Of a stretch of DNA of 64,000 nt, positions 1 to 64,000 are shown piece by piece. Every line of letters starts with the position of its first letter. Positions within the stretch are counted from its first letter, which is position 1. Under the pieces are notes generated by a model. That model was not told where the DNA came from and did not search any database. It was given only the letters and a program-made list of their open reading frames with translations. Origin of the DNA: an uncultured delta proteobacterium (GTDB lineage Bacteria > Desulfobacterota > Desulfomonilia > UBA1062); NCBI GenBank assembly GCA_963785235.1, contig CAWAUM010000010.1:160001-224000 (forward strand). The letters are read 5' to 3'. The position numbers and the translations under genes are program-made.

Positions 1-626
1 AGGATGCGCTCTTCAATGACAGGGTGACGACGCCTGGCATTTGCAGGCAGCATGACCCACTCGGCCGGGTGCCGTTCCAGGCTGGGGATTTTTTGTGCCA
101 AGGGCTCGGACAGCTCCACAATACCCATGGAGTGTGCGATCCGTGTGGTGGTGCGCACCATGACGGGAGTGCCGAATTCCTCGCTGATGGCAAAGGCCTC
201 CCTTGTGAAATCCTTTGCCTCCTGCGAACTTGAAGGCTCAAGCATGGCGATCTTGGCAAACCTGGCATAATGCCGGTTGTCCTGCTCATTCTGGGAGGAG
301 AACAACTCGGGGTCATCCGCGCTGATGAGCACTATACCACCTCGTATAAGGGTATATGGCAATGTCATGAGCGGGTCTGCCGCCACATTCACCCCTACAT
401 GCTTCATGACTGCCAATGCCCGTGCGCCTGTGTACGATGCACCCACAGCCACTTCCAGGGCAACCTTCTCGTTGGGCGCCCATTCGGAATGGATGTCTTT
501 GTATTCTTTTGCCATTGTTTCAAGGATCTCGGTGCTGGGTGTGCCGGGATATGCTGCGGCAAAAGAAATACCTGCCTCATACGCACCCCGTGCCACCGCC
601 TCATTGCCGCTGAGGATCTTCTTCAT
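1..626 (-). CDS. iorA: Indolepyruvate (arylpyruvate):ferredoxin oxidoreductase alpha subunit, 5' part (runs off the window)
   Basis: Not in the ORF track. Manual translation from ATG 626 gives MKKILSGNEAVARGAYEAG...AYPGTPSTEI...EWAPNEKVALEVA...MKHVGVNVAADPL...SADDP...SSQNEQDNR, the typical IorA N-terminus. RBS AGGAGAGGGA upstream. Confidence 0.95.
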   Translation of the reverse strand, partial: MKKILSGNEAVARGAYEAGISFAAAYPGTPSTEILETMAKEYKDIHSEWAPNEKVALEVAVGASYTGARALAVMKHVGVNVAADPLMTLPYTLIRGGIVLISADDPELFSSQNEQDNRHYARFAKIAMLEPSSSQEAKDFTREAFAISEEFGTPVMVRTTTRIAHSMGIVELSEPLAQKIPSLERHPAEWVMLPANARRRHPVIEERI

Positions 627-646
627 AGGTCATCCCTCTCCTGGCT

Positions 647-684
647 CAAAATAAAAAAAGGCCATGGGTTTTGCCCATGGCCTT
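647..684 (-). terminator. Intrinsic terminator of the iorA attenuator
   Basis: Minus strand reads AAGGCCATGGG-CAAAA-CCCATGGCCTT and continues into a T-run (TTTTTTTATTTT), about 20 nt upstream of the iorA start. Confidence 0.93.
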
Positions 685-710
685 GTCTGTTAGCTTACCG
701 GCAACCAGGC

Positions 711-779
711 CTATGGGCAAACGCCCTTCCTAAAGTAAAAGCCGTAATAATAAGCCCGGGTTGCTGTCTTTTCGAACAT
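711..779 (-). CDS. Tyr/Phe-rich attenuator leader peptide MFEKTATRAYYYGFYFRKGVCP (22 aa)
   Basis: ATG at 779, TAG at 713-711. Codon cluster TAT TAT TAC GGC TTT TAC TTT. The stop codon lies inside the antiterminator arm. Confidence 0.88.
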   Translation of the reverse strand: MFEKTATRAYYYGFYFRKGVCP

Positions 780-1138
780 CGCTTTGTATTTCCACGTACA
801 GGGGCTCTCTGTCAAGAGGTTTTTCAAGACTGATCAAAAGGCTTGAGTAAAGAAATCACCATGGCCATGGAATTGTTTTTTAAAGTTAGAGCCGCCAAGT
901 GTCATGTCCTGGTAAACAAGGCATAGCCATTGAGGGGAAATTTATCTCGTTGGCCCCTTTTTATCTTATCCCGGCAATGTGATTTTACTGCATTTTATGA
1001 AGATGCAACTCACTATGGGCTTGCATTTCAAGCAGAATTATGCTAAATGATAGTATTCCGATTAAAACAGCATGGAAGATGACACGATCGGATGCTCTAT
1101 ACAGTATCATTTTAATGTGATGACGGGAGGGATACCCA

Positions 1139-2368
1139 ATGAAAAAAGCATCATGCCTGATTTTATTAATGGCCCTTTTTGTCAGTGCCTGCAGCACGAG
1201 CAATAACTCTGTTTCCCTTATACAGAATAAAGACTATCAGCATGCCCTCATGGAGATACTTCCCATTGCCGAGCAGGGAAATGCCCAAGCCCAGTATAAC
1301 CTTGGACTCATGTATATCAATGCATGGGGGGTGTCTCAGGATTTTCTCAAGTCAGCCAGATGGTTCCAGAAGGCAGCGGAAAACGGTAACGTGGATGCCC
1401 AGTTCAATCTGGGAATCATGTATTATAAAGGCATGGGAGTTACACGCAACTATGCCGAAGCTGCCAAATGGTTCACCGAGGCCTCGGAACAGGGTTATGT
1501 AAAGGCGCAGAGCAATCTCGGATTCATGTATTACAGGGGTCTGGGCGTCAAGCAGGACTATGGAAAGGCTGAAAAGTGGTACCGCAAGGCTGCAAATCAA
1601 GGTGATGTGGAGGCCCAAAGGCGCCTGGGAAATATCTATTATCATGGAAAGGATATAGCCCAGGATCTGAAAGAGGCTGCTCGTTGGTACCGCAAGGCCG
1701 CGGATCAAGGCAATGTTGAATCACAGAGCATTCTCGGAGACATCTACAGTAACGGAGCGGGTGTAGCAAAAAACTATGCAGAGGCCATCAAGTGGTACTC
1801 CCTGGCTGCCATACAGGGGAATACCCATTCCCAGAGCAGCCTTGGGTTTATTTATCTCAACGGCGAGGGCGTGCATCAAAATTTTTCCGATGCCGCCTAC
1901 TACTTCCGCATGGCTGCAGAGCAGGGTAATAACCTTTCACAGGGTTATGTCGGTTATTTCTATGACCACGGCCTGGGCGTGCCTCAGGACTATACTGAGG
2001 CAGCCAAGTGGTATCTCATGGCAGCCGAACAGGGTGATGCCGTCATTCAGTTCAACCTCGGCCTCCTGTACTCGAGCGGCAAGGGCGTCCAGCAAAACTA
2101 CGAAGAGGCTGCCAAGTGGTTTCAGAAGTCTGCAGAGCAAGGTTACGACAAGGCTTTGTACAACTTAGGGCTTCTGTACAGCAACGGCAACGGGGTACCA
2201 AAGGATTATATGCAGGCCTATTTATGTTTCAAACTCGCAGCTGAACAAGGTATTGAGACTGCAAACACCTATCTCGAAACCATGGCACAACAGATGACGC
2301 CCGCCCAGATTGCGCAGGCGCAGGAAATGGCAAAGGCATGGAAGCAGCCGGCAAGCTCTGCGAATTGA
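1139..2368 (+). CDS. Sel1-like repeat (SLR/TPR) lipoprotein
   Basis: Lipobox-like FVSAC followed by about 9 repeats of AQxxLGxxYxxGxGVxQDYxEAxKWYxKAAEQG. Confidence 0.92.
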   Translation: MKKASCLILLMALFVSACSTSNNSVSLIQNKDYQHALMEILPIAEQGNAQAQYNLGLMYINAWGVSQDFLKSARWFQKAAENGNVDAQFNLGIMYYKGMGVTRNYAEAAKWFTEASEQGYVKAQSNLGFMYYRGLGVKQDYGKAEKWYRKAANQGDVEAQRRLGNIYYHGKDIAQDLKEAARWYRKAADQGNVESQSILGDIYSNGAGVAKNYAEAIKWYSLAAIQGNTHSQSSLGFIYLNGEGVHQNFSDAAYYFRMAAEQGNNLSQGYVGYFYDHGLGVPQDYTEAAKWYLMAAEQGDAVIQFNLGLLYSSGKGVQQNYEEAAKWFQKSAEQGYDKALYNLGLLYSNGNGVPKDYMQAYLCFKLAAEQGIETANTYLETMAQQMTPAQIAQAQEMAKAWKQPASSAN

Positions 2369-2465
2369 GGAACTCAAAAACGTTCATTTATCGAGATCTA
2401 TTGTATGTATTAAATATTTTTCTCTGGCCCTAGGTTCCCTTCCTGTGCCGGAAACGATACCTGAG

Positions 2466-2497
2466 ATTTTTCAACAACCCATTTTTCAACAACCCAT
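2466..2497. repeat. 15-bp tandem duplication (ATTTTTCAACAACCC)x2
   Basis: Two adjacent identical units seen directly. Confidence 0.8.
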
Positions 2498-2542
2498 ATT
2501 AATGATGGATTCCTTTGAAAGCATCCCCTATATGATTAATGC

Positions 2543-3151
2543 ATGAACAGGATACTGATTCTCTTTGCACATCCACGTTATGAGAAGTCCCGGATCAACC
2601 GGTCCCTGCTGGCACAACTCGCAGGGTCAGAGGGTATCACCACCCATGACTTGTATGAGCTGTATCCGGATTTCAATATTGATGTGGAGCGCGAGAAAAG
2701 CCTGCTGCTGGAACATGACATCATCATCTGGCAGCACCCTTTCTACATGTACAGCGCACCGGCCATCATCAAGCAGTGGATCGACATGGTACTTGAATTC
2801 GGATGGGCGCATGGGGCAGGGGTTGACAATCTCAAGGGCAAGATCGCCTTCAATACCATCACCGCAGGCGGCACAAGGGAATCATATGACAGGGTCGGAT
2901 TCAACCGCTATACCATGCAAGAGTTCCTCTATCCCTTTGAACAGACCGCCAGGCTCTGCAAGATGCATTACCTGCCCCCCTTTGCGGTACAGGGGACATA
3001 CCGCCTAAGCAATGCAGAGCTCTCGGGGTACGCAGCATTGTATAAAGCCATGCTTACGTTCCTCTCCCATTGTGATTTTTCCGAAGACATGCATTTACAC
3101 CCCTACCTCAATGACTGGTTCCTGGAAAAACAGGAGAAAAAGGGACCATGA
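2543..3151 (+). CDS. KefF/KefG-type NAD(P)H oxidoreductase (flavodoxin-like ancillary subunit)
   Basis: ILFAHP, HDLYELYPDFNIDVEREK and WQHPFYMYSAPA motifs; overlaps the Kef transporter start. Confidence 0.9.
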   Translation: MNRILILFAHPRYEKSRINRSLLAQLAGSEGITTHDLYELYPDFNIDVEREKSLLLEHDIIIWQHPFYMYSAPAIIKQWIDMVLEFGWAHGAGVDNLKGKIAFNTITAGGTRESYDRVGFNRYTMQEFLYPFEQTARLCKMHYLPPFAVQGTYRLSNAELSGYAALYKAMLTFLSHCDFSEDMHLHPYLNDWFLEKQEKKGP

Positions 3152-5019
3152 CCGCCGGCTTTCTTCCCCAGGCACTGGTCTACCTGACGGCTGCCATTAT
3201 CTGCGTACCGGTTACCAAGCGTCTCGGCATGGGGTCGGTCCTGGGGTATCTCCTGGCAGGCATGCTCATAGGGCCGTATTTTCTCGGGTTCGTAGGCGCC
3301 GAAGGCCAGGACATCATGCACTTTGCCGAGTTCGGGGTAGTCATGATGCTCTTTCTCATCGGCCTTGAGCTTGAACCCTCCCACTTCTGGCCCATGCGAA
3401 GCCGCATCCTGGGCATGGGCACCGTGCAGGTCTCTGCCACGACACTGCCGGCAGCTGCAGGACTTATGCTTCTGGGCTTTTCATGGCAGGCAGCCCTTGC
3501 CTCAGGCCTTGCCATAGCAATGTCTTCAACAGCCATCGTTCTCCAGTCCATGAAGGAAAAGGGCCTGGGAGACACCAATGCAGGAAAGAGCTCTTTTTCC
3601 GTTCTCCTGTTTCAGGACATCACCGTGATACCTGTACTGGCTTTTCTTCCGCTGCTTGCAACCACTACCATACACAGCGATACAGGTCACTCCCTGCAGA
3701 TGCTCGAAGGGTTGCCGGGCTGGCTCCAGGCAGCGGCGGTCCTGGGGGCAGTCTCGTTCGTGGTCCTTGCCGGACGCTTTATCATCGTTCCTTTCCTGAG
3801 ACTCATGGCTCTCACCAACCTCAGGGAGCTTCTTACTGCTGGTGCCCTGCTCATCATTATCGCCACGGCCGGCCTCATGCAGCTGGTGGGCCTGAGCCCG
3901 GCCCTTGGCACCTTCCTGGCAGGGGTAGTCCTTGCCAACAGCGAGTTCAGACACGAACTTGAAAGCGACATCGAGCCTTTCAAGGGCCTTCTCCTGGGAC
4001 TTTTTTTCATAGCAGTCGGCGCGTCCATCAATTTCAGGCTCATTGTGGATTCGCCGTTTCAGATCCTGTCCCTGGTCTTCCTCATCATTGCCTTGAAGAC
4101 CATCATACTCATGGCAACCGGCAGGTTCTTCAAGCTCTCCTTTGACCAGAACCTCATCTTTGCCCTCGGGTTGTCCCAGGTGGGAGAATTCGCCTTTGTG
4201 CTCTTTGCCTTCATACACCAACTGGGCATCCTGTCTCCTCACTGGACAGACATTATGATGGCTGTAACCGCACTCAGCATGACCGTTACCCCTTTTCTGC
4301 TCTTCATCAATGAGCACTTCATCCTCCGTCATTTCGGTACCCTGGAGGTCCAGAAGATACAAGCAGCAGATGCCATCGATGTCCAGCATCCGGTCATCAT
4401 TGCCGGGTTCGGCGATTTCGGCAGCACCATCGGCCGTTTCTTAAGGGCGAACGGCATCGAGGCAACGATCCTGGATAACGATTCCGACCGGGTAGACCTG
4501 CTGAGAAAAATGGGGTTCAAGGTTTTTTACGGTGATGCCACCAGGTTCGATATCCTCAAATCAGCAGGCGCTGAAGAAGCAAAGATACTCATTGCAGCAA
4601 TCTCGGATCCGTCCACTCACCATGAGCTCATTGACCGGCTGCAGAAGCACTTTCCGGATTTAAAGCTCATGGTCAGGGTAAAGGACAGGGCCGAGGCCTA
4701 TGATTTGATCGACCTTGGACTGGGTGATGTGTATCGTGAATCACTCGACACATCGGTAAGACTCGGAGTGGATGTACTCATAAAGCTTGGACACAGAAGG
4801 TACAGCGCAACCCGGGCAGGCCAGAACTTCTTAAAGAACGACGAGGCAGCTCTGACAAAACTGGCCCCGCACCGCCATGATGAAAAGTCATACATATTCA
4901 ACGCCCGTGAGCAGATCCGCCTGCAGGAGCAGCTCCTGGCCGATGACCGCAACGCGAACCCGGCACTCAACGATCATGCCTGGGAGAACGACCGGTACAT
5001 GGACGAGCAGGAAAAATAA
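3148..5019 (+). CDS. KefB/KefC-type CPA2 K+/H+ antiporter with KTN domain
   Basis: AEFGVVMMLFLIGLEL, VLLFQD, HELESDIEPFKGLLLGLFF, GFGDFG...YGDATR. Confidence 0.93.
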   Translation: MTAGFLPQALVYLTAAIICVPVTKRLGMGSVLGYLLAGMLIGPYFLGFVGAEGQDIMHFAEFGVVMMLFLIGLELEPSHFWPMRSRILGMGTVQVSATTLPAAAGLMLLGFSWQAALASGLAIAMSSTAIVLQSMKEKGLGDTNAGKSSFSVLLFQDITVIPVLAFLPLLATTTIHSDTGHSLQMLEGLPGWLQAAAVLGAVSFVVLAGRFIIVPFLRLMALTNLRELLTAGALLIIIATAGLMQLVGLSPALGTFLAGVVLANSEFRHELESDIEPFKGLLLGLFFIAVGASINFRLIVDSPFQILSLVFLIIALKTIILMATGRFFKLSFDQNLIFALGLSQVGEFAFVLFAFIHQLGILSPHWTDIMMAVTALSMTVTPFLLFINEHFILRHFGTLEVQKIQAADAIDVQHPVIIAGFGDFGSTIGRFLRANGIEATILDNDSDRVDLLRKMGFKVFYGDATRFDILKSAGAEEAKILIAAISDPSTHHELIDRLQKHFPDLKLMVRVKDRAEAYDLIDLGLGDVYRESLDTSVRLGVDVLIKLGHRRYSATRAGQNFLKNDEAALTKLAPHRHDEKSYIFNAREQIRLQEQLLADDRNANPALNDHAWENDRYMDEQEK

Positions 5020-5143
5020 CCCGATAGAACGGGAAACTGTAGATACTCAAACCCTATCAGCCTGCCCGGGCCATTATTTCCCTGGAAAGTCCGGTGATTG
5101 ATGTAAGCAGGATTCTAAAGGATCTGTACTCGATTAATAACGA

Positions 5144-5320
5144 TTACCTTGTCTGAAAATAATAACCAGGATAGCCCAATGTACTATCGATGTTCATGTT
5201 TACACTAACCTGATGAGGACAAGACAAGAGAACGGCATCAGAGACACCATCCATTGCCCACAGGTATTCAGGTATCCACAGAGATGTCACGGCAGCCAAA
5301 ATAATCAACACTCTCTTCAT
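5144..5320 (-). CDS. Small ORF (58 aa) with signal-peptide-like N-terminus; possibly a truncated relic
   Basis: MKRVLIILAAVTSLWIPEYLWAMDGVSDAVLLS... with RBS-like AGAGGAAG; below the ORF-track cutoff. Confidence 0.35.
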   Translation of the reverse strand: MKRVLIILAAVTSLWIPEYLWAMDGVSDAVLLSCPHQVSVNMNIDSTLGYPGYYFQTR

Positions 5321-5653
5321 AACTAGCTTCCTCTTATGTGTATGTGGCCGTCAAAATCGTTCCCCTGAAATCTCATTGGGTAATAAAATGGACTATCAAA
5401 ATAAAGTGATCATTTTCTATTAGTAGAGCAAAAAACATGCCCCACAATATTGATCATACTATTATAGTGTTATGAATTAATCATGGGAAGTTCACCGCTG
5501 AATAGTGGCAATAGTTTTCCCTTTCATGAGACAAATAATTGGAATTTTTCAGCAGGATCTCATTTACTACCTCTTTTATCCATTTATAATGATCCTTGAC
5601 ATGAACAGTCGAGTTCTTATAGCCTCCCAAATCCTGGAGAAGGATTGATCCGT

Positions 5654-6736
5654 ATGAGCATGATTGAGGCATGGATCGCATTAGACCTCTTGCCGGCCAT
5701 TGGCCCAAGAACAGCGCAGAGGCTCATTCAGATCTATGGGAAACCTGAAACCATCCTGGCCAAGCCGGTCTCTGAACTCAAAAACTTGAGTCTCCTGAAT
5801 AAGGCACAGCTCGATTCCCTTGCAAACGGTCCTGATTATAAGCGGGTGAAGGAGGTGCTGTGCAAACTCGATTCCCTAGGAGCCTATGCCGTTTGCATGG
5901 ATGACCCTGCCTATCCGCCACTACTGAAAGAGATCGATGATCCTCCGAGCGTGCTCTATATCAAGGGCAGCCTTGATGATTTACAACCCGCTGTAGCCAT
6001 TGTGGGCACACGATATCCTTCCCATTATGGAAAGGATATGGCCTTCAGACTTGCGCAGAGCTTGAGTGTCCAGGGCATCTCCATTATATCGGGGCTTGCC
6101 CGCGGCATAGATGGGCAGGCGCACCTTGGTGCGTTGGATGGTATTGCCCAGACTGTTGCCGTGCTGGGCTGTGGCATTGATGTTATCTACCCCCCTGAAC
6201 ACGCTAAACTATTCGAGAGCATAACAGCCAAAGGCGCCGTCATTACGGAACTCCCTCCGGGAACCAGCCCTGACGCCAAGAATTTTCCCAGGCGGAACCG
6301 TATTATTTCAGGCCTGTGCCAGGGTGTGATTGTTGTAGAGGCGACCCTGAGGTCCGGGGCCATGATCACGTCGCGATATGCCCTTGAACAGGGCAAACTC
6401 ATCATGGCTGTCCCGGGCAACGTTACGAATCCACGCTCACAGGGCACGCACCAACTAATCCGCCAGGGCGCGGTCCTTATCCGGGACGCAGATGACGTGC
6501 TGGCTGAGATTGCACCCCAGATTACGGGCCTACTCGATAAATGTAAACCGTCCTTGACAGGAACCGATGTTATTCTTACCCTGGTGGCTGCATCACCATT
6601 GAGTATCGATGATATCGCTATTCAACTCAATATAGATATTATGGAAGCAAGCCGAAGGGTCAGTATGCTCGAACTCACCGGGGCTGTAGAACGGATTGAA
6701 GGAAATAGATACGCATTAAGGAGCATGAATGGCTAA
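5654..6736 (+). CDS. dprA: DNA-processing protein DprA (Smf)
   Basis: DPPSVLYIKG, VAIVGTR, ISGLARGID, FPRRNRIISG motifs; usual position before topA. Confidence 0.95.
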   Translation: MSMIEAWIALDLLPAIGPRTAQRLIQIYGKPETILAKPVSELKNLSLLNKAQLDSLANGPDYKRVKEVLCKLDSLGAYAVCMDDPAYPPLLKEIDDPPSVLYIKGSLDDLQPAVAIVGTRYPSHYGKDMAFRLAQSLSVQGISIISGLARGIDGQAHLGALDGIAQTVAVLGCGIDVIYPPEHAKLFESITAKGAVITELPPGTSPDAKNFPRRNRIISGLCQGVIVVEATLRSGAMITSRYALEQGKLIMAVPGNVTNPRSQGTHQLIRQGAVLIRDADDVLAEIAPQITGLLDKCKPSLTGTDVILTLVAASPLSIDDIAIQLNIDIMEASRRVSMLELTGAVERIEGNRYALRSMNG

Positions 6737-9074
6737 ATCTCTGGTAATTGTAGAATCACCCGCTAAGGCAAGGACCATCAAGCGATACCTTGGAAAAGGC
6801 TTCGAGGTGGAGGCCACCATGGGTCACATCAAGGACCTGCCCAAAAACAAGATCAACATAGACATGGAGAACGGCTTTCTGCCGGCATACAAGGTGATAC
6901 CGGCCAAGCGTGATGTAGTGAAGAAGATAAAAAGCCTGGCGGATAAGGCCGATAACGTCTATCTCGCATCCGACCCTGACCGCGAGGGCGAGGCTATTGC
7001 ATGGCATGTTGCAGAAGAGATCAAGAAGCCCGATTCGGCTGTTTATCGCATCACCTTCCATGAAATTACCAAAAAGGCCATTGATGAAGCCCTGAAAAGC
7101 CCCAAGGAGCTGAACCACCAGCTCTATGATGCCCAGATGGCCAGAAGGTCCATGGACCGGATCGTGGGATACACCATGAGCCCGTTGTTGTGGAAGAATG
7201 TCAAGCGGGGCCTTTCCGGAGGCAGGGTGCAATCCGTAGCGCTTCGGCTCATATGCATGCGCCAGGAGGAGATCGAGTCCTTTGTTGCAAGGGAGTATTG
7301 GACCGTGGAGGCACTGCTCATGACACCTGCAGGCGATACCTTTATTGCCAAGGTAGTCATACCCAAGGAGATGCCGGATGACCGGAGCGCACTTGAGGTT
7401 CTTGAAAAGATCAATTCCGCCCCTGCCATCACCATCCAAAAGATAACACGGCAGGTGCGTACAAAGAATCCGCTCCCACCGTTTATCACATCGACCCTTC
7501 AGCAGGCGGCATCGTCGCGCCTGAGGTATTCAGCCAAAAAGACCATGATGCTCTCACAGCAGCTCTATGAGGGTCTGCCCATTGGAGGAGACGAAATAAC
7601 AGGTCTCATCACCTATATGCGAACAGATTCCCCGGTCATCTCGGAAGAGGCTATAGGCGAGGTGAGGCAATTCATTCCCCAGACCTTCGGGAATCCTTAT
7701 CTGCCGGAAAAGCCCAGGCGTTACAAGGCAAAGAAGTCCGCCCAGGAGGCCCACGAGGCCATCAGGCCCACGAGCCTTGCAAACACACCGGAATCCTTAC
7801 GGCCATACCTGAATGACGACCAGTTCGCCATCTATGACCTTATCTGGAAGCGCTTCATTGCATCCCAGATGAACAGCGCCACCTTTGATCAGACAAGTGT
7901 GGATATCTCTGCGGGCGATGTGGGCCTGAGGTCAACTGGCTCGATCATGACCTTTGACGGCTTCCTGAAAATCTATGATACCAACGGCGATGAAGATGAA
8001 AGCAGGCTTCCCGATTCCTTCAAGGAAGGAGACACCCTCAGGCTACAGAAGGTGGATAAGGCGCAGCATTTCACTCAGCCTCCCCCACGCTATACCGAAG
8101 CCGGCCTCATAAAGGAGCTTGAAGACAAGGGTATCGGCAGGCCGAGCACCTATGCCCCCACCATCTCCACCATCGTTGACAGGGGTTATGTAAGAATGGA
8201 GGCACGTTCCTTTATACCCACGGAACTTGGAAGGGATGTGAACACCCTGCTGGTAAAACATTATCCCCATATCCTCGATATCGGCTTTACTGCAAAGATG
8301 GAAGACTCCCTGGACCTCATTGAGGATGGCCAGGAGGCTTATGCAAAGGTAATGTCCGACTTCTACAAAACCTATAATACCGAGCATGAAAGCGCGCTGG
8401 TGAACATGGAAAACCTCAAGGCAGAGCTGCGGCCGTCGGGTTTGATGTGCCAGGTCTGTGGTAAGGAGATGCTCATAAAGCTCGGTAAAAACGGTTATTT
8501 TCTCGGTTGCGCAGGCTACCCGGACTGTACCAGCACCCAGGAGTACACCCGCGACGAATCAGGAAATATCCGTGCCGCTGAGGCAATAAAGGCCGAAGAG
8601 ACAGGGGAAGTCTGCGAGAAATGCGGCTCTCCCATGGTAATGAAACGCGGCAGGTTCGGACCGTTCATGGCCTGCAGCAACTACCCGGAATGCAAGAACA
8701 CCAAGCGCATCACCTTGGCGCCTGAACCCACCGATCGTATATGCGACAAGTGCGGGTCACAGATGGTTATACGCCATGGCCGTTTCGGTCCTTTCCTGGC
8801 GTGTGGCTCATATCCCACATGTAAAAACATCATGCCCTACCCCCTGGGCGTCAAGTGCGCCATGCCCGGATGCAAGGGAGAGATTGTCCAACAACGCTCA
8901 AAGAAGGGAAAGTCGTTCTATTCCTGCTCCGAAAAGGAATGCAAATTCATCAGCTGGACCAAACCCGTAATCAAGGAATGCTCAGGCTGCAGTGCAGGCT
9001 TCCTCGTAAAGAAAGGGACCAAGCTGATCTGCCCGAACCCTGAGTGCACGTACAGCGAAGATGTCCTTTCCTAG
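6729..9074 (+). CDS. topA: DNA topoisomerase I with C-terminal C4 zinc ribbons
   Basis: LVIVESPAKA, DPDREGEAIAWH, GRVQSVAL, ITYMRTDS, GIGRPSTYA. Confidence 0.97.
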   Translation: MAKSLVIVESPAKARTIKRYLGKGFEVEATMGHIKDLPKNKINIDMENGFLPAYKVIPAKRDVVKKIKSLADKADNVYLASDPDREGEAIAWHVAEEIKKPDSAVYRITFHEITKKAIDEALKSPKELNHQLYDAQMARRSMDRIVGYTMSPLLWKNVKRGLSGGRVQSVALRLICMRQEEIESFVAREYWTVEALLMTPAGDTFIAKVVIPKEMPDDRSALEVLEKINSAPAITIQKITRQVRTKNPLPPFITSTLQQAASSRLRYSAKKTMMLSQQLYEGLPIGGDEITGLITYMRTDSPVISEEAIGEVRQFIPQTFGNPYLPEKPRRYKAKKSAQEAHEAIRPTSLANTPESLRPYLNDDQFAIYDLIWKRFIASQMNSATFDQTSVDISAGDVGLRSTGSIMTFDGFLKIYDTNGDEDESRLPDSFKEGDTLRLQKVDKAQHFTQPPPRYTEAGLIKELEDKGIGRPSTYAPTISTIVDRGYVRMEARSFIPTELGRDVNTLLVKHYPHILDIGFTAKMEDSLDLIEDGQEAYAKVMSDFYKTYNTEHESALVNMENLKAELRPSGLMCQVCGKEMLIKLGKNGYFLGCAGYPDCTSTQEYTRDESGNIRAAEAIKAEETGEVCEKCGSPMVMKRGRFGPFMACSNYPECKNTKRITLAPEPTDRICDKCGSQMVIRHGRFGPFLACGSYPTCKNIMPYPLGVKCAMPGCKGEIVQQRSKKGKSFYSCSEKECKFISWTKPVIKECSGCSAGFLVKKGTKLICPNPECTYSEDVLS

Positions 9075-10377
9075 GGCCCGTGTCATCGGAGGTGGGCTGG
9101 CCGGGGTTGAAGCGGCACATATTCTCGCCAAGGCAGGGGTGCACGTAGACCTGTTCGAGATGCGCCCGGCCAGGGCGACCCCTGCCCATAAGACAGACTT
9201 GCTGGCTGAGCTCGTGTGCAGCAATTCATTCAAGGGTATTGACCCCATGACCGCCCACGGCATTTTAAAGCGTGAAATGCAATCACTGGGCTCCATCATC
9301 CTTACTATTGCCGGCAAGACATGCGTCCCTGCAGGAAAGGCACTGGCCGTTGACCGCACAGCCTTCGCCTCGCAGATTACCGAATATATTACTGCTCAAA
9401 GCCTGATTACCCTTAGGCGTGAAGAAGTAAAAACCATTGAAAGAGATTGCCCCACCATCATTGCCACCGGGCCGCTGACCTCTGATGCGTTGGCCCGGGA
9501 CCTTGCCTGTCTGACAGACAGCAGCCGGTTATTCTTCTATGATGCCATCTCTCCCATTATTGAGGCCGAGAGCATAGACATGGGCCATGCATTTTTCGGG
9601 GCCAGGTGGTCTGATGACAATAGGGACTACCTCAACTGCCCCCTTGATGAGGATCAGTACCGGCTGTTTATGGAAGAGCTCCTGAAGGCGGACAAGGTGG
9701 GCTCCCATGAATTTGAGGATGCCAGGTTCTTCGAGGCATGCCTGCCCATAGAAGTGCTCGCTTCAAGAGGCACGGATGCCTTGCGTTTCGGACCTATGCG
9801 TCCGGTGGGCCTGAAAGACCCCTCAACCCTGAAAAGGCCCTATGCCGTAGTTCAGCTGCGCAAGGAAAATCTCCCGGGCAATGCCTACACCATGGTGGGT
9901 TTTCAGACCCGCCTTACCTACCCGGAGCAGAAGAGGATCATCGGCCTGATCCCGGCGCTTTCATCCGCCAGATACCTGCGGTATGGGAGCATCCACAGGA
10001 ACACCTATCTGGACTCGCCTCGGGTTCTCGGATCAGATTTACGGCTGTTGGGCCTACCAAACACCTATCTTGCGGGCCAGATCATGGGGGTAGAAGGATA
10101 TATGGAATCAGCAGCCACGGGTATCCTGGCCGGCATCTCCCTGCTCGGAAGAATCAAGGGTAAACCATTCCACCCCCCGGGTACCGAGACGGCCATGGGG
10201 GCACTGTTGCACTATATAACCGATTGCCGGATAAAGGTTTTCCAACCTATGAACATCAATTTCGGAATCATGGCCATACCTGATGTACCAAAAAACAGAC
10301 GATCCGAGGCAAGGAGCGAAAGGGCATTCCTGGCATTCAGTCAATGGGAGAATTCTCTCGCAGACACTTTGGGCTGA
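9061..10377 (+). CDS. trmFO: Folate/FAD-dependent tRNA m5U54 methyltransferase
   Basis: GGGLAG, LAELVCSNSF, FFYDAISP, GPMRPVGL, GFQTRL, HRNTY, GVEGYMESAA. Confidence 0.95.
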   Translation: MSFPRARVIGGGLAGVEAAHILAKAGVHVDLFEMRPARATPAHKTDLLAELVCSNSFKGIDPMTAHGILKREMQSLGSIILTIAGKTCVPAGKALAVDRTAFASQITEYITAQSLITLRREEVKTIERDCPTIIATGPLTSDALARDLACLTDSSRLFFYDAISPIIEAESIDMGHAFFGARWSDDNRDYLNCPLDEDQYRLFMEELLKADKVGSHEFEDARFFEACLPIEVLASRGTDALRFGPMRPVGLKDPSTLKRPYAVVQLRKENLPGNAYTMVGFQTRLTYPEQKRIIGLIPALSSARYLRYGSIHRNTYLDSPRVLGSDLRLLGLPNTYLAGQIMGVEGYMESAATGILAGISLLGRIKGKPFHPPGTETAMGALLHYITDCRIKVFQPMNINFGIMAIPDVPKNRRSEARSERAFLAFSQWENSLADTLG

Positions 10378-10411
10378 TCATTTTATGATCTTTAATTTTT
10401 ATTGATGCTTC

Positions 10412-10440
10412 TTGACAGACACATCGATAATCATTACACT
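10412..10440 (+). promoter_or_regulatory. Sigma70 promoter of the cold-shock gene
   Basis: TTGACA-17 nt-TACACT. Confidence 0.75.
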
Positions 10441-10595
10441 AAGACTGCCTGGACAATGGTCATTATCATATTTAACCGTGGTAAAACCCGCCAAAAGTTT
10501 TCCCCGGATTTTGATAATACCCCTTTTCCAGACATTAACACCAGTGGCTTAAACCCTCTTTCCCGGGGAGCAGGCCCAAAAGAACGGAGGATTGA

Positions 10596-10796
10596 ATGGC
10601 TACAGGAACAGTGAAGTGGTTCAATGAGAAAAAGGGTTTTGGTTTCATCACACAAGATAGCGGCAGCGATGTTTTTGTCCACTATTCAGCAATCAAGGGA
10701 GATGGTTTTAAGACGCTTTCCGAGGGAGATAAGGTTACCTTCGAAGTAACCGACGGACCCAAAGGTCCGCAAGCATCAAACGTAATGAGGCTGTAA
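10596..10796 (+). CDS. Cold-shock protein (CspA family)
   Basis: [15 protein letters not shown] and DVFVHYSAI (RNP1/RNP2); RBS GGAGG. Confidence 0.97.
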
Positions 10797-10803
10797 TCTT
10801 CTT

Positions 10804-10830
10804 ACCGGGGCAGGTCTCTCCTGCCCCGGT
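10804..10830 (+). terminator. Hairpin downstream of csp (probable terminator)
   Basis: ACCGGGGCAGG-TCTCT-CCTGCCCCGGT, 11-bp stem with a weak T tail. Confidence 0.6.
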
Positions 10831-10888
10831 TCAATGATATTTCAGCGTACATTAAAAAACCTTGTAGTCCTTTTAGGGCGAGGTGCTC

Positions 10889-12343
10889 ATGATGAAGGTT
10901 ATTCAAGGTTTACATCCGCAGAGTCTCTGGCGCAACTTCTGGGAGATCTCTCAGATACCCCGCGAATCAGGCAACGAATCTAAGGTGTCTGAATATATCC
11001 TCTGCAAGGCCAAGACCCTGGGGATGGACTGCCGGTTAGATGAGACCCACAATGTCATTGTGAGAAAACCAGGCATCACGGGCTTCACCCCTATCGCCTT
11101 ACAAGCGCATACGGATATGGTATGCGAAAAAGACCGGGATACCGAGCATGATTTCAACAACGATCCGATTCTTCTCGTGCGCGATGGATCCTGGATCAGG
11201 GCCGGCCACACTACGCTAGGGGCAGACAACGGCATCGGGGTGGCAGCCATGCTTGCGATTATGGAAGACCCGGCGCTGATCCACCCCCATCTTGATCTTC
11301 TCTTCACCGCAGAGGAAGAAACCGGCCTCACCGGGGCATACAATCTTTCCCGAGGATCATTTTCCGCCCCTGCCCTCATCAATCTTGATTCAGAGGAGGA
11401 GGGAACCTTCTACATCGGGTGCGCCGGAGGCATGGATACGGAGCTCATCCTTGAACCTGATTTCACGACAGTTCCTGAAAATACCGTCCCTGTGGGGGTA
11501 AAGATAACCGGACTCAGGGGCGGTCATTCAGGCGTTGATATTCACCAGGGGCTGGCAAATGCAATTAAGCTGCTCAACCGCTTCCTCCATGCCACCTATG
11601 AAGCATATGGATTTCACCTTGTATCCATCAGGGGGGGCAACAAGCATAACGCCATCCCTCGCGAGGCCGAAGCGGTAATTCATATTTCAAGACCCGACAT
11701 TGACGCACTGAAGAGGGAAGCGGTTCATTGGAACAATATCTTCAGATCCGAGTTCAGTCTTATTGATGATGGGGTTACACTCACGCTTGAGGAGTTGGAC
11801 CAAAGCACCCACAGAGTAATCGAACCCGAGGATACGGCAAAGATACTAAACCTCCTCCAGGCCATTCCCCATGGGCCCTTAAAGATCGACCCGAAGCTGG
11901 ACAACACCGTGGTCACTTCAACAAATTTAGCGGTCTGTTCATTCAAACTCGACAATTTCGTGGTTACCACCAGCCAGAGGAGCATCACCCAGAGCGCGCT
12001 GCACGACATGGCCTCGCAAGTGGCCTCTGTGGGCGAGTTGGCAGGCTGCCGTGTCAATAAAGGCAATTCCTACCCTGCATGGAAGCCGGACCTTTCTTCT
12101 CCCCTTCTAAAGAAGTGCACAGGTCTCTATCATGAGCTCTTACACAAGGAGCCCATGGTGAAAATAATCCACGCCGGATTAGAGTGTGCAGTAATCGGTG
12201 AACGGATTAAAGGACTCGATATGATATCGTTCGGCCCCACCATCGAGCAGCCTCACTCACCCAATGAACGTGTGAATATTGATAGCGTGGAACGATTCTG
12301 GCATTATCTGCTGGCGCTGTTGAGGCAATTGGCGGGGAAGTGA
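10889..12343 (+). CDS. pepD: Aminoacyl-histidine dipeptidase (M20 family)
   Basis: LQAHTDMVCEK, TLGADNGIG, EEETG, NLDSEE, GGHSG, IHAGLEC, HSPNE. Start is ATG 10889 or 10892. Confidence 0.93.
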   Translation: MMKVIQGLHPQSLWRNFWEISQIPRESGNESKVSEYILCKAKTLGMDCRLDETHNVIVRKPGITGFTPIALQAHTDMVCEKDRDTEHDFNNDPILLVRDGSWIRAGHTTLGADNGIGVAAMLAIMEDPALIHPHLDLLFTAEEETGLTGAYNLSRGSFSAPALINLDSEEEGTFYIGCAGGMDTELILEPDFTTVPENTVPVGVKITGLRGGHSGVDIHQGLANAIKLLNRFLHATYEAYGFHLVSIRGGNKHNAIPREAEAVIHISRPDIDALKREAVHWNNIFRSEFSLIDDGVTLTLEELDQSTHRVIEPEDTAKILNLLQAIPHGPLKIDPKLDNTVVTSTNLAVCSFKLDNFVVTTSQRSITQSALHDMASQVASVGELAGCRVNKGNSYPAWKPDLSSPLLKKCTGLYHELLHKEPMVKIIHAGLECAVIGERIKGLDMISFGPTIEQPHSPNERVNIDSVERFWHYLLALLRQLAGK

Positions 12344-12478
12344 ACAGTTCTTGTTTTTTTTAACCTGTTGCTCGTCAATTACTGTTTTAAGAACCCTGTC
12401 TACACCTCGATACAGCTTTTTTGACTTGGCAAGAAAAATATATTCTGTAATATCTTACGTAAGACACAGGAGGGTTTT

Positions 12479-13639
12479 ATGTATAAAATAGATCTGCTCA
12501 ATAACATCTCAGAAAAGGGCTTAAGTCTGTTCACGGAAAAATATGAGTGCCGCGCCGATATTTCTGAACCGGACGGTATCCTGGTACGGAGCAAGGAAAT
12601 GAAAGACATGAGCTTGCCCGGCAGCGTTAAAGCCATTGCCCGGGCCGGTGCCGGGGTCAACAATATCCCCATCGACAAATGTTCGGAAAAAGGCATAGTC
12701 GTTTTTAATACCCCGGGTGCAAACGCAAATGGGGTAAAGGAACTGGTCATCTTAGGCCTGTTACTGTCCTCACGGAAAGTGACGGAAGGAATCTCCTGGG
12801 CCAGAGGGCTGGTGGGTGAAGGCGACAAGGTGCCTGAACTTATCGAAAAGGGAAAATCCAAGTTCGGTGGAACGGAAATACTGGGCAAGAAGATGGGGGT
12901 AGTCGGACTGGGCGCGATTGGCATCATGGTGGCTAACGCCGCCGAATCGCTCGGCATGGAAGTGTGCGGATATGATCCGTATCTGTCCATTGACGCCGCA
13001 TGGAGACTGTCTCGCAATATAAAGAGGTCGGCAAGCCTGGACCGCTTGTTGGCTGAGTGTGATTACATTTCGCTGCATGTCCCTCTTAACAAGGACACGA
13101 GGGGATTCATGAATGCCGAAAAATTTGCGGTCATGAACAACGGGGCAAAGCTCTTGAACTTCTCCCGAAGGGAACTGGTGAATTCAACTGATTTACAGAA
13201 AGCCATTACCGATGGTATCGTGAGCTGCTACGTGACAGATTTCCCCGATGAAGAACTTATAAAAATGGATAAGTGCATAGCCATCCCTCATCTGGGGGCG
13301 TCGACCGAAGAGTCTGAAGAAAACTGCGCTATTATGGCGGCTCTGCAGCTCATGGATTTCCTGGAGAATGGGAATATCAAGAATTCCGTCAACTTCCCGG
13401 AGTGTTTTCTCGACAGGTCGAGCAATCAGAGATTCACCATCTCCAACCAGAACTCGCCGGGCATGATTGAGAAAATCACACACCTGTTCGCCGATAACAA
13501 GATCAACATCGCCGACATGCTCAACAAAAGCAAAGGTAATATTGCCTATAATATTATTGATATCGATACCGATATTAACGACGATCTGATAAAAAAAATC
13601 GGATCCGTCGAAGGCGTAATCGGGGTCAGGGTACTTTAA
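12479..13639 (+). CDS. serA: D-3-phosphoglycerate dehydrogenase, short type with C-terminal ACT domain
   Basis: ARAGAGVNNIP, NTPGANANGVKE, GLGAIG, PHLGASTEESEENCA, NSVNFP, ACT-like tail. Confidence 0.9.
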   Translation: MYKIDLLNNISEKGLSLFTEKYECRADISEPDGILVRSKEMKDMSLPGSVKAIARAGAGVNNIPIDKCSEKGIVVFNTPGANANGVKELVILGLLLSSRKVTEGISWARGLVGEGDKVPELIEKGKSKFGGTEILGKKMGVVGLGAIGIMVANAAESLGMEVCGYDPYLSIDAAWRLSRNIKRSASLDRLLAECDYISLHVPLNKDTRGFMNAEKFAVMNNGAKLLNFSRRELVNSTDLQKAITDGIVSCYVTDFPDEELIKMDKCIAIPHLGASTEESEENCAIMAALQLMDFLENGNIKNSVNFPECFLDRSSNQRFTISNQNSPGMIEKITHLFADNKINIADMLNKSKGNIAYNIIDIDTDINDDLIKKIGSVEGVIGVRVL

Positions 13640-13668
13640 AAAAAGCACCTTAAAAATTTTTACGTTTA

Positions 13669-13710
13669 AGCAAGAGTGCCCGGTGTAGATCAGCCGGACA
13701 CTCTGCTTTT
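13669..13710 (+). terminator. Probable intrinsic terminator after serA
   Basis: AGCAAGAGTGCCCGG...CCGGACACTCTGC followed by TTTT. Confidence 0.55.
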
Positions 13711-13828
13711 GAGATTGGCTCAGAGAATCTATATTGCTCATCACCCTTCTTTCCTCTCTTGTGGTTGACACCTCAAGAACCATTTGTTAAAAGTGCTCCG
13801 AACCTATAATTCCGGCTAAGGAGGGACC

Positions 13829-14119
13829 TTGAAGATATTGATAAGCGATAAGCTATCTGATAGGGGAGTTGAAATCCTTAAGAACGGTGGTTGTACGGTT
13901 GATGTGAAGACCGGCTTGAACCCCAAAGGGCTCATGGGAACCGCAGGCATGACACTCGGTGAGGCTGGCATTAACATCGCGCGGTTGTTCCTGGGCAGGG
14001 ACCGCCAGGAAGGCACCGCCACTACTATTATTAGGGTTGGTGCCGAAGTACCGAAGAAGGTCATTGAGAAGATCAGAAAGGTGGGGAATGCCTTTTCCCC
14101 TCAAGAGGTCTTCATATAG
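13829..14119 (+). pseudogene. Internally deleted long-type serA relic (N-terminal ~32 aa fused in frame to the ACT domain)
   Basis: MKILISDKLSDRGVEILKNGGCTVDVKTGLNP joined to GLMGTAGMTLGEAGINIARLFLGRDRQEGTA...; strong RBS AAGGAGGG before TTG. Confidence 0.75.
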
Positions 14120-15436
<1,317 letters not shown>

Positions 15437-15458
15437 CCGGGCCTTTAGGCTCTTACCC

Positions 15459-15659
15459 TCAGGAATGACCTTTCGAAGAACACGACGATGTGGTTGCGCA
15501 TGTACCGCAGCCCCCTTTGCCGGATGCGGTTATTGACATCTTCTTTCTTACCTTAACGCTTTTACATGTGGGGCACGCAGGATTATCCTTTGCACTCATA
15601 GGCACAAGAACCTCGAAATCTTTACCGCATTTTTTGCATTCATACTCATATATGGGCAT
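15459..15659 (-). CDS. FmdB-family zinc-ribbon protein
   Basis: MPIYEYECKKCGKDFE...CPTC motif. Confidence 0.88.
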   Translation of the reverse strand: MPIYEYECKKCGKDFEVLVPMSAKDNPACPTCKSVKVRKKMSITASGKGGCGTCATTSSCSSKGHS

Positions 15660-15856
15660 ATCTCTACCTCAGGTCAGCTGTTGTGTTTCTTGATCCTTAG
15701 GTAGTTCTCCTGGTGTCCCTTGTCAAGTTATTAGAAAAATATGAGGTTGTCTGTCCTGACACTTCTTGGATTCAAACCAGCCAATGTTATCGGTGAAATA
15801 AAAAAGCTGAGGTGAAAATATGAACTCACCTCCTCTTCTTGTGGATAGTGTTTGTA

Positions 15857-16525
15857 TTACAAGACTTTTTTGTGCAACACGACATAACGGTGCCCGGAGA
15901 AAAATCTGGAGAGTGGTATTGAGCGGAATACTTCAAATCCCATTTCCTGCGCTATTTGATTTATTTCAGATTCTTTCAGCGTCCATTTGGATCTTTTCCC
16001 ATTGAATACCCTGCGTATCTCACGCCAGATATTCTTAATGGAATAGTAATCAAAATAGGTGAAAATAACCCATTGTCTGCTGATCCGCAGGAGTTCATGC
16101 ACATAGGTGAGACGTTCAGAATATTCCCGGATGTGATGGCAGAGACGGATCGAGAGAACGAGGTCAAATGACTGATCAGCAAAAGGCATATAAAGTGCAT
16201 TTGTACGTATATATGCATCTGCCTCCTTTAGAGAGGGATTTGCACGCTGGTTCTCCTGGGCAATCTTTAATAAAGGAAAGCTCCAATCAGCTTCAAAAAC
16301 CCGTGGGGCATGTTTCCTCAATATAGGCATGAGCCTGCCGTAACCACAGGGAAGATCAAGAGCCGTGCTTATATGTGTCTTCGATGCAATCTCTGTGATC
16401 AATTTTTGTGCAACTCGGGTTTCATTCCAGTTACCTACACGTTCGGTCCATTTCCTCTCGAATTTTGTTGTGTAGCTTCTGGCTCCATTCTCACTGTTGT
16501 AATGGTTGAGTATCTCTTTATCCAT
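15857..16525 (-). CDS. Class I SAM-dependent methyltransferase
   Basis: ALDLPCGYGR motif I; PFADQSFDLV. Confidence 0.85.
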   Translation of the reverse strand: MDKEILNHYNSENGARSYTTKFERKWTERVGNWNETRVAQKLITEIASKTHISTALDLPCGYGRLMPILRKHAPRVFEADWSFPLLKIAQENQRANPSLKEADAYIRTNALYMPFADQSFDLVLSIRLCHHIREYSERLTYVHELLRISRQWVIFTYFDYYSIKNIWREIRRVFNGKRSKWTLKESEINQIAQEMGFEVFRSIPLSRFFSGHRYVVLHKKVL

Positions 16526-16542
16526 AATGCAACACTACCATC

Positions 16543-17430
16543 CTATTTTTTTTTATCAAATAAATAAGTAACCAACGCAGTTGAATAACTGGCAACCTTA
16601 GAGAACCAGCCTAGTTTATCACTAGCTCTCATGAAATATATCAATCGCTGTCGCAGGTCTTCAGAGTATTTACCCAGCGGGTCCGGGAGATATGTTTTGA
16701 AAAAGAGATCAATGGCAGATTGATCTCTGAGGTGAATGAAACCACCAAGCACTGTAGACAAATCCTTCAATTGGCCCCAGTTTGCTAGAGGCCCGGACAG
16801 AAATCTTGCGTATGGCTGGTCAAGAAAGAGAATGCTGGGATTGCAAAGGTCTGGCTCATGAATAAGAATATTTCTTGTATTGGGTCGTAGCAGAAAGAAT
16901 TTATTTGAATGCATCTGTCTGAAGTAGTAACCCAGCTTCTTCAAAATTTGGGCCACCGATTCATCGAAATGTGCTTCAGCAGATGTTTTTACCAGCCAGA
17001 AACGAAGGTCATTTGTATCCTTTGCCTTGGCCGTAATGATAAAACAGCTTTTAACTCCACCCACCCTGTCCCATCGAACACCCCATCCTGCAGCCTTTAT
17101 GCAAGGGATATTCTGCTGCTCTAAATAACTAAAGGTGAGGTATTCCCGTTTTGCCTTGGGCATAATACCTATTGTCCTAATTCTGGACAGACCGGGGTAT
17201 AAATAATGTTTGAAAAAGAAATCTTCATTCAGGGTGTTCCACAGACGTATCTGTGTACGTTTTTCATTCTTGATTGACATTCCTTGCTTTTCCACTAAAT
17301 AGTCATACAGCACTGAGGTATCTGAGCAAGGGGATATCATGTCCAGGTAAGGTTTTCGAATGACCAATTTAAAGCCATTCCTGAAATCACCCGCTTCCCA
17401 TTCATCTGAATATATAAATGATTTTGGCAC
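16543..17430 (-). CDS. LPS kinase (Kdo/WaaP/InaA)-like protein
   Basis: FFKHY...KAKREY...IPC...MH...RNIL...FLD layout of the Kdo/WaaP family; visibly AT-rich. Confidence 0.65.
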   Translation of the reverse strand: MPKSFIYSDEWEAGDFRNGFKLVIRKPYLDMISPCSDTSVLYDYLVEKQGMSIKNEKRTQIRLWNTLNEDFFFKHYLYPGLSRIRTIGIMPKAKREYLTFSYLEQQNIPCIKAAGWGVRWDRVGGVKSCFIITAKAKDTNDLRFWLVKTSAEAHFDESVAQILKKLGYYFRQMHSNKFFLLRPNTRNILIHEPDLCNPSILFLDQPYARFLSGPLANWGQLKDLSTVLGGFIHLRDQSAIDLFFKTYLPDPLGKYSEDLRQRLIYFMRASDKLGWFSKVASYSTALVTYLFDKKK

Positions 17431-17610
17431 AATGCATGTTTATACGTAATACTGAGATTAGGCAAGTCAGATCTGTGTCTGAAGGAGAAAGCACAATGAA
17501 AGAAAGACATCAATTTGCAGCACCCTGCGGGCTTTACTAAACATAACCTATCGTGTCAGATCAAATTCAATGCGCATTCAATGTTGTTTGATTATATACC
17601 GGTTATTACA

Positions 17611-18657
17611 TCAGCCGTGCCCCTGTGCTATCGAGCTTACATCTTCAACAAACATCCGAATGTCTTCCTCCGTGGTGTCCCAGGAGCACATGAGCCTCAC
17701 CCCGCCTTCCCCTATGAAGGTATAGAACCGCCAGCCCATGTCATGGAGCCCGTTGATCATGGTCAAAGGCATCTCCACAAAGACAGAGTTGGCCTCCACC
17801 GGGAACATGATACTCATTCCTCTGATCTTCCTGATCTCATCATGCAGGATCCGGGCGCATCGGTTTGCATGTTCGGCATTTTTCAGCCACACCCCATCAC
17901 TCAAGAGCCCTATCCATGGGGCTGAAAGAAATCGCATCTTGCTGGCAAGCTGGCCTGCCTGCTTGCAGCGGTAATCGAACTCAGCAGCCAGCTGCCTGTC
18001 GAAAAAAACAACCGCCTCCCCTGCTGCAATGCCGTTTTTCACCCCACCGAAGCAGAGCACATCCACCCCTGCCTTCCAGGTGAGGTCCTTGGGGGCTACC
18101 TTCAGAGTTGCCAGGGCATTGGCAAGCCGGGCCCCATCCATATGGAGGCGCAATCCCAGGCGCTTCGCCAACTCGCCCAGGGCACGAAGCTCATCTACGC
18201 TATAGACCGTACCCACCTCGGTAGCCTGGGTGATGCTGATAACTTTTGGCTTGGGATAGTGAATATCCGTCCTCTTCAGTGCAACCTCTTCCAGCTCTTT
18301 GAGTGAAAGCTTGCCGCCGGGGCCGCCTGCCAGGAGGATCTTGGTCCCATTGGAAAAGAACTCGGGCGCGCCGCACTCATCGGTCTCGATGTGCGCAAGC
18401 CGCTGGCAAATGATGCTATGGTATGATTGGCACAAAGATGCCAAAGCAAGTGAATTTGCGGCAGTGCCATTGAAGACGAAGAACACGTCGCAATCCGTCT
18501 CGAAGAAGTCCCTCATCATGTTGCAGGCCCTGCTCGTGTATTCGTCTTCGCCATAAGGGATGCTGTGGGCTGCATTCGCACGGGAAAGGGCTTCAAAGGC
18601 CTCAGGACAGATACCCGAGTAATTATCGCTGGCAAATTGGCGTCTCATCCTTTCCAT
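17611..18657 (-). CDS. ltaE: Low-specificity L-threonine aldolase
   Basis: FASDNYSG, VFNGTAAN, DECGAPEF, LHMDGARLANA, CFGGVKNG. Confidence 0.92.
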   Translation of the reverse strand: MERMRRQFASDNYSGICPEAFEALSRANAAHSIPYGEDEYTSRACNMMRDFFETDCDVFFVFNGTAANSLALASLCQSYHSIICQRLAHIETDECGAPEFFSNGTKILLAGGPGGKLSLKELEEVALKRTDIHYPKPKVISITQATEVGTVYSVDELRALGELAKRLGLRLHMDGARLANALATLKVAPKDLTWKAGVDVLCFGGVKNGIAAGEAVVFFDRQLAAEFDYRCKQAGQLASKMRFLSAPWIGLLSDGVWLKNAEHANRCARILHDEIRKIRGMSIMFPVEANSVFVEMPLTMINGLHDMGWRFYTFIGEGGVRLMCSWDTTEEDIRMFVEDVSSIAQGHG

Positions 18658-18679
18658 AAATCGGCCCCCTTCCCCCTTT

Positions 18680-20171
18680 TTATTTTGTGGCCAGGGATCT
18701 TACAAACTGCGCATATTGAGAGACGTGGCTCAGCGCCCTCAAGGCATTACCCAGATCGCTGAACACCGGTATGTCCCTTTCGAGAAAGACCTGCCGGGTC
18801 TCCCTGATAAGATCTGTTATATCAAGAGAATCGTTGCCCTGTTTGAACTCGGGCATTACAAGGATGATAGGCTTGCCGGTCGAGATCCATCGCATCCCTC
18901 ATGGCAGTGCTGAGCTCCCTGTACGGGGCAATCTCCTTGACCGAGTCAACACCCAGCCCCATGGCAACAGCCTTGAAATGATGCAGGAGCTGGATGAGCA
19001 CCTGGACATCAATGCGGGGGTCACTGCCGGCCAGCTTGAACACCTGCCGGTATGCATCAGGGCCCACAAAGGGATTGGCGGCATCAATGGGGTTTCTGGC
19101 ACTGGACCCCGGCCTGGGGAGTGATTCAAGAATTTTCTCGCTCAAGGCATCATCAAATCTGGGCATGTCGATCCCATAGCGTTCAGCCAGATCACCGGCA
19201 CTCACGCCCAGTGCCCCGCCGCCGCCTGCCACGCTGACGCCATGGTAATTCATTATGGGCAGCATGGAAAAGGCAAGGCAGGTCTGGGCAAGCTCCCACA
19301 GGTCACCCACCTGAATGGCGCCTGCCTGACGCAGCGCAGACTCCCAGATCACCTTGCTCCCGCCCATGGAGGCCGTGTGACTGGCAACGGCCCTGCCCCC
19401 TGCCTCTGACAGGCCGCCCTTATTGATGATCACGGGTTTTCGGGCCGTTACCTGCCTGAGGACCCTGAAGAACTCGCGTCCGTCCTTTACCCCTTCCATA
19501 TACATGGCAATAACCTTGGTCTCCGGGTCGCGGCCCAGGTACTCCAGGAGCTCGGTCTCCCGCAGGTCGGCACCATTGCCGAAACTGATGACCTTGGAGA
19601 ATTTCACCCCCATCCACTTGCCGATGTGTGCGAAATCTATGGACATGCCCCCGCTCTGGGAGATAAAGGCTACATTTCCGCTCTCCCGGGAGAGGTCCGG
19701 GCCGGGCAGCAGGGTAAGCCCGCTTGCCGGGCAGTAGATGCCGAAGCAGTTGGGACCGATCACGCGTATCCCTTTTGCTGCGATAGTGCGGACCTCATCT
19801 TCCAGTGCCTCGCCCACGGTTGTTCCGGACTCGGAAAACCCGGCAGAGAGGATCTCGGCGCCTGCAATACCAAAAGTCCTGCATTTTTCCAGGGTTTGCG
19901 GTACATGCTCCGCAGGAACGGCGATGATGGCAAAATCAACCGGGTACGGGATTTCATCAAGGCTCCTGTACAGCTCTCTGCCATTGATCCGGCCGCCATT
20001 GGGGTTTACCGGAAAGATCCCGCCGGCAAATCCTATGGCGGTAAGTGCGCTCATGATGCCGCTGCCGAAACCGGCTCCCTTTGGGGAGACACCTATGATG
20101 GCGATATTTGCGGGATGGAAGATACGATCAAACACATCGTCGTTGCGGGTTTGCTCAATTATGCTCTCCAT
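18680..20171 (-). CDS. ADP-forming acyl-CoA synthetase alpha-type CoA-binding protein (one apparent frameshift near 18870)
   Basis: IRVIGPNCFG, FISQSGG, SFGNGADL, ASHTASMGG, NPIDA; the C-terminus continues in ORF 18680..18895. Confidence 0.85.
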
Positions 20172-20336
20172 GGTTACCCCTCGTTCTGAACATGATGATT
20201 AGTAAAAATAAGTTGATCTCATTCTTTCTGTTTCCTTCAGTTTTGTCAATGCAGACAGGATTGTAGCACAACCCCTTTACAGGTCGGTCCGGCAACATTA
20301 TACTTGGAGGCAAATCAAAGTGAATGGCAGGGGACT

Positions 20337-21245
20337 ATGCCCAAAGAAAATACCCATCTCAACTTTGCCTATGGGCTCCTTGAGGAATTCCAGGGCCACG
20401 ATATTCTCAAAGATGTCTCTGAGAATATCCGGCACTATCTCCTGGGCTCCATCACCCCGGATACGTTCTATTATGGGAGCAGTGCATCCCTCAGGCGCAT
20501 CTCGGAATCCTTCCACGGCAAAGACGGCAACCCGACCAACAAAACCATTGTGCAGGTGCTTGACAGTGCACGGGACAAGAAAGATATTTCGTTCATACTG
20601 GGATTTATCTCCCACTGCGCCCTGGACATCACCTTTCACCCGGTTATCTACTATCTTTCCGGCAACTACTATGATGAATCCCCCCAGAAAAGGGCCCGGG
20701 CCGTATACCTGCACCGCCACCTGGAGACCTGCCTCGACCTGGATATCAAAAATTCCATGCGCCTGCACAGACTCATCAGGGTAAAATACCTTGAGGGACT
20801 TGTCTTTGAAGAGATTATCTCTCAAACATTCAAGGTGCCGGTAATAAGCCTGAGGCATTCCCTGAGGAGACAGATTATTTTCAATGTGCTCTTTACCATC
20901 AATGCAATCTACCACCTTGCCAGGCTGGCCTCAAAGAGCGGCCTTTTTAAGGACGTCTCGCAACTGGGTCTCTTCTATGGCGATGCGGGACACGATGAGC
21001 AATTACCATCTATCTTAGAAGTTGCCGACCTTATTGATGGCCGCCAATGGACTACCACTATCAACGAGCTCTTTTCCAATGCACGCACCTTGGCTAAATC
21101 CATGATGGAAGCAGCCTATGGCTACTGGATGAAATCACTGACCCGCGATGAAATGCTTCGCGCAATACCCGGATTAAGCCTCGATACAGGCAGGCTCGGC
21201 GTGAGCGCCTCGAGTATCCGACACACAAGGGAGACAGCCGCCTGA
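20337..21245 (+). CDS. Zinc-dependent phospholipase C family protein
   Basis: MPKENTH, LGSITPD, GFISHCALDITFHP and HRHLE metal-ligand pattern. Confidence 0.75.
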   Translation: MPKENTHLNFAYGLLEEFQGHDILKDVSENIRHYLLGSITPDTFYYGSSASLRRISESFHGKDGNPTNKTIVQVLDSARDKKDISFILGFISHCALDITFHPVIYYLSGNYYDESPQKRARAVYLHRHLETCLDLDIKNSMRLHRLIRVKYLEGLVFEEIISQTFKVPVISLRHSLRRQIIFNVLFTINAIYHLARLASKSGLFKDVSQLGLFYGDAGHDEQLPSILEVADLIDGRQWTTTINELFSNARTLAKSMMEAAYGYWMKSLTRDEMLRAIPGLSLDTGRLGVSASSIRHTRETAA

Positions 21246-21284
21246 AGGAGGGCTACTATCTTCATCCGGCTGACAGGTTTAAGA

Positions 21285-21521
21285 TCAGAACTCCCACCAG
21301 TTCTTCTGGACGGTCGCATCGAATTTAAATGACAGCTTGAGCCTAGCCCGGAAGGCAATCACCTTTCCATTCTCCACCTTGAGGTCAAGCTTATCAACCT
21401 CGGCAATCCTCAAGTTTTTGAGACTCTTACAGGCGGTTTCCACAGCATTCTTTGCTGCATCCTCCCACGATTTTTCACTTGTCCCTATGAGTTCGATGAC
21501 ATTATAGATGCTCTCAGGCAT
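21285..21521 (-). CDS. Dodecin-family protein
   Basis: YNVIELIGTSEKSWEDAA...LRIAEV...KLSFK. Confidence 0.9.
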   Translation of the reverse strand: MPESIYNVIELIGTSEKSWEDAAKNAVETACKSLKNLRIAEVDKLDLKVENGKVIAFRARLKLSFKFDATVQKNWWEF

Positions 21522-21761
21522 GGCCTACCTCCTTGGTTTTTTTTGAACTCTTGCGGGATATTTCAACAAAACTGCTTACTGGCACCCTGATAAGGTGACA
21601 CAATGACTGATAATCAACAAAATCCCTTTAAGGTCCAATAGTAATTGCAGTCATGGGAGAGTCAAGGAAGAACGTGGTTTCAGCAATTAGCATGAGGATA
21701 GAAATCAAGTTCAAGGATTATCTGATAATCGATCTCTCGTTCAATCGAGGGATAGTTGATC

Positions 21762-22042
21762 TCACAAGGTAAGAATTTCGTCGATGGTGAGGTCTTCCAC
21801 CTGGAGCGGGTCGATCCCCTTTAACCTTGCAGAAAGCTCTTTGGCGGATATTTCTGAAAGTGGCAAGATGACCCTGTAATTGTGTTTCTCAAGCCAGATG
21901 AGAAACTGCCATGCATAACAATCACGGCAGTGGACCTTCTTTTTCGCCAGATAGGCCTCATTATCAAGCGGTTCCAGCACCTTGTGGTGGGGGCAAGCGA
22001 TATCAATGCAGAATGTCCAGATTTGTATTTCTTCGTTGCCAT
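21762..22042 (-). CDS. Small hypothetical protein with HCxxC motif (apparent frameshift near 21990)
   Basis: RBS GAGGA + ATG 22042 (MATKKYKSGHSALISLAP) joins ORF 21762..21980 (...VHCRDCYAWQFL...). Confidence 0.55.
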
Positions 22043-22188
22043 GGTTTTCCTCATGTGAGTTTTATTGTTTGAAATACTATCACTTCTGCCGAACTTGGCA
22101 ACATTTTCCTGAGTGCATATCATAATATGATGTTTTTTCAGTTAATTCTAAAGATGTTTTACACATTATTGCTTCGGATAATAAGTGG

Positions 22189-22248
22189 TTGACAAATGAC
22201 GTTTCAAATATTTATTATTAGTTAATATTAACTATATTGAATATTTGA
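22189..22248 (+). promoter_or_regulatory. Promoter with overlapping palindromic operator upstream of the XRE regulator
   Basis: TTGACA-18 nt-TATTAT; perfect palindrome TAGTTAATATTAACTA at 22219-22234. Confidence 0.6.
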
Positions 22249-22252
22249 TATT

Positions 22253-22793
22253 ATGAATATTGGATCAATACTACGGCAGAAGAGAAAAGAACGAAAACTC
22301 ATCTTGAAGACTGTGGCGGAAAAGGCCGGCATATCAGAGGGCTTTTTAAGCCAGGTGGAGAATGAGGTTAATTCACCATCGGTATATACACTTGTCAAGA
22401 TCTGCAATGCCATAGGCATTGAGGCGGGTGATTTACTCAACCAGGCCAAGCAGATGGAAAGGTTGATAGTAATCCGCAAATCAGAGTGGAAAGATGTTGA
22501 GCTGCCGCACACTGGATTTATTACCCAGAGATTTTTCCCCCCCGAGAACAGGAATGTCATCGACAGCGCCGTATTGGTTTTGGAACCGGAAAGAGCATCC
22601 CTGCAAGGAAAAATATCAAGAACGGCCAAGAGGTGCTCTGCGTGTTGAAGGGCATGGTGGAACTTGTGCATACTGACCAGACCGTAACACTATCCGAGGG
22701 TGATTCCATACATTACTATTCCACCCCTGAGAAGGAGATGATCACAACAAAAGCAAAGGTCTCTCCGTCGTCTTTTGGGTTGGAACAATATGA
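22253..22793 (+). CDS. XRE-HTH/cupin transcriptional regulator (frameshifted in this sequence)
   Basis: LKTVAEKAGISEGFLSQVEN HTH; cupin LCVLKG...LSEGDSIHY in the next frame. Confidence 0.85.
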
Positions 22794-22949
22794 TATAGTT
22801 TTATTATTCTTAGCACCTTTTATTTATTTGAGCGTTTTTTTGAATCGGATGGTTTCTTGTCTGAAGAAACATCCATTGATGGGATAGGTTTCATAAAGTA
22901 ATAAGCAGTGCGGATATACCTATAATTCCATGAGACAGGGGGGATTCCT

Positions 22950-24383
22950 ATGATCAAATTCAGCGAGCAACAGTTAAAGGTGCCTAAGCTGATGAGGCCG
23001 GTCTACCTGGTGACGGCGGGGCAGTCGAAATTCGACAGGGCAATGCCTGACAAGCGGACCGAGGAGCTTTGTGTGGATGCATTGACCATGGCGGCGATCT
23101 CCTGAATATGTCGCCGGCTGAACTGAAAAGATATATCCACACCTGCTACTACGGTCATTTTGCCGACCATTTCGGCGACCAGCTGCTGGGCGAGGCGGTC
23201 ATACACGACAGGCTGGGCCTGGATCCGCTGGGCAATATCGGCGTGAAGACCGGCGGTGCAACAGGCGGTTCCACCTCTGGGAGGCAATGAAGGCCGTGGC
23301 TTCAGGATATTCGGACTGCGTACTGGCCATGGGCTGGGAGAGGATGGACGAGGTCCCCACGGATGAGGGCAACTTCCTGATATCCTGCGCTGCTGACAAG
23401 GACTGGGAATCTCCTCTGGGGCACATCTATACCGGTTACTATGCCGTTATGGCCCAGAAATACTGGCAGGTTTTCGGCAAGGCGGAGGATTCCTTCCGAA
23501 GGACCCTGGCTGAGATAGCGGTGAAGCACCACGGCTATGCACGCTTCAATCCCTTTGCCCATGGCTCCTATGAAGATAACGGTTGATGATGTGCTGAAAT
23601 CCCCGGTGGTGGCATACCCTTGCGGGCTCTGGACGCCTGCGTCATGAGCGTTGGCGCGGCATGTGCGATCATCTGCGACGAAGATACGGCGATGAAGCTG
23701 ACGAAGAATTCGAAGCACAAACCTCTGCGAATCTGGGTGACGGCGGGTTCGCATACCCTGCGTCCTGCGACAGGCGCGATATGGAGATACCGCTGCTGCC
23801 CAACGAGACGGCGGACCAGTACAAGGATATCGGGAAAAGAATTTCCCGGTGGTGAGCGATATCCCGGTTTCACGGGATTCCTGGCGGCCCGAATGGCGGC
23901 ATGGTACGCATACCGCATGACAGGCATCAAGGATCCCACGGAGGATCTGGATGTGATCGAGCTTCATGATGCATTCACCATCAGCGACGTGCAGACCTAT
24001 GAGGATATCGGTATAAGACCCTATGGTGATGGGCGTGACTACGTCGAGTCCGGTGACTGCTATCATACCAACCCGAAGACAGGTAAACCGGGCAAGCTTC
24101 CGTCGAACCTATCCGGAGGACTTCTCGGATGCATGCACGCCGTGGGAGCCACGGGGATCATGCAGACTTCGAGATCGCCACCATCTCTGGAACCGCTGGG
24201 CCGAGATGCATGGCGATGAAAAGCTCTGGAAAAAATTCGACAGGAAGAAGCCTTCGGACTGGACCGACCTGCAGGTGAAAGGCGCCAAGAGGGCCCTGGC
24301 CATAAGCCATGCCGGTGTGGGTTCGCATGTGACGGCAACGATACTGATGGATCCGGATCATCTTATTGAAAAAAGACGCATAA
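22950..24383 (+). CDS. SCP2/thiolase-superfamily protein (multiple indels)
   Basis: Stitched from several frames: AGQSKFDR, VKTGGATGGST, AMGWERM, ARFNPFA, IELHDAF, NLSGGLLGCMHAVGATG. Confidence 0.85.
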
Positions 24384-24395
24384 AGGAGAAGATCT

Positions 24396-24988
24396 ATGAG
24401 CATGTTCGGACAGGTTTATGTAAAGAAAAATCAATATAAGATAAAGGGTAATTTCCACCACCTGACGCCCAATATGCCTATAAGGAATGCCGACGACGGC
24501 TGGAAGCTCATGGGGGTGACGAATCCCAGGGATATGACCTACATCCATTCATACGGCGGTGAGGCGATATTCTTTGAATCGCTCTCCCAGGGAAAACTGA
24601 TGGCCACGAGATGCGACAACCCGAAATGCGAGTCCAAGGGCTCGATTTATCAGCCTTTCAGGATCACTGCCCCGATTGTCTGGGAAAGAAGACGGTCATA
24701 GATATGACCGACATCGCGCAAGAAGACGGCGAAGATCCACACATTCATGGTGTGCGAGAGATCAGGGGCCTTCAACCTGCTCGATAAGCCTATCAAATTC
24801 ATCAACATCGAATTCGACGGCGTATGCACGATTCTGATGAGCTATCTTGTCAATGGGCGAACCGAAGATAGGGATGAAGGTGGTGCCCATATTCAAGAAG
24901 ATCGAACCCGACCTACACGATCCTGGATCTTGCCTGGGTGCCCGAAGGTACGAAGGCGGACGCTCTGCCGCAAGGATTTTCATTTTAA
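24396..24988 (+). CDS. DUF35-type Zn-ribbon/OB-fold protein (multiple indels)
   Basis: HSYGGEAIFFESLSQGKLMATRCDNPKC...(H)CPDC followed by an OB-fold-like segment; directly after the thiolase-like gene. Confidence 0.75.
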
Positions 24989-25052
24989 GACGATTCACTA
25001 TATGCGGATGATGATGAGTTTGACTAATTTCTCTCATGACTTGGAGGAAGCT

Positions 25053-26207
25053 ATGTATGACTTTGGTTTAACAGATGAACAAAAGCTTCTCCGTCAAAAC
25101 ATCAGGGAGTTTGCCGAGAATGAAATAGCGCCGGTGGCCAGCAGCTTGACGAGACGGAAACATTTTCAATCGACTTACCAAGAAGATGGCCGGCATGGGG
25201 CTTTTCGGATCGTGGTTCCCGAGGAGTACGGCGGAGCCGAAATGGATTATCTGTCATACATAATCGCCGTAGAGGAGATAGCCCGCATCGACGGCTCCCA
25301 GGCGCACGGTTGCGCCGCAAATTCGCTGGGCATCGGGCCCATATACTACTTCGGAACGAGAAGCAGAAGCAGGAATGGCTGCCCAGGCTGTGCAAGGGTG
25401 AGATTCTGGCGTCCTTCGGCCTCACGGAAGCCGAAGCCGGCTCCGATGCCGGGGCGAGCAAGACGACGGCCAGACTCGAGAACGGCCAGTGGGTGGTAAA
25501 CGGCAGCAAGATCTTCATAACAAATTCAACGTCGGCACCTGGCAGGGATCTGTACGGTCCAGGCCATCACCGGCAAAAAGCCCGACGGCAAGAAGGAGGT
25601 TTCCTGCATACTGGTGCCCAACGGGACACCGGGATTCACAGCAAAGAAGATGACCGGGAAAGATGATGTGGAGATCCTCGGACACAGGGGAGCTGTACTT
25701 CGATGACTGCCGCGTCCCAGAGGAGAACCTGCTGGGCAAACAGGGCGACGGCTTTCACCAGATGCTTTCAACGCTGGACAACGGAAGGCTCGCCATCGCG
25801 GCCATGGGCCTGGGCGGGGCTCAGGGGGCATTTGAGCTGGCGCTCAAGTATGCAAAGACGCGCGAGCAGTTCGGCAAGCCCATATCTACCTTCCAGGTGA
25901 ACGCCTTCAAGCTTGCCGATATGGACACCCAGATCGAGGCCGCGCAGGGACCTGCTCTACAAGGCCTGCAGACTGAAAGACGCTGGGCTGCCCTTCCGCA
26001 AGCTTGCCGCCATGGCGAAGCTCTACTGCTCCGAGATGATGGGCAGGGTGGTGGACGAGGCCGTCCAGATACACGGCGGCTACGGCCTCATGAAGGAATA
26101 CAACATTGAGCGCTTCTTACCGGGATTACAAGCTGCTCACCATCGGTGAAGGAACATCGGAGATCCAGCGTATCGTCATCTCAAGGGAGATCGGCTGCTA
26201 CTCATGA
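25053..26207 (+). CDS. Acyl-CoA dehydrogenase (multiple indels)
   Basis: MYDFGLTDEQ, PEEYGG, FGLTEAEAGSD, NGSKIFITN, REQFGKPI, QIHGGYG, IGEGTSEIQR. Confidence 0.9.
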
Positions 26208-26336
26208 ATAATGCGATACTCATAAGCTTGGAGGACTTGATTATAAGGACCATGAAATTATCGTTATAAGTCAGGCCTGCACCATTGAGAAACCGGCATC
26301 TTCAGAAGAGACCAAGGGAGTACTCGGGTGTCAACT

Positions 26337-27350
26337 ATGCGCAAGGTAAAGATAGAGGGAAAAGATATTGAATTAAAGTCAGGGCAGAATGAATTATTCA
26401 CCAATCCTGACTCGGATGCTGCCAGGGAATTTTTCAGGACGAAATCACGGGCGCTTGAAGCCGAAGCTCTCAACCGTGGAAGAAGTCGTGAGGACAATGG
26501 TCCATGACGGCGATTATATCGGCATAGGCGGGTTCGGCGCCAACAGGATACCCACGGCAATTCTTCATGAGATTGTAAGGCAGGGGAAAAACATCTGGGT
26601 CTTGCGGGTCATACCTCCACACATGACTTCCAGATCCTGGCTGCGGGTGAATGTTTTGACCGGTGTGATATCGCATATGTAATAGGCCTTGAGGCACGGG
26701 GACTGTCTCCCAATGCAAGGCGGTATATCGAAAGCGGCAAGGTGAAGATCACCGAATGGACCAACGCTACGCTTTCCTGGCGCATAAAAGCAGCCGCCAT
26801 GGGGCTTTCCTTTCTGCCGGCGAGAAACCTGATGGGGACGGATACGTTCAAGTACAGCGCAGCCAAAGAGATACTCTGCCCGTTCACCGGACAAAAGTAC
26901 GTTGCGCATCCGGCGCTGTATCCGGACTTTGCAGCCATCCATGTGCACGAGAGCGATATCTACGGCAACGCACACGTATATGGGGCCTCTGTCTCGGATC
27001 AGGATCTGGCAAAGGCCTCAAAGCGCGTTGTACTCACTACGGAGAAGATCATCCCGACTGAAAAGATCCGTCAAAATCCGGAAGCGACCTTTATTCCCTT
27101 CTGGTGTGTCGATGCCGTCATTGAGATTCCCTATGGAAGCTATCCGGGCAACATGCCGTATGAGTACTTCTCGGATGAGGAGCACCTGAGAGAGTGGCTC
27201 ACTGTTGAAAAGAACCCGGATGAATTCAAGAAGTTCATTGATAAGCAGATATTCGGCACCAAGAATTTTTATGAATACCTCGATCTCAATGGCGGCATAG
27301 AAAAGATGAAGAAGCTCCGGGCCATAGAGCTCTTAATAGATAAAAAGTAG
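26337..27350 (+). CDS. Family I CoA-transferase subunit A (glutaconate CoA-transferase-like; indels)
   Basis: DGDYIGIGGFG, AAAMGLSFLP, CPFTG, IHVHESDIYGNA. Confidence 0.85.
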
Positions 27351-27360
27351 GGGTGCCAAG

Positions 27361-28130
27361 ATGGCTGATTATAATCAGATTGAACTCATGATCTGTGTCG
27401 CAGCAAGAAATCTGGAGGACGGTTCTACGGTTGTTGTCGGCACAGGGGCCCCATGCGCTGCTGCAATGCTCGCCAGAAGACCCACTCGCCGAACATCTGC
27501 ATACTGTTTGAGGCAGGAGGTGTAGCGCCGATCCTTCCAGCCATGCCGATTCGGTTGGGGACTCCCGTACGTTCCATAGGGCTATCATGGCGAGTTCAAT
27601 GCCCGAAATCATGGAAACCTGCCAGCGCGGGATGGTCGATTACACATTTCTGGGCGGTGCCCAGATCGACATGTACGGGAACATCAATTCCACGATGATT
27701 GGCAAGGACCATTCCAGGCCCAAGGTAAGATTCCCGGGATCAGGAGGGGCGAATGACCTTGCCTCGCTCTGCTGGCGCACCATGATGATGACTGTGCAGG
27801 ATGCAAAGCGTTTTACGAATGATATCGATTTCATCACATCTCCGGGATATCTCCAGGGCGGTAACTCGCGCTATGATGCCGGACTCCCGAAGGGAACAGG
27901 GCCTTACAGGATAATCACCCATATGGCGATCATGGGATTTGATGATGAGACCAAGAGGATGAAGGTCCTGTCCATAAACCCCGGATATACGAGAAAGGAT
28001 GTTCAGGACAACTGCGGTTTTGAACTGCTGTGGGCGGATGACATCACGGAGACTGATCCTCCGCATAAATCAGAGCTTAGGCATATTGAGAGAAGAAGTT
28101 GACCCGAACAGGTATATAATAGGCAGATGA
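27361..28130 (+). CDS. Family I CoA-transferase subunit B (indels)
   Basis: ELMICVAAR, ILFEAG, FLGGAQIDMYGNINST, PGSGGAND, DFITSPG. Confidence 0.85.
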
Positions 28131-28134
28131 GTCA

Positions 28135-28915
28135 ATGAGATCAAGCAGATCACTCGAAAAACTGGTTGCGCACCTCCATGGACAGCTTGTTGATAGTGGC
28201 TCTGTGCTCATCGAGTCACCCAAACACCTGCGTGACAATTCAACCGGTCGCATGCGAAGGCATGATGTCGTTCTGACAGTCACATCCGGATATCATACGT
28301 CTCTGGTTGCAATTGAATGCCGGGAGCGGAACCGGCCGGTTGGATTATCTCAGCTTGCGGCATTCGCTCGAAAGTGCGCCGCAACATCCATAGACAAATC
28401 AGCCATCGTCTCATCATGCGGTTTCACCAGAACAGCCCTTTGCAGGGCGAAGTCACTCGGTATACATTGTCTGTCTTTTGAGCAGGTTGATAGTTTTTCC
28501 TGGTTTCATTGTGAGATGAGCTTCTGTCAATTTCGAACAAAATATTCACATATAGATTTCGCCATTATCCCTGAGAAATGTTTTGCGAGAAAACCCACCT
28601 CATTCATGCTCATAAACGATGATGGCCAGACCGTCTCACCTGATGATTTACGTGACTACTTGTTTGCCGCTTTGATCCAACGACAGAGAGATCCCTCTGA
28701 TCTTGCAGCCTGGAGACATAGTTGAACGCATAAGGGTGTTTCCAAGGAATCTCAGCATCATTGATACGGATACGGGTATCACCCGGAAAGTTCAGCAGAT
28801 CAGTGTTGTCGCATACTGTAAGAGCGAAAAGATGGATCAGGTCTTTTATATTGCAGGAGCAAAAAGATACTACATCCAGTTCCCCTTATGTCCGCCCTTC
28901 CCAACTATTGAATGA
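28135..28915 (+). CDS. Mrr-like PD-(D/E)XK restriction endonuclease domain protein, possibly decaying
   Basis: RHDVVL...AIECRERNRPVG...IVSSCGFT...A...GI resembles Mrr_cat; frame break near 28710. Confidence 0.6.
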
Positions 28916-29135
28916 TCCCGGCTTCAGCGATGCGGTAATATTTATGCGTAAAAGTATAAATTAGATAAACGGGTACAATACGTTAACCCGGATTTTGCAC
29001 TTGAACGTACCCGAAGTGATCATGAAATTGTTTTAAAATCTTGGTTTAACATTGCAATTTGGTTTCGAAGTATCAAGATGTTAATCTCTGATGAATCTAC
29101 AAACATGGATTCAGGTTCCAGGATCCACTTAGGTG

Positions 29136-30648
29136 TCACATAGGGCAATTGAACCGGACTATATTCCTTCGGGTTAACTCATCATGCCGGACATCACCTG
29201 TACTACCGACCAGTTCGAACTTCTCCATGTGCAGAAGTTCTTCCGGCCCAGCATCAATATATGCCAGGGTCCTGCTGCCATCTCCAAGCCTCCCGACCAC
29301 AGTCCCTGAGAGCGCCTTACCGGCACTGTCATGCCTGATGACATAGGCCTCAACCACCAGAGAACCTGATGCCCTTTCAATGGGCTTAGGCATGGCCTGT
29401 GCATCGATAAAGCGCTGCATGGGCGAATCATCCCGGTCCTCCCATGGATGCGCAGAAGGCGATCCTGCGTAGATGCCGACAGAGTGTTTTGTCAAATACC
29501 AACCATTCGCAGTAACCATGGCCTTGAGCGAACGGTCTTTTCTGATCAGATCTACCACCGTTGCGATGGCATGCATGGAATAGTTATTCCCAGGACCGCC
29601 GAAGAAGGACATACCCCCAGTAACGCTCAAGTCCCTTGGGTCACCCTCCAGAATGCCTACCTCTCTCCTGGCGATATCAAAAGCAGCTGGAAAGCAGCTA
29701 TAGATGTCGAACACACCGATTTCCTCAAGGGTTATATCTGCCTGTTCAAGAGCGATGCGTGATGCATTGCGTATGGCCGGCGACTCGTGCAGGCACGGCC
29801 TGCGGGTGACATGCCAGATGTCATTGAGGTCCGCACCGCCAGTGGGATAGACCCATTTATCCTCGCTGATACCAAGGGACCGCGCAGAATCTTCAGTGGT
29901 CAGGATGAGCGCTGCAGACTGGTCCACATTGATATTGGCATTCATGCACTTGGTATACGGATATCCGATATACCGGTTATCCGGCGTGGGCGTGGCGATC
30001 TCCGCCGCAGTCAACAACCTTCTTGACCATGCAAACTGATTTTGGGATGCAATGCGGGAAAGCCGCTCAAAGGACTTGCCCATATACCTCAGGTGTTCTT
30101 CGGGCGACCTGCCATCTGATGCCCTCAACGATGTTTCAAACAACGGGTACATGAATGACGGGAGGATGAGGTCATATAACTCCTCTATCTCATCGATATC
30201 CGTTTGTATTCTCTCCGTCGATCCTCTCCGGCGGAGCGCTCTGTGGCCAGTCAAGCACGATATCCCCCTTCATGGCGCTCCGTATGGAATAGATGGCTTC
30301 GGCCCCGGTCATAAGCACTGCCTTGCATCTGCCTGAGGCCAGGTCCCTTGCTGCCTTGTTCACCATAAGCTGCGGTGTGTTGCCTCCCACAGGGAGATAA
30401 AATGCCTGAGCCGGATTGATGCCAAGCCTTGCCGAAAGCATGCCGGGTGCATCCCGGTAAGGCCACTGGAAGAGATTAATCACATACACACAATCGATAA
30501 GGTCTTTCAGCCTTGGTTCATCCGCATCGCACAGGGCATCATGGCTTGTCTTTGCCATGAGGCCCAGCGGGTCAAGGGGCTTTTCCGTTCCCTTGCGCTG
30601 AGTGTACTGGGCTGCGCCTATTATGACAGGGACAAAGGGCCTTCTCAT
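29136..30648 (-). CDS. Thiolase-like acetyl-CoA acetyltransferase family protein (frameshift near 30200)
   Basis: PVIIGAAQ, GGNTPQ, YPYTK, NVDQSAA, DIYSCFP, TGGMSFFGGPGNNYSMH, TKHSVGIY. Confidence 0.8.
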
Positions 30649-30737
30649 ATTCTTAGGGAGGATTTTTCACGACATATGCAAGGAATTGTATTTTCGGTTT
30701 TAGTCATACTCGCTGAGCCTCCCGGTGCAACGACATG

Positions 30738-31493
30738 TCAGAATTTTTTTAGAGCATCTTTCAGGAGCTTGCGTGCTTCATCAGAATACCAGCAATCGAT
30801 GAACGCCTTTGCCTTCTTCTCTCCTGATATGAGAAAACGCTTTTCGACTTCTTCTGTCCGATTCTGTTTTATTAATGCAAATGCATTGAGAGGACAAGAA
30901 CCTATGCCCTTTGCCTTCCTGAGGGCATGCTCTTCCACTTCACCGGTCGGTAAAACCTTGTCAACCAGGCCCATCTGAAGGGACTCCATAGGACCGTAGA
31001 ACTCCCCGGTATCAGTTATCTCCTTTGCGATACGTGCCCCTACGATATCCCTCAGCACGCAGTCGGCAAGATATGGGACAGGGACCCGAAGCTTGATTTC
31101 ATTGAGACCCATCAATCTTCTGTGGTCCCCCATAAATCGATAATCGCAGCACAGCACAAGGATACAGCCGCCTGCCACGGCATGCCCTGTAATGGCGGCA
31201 ACCGTGGGCTTGGGAAATGTGTACAGGCTGAGGCATACCCTGTTGAACGCCTTGTAGAATAACTCGAAATCCTCCCTTGGATAATCAAACATCTTCTGGA
31301 TGTCAAAGCCTATGGAAAAGAACTTGTCACTGCTGCTGCCAAGCACAAGTCCAAGTACATGCGGGTCCTGCCTTGTTCTCTTCAGGATTTCATCCAGCTC
31401 ACCCACAAGCTTCAGATCCAGGGCATTTTTGATGTCCCGATTCAACCTGACTATTGCTACTGTGTCCTGATAATCTAAAGAAATCATACCCAT
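30738..31493 (-). CDS. Enoyl-CoA hydratase/isomerase family (delta-isomerase-like)
   Basis: FFSIGFD, PTVAAITGHAVAGGC, MGLNEIKL. Confidence 0.9.
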   Translation of the reverse strand: MGMISLDYQDTVAIVRLNRDIKNALDLKLVGELDEILKRTRQDPHVLGLVLGSSSDKFFSIGFDIQKMFDYPREDFELFYKAFNRVCLSLYTFPKPTVAAITGHAVAGGCILVLCCDYRFMGDHRRLMGLNEIKLRVPVPYLADCVLRDIVGARIAKEITDTGEFYGPMESLQMGLVDKVLPTGEVEEHALRKAKGIGSCPLNAFALIKQNRTEEVEKRFLISGEKKAKAFIDCWYSDEARKLLKDALKKF

Positions 31494-31628
31494 ATTTCAC
31501 CCTGCCCTGCCTGCTATCCGCCATAGACTATAGGTCAAACTGCAAAAAATGATATAAGACATTATACGTTGTTCATGTGCTGTTTGATAGATTGAATTTC
31601 CGGTTTGAATATATATATAAGGATTCTC

Positions 31629-31835
31629 ATGGCGTTCATACGGATGAAAGGTGTGGAAGGGTTAGTCTATGTCCCGCAGGATGATGGGGGCTTGAAAAAG
31701 CACCCATGCCAAGACTGCTACTTCTGCCAGTGGTGCAGCGATAACAGATGCGATCTGTGCCTTAAGGCAAAATCGTGTAAAAATACAGCCGGAGTGGTTG
31801 ATATCATCACCCTTGATTCCATAAAACACCGTTGA
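31629..31835 (+). CDS. Small Cys-rich protein
   Basis: KKHPCQDCYFCQWCSDNRCDLC. Confidence 0.65.
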   Translation: MAFIRMKGVEGLVYVPQDDGGLKKHPCQDCYFCQWCSDNRCDLCLKAKSCKNTAGVVDIITLDSIKHR

Positions 31836-31940
31836 GATGGCGGATGCTCTTCAAGGTGAAGCATATTTTTTTGAACCAGGGTGTTATGGAATACATCATT
31901 TGGACGATACACTATGTGAGCACATCATAGGAGAATCTGA

Positions 31941-32087
31941 ATGAACTATAGGTCAGAGACAGTGATAAGTAATGCAATAAAAGAATTGTTTGAGATTATG
32001 ACTGTATCAGCTGAAGAGAATGCCAAGAAAAAGATCAAAAAAAATCTTGATACTGTTTTCGTAAAAGAACAAATATCTGCATCGTGA
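31941..32087 (+). CDS. Small ORF, 48 aa, unknown function
   Basis: RBS AGGAGA 6 nt before ATG; MNYRSETVISNAIKELFEIMTVSAEENAKKKIKKNLDTVFVKEQISAS. Confidence 0.4.
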   Translation: MNYRSETVISNAIKELFEIMTVSAEENAKKKIKKNLDTVFVKEQISAS

Positions 32088-32197
32088 AGTGACTTCCTCT
32101 CGTTTTTTCCACATCAGGTATTATAAACCCTGATGCCTCTTCTCCGTTTACATGCATACCGTACTGTATTATGATAACGTCTTGAGGTTAACCCGCA

Positions 32198-32809
32198 ATG
32201 AATATTTCCGGAGAAACCCGACTGTGCCTCGTTATTGATGAAAACCAGTTGCACAATCTTTTTCTTATCCTGCAGTCCGGGTTCTTCCTGAAGATACAGG
32301 TGGGCTGCTCCCTGAAGACATTCCTCATGGAGGAGATCGGACTAAGCCCGGAGTTTATCGAAGACAAAATACAAACCATCTTTCTCGACGGTCAACCGGT
32401 GGATGACCTGGACTCTGCCATCGTCAAGGACGGTTCATCCCTGGCACTGTCTTCGGCCATGCCGGGACTTGTTGGGGCGGCCATGAGGCGGGGAGGCTTC
32501 TACGGTGCGCTGAGGTCATCCATAACCTACAAGGAAAAAGGGGGACCGGATATGGTTCATGAAGGCACTGTCCAGATAAAGCTCTATAACCTTCTCATGA
32601 AAGAACTGGGCGCCCTGTTTCTCATGAAAGGTATCTATTTATCTTCTTCAGATCTTGCAGGCTTCCTCTCTAATCAACCGGAATCTTTCTGGATGGCCTG
32701 CAAGGGTATTTCCCTGGACGATGAGCCCCTTTCCGTGGATGATCTCTTAAAAGGCAGTGGCCTATCACAGCATGAAACGACATACCTTACCGTTCGAACC
32801 AAAAACTAA
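32198..32809 (+). CDS. Hypothetical protein with internal ThiS/MoaD-like segment
   Basis: Clean 203-aa ORF with RBS GAGGT; IQTIFLDGQPVDDLDSAIVKDGSSLALSSAMPG. Confidence 0.7.
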   Translation: MNISGETRLCLVIDENQLHNLFLILQSGFFLKIQVGCSLKTFLMEEIGLSPEFIEDKIQTIFLDGQPVDDLDSAIVKDGSSLALSSAMPGLVGAAMRRGGFYGALRSSITYKEKGGPDMVHEGTVQIKLYNLLMKELGALFLMKGIYLSSSDLAGFLSNQPESFWMACKGISLDDEPLSVDDLLKGSGLSQHETTYLTVRTKN

Positions 32810-32914
32810 AATAATGCAATAAAGAATCACCGCTGCAGGCAGCAAGGTATTTAAGACCTTGCAGTTTTGAATAGGCCATCCACAACAAGCTGCTTCGGAA
32901 TTGACCCGACGTTA

Positions 32915-34064
32915 TTAGAATCCTTCCATGCGGGCGATTATCTCGCACATGACCTCATCCGCACCTGCGCCGATGGACATGATGCGGGAATCCCTGAAAT
33001 ACCGCGAGATGAGTGTCTCGTTCATGAAGCCCATACCCCCGAACATCTGCAGGCATCCGACTGGCGACCTCGGAGATCAGCTGGCCGGCACAGGAGTTTC
33101 CCCATGGATATTTCCCGGGTGACATCGAGGCCTTGCATCTTCATGCGTACGATATGGTAGGTCAGCTGTTTCAGGCTTTCATTCCTGGTGAGCCAGCCCA
33201 GCCAGGCGGTGCCGCAGCACCTGCTTGGTGATGAGGGGTTTACCGAACACGATGCGCTGCCTGAGGTAGTCCACCGTCATGTCGATCATGTCCTGCACGC
33301 TCACGTAGGTGCCGGGCAGCACGGCGAACCGTTCGTGCTGGAACTGCTTCATCTGGTAGATGAATCCCTCTCCCTCAGTGCCGATGAGGTTTTCCGCCGG
33401 CACCTGGACGTTGTCGAAGAAGAGCTCTGCCGTATCGCTGCTCCTGCAGGCCCACCTTGTCGAGCTTCTTGCTCACGGAAAACCCGGGGAGATCGGTGGG
33501 CACCACGAAGAGACTGAAGGAATGATACCCCGGCTCATCCCCGGTACGCGCCAGGAGGGTGAGGAAATCCGCCTGGGTCCCGTTGGTGATGAATGTCTTG
33601 GAGCCGTTGAGGATATACGCTGTCGCCTTTCTTGACCGCCCGCGTCCTGAGGGCAGAGACATCGGAGCCGGCATCGGGCTCGGTGACCGCAATGGCCGAT
33701 CACCAGGTCGCCCGCGATGGCTCGCCTTCAGGTATGTTTCTTTCAGGTACTCGCTCCCGAAGGCGGCAATGGCCGGTGTAGCCATGTTTGTCTGGACGGC
33801 GATGGCGGTGAAAACCCCCATGCCCTTGATATGCCCGATCTCCTCGAGCAGGACGGTCTCGTACCAGTAATCAAGCCCCTGGCCTCCGTACTTCGGGTAT
33901 CATACCGGATGCCCAGGAATCCGAGATCTCCCATCTTCTTGAAGAGATCATGGAGCGGGACGGTCTTTTCCTCCCATTCGTCGATGATGGGGATTAATCT
34001 CCTTGTCGATGAATCGCTTGATCGGATCTCCCGGAACGCTCTCATGCGTCTCGTTGAAATACAT
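32915..34064 (-). CDS. Acyl-CoA dehydrogenase, AtuD (citronellyl-CoA dehydrogenase)-like (multiple indels)
   Basis: MYFNETHE, IAVQTNMATPAI, NGSKTFITNGTQAD, YQMKQFQHER, IGAGADEVM. Confidence 0.85.
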
Positions 34065-34078
34065 GGTGCCCTCCTTTT

Positions 34079-34207
34079 TCAGGAACGGATTATCGATTCG
34101 GGCAGCTCAATAATTCGTGCCCTCAGGTACTCGCCAAGGGTCTTTGCTTGGGCATCCATGCGCAGGGATGCCGCCGCGCCTTCGCCCAGGATACCCCTGA
34201 GGTAGCA
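34079..34207 (-). pseudogene. Orphan 3' tail of a second atuA-like gene
   Basis: YLRGILGEGAAASLRMDAQAKTLGEYLRARIIELPESIIRS*, a paralog of the AtuA C-terminus that ends at 34264. Confidence 0.85.
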
Positions 34208-34263
34208 TGAGTATAGCCTTCAATCTCTCTGGGACATCAATCCCTTACAGATTGCTGCACCTA

Positions 34264-36048
34264 TCAGGCAGGCACTATGGATTCAGGCATCTCCACAAGG
34301 CGAGCCCGCAGATATTCGCCCAGGGTCTTTGCCTGGGGGTCCATGCGGAAAGAAGCTGCGGCGCCCTCCCCCAGGATACCCTTGATATAGAAGTTCACTG
34401 CCAGCAGATTGGGCAGTTCGTAACGGTCGATTTCATAGTCCTTCAGGTCTCTGAGCAGTTCCTTTAGTTGTTCGTGGTCAGAAACTTCTTAAGAAAGGCA
34501 TAGGCTTCGGGTGTTTTTGCCCACACCCCAAGGTTGGCATTGCCCCCCTTGTCGCCCGAGCGGGTTGCAAACACCCGTCCGAATGGTACACGGCTAGTCT
34601 TGCCACCGGGTGCTGCAGGGACATCCATTGCGAGGGGCTTGGGTGCCAAGAACCCTTGAACAGGCTTCACGCACTCCACGGTGAATTCCTTGTTCTCCAC
34701 TACTACCTTCTGGTGAATCCGGCTGTTGGAAACAAGTGCCGGCCAGTACACTATTGCCGGGCGTCCCCTTGGCAGGCGGCGCCGTACCGGTAAAGCCCGG
34801 GATATTGGCAAGGGCAAGCTCCACGATCTTGGACGAGATCTTGTCCACCTTTTTCTGGTCCGGGTCGAGGACAGTGATACGCAGATATGCGAAGGCCTCC
34901 TCATTTGTATCAGGGTTATCCTTGTTGGACCGGATAAGCTGGATCTCGGCCTTCAGAAACTGCCCTTTTCCCCCGATGGCATCGAAAAGTGCCTCTTCAA
35001 GGATGCGGGCCTTCTTATCGATGTCCAGTCCGGTAAGGATCACGGTCATGGAGTTACGATAGCCGCCCAAGGTGTTGATGCAGACCTTGGAGGTAGTGGT
35101 TGGCGGTTCCCCCTTGACGCCCTCCACCTGAACGCGGTCAGGACCTTGCCTGGGAGATCTTATGGTGTCGAAGCGGGCCACCATGTCAGGGGTCAGATAG
35201 CGTGGATCGCTGATCTCATAGAGGAGCTGAGCCTTGACCGTATCCACCGAAACGAGCCCGCCGGTTCCCGGATGCTTGGTGATGACGAACGAACCGTCAT
35301 CATGGATCTCGGCAATGGGGAAGCCCACCTTCTTGAAGCTCGGGACCTCATCGATAAAGGAATAGTTGCCGCCGGTGGCCTGGGCCCCGCACTCGATGAT
35401 GTGCCCGGCAGTTGTTGCGCCGGCAAGCCTGTCCCATTCATCGGGCTTCCAGCCGTGCCACCAGGCCGCGGGGCCGACAACAAGCGAGGCATCGGCAATG
35501 CGACCACCAACCACTATGTCTGCACCCTCTTCAAGGGCCTTTACGATTCCCCAGCACCCCAGGTAGGCATTTGCGGATATGACGATGGCCTTGGAGTCTT
35601 TCAGCGCGATGCCCTTGTCCAGGTGGGTTAAATCCTCACCGGATGCCTGGAGTTCAGCGAGGCGGGACATGAGATCATCCCCCTCGATATAGGCTATTTT
35701 CGGGTGCAGGCCCAGTTCGCCTGCGATGCGCATCAATTCGGCGGCCAGCCCCTTGGGATTCAGTCCGCCTGCATTCGATACCACACGGATTTTCTTATCA
35801 AGGCATTCACCCATGATCTGTTCCATCTGCCTTAAAAAGGTCGAGGCATAGCCGGCATTCGGATCCTTCATCTTGGTCCTGAAGAGGATAGCCATGGTCA
35901 GCTCTGCAAGGTAATCACCCGTGAGAAAATCAATGGGCCCGCCCTGCACCATCTCTCTGGCAGCACTCAATCGGTCGCCGAAGAATCCGCTGCAATTGGC
36001 TATTATGACCTTGTCCCTTTTATTGAAATCATTCACACCCATGGACAT
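34264..36048 (-). CDS. atuA: Acyclic terpene utilization AtuA family protein (DUF1446; indels near the 3' end)
   Basis: IANCSGFFGDR, GDYLAELTM, NAGGLNP, GHIIECGAQATGGNY, RSGDKGGNANLGVW, RMDPQAK. Confidence 0.88.
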
Positions 36049-36054
36049 CCTCCT

Positions 36055-36825
36055 TCATTTCCCTTTAAAAACCGGCTGCCGCTTCTCGATAAACGCCGTA
36101 ATGCCTTCCAGGGCGTCCTCGGTGGAGGCCACCTCGGCAATCTTTCCCGATAGGTAGTCCAGGGCATCTTCCAGCTCCATGTTTTCAGCTGCATGGAAGG
36201 CCTCCTTACCGATCTTCATGCCGATGGGGCTCTTGGCTGTGAGGCTTTTCAAGACTGCGTCAACTGCACTGTCCAGTTCCCCTGCAGGTACGACCCTTGT
36301 GATCAGGCCCATGGCAAGTGCATCGACAGCCTTGATCCTCTCTGCCAGCAGGATCATCTCCATGGCCTTTTTCCTCGGAATGTTCCGGAATATAAGGGCA
36401 CCTATCATCATGGGCCACAGGCCGACATTGACCTCGGGCGTGCCGAACTGGGAGTCGTCGCTTGCGATCACCATGTCGCAGGCGAGCATGAAACCCATTC
36501 CCCCTGCCAGGCAAAAACCCTTTACGCGGGCAACAGTAGGCTTGGGAAAGGAGGTGAGTCGTTTCAGCAGCTGCGCATAACCGGCAAACACCTTCTTGCC
36601 TTCTGTGGATAAGCTGTCTCCCAACTGGGCCCCTGTGCAGAAGGCCTTGTCCCCGGCACCGGTGACCAGGAGGGCACGGACATCCGCATCTTTGTCTGCC
36701 CTGTCCAGATATTCAAGAAAAAGATGTATGGCCTCCGGGGTAATGGCGTTCCGTTGCTGCTCGCGGTTTATCGTGATACGGGCTACATTGTTTTCTACAC
36801 TATAGAGAAGGTGTTCATCCGGCAT
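36055..36825 (-). CDS. Enoyl-CoA hydratase (AtuE/LiuC-like)
   Basis: ITINREQQRNA, AGGMG, FGTPEVNVGL, EGITAFIEKR. Confidence 0.9.
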   Translation of the reverse strand: MPDEHLLYSVENNVARITINREQQRNAITPEAIHLFLEYLDRADKDADVRALLVTGAGDKAFCTGAQLGDSLSTEGKKVFAGYAQLLKRLTSFPKPTVARVKGFCLAGGMGFMLACDMVIASDDSQFGTPEVNVGLWPMMIGALIFRNIPRKKAMEMILLAERIKAVDALAMGLITRVVPAGELDSAVDAVLKSLTAKSPIGMKIGKEAFHAAENMELEDALDYLSGKIAEVASTEDALEGITAFIEKRQPVFKGK

Positions 36826-36871
36826 GTGCACGTCCTCCCTCTGACGGGTCTCACTTATTTAAAAACCCTTT

Positions 36872-36917
36872 CTGAACAATATCATCATCTCACGAGTGAG
36901 ATGATGATATTGTTCAG
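36872..36917. repeat. Perfect 22-bp inverted repeat with a 2-nt spacer
   Basis: CTGAACAATATCATCATCTCAC-GA-GTGAGATGATGATATTGTTCAG. Confidence 0.95.
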
Positions 36918-36936
36918 GCCAATTTTTTTCTACCCT

Positions 36937-37460
36937 CTATTCTACTTCCGTTCTTTCTTCTACGGCCTTTTCAATATCAACAAGGACCTGTCCGGGCATG
37001 ACCTTTTCACCCTCGGCGACATTTACCTTCATCACCTTACCGGTAAATGGAGCCTGGAGTGTCGTCTCCATCTTCATGGCAGAAACAACCACGATACCCT
37101 GGCCCTTTTTCACTTCATCGCCTTCAGTTGTCATGATGCGCACCACCACCGATGGCATGGGTGGGGTGACCACCTGGGGCAGTTCCTTCAGCGACGACCT
37201 TTTCAGGCCGATTTGGGCCAGGGCATCGGCGTCCTGGACCAGATAGGTGATGCCGCACACATTGATGAGCTTGCCCTCCTGATTATCTGTAAGATAGGCG
37301 TTGATCCCGATGCCATCAACTTCGAGATGGATCTGGTTTGCTGATATGATGCGGAACCCCACCATGACATCCCTGCCATTGATCGTGGCTTTGATGATGT
37401 TATCGGTAAGGTCGGCATTGATGGGAAGTCCTGCCCGGCAATTCGTAAGGTATAGTTCAT
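36937..37460 (-). CDS. Biotin carboxyl carrier subunit (indel near the 5' end)
   Basis: SAMKME biotinylation motif. Confidence 0.88.
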
Positions 37461-37492
37461 GTCATGTCTCCGTTCTGAGTCCTTGCTTGCAC

Positions 37493-38981
37493 CTAGGGCC
37501 GGTAATTACCAAGGGTCATCCATGGCGAAAAGGTATCGGTATCTGCATGAGCAACAGTTGAAGGCCTCCTGCGGTTCGCCATCTCATCCACCAGGTATGC
37601 CAGGGCCACCAGGTCAGTGCCTTTGATGGATGGCAGCCAGTTCTCAAAATGGGTCTGGATAAAATCGGTGTAGGTCTCACCCCTGGCGAATGCATCCGAT
37701 GACAGGATGTCCACGAGGAACGGGATGGGGGTCAATACACCCAAGATCACATAGTCCTTCAAGGCCCTGATCATGCGGCATATGCAATCTTGTCTGTTGC
37801 CCGCATGAACGATCAGCTTGGAAAGGATGGGGTCATACTCCATGGGCACCGTGTAACCCGAATATATGCCTGAGTCATTCCTGATGCCAGGCCCGTGCGG
37901 CTCCTTGACAAACTGGATCTTTCCCGAAGAAGGCATGAAGGCGTTCAAGGGGTCTTCCGCATAGATGCGGCACTCAATGGCATGGCCTTGCCCTCTGATA
38001 TCCGACTGGGAGAGCCTTAAAAAGTTGCCTGCCGCGATCTCGATCTGCGCACGCACCAGGTCGATGCCCGTGATCATCTCGGTGATGGGGTGCTCCACCT
38101 GGAGGCGGGTGTTGACCTCGAGGAAATAGAAGCGGTTGTCCTGGTCAAGCAGGAACTCCACGGTCCCGGCATTCACATAGCCCGCAGCCTTTGCTGCAGC
38201 CACGGCAGCCTTGCCCATTTCGTCCCTGAGCTCAGGCGTCATGGCAGGAGACGGCGTCTCCTCGATGATCTTCTGGTGGCGGCGCTGGATGGAGCATTCC
38301 CGCTCAAGCAGATGGATCACATTCCCATGGGTATCGGCCAATACCTGGAATTCCACGTGCCGTGGCCTCTCAAGATACTTCTCCAGGTAGATATCACCGT
38401 TTCCGAAGGCGCTCCTGGCCTCCCTTGATGCTGATATACAGGCATCCTTGAACTCGGATTGAGTCCCAACTACCCTCATGCCCTTGCCGCCGCCGCCTGC
38501 TGCAGCCTTGATAAGGACCGGGTAGCCGATATTGCGGGCCTCTCGGGCAAGCACATCGACATCGGCCTCCGGCTGCATCATGCCGGGAATGACAGGTACA
38601 CCGCTGTTCATCATGGTCCTGCGTGCCACAGTTTTGTCGCCAAGATCCCTGATGGCCTTTGCAGGAGGCCCGATGAAAACGAGCCCCTCCTGTGAGCATC
38701 GCAGAGCAAATTGGGCGTTCTCAGCCAGGAACCCGTAGCCCGGGTGGATGGCCTGTGCCCCTGTCTGCTTGGCTGCAGCAATGATCTTGTCCATATTGAG
38801 GTAACTCTCGGTCGGCTCCGAAGAACCCAGGCTGACGAGCCTGGTCGGCCTCAAGGACATGAAGTGCATCACGGTCCACTTCGGAATGGACGGCCACGGT
38901 CTGAATGCCCATCTCTCGGCATGTGGCTATGATTCGTACAGCTATCTCGCCCCGGTTTGCGATGAGTATCTTGTCAAACAT
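37493..38981 (-). CDS. Biotin carboxylase subunit of an acyl-CoA carboxylase (frameshift near 38840)
   Basis: [54 protein letters not shown]. Confidence 0.93.
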
Positions 38982-39020
38982 CTGCGTTTTCCCCTGTGTT
39001 AGTGTTCTTTCTTTTATTGG

Positions 39021-39074
39021 CCTGTGCGTTTTCATCAACTTCGTCTTTTCGCGAAGTTGATGAAAACACACAGG
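39021..39074. repeat. 54-bp palindrome (23-bp arms, 1 mismatch)
   Basis: CCTGTGCGTTTTCATCAACTTCG-TCTTTTCG-CGAAGTTGATGAAAACACACAGG. Confidence 0.95.
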
Positions 39075-39144
39075 AACAGTTTTCTGCCATCGTTGTACTG
39101 CCTCCAAATATACAGACCGACTGCAATCATTGTTCTCCATTTTG

Positions 39145-39198
39145 CCTGTGTATTTTGAATGACTTCCGAAAAGATGGAAGTCATTCAAAATACACAGG
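39145..39198. repeat. 54-bp palindrome (perfect 23-bp arms)
   Basis: CCTGTGTATTTTGAATGACTTCC-GAAAAGAT-GGAAGTCATTCAAAATACACAGG. Confidence 0.95.
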
Positions 39199-39305
39199 GG
39201 TATAATAGACTTCTTAAAAGTGCCTCTTTCTATGAAATACAATGCCTAAGTGTTTCAGAGGCCTGTGCGTTCTACCCTTAAAAAAACCCCTGCCTTCATC
39301 ACCGC

Positions 39306-40923
39306 TCACATCCTGAAAATCCCGAAGCCCGTCACATCATCCCGGATCGGGGCATTCAATGCGGCAGAGATGGCAAGCCCGAGGACATTGCGCGTGTCTG
39401 CCGGGTCGAGGATTCCGTCGTCCCACAGGTTCGACGTGCTGTAGTACGCGTCACCCTGCATCTTGGCAGCCTCCACAATGGGCTTCCGGATGGCGTCCTC
39501 TTCTTCTGATGTCATGGGAGGAAGCCCTGCCTTGACGTTCTGGTCGTTCTTCAGGGTGATGAGCACCCCGGCTGCCTGCTCGCCACCCATGACCCCGATC
39601 TGTGCATTTGGCCACATCCACAGGAACCGCGGCGAATAGGCCCTGCCGCACATCCCGTAGTTGCCGGCACCGAATGATGCCCCAACAATGACCGTAAACT
39701 TGGGGACCGTGCAGGTGGAAACGGCATTCACCATCTTGTGCCCGTCCTTGGTGATGCCCTGCCGCTCATACTGCCTGCCGATGATGTAGCCGTTTATGTT
39801 CTGCAGGAACACCAGCGGTATCCCCCTGCGGTCGCAGAGCTGGATAAACTGGGTGGCCTTGAGTGCGCTGTCCGAAAACAATATGCCGTTATTCCCGAGT
39901 ATCCCCACCGGGTATCCGTGGATAGAGGCGAACCCGCACACGAGCGTTGGCCCGTAGAGCTCCTTGAACTCCAGGAACTCGCTGGCATCCACCATGCGTG
40001 CAATGATCTCCCTGCAATCGTAAGGCACTCTTCAGGTCCCTGCTCACGATCCCGTAGATCTCTTTTGCATCATAGACCGGCGGTTTGGGATCGCGCATGG
40101 TGAGCCTGGCCTTCTCGTTCTTGGGCAGATTCTTTACAATCTTGCGCACAATGGAAACGGCATGGGCGTCGTCCTGGGCAAAATAGTCCGAAACACCCGA
40201 CTCGATGCAGTGCACCTCGGCGCCGCCGAGCTGATCTGCGGTCACCTCTTCTCCCGTGGCAGCCTTGACAAGCGGCGGACCTCCCAGGAATATGGCGCCC
40301 GTGCCCTTCACGTGCACCACCTCGTCGGACATGGCGGGCACATACGCGCCCCCTGCCGTACACAACCCCATGACTGCGGTGATCTGAGGGATACCCATCT
40401 TGGAGATGACTGCCTGATTATAGAAAATCCTGCCGCCGTCATCGATGTCCGGAAAGATCTCCGACTGCATGGGCAGGTATGCCCCGGCAGAATCGAGCAG
40501 GTTGACCATGGGCAAACGGTTCTCCATGCAGATGGACTGGCAGCGCAGGTTCTTCTTGACCCCCATGGGGTAGACCGCCCCGCCCTTGATCATGGCGTCA
40601 CTTGCGACCACCAGCACCTCATGGCCTTCCACTATGCCTATGCCTGTCACAAGCCCGGCAGCATGGACCCGGCCGTCGTACATGCCCCTGGCGGCCATTG
40701 GCGCAATCTCCAGAAACGGGGTGTTCCTGTCAAGGAGAAGGTCGAGCTTTTTGCGCACCGGCATTTTGCCCTGGGCAGCCAGACGGTCGATATCCTTGGC
40801 TGGACGCTCCTCCCTGGCCTTTTTCAGCTCGGCCTTGAGGTCCGCCACCAGTGCATCCATGGCCTCGTAGTTCTTCTTGTATTCCTCAGAGTTGGTATCG
40901 ATTCTGGTCTCTATAACATCCAT
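39306..40923 (-). CDS. Carboxyltransferase subunit, methylcrotonyl-/geranyl-CoA carboxylase type (frameshift near 40030)
   Basis: [62 protein letters not shown]. Confidence 0.93.
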
Positions 40924-41005
40924 AATCTCGTCCTTATGTCTTTGATTGGTAGCTATTATTCTACTGATCCTGACCGCTCATATGACATATCTGTTTTTTA
41001 ATCGG

Positions 41006-41055
41006 ACCATTCAAATTCATCATCTGCCAGGTGGCAGATGATGAATTTGAATGGT
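41006..41055. repeat. Perfect 23-bp inverted repeat with a 4-nt loop
   Basis: ACCATTCAAATTCATCATCTGCC-AGGT-GGCAGATGATGAATTTGAATGGT. Confidence 0.95.
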
Positions 41056-41083
41056 TATATTTTCTCTCCCGTTACGACCTGCT

Positions 41084-42244
41084 CTACGCCTCGACAAACC
41101 TGTCCAGTTCCGCCTTTGCAATCAATGCCCTCTGCATCTCGGAGGTGCCTTCACAGATCTCTCCGAACTTGGCATCCCGGTAGATCCGTTCCATATCGCT
41201 ACCTGCAAGGTACCCATGCCCGGCAAAGATCTGCATGCCCCAGTTTGCTATCTTGGTTGCGGCCTCGCTGGCAAAAAGCTTTGCACTCGCCGCCAGCACC
41301 TGTGCCCCGTGTTCCGAGGTGTTGAACGCCCAGGCGGCCCTCATTGCAAGCATTCTCCCCAGGTCGTTGTAGGCGAACATGTCCGCAAGCTTGAAACCCA
41401 CATCCTGGTACATGCCGATGCGCCTGCCAAAGGCTGTCCTTGCCTTTGCATGGGCAGTTGAAATCTCCATGCAGGCCATACCAATTCCAACACACAGTGC
41501 CGCGATCCCCACCGTTCCCATGGTCAGTATGCGATCAAGTTGTTCACGGCCTTTTCCCGGTTCACTCCCCAAGACCCCTGATGCAGTACAATCACTCATG
41601 GCAACGGCAGCAATAGGAGCGCCCCGCAAACCCATAGTCTCGATGGGCTCCCCGATCATTAAGCCAACAGAATCTTTTTCAACAATAAAGATACCCATGC
41701 CACGCTCGGCGCCGGCATCTTTATCGTGATATGCAAGCACAAGCAGGACATCGGCTATGGGCGCGTTCACCACGATATCCTTTTTGCCGTTGATAACCCA
41801 CTTGTCATCGACCTTGCGTGCGACTGCAGCGATACCCTCTGTGTCCGAACCGGCCTGTTCTTCAGAGTGCGCAAAGGCGCCCACTATTTCAGCGTTCAAA
41901 AGAGCTGGGAGATACCGAAGTTTCTGCTCGGATGTTCCGAACAACTTCAATGCTCCGGCACACAAAAAGGCGCTTGCACGTGCGCTCAGGTACGTGGCCG
42001 GGCAGGCCTTTGCCATCTCTTCACCCGCAAGATAGAGTGCGATAAGGTCCAGGCAGTCTCCGGTGTGCCCTGCCTCCAGAACGCCCCCATTGGCGAGCAG
42101 TTTCAGGTTCTCCTTCATATACGTGCATGCGTCCCTTCGGGAGGAACAATCGAGCATCTTCGCCCTGGGCGAAATTTCATTCCGGCAGAACACGGAGATG
42201 TCCTGCTGCAGTTTCACTTCCTGTGGAGAAAGCTGGTAATCCAT
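41084..42244 (-). CDS. Acyl-CoA dehydrogenase
   Basis: AGSD, RTAFGRRIG, QIFAGHGY, ICEGTSEMQR. Confidence 0.92.
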   Translation of the reverse strand: MDYQLSPQEVKLQQDISVFCRNEISPRAKMLDCSSRRDACTYMKENLKLLANGGVLEAGHTGDCLDLIALYLAGEEMAKACPATYLSARASAFLCAGALKLFGTSEQKLRYLPALLNAEIVGAFAHSEEQAGSDTEGIAAVARKVDDKWVINGKKDIVVNAPIADVLLVLAYHDKDAGAERGMGIFIVEKDSVGLMIGEPIETMGLRGAPIAAVAMSDCTASGVLGSEPGKGREQLDRILTMGTVGIAALCVGIGMACMEISTAHAKARTAFGRRIGMYQDVGFKLADMFAYNDLGRMLAMRAAWAFNTSEHGAQVLAASAKLFASEAATKIANWGMQIFAGHGYLAGSDMERIYRDAKFGEICEGTSEMQRALIAKAELDRFVEA

Positions 42245-42263
42245 TCGTTCACCCCCTGTCCTT

Positions 42264-43412
42264 TTACATCATCATGATACGGGACACGATCATGCGCATG
42301 ATATCCGATGTTCCCCCGCCGATGGCCGCCAGTTTCGAATCGCGGAAATTCCTCTCCACCGGGTACTCGTGCATGAAGCCGTAGCCACCGAAGACCTGGA
42401 CTGCTTCCGATGCCATCTCGAAGCCGCGATCGCCTGCATAAACTTTGCTTACAGCCGCCTGCAAGGGGTTGAGCATCTGGCCTTTGTCCTTGGCTGAGGC
42501 GACCCGGTAAATGGCGAGCCTTGCCGCCTCGATGAAGACCTTCATATCTGCTATCCGGTGTGAGATGGCCTGGAAGTTCCTGATAGGGCGGCCGAACTGG
42601 TGACGCTGGTTGGCATAGCGGGCACATGAATCAAGATTATTGAGTGCAGCGCCCAGCATGGGAGACAACAGCGTACAGCGGTCCCACTCTACACCGGACA
42701 GCGCAATGATCCAGCCCTTCCCTTCTCCTCCCAGCACATTCTCTTCAGGGACCTCACAATCTTCGAAAAACACCTCGGAGGTTGAAGAGCACTTGCATCC
42801 CATTTTGTGGAAGGGCTTGCTCGTAGATAATCCCGGGGTGCCCTTCTCCACGATAAAGGCCGTGATGCCTTCGTGTTTCTTCGACCGGTCCACATTGGCA
42901 AACACCACAAAGACATCCGCCACCGGGGCATTGGTGATGAAGGTCTTGGAGCCGTTGATCACATATCTGTCGTGCTTTTTCATTGCCGTAGTGGATATGG
43001 ATGCGGCGTCCGACCCGGAACCAGGCTCGGTGAGGCCCATGCACCCGATCCACTCGCCGCTTACGAGCTTCGGTACATATTTTCTTTTCTGCTCATGGGT
43101 TCCGAAATCCAGGATATTATGGGCGCACAGATAGGTGTGAGCCCCCCACGCGAGCAGGCTACCGCCGTCAACACCCGCATGTCCCAGGGCCTCACCTGCC
43201 AGGCAGCAGGTGACGATGTCGGCCCCGGACCCACCCAGATCCTCAGGAATGGCCAGCCCCAAAATGCCGAAAGAGGCCAGTTTTCTCCAGATCTCGAAGC
43301 TGAACTCGCCCCTGAGGTCGGCCTCTTCGCATAGGGGGGCAATTTCGCCCTTTCCATAGCGATAGACGGAATCCCGGAACATCTTCTGTTCGTCGGTAAG
43401 ATAAAAATCCAT
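42264..43412 (-). CDS. Acyl-CoA dehydrogenase (isovaleryl-CoA dehydrogenase-like)
   Basis: GLTEPGSGSDA, NGSKTFITNAP, RHQFGRPI, QVFGGYG, IGGGTSDIMR. Confidence 0.93.
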   Translation of the reverse strand: MDFYLTDEQKMFRDSVYRYGKGEIAPLCEEADLRGEFSFEIWRKLASFGILGLAIPEDLGGSGADIVTCCLAGEALGHAGVDGGSLLAWGAHTYLCAHNILDFGTHEQKRKYVPKLVSGEWIGCMGLTEPGSGSDAASISTTAMKKHDRYVINGSKTFITNAPVADVFVVFANVDRSKKHEGITAFIVEKGTPGLSTSKPFHKMGCKCSSTSEVFFEDCEVPEENVLGGEGKGWIIALSGVEWDRCTLLSPMLGAALNNLDSCARYANQRHQFGRPIRNFQAISHRIADMKVFIEAARLAIYRVASAKDKGQMLNPLQAAVSKVYAGDRGFEMASEAVQVFGGYGFMHEYPVERNFRDSKLAAIGGGTSDIMRMIVSRIMMM

Positions 43413-43592
43413 TGACAACCCCCCTTTGGATCAGCAGGGACATCTCATGAATGCATGCGGCGATACCTGTTTAAGAGAACTCTTGAAGCACGGGTTTTCA
43501 TAAGATGCTTTTCAAGGAAACCGCGCAATCAATCAAAACCGCCCGCTGAACGTCTGCATGTTTTTCATGTGCAGTATTACTTGAAGTTTATT

Positions 43593-43638
43593 TACTACTA
43601 TGAGTAGTATATTAACCATCGGTTAATATAGTTGTCAA
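43593..43638 (-). promoter_or_regulatory. Operon promoter overlapped by two palindromic boxes (putative TetR operators)
   Basis: Minus-strand TTGACA-18-TAATAT; TACTACT-ATG-AGTAGTA and TATATTAACC-ATC-GGTTAATATA. Confidence 0.7.
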
Positions 43639-43699
43639 GATCAATACATTTAATATTGCCTGCAATAAAGTTCTATCATACGGATATCCTCTATTTTCC

Positions 43700-43763
43700 T
43701 TGACAATCCTTTTCCCTGATGTGGTATATTTTACTCATAGTAGCAATATTACCTTTGGTTCAT
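43700..43763 (+). promoter_or_regulatory. tetR promoter with two related operator-like boxes
   Basis: TTGACA...TGgTATATT, then TTACT-CAT-AGTAG and TTACC-TTT-GGTTC. Confidence 0.6.
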
Positions 43764-43802
43764 TATAATACTGCACCACGATGATTGAGAAAGAGGGAAC
43801 TG

Positions 43803-44468
43803 ATGCATAAACATCAAGAGGTCATAAAGGATAGGAAAAAGAGAGAAAAGGACCAGCGCATCCAGAGTATTCTTTTCGCAGCCAAAAAGGTCTTCTTCTC
43901 CAAAGGCTACCAGAGAACTACCATGGATGAAATAGCCTTTGAGGCCGAGATCAGCAAACCCACCATCTACCAGTACTTCAGGACAAAAGACGAGCTCTAC
44001 TCGGCACTCATGCTCCCTTTCCTGGAGGAGTTCGGCTCCCATTTTGAAAAGATCGTGAAAAAGCTCGATGCAAGGCGCTATACAACCGGCAAGTCCATTG
44101 TAAAGGATATCTTCAAGGCCTTTCTCAAAAGCTATGAAGCCGCCCCCGATTCACTTCGGGTAGCCAACACCTTTTTTCAGCACGCCGACCTCATAAATGC
44201 ACTTGGCCAGGACACCAGAGTTGAAATCAGCAGAAGAGGCAAATATGACTTTGAGCTTGCCAGGGGTATCCTGGAAAAGGGAATTGCCCTGGGCCTGATA
44301 AAAAAGATCAGTCCCTATGCCCTTTCAGACATCATCTGGGGGCTGCTGCTGGGCATCACCCAGGTCATGGACATGAAGGCAATGGGACATACTGATGCAA
44401 GCAAGTACCTCAAATCAACGCTCTCAGAGGCGGAGAAGCTCCTTGCGTGTGCAATAGTTCTTAAGTGA
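43803..44468 (+). CDS. TetR/AcrR-family regulator, divergent from the acyl-CoA operon
   Basis: AAKKVFFSKGYQRTTMDEIAFEAEISKPTIYQYFRTKDEL HTH; exact start uncertain (43785-43803). Confidence 0.93.
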   Translation: MHKHQEVIKDRKKREKDQRIQSILFAAKKVFFSKGYQRTTMDEIAFEAEISKPTIYQYFRTKDELYSALMLPFLEEFGSHFEKIVKKLDARRYTTGKSIVKDIFKAFLKSYEAAPDSLRVANTFFQHADLINALGQDTRVEISRRGKYDFELARGILEKGIALGLIKKISPYALSDIIWGLLLGITQVMDMKAMGHTDASKYLKSTLSEAEKLLACAIVLK

Positions 44469-44601
44469 ACTGAATCCTCAACGACAAGGCAAGCAGACAA
44501 TACAAGCAAATGGGCGTCTTTCATCTGCAGGGTGGCTCCTATACAAGCAGCATACAAGACTGCGTCCACCTTAGAGCTTTTTGAACGGCCTCTGCCATAA
44601 T

Positions 44602-45819
44602 TTACCTGGTTCGTCTGGGGCTGAATGTGAGGGCAAAGCGTGTCCCACCTGTGCGGTCAACATTGAACGTGCCCCCAAGCTGGTTCTCGCCGAGCATTCT
44701 TACGAGCATCAGCCCTATTGTCTTTGTCTTTGCCAGGTCCAAGTTTGTGGGTAATCCGATACCGTTGTCAGCCACGATAAGGCTATAGACAGACCCGTTC
44801 CATTCCATTGAAACAGAAAGCTCGCAAGAGTCTGAACCAGGGCGAGGATTATTTCCGGGGAAAGCATATTTGAGGACATTGGTAACCAACTCGTTTACAA
44901 TCAGACCGCAGGCGATGGCAGCATCAAGCTCCAGCTCAACACCCTGTGCTGCCACGGTGTAGCGGAGAGTCCCCGGACCGTTATAGGACAATCGAAGATG
45001 GGTGATCAATGTCTTGAGATAATTCTGAAAGTCAATACGGGAAAGATTCTCAGATTGGTAAAGCTTCTCATGGATGAGCGCCATTGACTCAATTTTGCCA
45101 CCCAACTCGGTCAGAATAGTTTTGGTTGCAGTATCGCCTATCTCTTGACGGTGAAGTCTTAGCAATGCGATGATGGAAGCAAAGTTATTCTTGACCCGGA
45201 GGTGTACCTCCCTCAGGAGGACTTCTTTTTCAGCCAGAGAGACCCGCAGCGAATCCTCCGCCCGCTTACGATCCGTTATGTCCAGAGCAGACATCCGGCA
45301 ATACCGGCCCATACTTTCACCGGCATCCATGACCGACCCTTCCATATGGATATACCTTGGATTGTCTTTCTTGCGGGATAGCAGGACCTCGCAAGTTTCA
45401 TTGGTGTTGCTCTCGTATACTTTTCTGAGAAACAAGAAGAAGTCAGTTTTGTCAGAAACGAAAAGATCGAACTGCCGGTTGATTAAACTCGAACGGTTCT
45501 CCCCCAGAAGGGCCGCGCCTGTGAGGTTGACTTCCCTGATAATACCTTCGTCTGTAAGGGTATAATAGCCCGCAGGGGCAAAGTCATAAAGATCGGAGTA
45601 CTTTTCCAGACTCGCCTCGATCTCTGCACGTGCCTGCAAGAGTTCCTCGTTCTGCATCTCCAGCTCTATCTGATGCACCTGCAACTCATGGAGCAGCTGC
45701 CTCGCTAGTTCTGGCGAGATGTCGCCCTGATCGTTAGATTGTTTCTGCAATCGTTTCTCTGCTTGTTTACGAAGATCAGCTGAACGCTGCCCTAGTGAAT
45801 CTTTTTTAGCCATCACCAT
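44602..45819 (-). CDS. Soluble PAS-domain histidine kinase (HisKA_2 type)
   Basis: LHELQVHQIELEMQNEEL coil, PAS, LLREVHLRVKNN, NELVTNVLKYAF, DNGIG. Confidence 0.92.
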   Translation of the reverse strand: MVMAKKDSLGQRSADLRKQAEKRLQKQSNDQGDISPELARQLLHELQVHQIELEMQNEELLQARAEIEASLEKYSDLYDFAPAGYYTLTDEGIIREVNLTGAALLGENRSSLINRQFDLFVSDKTDFFLFLRKVYESNTNETCEVLLSRKKDNPRYIHMEGSVMDAGESMGRYCRMSALDITDRKRAEDSLRVSLAEKEVLLREVHLRVKNNFASIIALLRLHRQEIGDTATKTILTELGGKIESMALIHEKLYQSENLSRIDFQNYLKTLITHLRLSYNGPGTLRYTVAAQGVELELDAAIACGLIVNELVTNVLKYAFPGNNPRPGSDSCELSVSMEWNGSVYSLIVADNGIGLPTNLDLAKTKTIGLMLVRMLGENQLGGTFNVDRTGGTRFALTFSPRRTR

Positions 45820-46073
45820 CTCTCAGGGTTGTAGTGCCTATACATTCCCGGTCTTAGTGTATCCCCAAGTTATATGCAATGGATCTCTTGAGAACATATG
45901 TTTCAGAACTATATAATAAGAACAAATTTTAAAAAAACAAACTGAATCAGTTGTGTACCAACGTTGAATAATCAACGATCCGTAAGGTACCGGTAATACT
46001 ACATGAAAGCTTCATCATGCCATTTAACGACCTGATTATTTTCCGGAGTTTCGATCATCTTTGCGCAGATAAA

Positions 46074-46348
46074 TGTTATAAGGGACTGTTATAAGGGACG
46101 GGTTCATATTTGATAAGTTTGGGATTAGTTTATTGTGCACCCGCCCCCTATTGTTTCCTAAGGTGTGGTGGGAGTCTTATGGAAAGACCACACCGCCCCA
46201 CCCTTCTCTACTTATACAAAAAATGAGCAAGGATTATTCAATCACCCTGAAAGTTTAATATGAACCCGTCCCCAATTTTTCCCCCAATTTTTCCCAATTT
46301 TTCCCGATTTTTTCGCGATTTTTTCATCGCGATTTTTTACGATTTTTT
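46074..46348. mobile_element. Non-autonomous inverted-repeat element with duplicated/stuttered flanks
   Basis: 16-bp IR GGGACGGGTTCATATT (46095-46110) / AATATGAACCCGTCCC (46257-46272); (TGTTATAAGGGAC)x2 on the left; 7 degenerate units ending in T5-6 on the right. Confidence 0.6.
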
Positions 46349-47594
46349 ACTCTTCAGGTACGCCGACCGATAGTTGCCGCGGCTGTCCGATAAACGCAGT
46401 CACCATGAGCGCCCCTATGGAAATGGCAAAAAGGAGCGTCACTGCATTCGCATACGAGGCTGTTGCGTCGTATATCTTTCCCAGCAGCACAGAACCAACG
46501 GCCAGCCCGATAACCTGAAAAAGGCCGATGATCCCGATGAGCTTGCTGAAGTGCTCCACCCCGAACTTTTCTCCTATGAAAAGGGGCATCAGGGTGACGA
46601 ACGAGCCCAGGGCAAGGCCATAGAACATCACGAAACCCCACACAAACCAGCTCATACCGGCAATCATCATGACAGACCCTAAACCCATGATGTGCAGCAG
46701 CCAGCTCACTAGCAGGAGGTGCTTCTTGGAAACCTTGTCTGAGAGATATCCGAACACTATCCTTCCCAGCACACTTACCCCCAGGGTTAAACTCCACATC
46801 ATGTTTGCCTGGTCGACCCCATAGCTCCTGAACAGGGCAATGGCATGCATGGTCAGCCCCCCTAGGATAATGCTGAAAAGGGCCATGATCAGGCATGCCA
46901 GTTTAAAGGGCAGCGTCCTGAAGGCCTCTTTCACTGTGAAACCCTTATGTTTCTGCGATACGGATATCTCAGAAACCGAAGCGGCTATGCCGTCCGGCAC
47001 CAAACCGAGCTCTTCGGGCCTGTTCCTGATCACGATAAGGATCACGGGCACCACTATTCCCAGGACGAGCCCTCCCAGCAGGCGGTATGTCCAGCGCCAT
47101 CCATAGGCTTCATTCGCTACGCTGGCAATAAAGACCATGGCCATTCCGCCAAGCCCGATGCCGGTCATGATCATTCCCATGGCAGTGCCCCTGCGCCTGT
47201 CGAACCAGTGCGAGATGATCGTCTGGCTCGGTACCAGCCCGACGCTTGCCAGCCCTACAGCCATGATGATGTAGATGGCGTAATACTGCCACAAGGCCTG
47301 AATGAAGCTCGCCAGGATCAGCCCGGTACCTGTCACCAGGGCCCCGAATAGCTGTACCTTCTTGACGCCCAGGCGTGCCACTGCCATGCCGACTACCGGG
47401 CTCAAGAGCCCCACCAGGAGTGCGGCAATGGTGAAGCCCAGTGAGATCTGCGTTCTGCTCCAGCCTGTTGCCTGCTGGATGGGCTCGAGAAAGACTGAAA
47501 CCGTGTAAAAACCCGAACACAGACCGACAAACAGAACTACGAAGGTTGCCGCGGCAATCTTCCATCCGTAAAACGATTCCACCCTGCTCTGCAT
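46347..47594 (-). CDS. MFS transporter (OFA/MCT-like)
   Basis: FYGWKI, WSRTQIS, WFDRRRGTAMG, many hydrophobic segments; RBS AGGGGG before ATG 47594. Confidence 0.92.
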   Translation of the reverse strand: MQSRVESFYGWKIAAATFVVLFVGLCSGFYTVSVFLEPIQQATGWSRTQISLGFTIAALLVGLLSPVVGMAVARLGVKKVQLFGALVTGTGLILASFIQALWQYYAIYIIMAVGLASVGLVPSQTIISHWFDRRRGTAMGMIMTGIGLGGMAMVFIASVANEAYGWRWTYRLLGGLVLGIVVPVILIVIRNRPEELGLVPDGIAASVSEISVSQKHKGFTVKEAFRTLPFKLACLIMALFSIILGGLTMHAIALFRSYGVDQANMMWSLTLGVSVLGRIVFGYLSDKVSKKHLLLVSWLLHIMGLGSVMMIAGMSWFVWGFVMFYGLALGSFVTLMPLFIGEKFGVEHFSKLIGIIGLFQVIGLAVGSVLLGKIYDATASYANAVTLLFAISIGALMVTAFIGQPRQLSVGVPEE

Positions 47595-47636
47595 CAAAAA
47601 CCCCCTACTTTCACAGAATTTAAAACATCTTTTCTG

Positions 47637-47754
47637 AGCCAATTGCAAAACTCAAAAAAATGGTCAACCCCTCGAAAGCATGTGCCCAAATTTCTTAAAA
47701 AGACTGGATTCCCGCTTTCGCGGGAATGACAATCTTGGGCTTTTGCAATTGGCT
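47637..47754. mobile_element. MITE-like element, 118 bp
   Basis: 14-bp perfect terminal IR AGCCAATTGCAAAA / TTTTGCAATTGGCT; internal hairpin ATTCCCGC-TTTC-GCGGGAAT. Confidence 0.65.
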
Positions 47755-47847
47755 TTTACTGTATAGAATAATTCACAGTACTTAGATTACAAGCTGGAGA
47801 AGCAGAGATGGTCCGAAAAAATTGAGACAAGTTCCCTAAGTCTTGAG

Positions 47848-48563
47848 CTATTCAGGTTCGCTTTGCTCAGCCCAACCTGCATCACCGGTCACTTTCCTGA
47901 GTGTTCTCGTGAAACTTTCCTGAAAATCACCCGCCTGCTCCATGTGCTCCAGGGCATAGTCCCGGTAGGTGGGGTCACCGGTTTTGAAATACCTCTGTCT
48001 TTCCTGAAGGGACTCTAACCAGGTGATCATCTGCAGGGTCTTGATCTCACAGAGATGGACAAGGGAGCGCTCCGGTGTGCGCATACCCCACCAGGCCCGA
48101 TACAGATAGCGTACCACTTCCATGGAGGTGCGGGCTTCTTTCAGAATATTTTTTCCTCAGGCCTTTCAGTTCATCCTTTTTCCCGGGTATACGCCCTTAC
48201 CAGTTCAAACTCATTGAATTCTTCTTCATATGCATTGTCTTCAGCCAGGAGGTCTTCCTCACTGTCCAGCAGCCAGCTGACGTATGTCCAGAAGCGCCTC
48301 AGGGCATCATGGTGCATCTCCGACTCAAGAGGGGAAAATTGCCCTTCCGTTATGGAACTCACATCGGACAGCAAAAGGGGTTCTCCCCCCTCACACAGAT
48401 GGACTCTTGATTTCTCGATCCAGTAGCATGATGTCTGTATGGTCTTGTCTTTGTAGGTAATGCGGTATTCGGCCTTGGCAGCTGCGGGCATGATAAGCCA
48501 GATCAAAAGGATTGTTACAATCAGGTTGAGGGAGCATCCATTACTCTTCAAGGGAACAATCAT
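47848..48563 (-). CDS. Exported hypothetical protein (probably one gene split by an indel near 48180)
   Basis: Signal-peptide-like N-terminus (AKA-EY); two consecutive same-strand ORFs. Confidence 0.55.
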
Positions 48564-48626
48564 CCTCTACGCAAGGTAAAAGTCAAGTCCGGTGAAGGAG
48601 CCACAGCAGGGCCTGTCTTGAGGTAA

Positions 48627-50981
48627 TTACTGCCGCAGTTCTATGCCGAGATCCGTCTGGAGCGATTTTATGATTCCGCCCTGCCATTCATTGATCATGG
48701 CATCTTCCAAGGTGCGGACATCCGACTGGTAGGTGATGCGGATAGTAATGCCCTTCTTGCCTGCGGGCAGCTTCTCGCCGGTGTACAGGTCCACTGCGGC
48801 AACCTGCCGGATCTCGCCGATCCCTTTTGCCTGTATGGCCTTTACGATATCCGTGTATGCAATCCTATCATCCACAACCATGGAGAGGTCTCTCCAGGTG
48901 GATGGAAACTTCGGGATCTCCCTGAGTCCCGGCCACTTCTTCTCGAGTATGGCTTCCATGGACAATTCCAGGGCATAGATATCGCCCTCAATGTCGAGCA
49001 TGGTGAGGATATCGCCATGCAGGCAGCCCATGGTGCCCATGGCCTGAAAATCCTTGAACACATCCGCCTGGTACCCGGCCTTGTAGAAGGGATGGTTCGA
49101 AGGCTTCAGCTCTATAGCGCCAAGCAGCTTCTCTGCGAGCCCCTTGATGTCGTAGAAATCCACTGCCCTGCCCTTTTCCGACCAGTGGCTATCAAAACGC
49201 TGGCCCGTCATGGCAATGCCGAGCCTCAGATATTCATCCGGCAGCTTTTGAGAGACATTGGGGAGGAAGCACTTGCCGATCTCAAAGATTGCAATGTCAC
49301 GCACTGAGAGCTTCCTGTTGCGTTCGATGGCGCCTGCAAGCCCGGGCAGGAGAGACATGCGCATTACCTTCATCTCATCGGATATGGGGTTTAAAAGATC
49401 AAGGGTATCTGCTGCGAATATTACCTTCCAGCGGGGCGCAATAAAGGAATAGGTTACCACCTCGGTTAATCCGGTGGCGGCAAGGCCCAGCCTGAGATTG
49501 TAAATGCCATTGACCCCTGATGCCGCCTTGTCGGGTCTGTACGAGGGGAGTTCCGGCTCCACCTTGTCCATGCCGTAGACCCTTATGAACTCTTCCACCA
49601 GGTCGATCTCCCGGCCAAGGTCATGCCTGAAAACAGGCACTGATATTATCCAGCCTGCTTCGTCGCCCCTGACCTCACAGCCAAGCCCTGTGAAAATGCG
49701 CTCCACATCCGCAGCATTGATGCCGGTGATCCCGAGAACCTTTTCCAGATATGACTTTCTGAGTTTCACTTCTTTCTTTTCATAATTGAAATAATTCACG
49801 TCCATGACGCCCTTAAACACCTTGGCATCTGCAAACTGCGGCATGAGCCATGCAGCGCGGTCAGCGGCCTCAACCTGGATGGAAGGGTCAATGCCCCGCT
49901 CGAACCGGTAGGATGCCTCGGTGGAAAGGCCTAATCCCTTGGAGGTTCGCTGAATGCCTTTCGGGTCGAAAAAGGCGCTCTCCAAAACAACACTGCTCGT
50001 GGTGGACAGGACCTCGGAATTCTCCCCGCCCATAATGCCTGCAAGTGCCACAGGCTTTTGTCTGTCGCAGATGAGGAGGTCTTCGGCGCGCAGTGTCCTT
50101 TCAACCGAGTCCAGGGTGACGAAGACCTCGCCTTCTTTTGCCTTGCGAACCACAATTCCGTTACCGGCAACCAGGGTGGAATCAAAGGCGTGGAGAGGCT
50201 GGCCGTATTCCAGCATGACATAGTTGGTGATATCCACCACATTGCTGATGGCCCGAACCCCTGAGGTGAACAGGCGGTTGCGCATGGTAAAGGGGCTCTT
50301 CTTTATGACAATGCCGTTCATGAAACGTGCCGAGTAGCGCGGGCACCCTTCGGGTGAAAGGATGTCCACGGTCAGGACCGATTCCACGGGCGCATCTTCT
50401 TCCTTGATGGTGAATTCCGGCTTCTTGAGCTTCCGGCCGAAGAGCGCTGCAAGCTCGCGGGCAACGCCCACGACCGAAAGGCAGTCGCCCCTGTTGGGCG
50501 TGACGTTCACCTCAAGCACCCAGTCCTCAAGGTTTAAGGCATCAACAAGCACGTCACCCGGCTTGGTATCCACATCAAATTCCATGATGCCGGTATGGTC
50601 GTCGGTAAGCCCGAGCTCCCGCTCGGAGAGCAGTACGCCGAACGACTCAACGCCGCGGATCTTGGCCTTTTTCACGAGCATGCCCGGGCCCAGGTCGCAT
50701 CCCACCGGCGCGAAGGCGCTCATCATGCCCGCCCTCGTGTTCGGGGCTCCGCATACCACCTGAAGGCTTTCCCTGCCGGTATCCACTGTGCAGACAAAGA
50801 GCTTGTCGGCATCCGGGTGTTTCCTGGCCTCAACGACACGGGCGCAGATGACCTCCTTCGGGACGCTCTGATGGGTGATGTCCTCCACCTCGGTGCCGCT
50901 CATGGTGAGTGCCGAGGCAGCCGTATATGCATCCACATCGATGTCGACGAATTCCTTGATCCAGTTGTAGCTGATCTTCAT
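48627..50981 (-). CDS. pheT: Phenylalanine-tRNA ligase beta subunit
   Basis: MKISYNWIKEFV, HPDADKL, VCGAPN, TPNRGDCLS, ASYRFERG, FDX-ACB tail. Confidence 0.97.
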   Translation of the reverse strand: MKISYNWIKEFVDIDVDAYTAASALTMSGTEVEDITHQSVPKEVICARVVEARKHPDADKLFVCTVDTGRESLQVVCGAPNTRAGMMSAFAPVGCDLGPGMLVKKAKIRGVESFGVLLSERELGLTDDHTGIMEFDVDTKPGDVLVDALNLEDWVLEVNVTPNRGDCLSVVGVARELAALFGRKLKKPEFTIKEEDAPVESVLTVDILSPEGCPRYSARFMNGIVIKKSPFTMRNRLFTSGVRAISNVVDITNYVMLEYGQPLHAFDSTLVAGNGIVVRKAKEGEVFVTLDSVERTLRAEDLLICDRQKPVALAGIMGGENSEVLSTTSSVVLESAFFDPKGIQRTSKGLGLSTEASYRFERGIDPSIQVEAADRAAWLMPQFADAKVFKGVMDVNYFNYEKKEVKLRKSYLEKVLGITGINAADVERIFTGLGCEVRGDEAGWIISVPVFRHDLGREIDLVEEFIRVYGMDKVEPELPSYRPDKAASGVNGIYNLRLGLAATGLTEVVTYSFIAPRWKVIFAADTLDLLNPISDEMKVMRMSLLPGLAGAIERNRKLSVRDIAIFEIGKCFLPNVSQKLPDEYLRLGIAMTGQRFDSHWSEKGRAVDFYDIKGLAEKLLGAIELKPSNHPFYKAGYQADVFKDFQAMGTMGCLHGDILTMLDIEGDIYALELSMEAILEKKWPGLREIPKFPSTWRDLSMVVDDRIAYTDIVKAIQAKGIGEIRQVAAVDLYTGEKLPAGKKGITIRITYQSDVRTLEDAMINEWQGGIIKSLQTDLGIELRQ

Positions 50982-50991
50982 GACATGCCCT

Positions 50992-51996
50992 TTAAGCGAA
51001 CTGGCTTAAAAACCTCAGATCAGAGTCATAGAAGAGCCTGATATCGTCAATGCTGTACTTGAGCATGGCAACACGCTCTACACCCAGGCCGAAGGCGAAT
51101 CCCGTGACCTTTTCCGGGTCGATACCCACGAAACGGTACACCTCCGGGTCCACCATGCCGCAGCCCAATATCTCGAGCCATCCGGTATTTTTGCACACCC
51201 TGCACCCCTTGCCCTTGCAGATGATGCAGCCCATGTCCACCTCTGCGGACGGCTCGGTGAAGGGGAAGAACGATGCCCGGAAGCGTAGTGGGATATCCGG
51301 CCCGAACAGGGTGTGGATGAACTCGTAAAGCACGCCCTTTAAGTGCGCGAAGGTGATGCCCTCTTCCACCCAGAGACCCTCCACCTGGTGGAACATGGGG
51401 CTGTGGCTGACGTCGAAATCGCACCGGTAGACCTTCCCCGGTGCGATTATGCGCACCGGCAGGCCCTGTGACTCCATCACCCTGATCTGAACGGGAGAGG
51501 TATGGGTGCGCAGCAGCACGCCCTTGTTGAAATAGAAGGTGTCCTGCATGTCGCGGGCAGGGTGATTTTCAGGGATATTGAGCGCCTCGAAGTTGTGGTA
51601 GTCGTCCTCCACCTCGGGGCCGGATGCGATGGTAAATCCGAGGTTCCGGAAGATTTCCTCGAGCTCGCCCATGACCTGGTTGATGACGTGTATGGAGCCC
51701 CGCTTGAAGATCCGGCCCGGCAGCGTTACATCGATGCCTTCGACCGGCTTATCTGTGGCAAAGCTCAATGCCTTATCATCAAGGGCCTGCTCCATGAAGA
51801 CCTTGAGCTGGTTTGAAAGGGCGCCCATGCGGGGTCGCTCATCAGGCCCAAGAGAACCCATTTGACGCAGAATGCCCGTGAGTCTGCCCTTCCGGCCCAG
51901 ATACTGGATCCGTAACGGCTCGATCTCATCGGGCTTACTGATGTGTCCCAGGTCCTCTAAGAACGCCTTTTGAAGTTCTTCGAGCTGTGTTTCCAT
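50992..51996 (-). CDS. pheS: Phenylalanine-tRNA ligase alpha subunit
   Basis: HPARDMQDTF, LRTHTSPVQ, FPFTEPS, GFAFGLGVER. Confidence 0.98.
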   Translation of the reverse strand: METQLEELQKAFLEDLGHISKPDEIEPLRIQYLGRKGRLTGILRQMGSLGPDERPRMGALSNQLKVFMEQALDDKALSFATDKPVEGIDVTLPGRIFKRGSIHVINQVMGELEEIFRNLGFTIASGPEVEDDYHNFEALNIPENHPARDMQDTFYFNKGVLLRTHTSPVQIRVMESQGLPVRIIAPGKVYRCDFDVSHSPMFHQVEGLWVEEGITFAHLKGVLYEFIHTLFGPDIPLRFRASFFPFTEPSAEVDMGCIICKGKGCRVCKNTGWLEILGCGMVDPEVYRFVGIDPEKVTGFAFGLGVERVAMLKYSIDDIRLFYDSDLRFLSQFA

Positions 51997-52345
51997 CTAT
52001 GACCTGAGAAACAGATTCCAGGATACGGGTGAATCCCTTGGGATCGGTGATGGCAAGATCCGCTAGAACCTTCCTGTCAAGCTCTACACTGGCCTTCTTC
52101 AGGGCATTGATGAACCTGGAATACGTAAATCCGCGCGCCCTGACGGCTGCGCTGATTCGTGCAATCCACAGGCGTCTGAATTCCCTCTTGCGTTGGCGCC
52201 TGTCACGGTACGCATATGCAAGTCCTTTGTTGGCCGATTCCTGGGCTACCCTGACAAGGTTTCTTCTCCCACCGAAGTAGCCCTTGGTGAGCTTGTGAAC
52301 CCTGACTCTCTTTCTCTTTCCTACAACACCACGTTTTACTCGCAT
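51997..52345 (-). CDS. rplT: 50S ribosomal protein L20
   Basis: MRVKRG, YAYRDRRQRKREFRRLWIARI, LDRKVLADLA. The likely true stop is TAG at 51999-51997 (one extra base); as sequenced the frame reads on to 51935. Confidence 0.95.
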
Positions 52346-52359
52346 GTCCCTTACACCTC

Positions 52360-52554
52360 TTACAGATACGGCAGCTGCTGCCTCACGCCGGCCACATTCG
52401 CAGAATGCACAAGTCCGGACTTCCGGAGATTCCTCTTCTGCTTGGTTGACTTACAGGAAAGGAGGTGCCTTTTATAGGCCTTGTTCCTCTTTATCTTCCC
52501 TGTGCCGGTCACTGAGAACCGCTTTGCTGCACTCCGATTTGTTTTCAGTTTCAT
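52360..52554 (-). CDS. rpmI: 50S ribosomal protein L35
   Basis: [12 protein letters not shown]...HLL...KQKRNLR. Confidence 0.96.
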
Positions 52555-52570
52555 CTTCCACTCCTCATAT

Positions 52571-53108
52571 CTACTTCGGGGCCAGCATCATCACCATGGT
52601 CCGGCCTTCCGAGCGCGGCTCGCGTCTCGACAATGGCCTTATCCGCCAGATCGTCCCGCACCCTGATAAGCATCTCGAGTCCTTTGTCCATGTGTATGAT
52701 CTCTCTGCCCCTGAACCGCATCACCACTTTTACCTTATTCTTTTCCTCCAGGAACCGCAGGATATGCTTTACCTTAAACAGGTAGTCATGCTCGTCGGTC
52801 TTGGGCCGGAACTTTATCTCCTTGATAACGATGACCGTCTGCTTCTTCCTGGCAACAGCCTCACGTTTCGACTGCTCGTACTTAAATTTGCCGTATTCCA
52901 TGATACGGCAAACAGGGGGCGTTGCAGTGGGTGCCACCTCAACGAGATCCATGCCCTGTTCCTGAGCAGCTTGAAGGGCCGCAGGTACGGTCATGATTCC
53001 CAGTTGCTGTCCATCAGCAGAGATAATCCTGACACTATCAGCAACGATTCGCTCGTTAACCCTTATCCTGTCCTTCTCGTTCGGTCTGAAAAAGCCGTTC
53101 CTAGCTAT
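52571..53108 (-). CDS. infC: Translation initiation factor IF-3 (ATA start; indel near the 3' end)
   Basis: RVNERI...[36 protein letters not shown]; RBS GGAGGG before in-frame ATA at 53108. Confidence 0.93.
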
Positions 53109-53173
53109 GCGACCCTCCAGAAAATTTAGTTTAAGCGCTTTTCTAACCTAGCATGTATTTGTTGTCAATACGT

Positions 53174-55062
53174 TTAGATAACAGGGTCAAAGGACTTTAC
53201 CAAAGAGATGAACTCATCGAGGGTAATTGTCTTCTGCTCGCCGGAGCGGTCCCGGATGTTTACGGTGCCATCAGCCACTTCGCGGTCGCCCACGATGACC
53301 ATGTAGGGGACCTTCTGGAGGCGCGCCTCGCGTATCTTGAAGCCGATCTTCTCGTTGCGGAGATCAAGCTCTGTCCTGATATCCTTATTCTTCAGGATAT
53401 CGGCGATTCCAGCGGCATAGTCGGCCTGTGCATCGGTGATGTTCATGACAACGGCCTGCACAGGCGACAGCCACACCGGGAAAGCGCCTGCAAAGTGCTC
53501 GATGAGCACGCCGATGAACCGCTCGATGGAGCCCAGGATAACCCGGTGGAGCATGACGGGCCGGTGCTTCTCGCCGTCCGAGCCGATATAGTGCGTGTCG
53601 AAACGCTCGGGCAGGTTGAAGTCGCACTGGATGGTGGCGCACTGCCATTGGCGGCCGATGGCGTCCTTGATCTTCACATCGATCTTGGGGCCGTAGAACG
53701 CCCCGTCCCCTTCATTGATGTCGTACGCAAGGCCCTTCTTGTTCAGCGAATCGATGAGCGCCTTTGTGGCCATCTCCCACATTTCGTCGCTGCCCATTGA
53801 TTTCTCAGGCTTGGTGCTGATCTCCATGGTGTATTCGAAACCGAAAACGGCCATCACCTCTTCGACCATGTCCATGATCGAGGTGATCTCATCGATGAGC
53901 TGGTCAGGCCGGCAGAAGATGTGCGCATCGTCCTGGGTGAACTGGCGCGTGCGGAGCAGGCCGTGGATGACGCCGGACTTCTCATGCCTGGTGACATTGC
54001 CCAGCTCGAAATAGCGCAGAGGCAGGTCGCGGTAGCTCCTCACCTTGGATTTATAGATCATGATGTGGGACAGGCAGTTCATGGGCTTGATGCCGTAGAG
54101 CTGGCCGTCCACCTCGGTGAAATACATATTCTCTTTATAATTGTCCATGTGGCCTGAGGTTTCCCACATCTTGCCCCGCAGGATGGCCGGGCCGTAGACG
54201 ATGTCGTAGCCCTTCCTGAAATGGATCTTCTTTTCGAAATCTCTCGAGCAGGCTCCTGAGCCTGCCGCCCTTGGGCATATAGATGACCATGCCCGGGCCC
54301 ACGTCGTCCGAGAACATGAACAGCTCGAGCTCCTTGCCGAGCTTGCGGTGGTCGCGCTTCTTGGCCTCTTCCAGAAAGTTCAGGTACTCTTTGAGCTCCT
54401 TCTCGGAGGCGAAGGCAGTACCGTAGATCCGCTGGAGCATCTTGTTCTTCTCGTCGCCGCGCCAGTAGGCGCCTGCAACGGACAGCAGCTTGAAGGCCTT
54501 GAGGAAACCGGCCGACGGCACATGCGGGCCCCTGCAAAGATCCGTAAAGGTGCCCTGCTCGTAGAGCGAGACCATGCTCACGTCATCGCCCAGATCATCG
54601 ATGATCTCCACCTTATAGGGCTCGCCCTTTTCTTCGAAGAAGGCCTTCGCCTCCTTTTTGGGCAGTTCCCTGCGGAGGAAAGGGGTGTCCTGCTTCACGA
54701 GCTCTGCCATCTTCTCTTCGATCTTTGCAAGGTCTTCGGATGAGAAGGGCGTCGCTGCGGTCGAAATCGTAATAGAAACCTTCTTCCGTGGACGGGCCGA
54801 TGGTGGGCCTGGCATCAGGGAAAAGGAGTTTCACCGCCTCTGCCATGACATGGGCCGTGGAATGACGCACAATCCCTACACCTTCTTTTGATTCCGCAAG
54901 GACGGTCTCTATTGTCTGACCATCTTTCAAACCGGTGGCGAGATCCACCAGGACCCCGTCCACACGCGCTGCAATCACGCGCTTGTCTTTGATAAGCTCC
55001 CGGACAACTGATGCCTCGCTCGTTCTGGCCTTGCCGTCAACGGTAACGGTGATTTCGGGCAT
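53174..55062 (-). CDS. thrS: Threonine-tRNA ligase (split by indels)
   Basis: [57 protein letters not shown]. Confidence 0.96.
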
Positions 55063-55461
55063 ATCGACTCCCATGAAAGAATGGTAGACGCATATGGATA
55101 GGAAATTTGCGTTCTACCTTATTATTTTCAACGAGTTACTCCCATACAATGGCTGTAAGACGTCAGCTAGGAGGAATAACAAATATGGGAATGGATGTAA
55201 AGGGAAAGGTTGTTAATAAGAATAGATGGCCCGCATATTCATTTTCCACAGGTCTAATCCCACAGATACATTCGGGGCAAGGCCATCGAACTATAGAATT
55301 TCAGTTCCTTCGTTCAATATTTTTATTGGATCCCTTATGTGCCCAGAACTCTACTATCTTCTATCTGGGCTAATCATAATGAATGGTATGGAATCTTCGA
55401 CTGACAAAGAGGTTCACCACATTGTCTGGTTCGAGAAGCTCATCAAGAAGTCTATCTGTGT

Positions 55462-56196
55462 CTAGGTAAATCGGGCGTCATGGTCGGAATGTTTCTCTCC
55501 AAATGGGGAGGGGCGACGGGCGACATCCGCAAGATACACGAGAGAGAGGTAGTAAATGATAAGCTCCCGAAACTCGGAGATGTTTGATCGGAGTACCCCT
55601 GAGGTGTTGAAGCCGGAGTGGTTGAGGTAGACGGCCAATTTCGATAGGACAACCATTATAACGAGGGTGGCGATCGCCCAGCAGCTTGGCGCTAGGTACC
55701 GAAGGTAGGAGTTGCGCATGCGGATAGCGGCGATGGGCATCACAAGGAAAAGAAGAACCAACCCGAGGTCCACGCCAAGCTTGATTAGTTTATTGTTTCT
55801 TCCGATGTTGTGGATATTGCGGACCTGTGCCTGGTTTTCCGTTGGAATTCCATTAAGGATCTCCCAGAGATGTAACCCGTAGTCGATTTCCTCAAGGAAG
55901 ACGAATAAGGCCATCACGGCGATGATCACGAAGGCGGTCCGATCGACACGCGAAGGCTTGCGGAAAGCTGTCCTGGCTGAGATCACGAACATCCCGATGA
56001 GTAGGACGTTCTGGAGATTTTCAAGAGCACCGAATTCCCGGTTGAACGAGGGTGCCACAAAACCCTGAACTATGCTGTTTCCTGAGAAGAACAACAGGAT
56101 CAACCCACCGCAGATGCTGAAAGGCACTGCGACGTAGACGAGAAAACTTCGTGACCAGGATAATATGATTTCCCCTCCCTTTCGTTTTTCCGGCAC
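55462..56196 (-). CDS. Multi-pass membrane protein of unknown function
   Basis: Several hydrophobic helices; REFGALENLQ, FLEEIDYG, NIHN motifs. The true start may be ATG 56254 with an indel. Confidence 0.7.
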   Translation of the reverse strand: MPEKRKGGEIILSWSRSFLVYVAVPFSICGGLILLFFSGNSIVQGFVAPSFNREFGALENLQNVLLIGMFVISARTAFRKPSRVDRTAFVIIAVMALFVFLEEIDYGLHLWEILNGIPTENQAQVRNIHNIGRNNKLIKLGVDLGLVLLFLVMPIAAIRMRNSYLRYLAPSCWAIATLVIMVVLSKLAVYLNHSGFNTSGVLRSNISEFRELIIYYLSLVYLADVARRPSPFGEKHSDHDARFT

Positions 56197-56722
56197 GACA
56201 AGGAACTAGGCATGAAACAAGGATAATCGCAACATTCCTTTGTGCCAGTAGCATTACCTTCCCTATGGTTAAATCTCCAACCTGTTGCTAGGTTGGCAGT
56301 GACTATAACCTATGTACTACAAGTATTAAAGGCTTCACCGTTATTATTCAAGAAAATATCGCCATCAATATAGCGACCTCCTCAATGTCTGTATCAGTGA
56401 TAAACAGGAGAATCATTGTAAGTGTGCATTGTGGAGATTGAAGATCTCTGCGATAAATGAATTCTTTTTAAATGCTAGATATCCGATGATTATAAAATAT
56501 CATCTGTGATTAAACAAGGCTAGCTCTGAGTGTCAAGCATGGCACATTATTTATTGTTTTGAAGATCCCAACTCAGTTTGTTGCCTGGAGCTAAGTCTAT
56601 ACTCTTATAAAAATATAAACTGTTAAAATTTCTTTAGATGTGGCCTGGTTAGTAGTCTTTCCTTGATTTTCGCACGATATATTTTTATTCTGGGACTATC
56701 CAGTCTTGATGAGGATAATCAT

Positions 56723-57664
56723 GTGGGTAAATCTCTGATTTGTACGCTATTGATAATGCTTGCCATGTCCTTTGGAGGTTGTGCGCCCGTGGATCTATAT
56801 CGCTCCCACCTGCTCTTTCAAGAGGGTTCATACAATTCGGGCGTATCCATAACCTGGCTTGGCACTGCCGGGGTGCTGATATCGGACGGACAGACAGGCA
56901 TTCTGATCGACCCCTATGTCAGTCGGTTCAGTTTATCCAAGGTGGTCCTGGGCGCGGCATTGCGTCCGGACCAGGACCTGATCCGGCAGTGGGTCAAGCG
57001 CTTGGGGGCTGCCAATATAAATGCCGTGATAGTCAGCCATTCCCACTTCGACCACTCCCTCGATGCGCCTTATTTCGCCATGGAAACAGGCGCACCGCTT
57101 CTGGGATCGGAGAGCACGCTCAATATAGGGAGGGGGGCAGGTCTGCCGGAAACACAACTCATGGTAGTTCAGCCAGGCCGGGTTATCAGCGTGGGCAATT
57201 TTTCCCTCAACGTTATTGAAAGCAGGCATGGGCCGGCCCTGTTCGGACGGGTGCCATACCCTGGGACAATAGACCATCCGCTAACCCCCCCGCGGCCTGC
57301 CCGTGACTATAAGCTGGGCATCACCTATGCAATCCTGATCAAACACCCGTGCGGCACTATCCTGCACCACGGGAGTGCCGGATTCCTTCCGGGCATGTAT
57401 GCGGGGATAAAGGCGGATGTAGTACTCCTGGGCATCGCCGGACGAGGTGATACCCAAGCCTACCTATCGGAGGTTCCACTCAAGGTCAAGTCCCGGGTAG
57501 TGATCCCTATCCACTTTGATGATTTCTTCAAACCTCTGGAAGAGGGATTGTCATTCCTGTATACTGGACAATTTGCAGAGTTCTGCGCCACGTCTGATAA
57601 ATCATCCTTTGCGATCAAGACCGCCCCGCTCGGCAGACAGGTACGGATACTTCCACTAAACTGA
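56723..57664 (+). CDS. MBL-fold metallo-hydrolase, probable lipoprotein
   Basis: WLGTAG, ILIDPY, SHSHFDH, PIHFDDF; lipobox-like FGGC. Confidence 0.88.
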   Translation: MGKSLICTLLIMLAMSFGGCAPVDLYRSHLLFQEGSYNSGVSITWLGTAGVLISDGQTGILIDPYVSRFSLSKVVLGAALRPDQDLIRQWVKRLGAANINAVIVSHSHFDHSLDAPYFAMETGAPLLGSESTLNIGRGAGLPETQLMVVQPGRVISVGNFSLNVIESRHGPALFGRVPYPGTIDHPLTPPRPARDYKLGITYAILIKHPCGTILHHGSAGFLPGMYAGIKADVVLLGIAGRGDTQAYLSEVPLKVKSRVVIPIHFDDFFKPLEEGLSFLYTGQFAEFCATSDKSSFAIKTAPLGRQVRILPLN

Positions 57665-57799
57665 TCTACGGAATGTATTGCAGGAAACACGGGAACGGGT
57701 CAAACCAAGGAAGCCTTGATCAGGCGTACTTTGCCAAATGTCCCTGCCAAAAAGAACCCAAGGGGACACCCTGAAAAATGCCATGCCGGCAGTGGGCTG

Positions 57800-58885
57800 C
57801 TATGCCTTCCTTGCCTTCAGGTATTCCCCCACCCGGTTCAGGCCTTCCTCGATCTTGTCCACATCGAGTGCATAGGAGAAGCGCACACGGTCGGGCGCGC
57901 CGAACCACTCGCCGAGATAGGTGATGACCTTGTGGTCATGGAACATATCCCATACGAAGTCCTTAGGATTATCGATCTTGGGGAGTACGTAAAAGGCCCC
58001 TTCCGGCTTCCAGAGATCGAGCCCGAGCTCGACCATGCCCTTGTAGATCATGTCTCTGCGCGATTCCCAAATCCTGAGCTGATCGTCGACATAGCTTTTG
58101 GGCACCGTGGTGGCGGTATAGGCCATTTCCTGGGCAATGATGCTCGTGTTCATGGAGGTATGGGACTTCATCTCGATGACCATCTTCACCAGCTCCTGGT
58201 CAAGGGACCAGAGATACCCCACCCGTAGGCCCGTCATGGCAAAGGTCTTTGAAAATGAATTGATGGTGACCACATGGGGGCCCTTGATCAGATAGTTTTC
58301 CCGCACATAGATCAGGTCCTTGTAGACCTCGTCGGACAGGACATAGACGCCGTATTCCTCCGCGATCTTTTCGATCTTCTTGAGGGTCTCGATGGCCTCG
58401 ACCCTGCCTGTGGGGTTCGACGGCGAGTTGATGAGCACGGCCTTGCAGTCCTTGATCTTCCTCTCGAAGTCCTCGTACACGACCCTGCCATCCTTGAGGT
58501 CAGTGAAAACAGGTTCGAACCCTGCATATTCCACCAGGGGCAGGTAGGAATAATAATAGGGACGGCACAGCAGGCATTTCGGCTTGCCGCCCCCCTTCTT
58601 CTTCTGGATCCATGCAATGGCCCTCAGCGCCAGATCAAGGGCTTCGGAGGCGCCGTTGGTAATGACGAAGCTGTCTGCCGTGGAGCGCGGATACTGCTTT
58701 GCCAGGGCATCCCTCAGGTTTTCCTGGCCCTGGATGAGTCCATACTTGAAGCCGTTGTAATCCGGCAGGATATCGTACACCTCTTGCGGCGGCGGCAGGT
58801 CAGGCTGGCCCGAACCGAACGAGATGATTCCCTCGCCCCGAACGCCGATGAACATCGCTGCAGTCAGATCCCTATTCCCACTCAT
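57800..58885 (-). CDS. PLP-dependent aminotransferase class I/II
   Basis: GQPD, TNGASEA, NSPSNPTG, SDEVY, SFSKTFAMTGLRVGY, PEGAFY. Confidence 0.93.
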   Translation of the reverse strand: MSGNRDLTAAMFIGVRGEGIISFGSGQPDLPPPQEVYDILPDYNGFKYGLIQGQENLRDALAKQYPRSTADSFVITNGASEALDLALRAIAWIQKKKGGGKPKCLLCRPYYYSYLPLVEYAGFEPVFTDLKDGRVVYEDFERKIKDCKAVLINSPSNPTGRVEAIETLKKIEKIAEEYGVYVLSDEVYKDLIYVRENYLIKGPHVVTINSFSKTFAMTGLRVGYLWSLDQELVKMVIEMKSHTSMNTSIIAQEMAYTATTVPKSYVDDQLRIWESRRDMIYKGMVELGLDLWKPEGAFYVLPKIDNPKDFVWDMFHDHKVITYLGEWFGAPDRVRFSYALDVDKIEEGLNRVGEYLKARKA

Positions 58886-59031
58886 CCGTTTCCCTCCTGT
58901 AAATACCCAAGGTATCCCCCCGATTCATTCCACATTGAATCATGATTTAAGGCTAACCGGGACGTACGTCAATACTTTCAATAACTCCTTTGGATATGGA
59001 GGAAGGAATTCCGGGCTTGCTCTTGTGAAAA

Positions 59032-59106
59032 TGGTAGGCACGCGCGGATTTGAACCGCGGACCCCCACCGTGTCAAGGTGGTGCTCTCCCCCTGAGCTAC
59101 GTGCCT
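59032..59106 (-). tRNA. tRNA-Val(GAC)
   Basis: AGGCACGTAGCTCAGGGGGAGAGCACCACCTTGACACGGTGGGGGTCCGCGGTTCAAATCCGCGCGTGCCTACCA; cloverleaf, anticodon GAC, encoded CCA. Confidence 0.97.
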
Positions 59107-59333
59107 GTGTCAGGTGTTCTCGATATCCTGTATCTCTGCTGCTTGTCAACTGTTTTTCACCATGAAAATGGCCTGCCAGGGCTCTTATGGCCTGTGATTG
59201 GAATGTTCTTCAACTGCCCTGTTACCTATGATTATCTCAAGCAGAGTATATCCTTGTGGTCCACGGGTTTGCTTCCCCCATCATCATATGATAGACATGG
59301 CGGACATTGAAGAAATGCGAAAGGCTTGTGACT

Positions 59334-59915
59334 ATGAATATCACCCCATCCGAGATCGCCTTTGACTTTGACGGCGTAGTGGCCGACACCTTCAGGTTCT
59401 TTATTAAGCTTGCCAGGGAAAGCTACCATTATGACATCAACTATGACGACATCACGGATTACCTTTTCCTGAACTCCGTGGCCATGGACAAAAAGCACGC
59501 CATGGAGATCATTGACATCCTCACCAATGATCTCCATGAAATCGACATCCGGCCCAATGAAGGTGCCGGTGTTGTGCTGGGGCGTTTCACTGCCGTTGCC
59601 CCCCTGCTCGTTGTTACCGCAAGACCCTATGCCGAACCTGTAGAACTCTGGTTTGCCAGGCATATACCCACGGTCTTACCCGGGTGCCTGCGTATAGAGG
59701 CGACGGGCGCGAGTACTGCAAAGCTCGAGGTCCTTCAGAAAAATAATATCAGATATTTCATCGACGACCGCCTGGACACCTGCCATATACTCCAGGAGGC
59801 AGGTATCACGCCCATCGTCTACAACCAGCCATGGAACCGTCATCCCCACCCTTTCCTGACCGTAAATAATTGGGAAGAGATTGAATCCATCATGAACATG
59901 GAAACGGATTCATGA
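59334..59915 (+). CDS. HAD-superfamily 5'(3')-nucleotidase-like protein
   Basis: FDFDGVVADT, VTAR, FIDD, QPWN. Confidence 0.85.
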   Translation: MNITPSEIAFDFDGVVADTFRFFIKLARESYHYDINYDDITDYLFLNSVAMDKKHAMEIIDILTNDLHEIDIRPNEGAGVVLGRFTAVAPLLVVTARPYAEPVELWFARHIPTVLPGCLRIEATGASTAKLEVLQKNNIRYFIDDRLDTCHILQEAGITPIVYNQPWNRHPHPFLTVNNWEEIESIMNMETDS

Positions 59916-59982
59916 TGTTAAACAGCTTCTGGAAAAACAGTGTGTTCCGTGGTAGTGTACTCGTGGTCTCACAGGAACAGCC

Positions 59983-60546
59983 ATGAAGAAGGACTGGAAC
60001 TATCTCTATTCCAAGACCGTGTTCAAGAACCGGCTTGTGAACGTCCGCCAGGACAAATACCACTTCCTGCCCAATGACATCATCAAGGACTTCACTGTCT
60101 TCGAGCTGGAAGACTGGGTGAACATCATCCCCATCACCGATGACGGTTACGTGGTGACGATCCGGCAGTATCGCCACGGGGTCAGGAGAGACACCCTGGA
60201 GATACCGGGCGGCCTCATTTCCGAAACTGATTCGAGCCCCATGGAGGCTGCGGTGCGCGAGATGACCGAAGAGACCGGGTACATCAGTACCGATGTGGTG
60301 CACATCGGTACGGTGGAACCGAATCCGGCGCTGCAGACCAACCGGTGCTTTTCATACCTGGCCAGGAACTGTTACCTTGCATCAGGCCAGATGCTGGATC
60401 CCACGGAAGCCATCCAGGTGGAACTGAATAAAAAGGAAGATATCTACAAGATGATCCAGGGACAGAAAATCACGCATGGCCTTGTGGTAGCGGCCTTTGC
60501 GCACCTGCTCATCTATGAAATGGACCGGGGCAAATCGAAGATCTGA
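59983..60546 (+). CDS. NUDIX hydrolase (ADP-ribose pyrophosphatase-like)
   Basis: RQYRHG, EIPGG...AAVREMTEETGY Nudix box. Confidence 0.92.
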   Translation: MKKDWNYLYSKTVFKNRLVNVRQDKYHFLPNDIIKDFTVFELEDWVNIIPITDDGYVVTIRQYRHGVRRDTLEIPGGLISETDSSPMEAAVREMTEETGYISTDVVHIGTVEPNPALQTNRCFSYLARNCYLASGQMLDPTEAIQVELNKKEDIYKMIQGQKITHGLVVAAFAHLLIYEMDRGKSKI

Positions 60547-60570
60547 TTCTCTTGCACCTGATCAGATTGT

Positions 60571-60848
60571 TTAAATCCGGATTTCGCGTTTGGATGTACC
60601 CATAATTTCTTCATGCCTCTATGGCCTTAAGCACAGCACTCATAGTAAGCATGGAACTGTTCTTTAAATAGGTCCGTTAAAAACATGCATCTTGCAGCTT
60701 TCAGGTCCGACAGAATAAGCATAGAGCAAAGGCTGCAAGATGCATGTTTTGAACGGATCAGGTTTCTACACCTCTTAACCGCTAAATCCGGGTTAAATTG
60801 AACCGTTCAAATCGATGAGTTCCACCGGAACTCATCGATTTGAACGGT
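60571..60848. repeat. Cluster of inverted repeats between convergent genes
   Basis: ~29-bp IR at 60673-60701/60728-60757; perfect 22-bp IR at 60802-60848; outer AAATCCGGATTT and AAATCCGGGTTAA motifs. Confidence 0.85.
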
Positions 60849-60905
60849 CTTAGTAAAAGACTCCTACCTAACTCCCATACCGAGAAGATAGCAACTAACA
60901 GTGCA

Positions 60906-62924
60906 TCACTTCTGGTACATCTTCTCGATCCTGTCCTTGTATTTGTCCAGCACCACCTTGCGCTTCACCTTCATGGTGGGCGTCAGTTCACCTGTTGCCT
61001 CGCTGAAAGTGGCATCCAGCACCTCGAAATACTTGACCTGCTGGTAGTGGGCCAGGGTCTTGTTCACCGCATCCACCTCGGCCCTGATGAGGGATTGTAT
61101 CTCCGGACTGCTCACCAGGGCGGTGTTGTCGGCAAAGGCGATGCCCGTTTTCCTGGCATAGCTCGACAGGCTCTTGAAATCGGGCACGATGAGCGCCGTG
61201 AGGTATTTCCTGCCGTCACCCACAAGGCAGGCCTGTTCGATGAACGACCTTGCCTGGAGCGCTACCTCGATGGGGTGAGGTGCGATATTCTTGCCTCCCG
61301 AACTCACGAACAGGTCCTTTTTGCGGTCCGTAATGAGCAGGAATCCTTCGCTGTCAAAGTGTCCGATGTCACCGGTCATGAAGAAGCCGTCTTCGGTGAA
61401 GGCTGCCTTGGTGGCCTCAGGCATCTTCCAGTATTCCCTGAACACCTGGGGCCCCTTTACCAGGATCTCGCCGTCGCCAGCGATCTTTTCCTCGGTCAAG
61501 GCCACCGGCCTTCCCACGGTGCCCGGCTTCACCCTGAGCTTGTAAACAATTGTGGAGTAGCAGACCCCGAGCTTGGCTGCAGATACAGGATTTGCATAGG
61601 GAGAAATTCCTTGAGATTGCTTGACCACCAGGAGGTCCAGCACCATATCCATGATCTTATCAAAGAACCACTGATAGAGCTTTCCATGCTGGACAGAGTC
61701 CATGATCTCGGGTTCGTTGAAATTGATCACCGGGCTTGTCTCGGTGAGCCCGTACCCCTCATTGAGCTGGATGTTCAGGGACCGGAAGAATACACACACC
61801 TCTTTCGAGAGCTTGCCCCCTCCTGAAATCGCAACGACAAGCCTGTCCATGCCCATCATCTTTTTCATCCTATCAAACACAAGCATGTTGGCGATCCCAA
61901 AGCCCATGAGGTCCACCTGGGATATCCTTTTCCCGCTTGCCATGGCATCGGTGTATATCTCACCCTTACCCAGTGCCCATCTGAAAATTTTCCGATAGAC
62001 CGGTTTCTGCTTGGCTATGATTGCGTTGATGGTCTCATAGGTCTTCTCATAAAACATGGGGATGGACGAGATGATATTCGGCCTCACCTCCAGCAGGTTC
62101 TGGGCTATTGCCTGATAACCCTCTGCAAAGGCCAGGGTGCCCCCCAGGTAGAGCCCTGTCAAATGGTAATCACTCGAGCGGCCCATGACGTGGCATAAAG
62201 GCAGATGCACCAAGGCCGTAAGATGGACATCCTTTTTCTTCATGCGCACCATAAGCTCGGACCCGGATGCCTGATGGATGTTGGAAACGAAATTCGAATG
62301 GGTAAGCACGACCCCTTTGGATCTGCCGGTGGTGCCCGAGGTATAGATGATGGCGGCAATCGTCTCGGGTGTGACGGATTTTATGCGTGATTCTATCTCT
62401 TCTTCCGCCACCTTTTCCCTGCCCAGTTTCATGATGTCCATGAAGCTGTAGAGATTTTCCTGCGGGGCCCCGACACATTCCTCCATGGAGATTACCGGCA
62501 TGGACTTGAGGGCTTCATGGGCATCCCTGAGACTGAGGAACTCATCGGCCTTGGTACGGTTGGATACGATAGCCATCTTTGATTCGCTGTCTATGACCAT
62601 GAACAAGAGGTCATCCCTGCTCAGGGTGGGATAGAGGGGGACCCCGGTCGCTCCGCACGCCTGGATGGCCTGGTCTGCAATGATCCATTCGGGCCTGCTC
62701 TCTGCAAAGATAACGCAGTGGTCACCCTTGTTCAGGCCCAGCAAGGCAAGCCCCCTGGCCAGGTCCAAGGCCTGCCTCCTGGCCTGCCTCCATGTTGTCT
62801 TTCTGAAGGTGGTGATGGGTTTGCCGTATTCGTCGAATTTTCCCATGAGGAAGACATGGTCTTCACCAAGCTTCAATGCCTGGTTGTGAAACAGCCCGCA
62901 AAGTGTATCATCCCGGTATGACAT
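60906..62924 (-). CDS. Long-chain fatty acid-CoA ligase (AMP-forming)
   Basis: IIYTSGTTGRSKG, LPLCHV, EGYGLTETSP, TGDIG, TDRKKDL, ELTPTMKVKR. Confidence 0.93.
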   Translation of the reverse strand: MSYRDDTLCGLFHNQALKLGEDHVFLMGKFDEYGKPITTFRKTTWRQARRQALDLARGLALLGLNKGDHCVIFAESRPEWIIADQAIQACGATGVPLYPTLSRDDLLFMVIDSESKMAIVSNRTKADEFLSLRDAHEALKSMPVISMEECVGAPQENLYSFMDIMKLGREKVAEEEIESRIKSVTPETIAAIIYTSGTTGRSKGVVLTHSNFVSNIHQASGSELMVRMKKKDVHLTALVHLPLCHVMGRSSDYHLTGLYLGGTLAFAEGYQAIAQNLLEVRPNIISSIPMFYEKTYETINAIIAKQKPVYRKIFRWALGKGEIYTDAMASGKRISQVDLMGFGIANMLVFDRMKKMMGMDRLVVAISGGGKLSKEVCVFFRSLNIQLNEGYGLTETSPVINFNEPEIMDSVQHGKLYQWFFDKIMDMVLDLLVVKQSQGISPYANPVSAAKLGVCYSTIVYKLRVKPGTVGRPVALTEEKIAGDGEILVKGPQVFREYWKMPEATKAAFTEDGFFMTGDIGHFDSEGFLLITDRKKDLFVSSGGKNIAPHPIEVALQARSFIEQACLVGDGRKYLTALIVPDFKSLSSYARKTGIAFADNTALVSSPEIQSLIRAEVDAVNKTLAHYQQVKYFEVLDATFSEATGELTPTMKVKRKVVLDKYKDRIEKMYQK

Positions 62925-63283
62925 AGATCCCCCATGCAAGATTTTTTCTGAAGAATTGCATTGACTTTCAGACCGGATAGATCATGGCTGGAAAGCATTC
63001 TATTACATCCCCGTTGAGCGAATGAACACCTCCATTGCACATGCAACGGGACAAGCCCTCTTCCATGAAAGAGCACAGTCCATAAAGCCGTAGGTGCATT
63101 GTATTCAAACTTTGATAAATTGCAATTGCGAATATCGTTGTGTACCAAAGCGCATTAAGTGGTCCGCAGATGGACAGCAACCACCCTAAGGCTCTGATCT
63201 GATTGTGATCACAGGTGATTTTCCCCTTGAGATTGCAGGTCAAACGGCCGTATAATAACAAGCATATATGAGGAGGTGCGCAT

Positions 63284-63544
63284 ATGGCTGATGAAAAGAA
63301 GCTCATCGGGAAAGTGACCCACTTTTTCAGCAAGATCAATGTCGCCGGCATCCAGCTCAGTGACACACTCAAGGTCGGGGAAAAGATCTCTATCGTCGGG
63401 GCAACCACGAACTTTGAAGAGAACATCGATTCCATGCAGATCGACAACAAGTCAGTAATAGAGGCCAAGGCAGGAGATCTCATCGGTATCAAGGTGAAGG
63501 ACAAGACCAGAGTCGGCGACGACGTCTATCTTATTGCCGGCTAA
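63284..63544 (+). CDS. Small beta-barrel protein (translation-factor-like / U32 peptidase C-terminal-like)
   Basis: IGKVTHFFSKINVA...LKVGE...SMQID...GIKV...RVGDDVY; RBS GAGGAGGT; TATAAT at 63251. Confidence 0.8.
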   Translation: MADEKKLIGKVTHFFSKINVAGIQLSDTLKVGEKISIVGATTNFEENIDSMQIDNKSVIEAKAGDLIGIKVKDKTRVGDDVYLIAG

Positions 63545-63612
63545 ATCAATCTGGTTCTCAATGGGGTTGCATCCCCGGAAGTTATGGGTGCATCGAACTG
63601 CATACTCAGGCT

Positions 63613-64000
63613 TTAGTTCCTTGAACCTGCACGCTGATTACCTTTCGCCTTCTCTACCTCCAGCGTCACCTTTACCATGGGTGCCTGGTTATTCTTGAAC
63701 CGTATCCTGTTGGGATACACGAGCCTCATATTCAATGTCTGGGATGCAGTAATTCCTGTAAGGTCTATGGGCTCTGTGGTGATGTAGATCCTGTTGCCGG
63801 TAATGGCGAAAGGCGCAAGAACAACAAGGGTCTCCGGCTCGATGGTAATCTTCTGGATATCATACCCGGTAGGCAAATGGCCGGATGTATCAATGAAGAC
63901 CCTCACCTCGCGGGGATAAAGTTTATGGGCAGAGATGAGAATCCTGTCAGGCTTGAATTTAACAACGGTTATGTTTGAAGGGATGTTCACCATATCCGAA
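63613..64000 (-). CDS. CdaR/YbbR-like protein, 3' part
   Basis: G.LPTGY...ITIEP...ITTEPIDLTGIT...VKVTLEV resembles a YbbR repeat; runs off the window. Confidence 0.65.
   Translation of the reverse strand, partial: SDMVNIPSNITVVKFKPDRILISAHKLYPREVRVFIDTSGHLPTGYDIQKITIEPETLVVLAPFAITGNRIYITTEPIDLTGITASQTLNMRLVYPNRIRFKNNQAPMVKVTLEVEKAKGNQRAGSRN

Follow-up and report, generated by a model that had tools for sequence, protein, structure and literature searches.

The iorA operon of an uncultured delta proteobacterium of the Desulfomonilia is very probably controlled by a transcription attenuator of the ribosome-mediated (leader-peptide) type, which would take the charging of tRNA-Tyr and tRNA-Phe as its signal; the predicted target comprises the genes iorA-iorB-paaK-ACT-ABC transporter-paaK2. 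The element is located directly upstream of iorA in the window, i.e., the whole analyzed stretch of 64,000 nucleotides of the source genome (G000), and its features are collected in Table 1. The mechanism is a textbook one, and the target and lineage are new. The proposed response of the attenuator to the supply of Tyr and Phe is a prediction from the sequence.

The leader peptide in the source genome contains four Tyr, three Phe, and no Trp residues. The first-pass annotation of this DNA described here a 22-codon minus-strand leader with six Tyr/Phe codons in a stretch of seven and no Trp, followed by three overlapping helices (1:2, 2:3, and 3:4) and a U-tract; the leader is present at that position, and the helices and the U-tract were found base for base. 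When the ORF body was shuffled 1000 times with its composition preserved, seven in-frame aromatic codons were never reached. Pairs of a short ORF and a downstream perfect-stem terminator were also searched for across the whole 3.9-Mb genome, and the iorA leader was the sole candidate with six aromatic residues in a seven-residue stretch. Helix 1:2 is formed between positions 764-750 and 714-701 and includes 14 base pairs, two of them G-U, and one bulged C. This helix is present in the minimum-free-energy fold of positions 627-790 (-54 kcal/mol, z = -2.8), and only 2 of 200 shuffles fold as stably as this region. The antiterminator (helix 2:3) pairs positions 721-707 with 683-670, and the terminator stem at 684-658 consists of 11 pairs (seven G-C) with a loop of 5, according to the terminator scan; both structures use segment 3 and thus are mutually exclusive. 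The terminator and U-tract (684-647) end 21 nt before the iorA start. The leader promoter was not listed by a simple promoter scan of the window because its -10 hexamer is weak in the source genome.

Table 1. Features of the predicted iorA leader and its target gene (positions in the window).
Feature	Position	Strand	Details
Promoter -35 hexamer	810..815	minus	TTGACA; invariant in 26/26 aligned leaders
Putative -10 hexamer	787..792	minus	GAAATA; 17 nt past -35, 7 nt before leader ATG; GATATA in most relatives
Leader ORF	711..779	minus	22 codons plus TAG; ATG at 779, TAG at 713-711; peptide MFEKTATRAYYYGFYFRKGVCP
Segment 1	750..764	minus	5' arm of helix 1:2; overlaps first Tyr codon
Control codons YYYGFYF	732..752	minus	TAT TAT TAC GGC TTT TAC TTT
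Segment 2	701..721	minus	pairs with segment 1 (via 714-701) or segment 3 (via 721-707); holds Pro codon and TAG stop (713-711)
Segment 3	670..684	minus	antiterminator 3' arm and terminator 5' arm
Segment 4	658..668	minus	terminator 3' arm
U-tract	647..657	minus	directly after terminator stem; seven T, one A, four T
iorA start ATG	626	minus	Shine-Dalgarno GGAGAGGG at 641-634
iorA (indolepyruvate:ferredoxin oxidoreductase alpha subunit)	1..626	minus	cut by window start

According to the proposed mechanism, transcription would start at the leader ATG or a few bases from it. Under scarcity of Tyr or Phe, the ribosome would stall in the YYYGFYF run and cover segment 1, leaving segment 2 free to pair with segment 3; the resulting antiterminator would block the terminator, and RNA polymerase would read into iorA. 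When both Tyr and Phe are plentiful, the ribosome would reach the TAG codon inside segment 2 and cover this segment, so that segments 3 and 4 would fold as the terminator and transcription would end near position 650. If the leader is not translated, helix 1:2 would form and the terminator 3:4 would again end transcription.

Alignment of the iorA upstream regions of relatives, an approach proposed in the first-pass annotation, revealed conservation of the aromatic-codon leader in 26 out of 30 orthologous iorA loci of the same family (29 relatives plus the source genome). One further orthologous locus is cut by a contig end and retains segment 2 and the terminator, and the leader is absent from the remaining three loci (L020, L023, and L030). 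In the sister family f2, the segment 2/terminator motif was found in none of the 20 iorA orthologs examined (300 nt inspected for each), and the covariance-model matches in f2 are all weak (39.4 bits or less), none of them being located at iorA orthologs. Absence of the leader from the three loci of the family and from the 20 sister-family orthologs indicates that it is not essential to iorA. A short ORF with four aromatic residues in a seven-residue stretch was observed 210-450 nt upstream of iorA in three of the 20 f2 orthologs. In 185,579 species genomes, a search with a strict DNA motif identified 35 stretches, each of them in a MAG; 31 of these stretches are located a short distance upstream of an iorA-like start.

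The 26 leaders in the family are 20-24 codons long with about 30% of Tyr/Phe, and their 583 residues include 88 Tyr, 86 Phe, and 3 Trp. The first-pass annotation had suggested a sensor of two amino acids with Tyr dominant: the reading of both Tyr and Phe stands, whereas the dominance of Tyr (four Tyr to three Phe) is restricted to the source genus and is not a property of the family. We compared these leaders with the expectations for an RNA switch that works without translation (for example, a riboswitch or a tRNA-binding or protein-binding leader), in which the ORF would be an accident of the U/A-rich linker. Segments 1 and 2 are indeed separated by a sequence rich in U and A, and some aromatic codons (70 and 48) are also present in the other two frames; however, frame 0 contains 177 such codons, i.e., 2.5 to 3.7 times more. 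Moreover, in all 26 leaders, despite their varying length, an uninterrupted reading frame connects the promoter-proximal ATG to the conserved TAG, whereas the other two frames are interrupted by stops in 13 and 23 leaders, respectively. From genus to genus, Tyr codons are replaced by Phe codons and vice versa with the aromaticity retained, and the control codons of the sibling leaders described below match their operons, both of which argue against a switch operating at the RNA level only. No Rfam family matches the leader at its gathering threshold; the best match is the trpB motif (21.8 bits vs. the threshold of 59), which is aligned mainly to the terminator, and the T-box model gives no match at E-values up to 10 in either 620-830 or 1-1400. 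Given these observations, we regard a translation-independent switch as very unlikely.

The TTGACA-to-ATG offset is 35-39 nt in all 26 leaders, which places the leader ATG 6-10 nt past the -10 hexamer; this gap is too short for a Shine-Dalgarno sequence, and the leader mRNA is, judging from the promoter spacing, probably leaderless. Conservation of the encoded peptides is limited to the aromatic run and the final one or two residues, and all 26 end with a Pro codon followed by the stop codon. The TnaC peptide has a similar length and also ends in Pro-stop. Since the iorA leaders share this ending and a length of 20-24 residues, and IOR is usually annotated as a catabolic enzyme, we considered a TnaC-like nascent-peptide sensor of a free aromatic amino acid that would stall the ribosome at Pro-stop and induce a catabolic IOR operon in abundance. 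However, sensors of the TnaC type combine a peptide conserved along the exit tunnel with Rho-dependent termination, whereas the iorA leader peptides vary outside the positions mentioned above, so that Pro-stop alone is common to both systems, and their terminator is intrinsic. By geometry, a ribosome held at the stop codon would cover segment 2 and favor the terminator, leading to repression rather than induction. In addition, leuA is preceded by the same design with Leu codons, and conservation of the final Pro codon may serve the RNA, since this codon lies within helix 2:3. The probability of a TnaC-like sensor therefore appears very low. Within the attenuator, the invariant Pro-stop ending may prolong the stay of the ribosome on segment 2, although it is just as conceivable that this ending is constrained at the RNA level.

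RNAalifold, which had been put forward in the first-pass annotation as a check, recovered the terminator and a 3-bp stem only in a plain MAFFT alignment of 19 leaders, and helix 1:2 was missed. Helices 1:2 and 2:3 were therefore named by hand and their base pairs were counted, which revealed the covariation of helix 1:2. The first count was performed on the 19 MAFFT-aligned leaders and left out L014, L016, L018, L022, L028, L029, and L032, the same seven of the 26 leaders in which helix 1:2 was not seen in the same register when the RNAfold output was read by eye. In the 19 leaders, 87.3% of helix 1:2 cells are paired and 6 out of 14 pairs are changed on both sides; none of 500 shuffles matched the observed percentage of pairing or the covariation score, and slid controls are 17-58% paired. 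In all 40 distinct CM-aligned sequences, a count that takes in the seven leaders omitted earlier and uses an alignment fitted to the model, 80.7% of the cells are paired and 9 out of 14 pairs are changed on both sides. Pairing is more complete in helix 2:3 (95.2% of cells; 6 of 12 pairs never vary and two change on both sides) and helix 3:4 (97.6% of cells in 19 sequences), and both show little covariation because they are largely invariant in sequence; for instance, segment 2 (GCCCATAGGCC) is nearly invariant across the aligned leaders.

Helices 2:3 and 3:4 are similarly stable, the median energy of the antiterminator being -23.8 kcal/mol vs. -18.8 kcal/mol for the terminator. The distance from the end of the last aromatic codon to segment 2 is 10-22 nt with a median of 13 nt (in the source genome, the G of GCCC in segment 2 begins 13 nt past this codon), and the stop codon is located within segment 2. 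This spacing fits the proposed logic of a ribosome either stalled at the control codons or positioned at the stop codon; the ribosome footprint size used in this argument is general knowledge. Thus, the trpL/pheL/hisL-type architecture of three helices proposed in the first-pass annotation is upheld by the kept reading frame, the covariation in helix 1:2, the mutually exclusive helices 2:3 and 3:4, the spacing, and the sibling attenuators.

The covariance model of the leader matches two more elements in the source genome, which precede the genes for 2-isopropylmalate synthase (leuA) and DAHP synthase; the identities of both enzymes exceed the NCBIfam cut-offs. A third sibling, with a run of four Phe codons, is located before a C1 ABC/CoA-ligase operon. 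All three siblings repeat the layout of the iorA leader, with the short ORF, the antiterminator, and the terminator placed immediately ahead of the operon's first gene. In the leuA leader, the control codons form a Leu run, a Shine-Dalgarno-like sequence precedes the ATG, and the terminator hairpin has almost the same sequence as that of iorA. In the DAHP synthase leader, they form a Phe/Tyr/Trp run in which the Trp is conserved; a leader of this type was found at 18 of the 20 secondary matches examined in the family. Both leaders have alternative antiterminators, and their segment 2 is placed differently compared to the iorA leader. Reuse of an identical segment 2 (GCCCCTAG) by the leuA leader was considered and rejected: folding puts its antiterminator arm further upstream, and the near-identity is limited to the terminator hairpin. 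Tyr/Phe leaders were also identified in relatives before stand-alone copies of the binding-protein/ABC genes of the operon (L058 and L094). In another lineage (L043, L059, and L066), a Phe-rich leader with the same design of segments 2, 3, and 4 precedes paaK-ACT, and the PaaK protein of this lineage is 71% identical to that of the source genome.

The association of one leader type with different genes of a single pathway (iorA, the binding protein, and paaK) is difficult to reconcile with an independent small gene that would encode an aromatic-rich micro-protein and have its own terminator, with iorA transcribed from a separate promoter. Such an organization could be imagined for L012 and L026, where the terminator and iorA are separated by 110-160 nt and, in L012, a TTGACA-like site is present in the spacer. 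However, the U-tract and the iorA start are only ~20-40 nt apart in the source genome and, as judged by eye, in most relatives, and this interval contains just the Shine-Dalgarno sequence. The lack of peptide conservation beyond the aromatic run and the conservation of an antiterminator that competes with the terminator likewise speak against a micro-protein gene, which we hold to be extremely improbable.

The general principle of leader-peptide attenuation is outlined in earlier articles (PMC1183508, PMC3082878). The iorA leader shares the control-codon ORF, the alternative helices 1:2/2:3/3:4, the intrinsic terminator, and the predicted read-out of tRNA charging with pheL-pheA and pheM-pheST from Gammaproteobacteria (RF01859) and with the trpL/hisL/leuL class. 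In contrast to pheL and pheM, it has no sequence or structure match to RF01859 (the Rfam Phe_leader model scores 13.3 bits vs. the gathering score of 55), its control codons are a mix of Tyr and Phe rather than Phe alone, its stop codon is inside the antiterminator arm, and its mRNA is probably leaderless; moreover, its target is an IOR/PaaK/ACT/ABC operon instead of pheA or pheST, and its host belongs to uncultured Desulfomonilia. In the lineages studied by 2005, tyrosine genes were described under the control of T-boxes and phenylalanine genes under attenuators (PMC1262725). Transcription of the ilvB leader of Corynebacterium diphtheriae begins at the start codon of its leader peptide (PMC5784534); the iorA leader resembles it in the short distance between the -10 hexamer and the ATG in all 26 cases, a likeness of promoter spacing only, whereas the phylum, the amino acid, and the target all differ. 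A literature search over openly accessible full article texts found no attenuator of iorA or paaK and no Tyr/Phe leader of such kind.

The assignment of the target to a 2-oxoacid:ferredoxin oxidoreductase operon, rather than a textbook biosynthetic operon, was correct in the first-pass annotation. The intact IorA ortholog from L004 (95% identity across the first 208 residues) reaches 737.9 bits with the TIGR03336 model (cut-off 650.9), whereas IorA from the source genome scores 642 bits, below the cut-off, because its reading frame breaks near the C-terminus. Beyond the window, the operon continues with iorB, paaK, a gene for an ACT-pair protein, genes for a HAAT-family binding protein and ABC transporter, and the second paaK-like gene paaK2. 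The binding protein is closer to the amino-acid binder 4gnr (E = 1.5e-44) than to the aromatic-acid binders 4evs and 4ey3 (E = 1e-13 to 1e-18). A role of the transporter as an aromatic-acid importer is not supported by the sequence, its nearest solved relatives being amino-acid binders, and by the same relationship it may import amino acids instead of aryl acids.

The predicted increase of expression upon Tyr/Phe shortage, together with the coupling of an AMP-forming aryl-acetate CoA ligase to IOR in one operon, indirectly points to an anabolic role as the most likely one: aryl acetate would be activated to aryl-acetyl-CoA and converted by reductive carboxylation to aryl pyruvate and further to Phe or Tyr, in addition to uptake. 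A substitution of IOR for a missing shikimate pathway was ruled out by the presence of chorismate synthase and DAHP synthase in the source genome, so that prototrophy does not require the IOR route. A comparable situation is attributed to Methanococcus maripaludis, where aryl acids are converted to aromatic amino acids by an IOR-dependent route that exists in addition to de novo synthesis (Porat et al., cited in PMC4162585). The two organisms have in common the family of the IOR alpha and beta subunits, the proposed direction of the pathway, and the co-existence with de novo synthesis; however, M. maripaludis is an archaeon, and for the source genome we infer the pathway direction from the regulation and the linked AMP-forming PaaK. 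We know of no attenuator for the M. maripaludis IOR route.

In leader-peptide attenuators, the DNA itself tells which amino acid shortage triggers an operon. The interest of the iorA leader lies in its target, its lineage, and the functional inference that it allows. Clusters of IOR and PaaK genes occur widely among anaerobes, and their usual annotation is aromatic amino acid degradation, whereas the control logic described here suggests the opposite, namely that IOR-PaaK makes or salvages Phe/Tyr from aryl acetates. The rule of reading function from attenuator codons could be extended to other IOR/PaaK loci. The leader constitutes a well-supported RNA family (40 or more distinct sequences, covariation, and three siblings with different control codons) in a phylum with few documented attenuators, and its compact switch, predicted to respond to Tyr/Phe, could be used in reporter work. 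For an uncultured lineage from peat, sediments, and digesters, it provides a testable functional assignment of genes. As a tentative overall scheme, whose components taken jointly fall somewhat short of probable, we propose that in this Desulfomonilia family iorAB-paaK-ACT and the HAAT-family ABC transporter may constitute an aromatic-amino-acid supply regulon that would be switched on at Tyr/Phe starvation, with IOR run as reductive carboxylation of aryl-acetyl-CoA. In this scheme, all leaders would be leaderless, Pro-stop would act as a built-in delay on the antiterminator arm, and the control codons would report the substrate range (Phe and Tyr, not Trp), while co-ordination with de novo synthesis would be achieved via the Phe/Tyr/Trp attenuator of DAHP synthase.

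The gene for the alpha subunit of indolepyruvate:ferredoxin oxidoreductase (IOR), iorA, is in all probability preceded by a working Tyr/Phe attenuator. The first-pass annotation had described a Tyr/Phe leader ORF, three overlapping helices and a terminator upstream of this gene; all of them are present in the sequence, and every coordinate was correct when re-read on the minus strand. Its interpretation as a leader-peptide attenuator is supported by frame conservation, excess of aromatic codons, helix pairing, element geometry and the occurrence of further attenuators in the same genome (G000).

Features of the iorA leader, its neighbors and related leaders (unprefixed positions refer to the window, which is G000:C10:160001-224000; G000:C entries are contigs of the same genome, L entries are fetched loci)
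Feature	Position	Strand	Description
Promoter -35 hexamer	815-810	minus	TTGACA; read in sequence
Hexamer GAAATA	792-787	minus	17 nt past TTGACA, 7 nt ahead of leader ATG
Leader ORF	ATG 779, TAG 713-711	minus	22 codons, MFEKTATRAYYYGFYFRKGVCP; read in sequence
Control codons 10-16	752-732	minus	YYYGFYF; read in sequence
Helix 1:2	764-750 (segment 1) with 714-701	minus	pairing in sequence
Antiterminator 2:3	721-707 (segment 2) with 683-670 (segment 3)	minus	pairing in sequence
Terminator 3:4	684-658 (hairpin)	minus	11-bp hairpin, then seven T, one A, four T; terminator scan
iorA start	Shine-Dalgarno 641-634, ATG 626	minus	frame continues beyond window edge
409-aa protein	1139-2368	plus	divergent from leader promoter; by translation alone, repeats resemble Sel1/TPR and N-terminus looks lipoprotein-like
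Overlapping gene pair	2543-3151, 3148-5019	plus	by translations alone, resemble KefF/KefG-type flavoprotein and KefB/KefC-type K+ efflux protein
Fetched stretch holding the iorA operon (L002)	G000:C10:148001-161200	minus	many operon genes split or out of frame
Leu-run leader MKLFKNTYQPLLLLCLKTINRRPSFLGCP	G000:C3:411048-411159 (L070 ~1650-1500)	minus	ahead of 2-isopropylmalate synthase
Phe/Tyr/Trp leader MITVSAHSFYGYYFWFRKWPPVG	G000:C5:444413-444543 (L069 ~1501-1631)	plus	with terminator, ahead of DAHP synthase
Phe leader MATRILTNNSFGFFFFD	G000:C1 ~15330-15190 (L073)	minus	12-bp terminator
Tyr-rich leader MRNYACIQAYRYVYYYRKKRCP	L058 ~4280-4154	minus	stand-alone binding-protein/ABC operon
Tyr/Phe leader MLRYAFTQAYYCGFFYGMGGCP	L094		stand-alone binding-protein/ABC operon
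MGEGREGFWGGFFFSSSGP-type leader	L043:440-554, L059:581-694, L066:7187-7315		ahead of paaK-ACT

Helix 1:2 and the terminator are both present in the minimum-free-energy fold of positions 627-790 (-54 kcal/mol, z = -2.8), which was equalled by 2 of 200 shuffles. The first Tyr codon shares bases with segment 1, segment 2 contains the stop codon, and the distance from the last aromatic codon to the first G of segment 2 is 10-22 nt (median 13) in the 26 leaders found at orthologous loci. The ribosome footprint extends about 12 bases beyond the A site. Given this reach and the leader spacing, a ribosome halted on the aromatic codons would open helix 1:2 and free segment 2 for pairing with segment 3, and a ribosome at the stop codon would bury segment 2, allowing the terminator to form. 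Folded alone, the antiterminator at least equals the terminator in stability (medians of -23.8 and -18.8 kcal/mol, respectively, in these leaders). Every leader ends in Pro-stop. A C-terminal Pro slows termination, and this ending might lengthen the masking of segment 2; since the Pro codon also belongs to helix 2:3, selection on peptide and on RNA is indistinguishable here.

Using the first 208 residues of IorA as a query, we identified orthologs in 58 of the 61 genomes of the class sample (G000 counted), with 75-95% identity in its own family (f1) and about 60% in the sister family (f2). The comparison of iorA upstream regions proposed in the first-pass annotation shows that the leader is kept at 26 of the 30 best loci (G000 and 29 relatives), being defined by a short upstream ORF that has four or more aromatic among seven residues and a Cys-Pro, Arg-Pro or Ser-Pro end, whose TAG lies within GCCC-N-TAGG and is followed by a GGCCATGGG...CCATGGCC terminator. 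TTGACA precedes the leader ATG by 35-39 nt in all 26 loci. A further locus, L024, is cut by a contig end and still keeps segment 2 and the terminator; at the remaining three (L020, L023, and L030) the upstream regions are unrelated and the leader was not found. Among 185,579 species, one genome each, the strict motif occurs in 35 stretches, 31 of them directly ahead of an iorA-like start; all are from MAGs, labeled Desulfomonilia, Syntrophaceae UBA1062, Deltaproteobacteria, Thermodesulfobacteriota, Bacteriovoracaceae, Aquificota, or just bacterium, and they are not independent of the relatives, since many represent the same genomes (identical alignment rows). A covariance model built from 19 iorA leaders scores 52 bits or more in 36 of 52 f1 genomes; in 70 f2 genomes nothing scored above 39.4 bits, and the leader motif was found in none of the 20 f2 iorA orthologs examined. 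The upstream regions of f2 iorA orthologs (L074-L093) have a different leader in common, comprising promoter TCTTGACA, a 17-nt spacer and TAGGAT, a 5' region of about 170 nt, and a short CCGG...CCGG hairpin just ahead of a GAAAGGTGA ribosome-binding site and a GTG start; no aromatic ORF was found in them.

Several sequence features suggest that the leader ORF is translated. In all 26 leaders an ATG close to the promoter shares its frame with the conserved TAG, without internal stops, over 20-24 codons; stops occur in the two alternative frames of 13 and 23 leaders, respectively. Of the 583 residues in the peptides, 30% are aromatic (88 Tyr, 86 Phe, and 3 Trp). Frame 0 has 177 aromatic codons versus 70 and 48 in the two alternatives, and the seven in the G000 leader were reached by none of 1000 composition-preserving shuffles. 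Tyr and Phe codons swap between genera, and the peptide outside the aromatic positions drifts among relatives. Thus, the Tyr dominance previously attributed to the sensor holds in the genus of G000 (4 Tyr:3 Phe) but not in others (1 Tyr:4 Phe) or over the whole set of leaders. The -10 hexamer lies only 6-10 nt from the leader ATG, a gap with no room for a Shine-Dalgarno sequence; this spacing would place the transcription start on the ATG or beside it. A likewise leaderless leader is documented for ilvB of Corynebacterium diphtheriae (PMC5784534); for iorA the promoter spacing points to it.

Helix conservation was assessed by counting pairs of hand-defined helices. In a MAFFT alignment of 19 leaders, which leaves out 7 of the 26 because RNAfold did not reproduce helix 1:2 in register there, helices 1:2, 3:4, and 2:3 are paired in 87.3, 97.6, and 95.2% of cells, with both sides changed in 6 of 14, 2 of 11, and 2 of 12 pairs, respectively (six pairs of 2:3 are invariant). 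For 1:2 and 3:4 jointly, none of 500 shuffles reached the percentage paired or the covariation score, and slid controls paired in 17-58% of cells. To remove the selection of leaders, all 63 covariance-model matches were aligned and reduced to 40 distinct rows. Among these rows are the seven leaders left out above, three from another lineage and two weak matches on the reverse strand. Helix 1:2 is paired in 80.7% of their cells, with 9 of 14 pairs changed on both sides; again none of 500 shuffles reached the covariation score, the alignment being fitted to the model and so biased towards it. The covariation that the first-pass annotation proposed to look for is seen for 1:2 in the hand pair counts; RNAalifold on a plain alignment of leaders did not recover this helix.

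The covariance model detects two further elements in G000, and our own genome scan a third. The Leu leader on contig C3 has 29 codons with the run LLLLCL and the end GCCCCTAG; its terminator hairpin, near-identical to that of iorA, lies directly ahead of 2-isopropylmalate synthase (767 bits, cut-off 532). It has a Shine-Dalgarno-like sequence before the ATG, unlike the iorA leader. The C5 leader precedes DAHP synthase (493.7 bits, cut-off 335), about 2.3 kb from chorismate synthase. A Phe/Tyr/Trp leader is present at 18 of 20 secondary model matches fetched from f1, with Trp within the run in 17; the downstream frame begins like the G000 DAHP synthase in 15 (the family-model check covering the G000 protein only), and at the other three (L109-L111) the longest downstream frame reported is a different one. 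The C1 leader is followed by genes for a HAAT-type binding protein, an ABC ATPase and a FadD-like acyl-CoA ligase. All three siblings have alternative antiterminator folds (-23.8, -30.0, and -28.9 kcal/mol). These predicted leaders indicate that the lineage employs leader-peptide attenuation generally; in both textbook cases the control codons fit the pathway.

Beyond the window, the operon was read from 12 kb fetched past its start. IOR alpha (domains POR_N and TPP_enzyme_C) scores 642 bits against TIGR03336, just below the cut-off of 650.9, owing to a frame break close to the C-terminus; the L004 ortholog, which is intact, reaches 737.9. There follow IOR beta, a PaaK-type aryl-acetate CoA ligase (579 bits against TIGR02155, cut-off 646; the ORF as called misses about 47 N-terminal profile positions), an ACT-pair protein, a Peripla_BP_6 binding protein, ABC transporter genes and a second PaaK-like gene. 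Frames are broken in the iorA C-terminus, iorB and the binding protein gene (two pieces each) and the permease genes, and the ATPase is fused to a PaaK-like fragment. The iorA frames of relatives are intact (576-620 aa). In a 13-contig assembly, such breaks look like indel error rather than decay. In two relatives the transporter genes, which follow the ACT gene in G000, form stand-alone operons with their own leaders of the same segment 2/3/4 design (L058 and L094). In three MAGs of another lineage, labeled Aquificota, Thermodesulfobacteriota, and bacterium by the submitters, the paaK-ACT genes (PaaK 71% identical to that of G000) follow a leader that contains a run of three Phe codons and a single Trp and shares the GCCCATAGGCC/GGCCATGGGCC design. 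Thus, an aromatic leader accompanies all three components of the gene set (iorAB, paaK-ACT, and the transporter).

Mechanistically the element belongs with the trpL/pheL/hisL class. The principle of attenuation is classical and unsurprising; new are the target, the lineage and the codon mix, and probably the leaderless start. The proposed Rfam search placed the element in no family at threshold (Phe_leader 13.3 bits versus 55; best overall 21.8 versus 59). No iorA or paaK attenuator, or such a Tyr-containing leader, was found in the full-text literature, subscription journals and supplements aside. In the lineages then studied, a 2005 survey assigned attenuators to phenylalanine genes and T-boxes to tyrosine genes (PMC1262725). 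The result is robust and helps in annotating IOR/PaaK loci, and the element represents a new RNA family.

Attenuation of this type would raise expression when charged tRNA is scarce; a catabolic role would make no sense, because expression would rise when Phe and Tyr are scarce. Instead, the AMP-forming ligase would drive aryl acetates to CoA esters, which IOR would then reductively carboxylate to aryl pyruvates, from which transamination yields Phe and Tyr. A second route of this type, from aryl acids to aromatic amino acids, is reported in Methanococcus maripaludis, as cited in PMC4162585. The near absence of Trp codons from iorA leaders, unlike the DAHP synthase leaders, suggests a route to Phe and Tyr, not to Trp. 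The joint reading of IOR-PaaK as an anabolic regulon, of the leaders as leaderless and of Pro-stop as a delay is tentative, and we give it slightly less than an even chance. The route would be salvage, since the shikimate enzymes checked in G000 (chorismate synthase and DAHP synthase) are present. The nearest solved relatives of the binding protein are amino-acid binders (4gnr, E = 1.5e-44; 3td9, 1.2e-37), versus E-values of 1e-13 to 1e-18 for aromatic-acid binders such as 4evs and 4ey3; the transporter may thus import Phe and Tyr themselves, which, if true, would also be consistent with induction by starvation.
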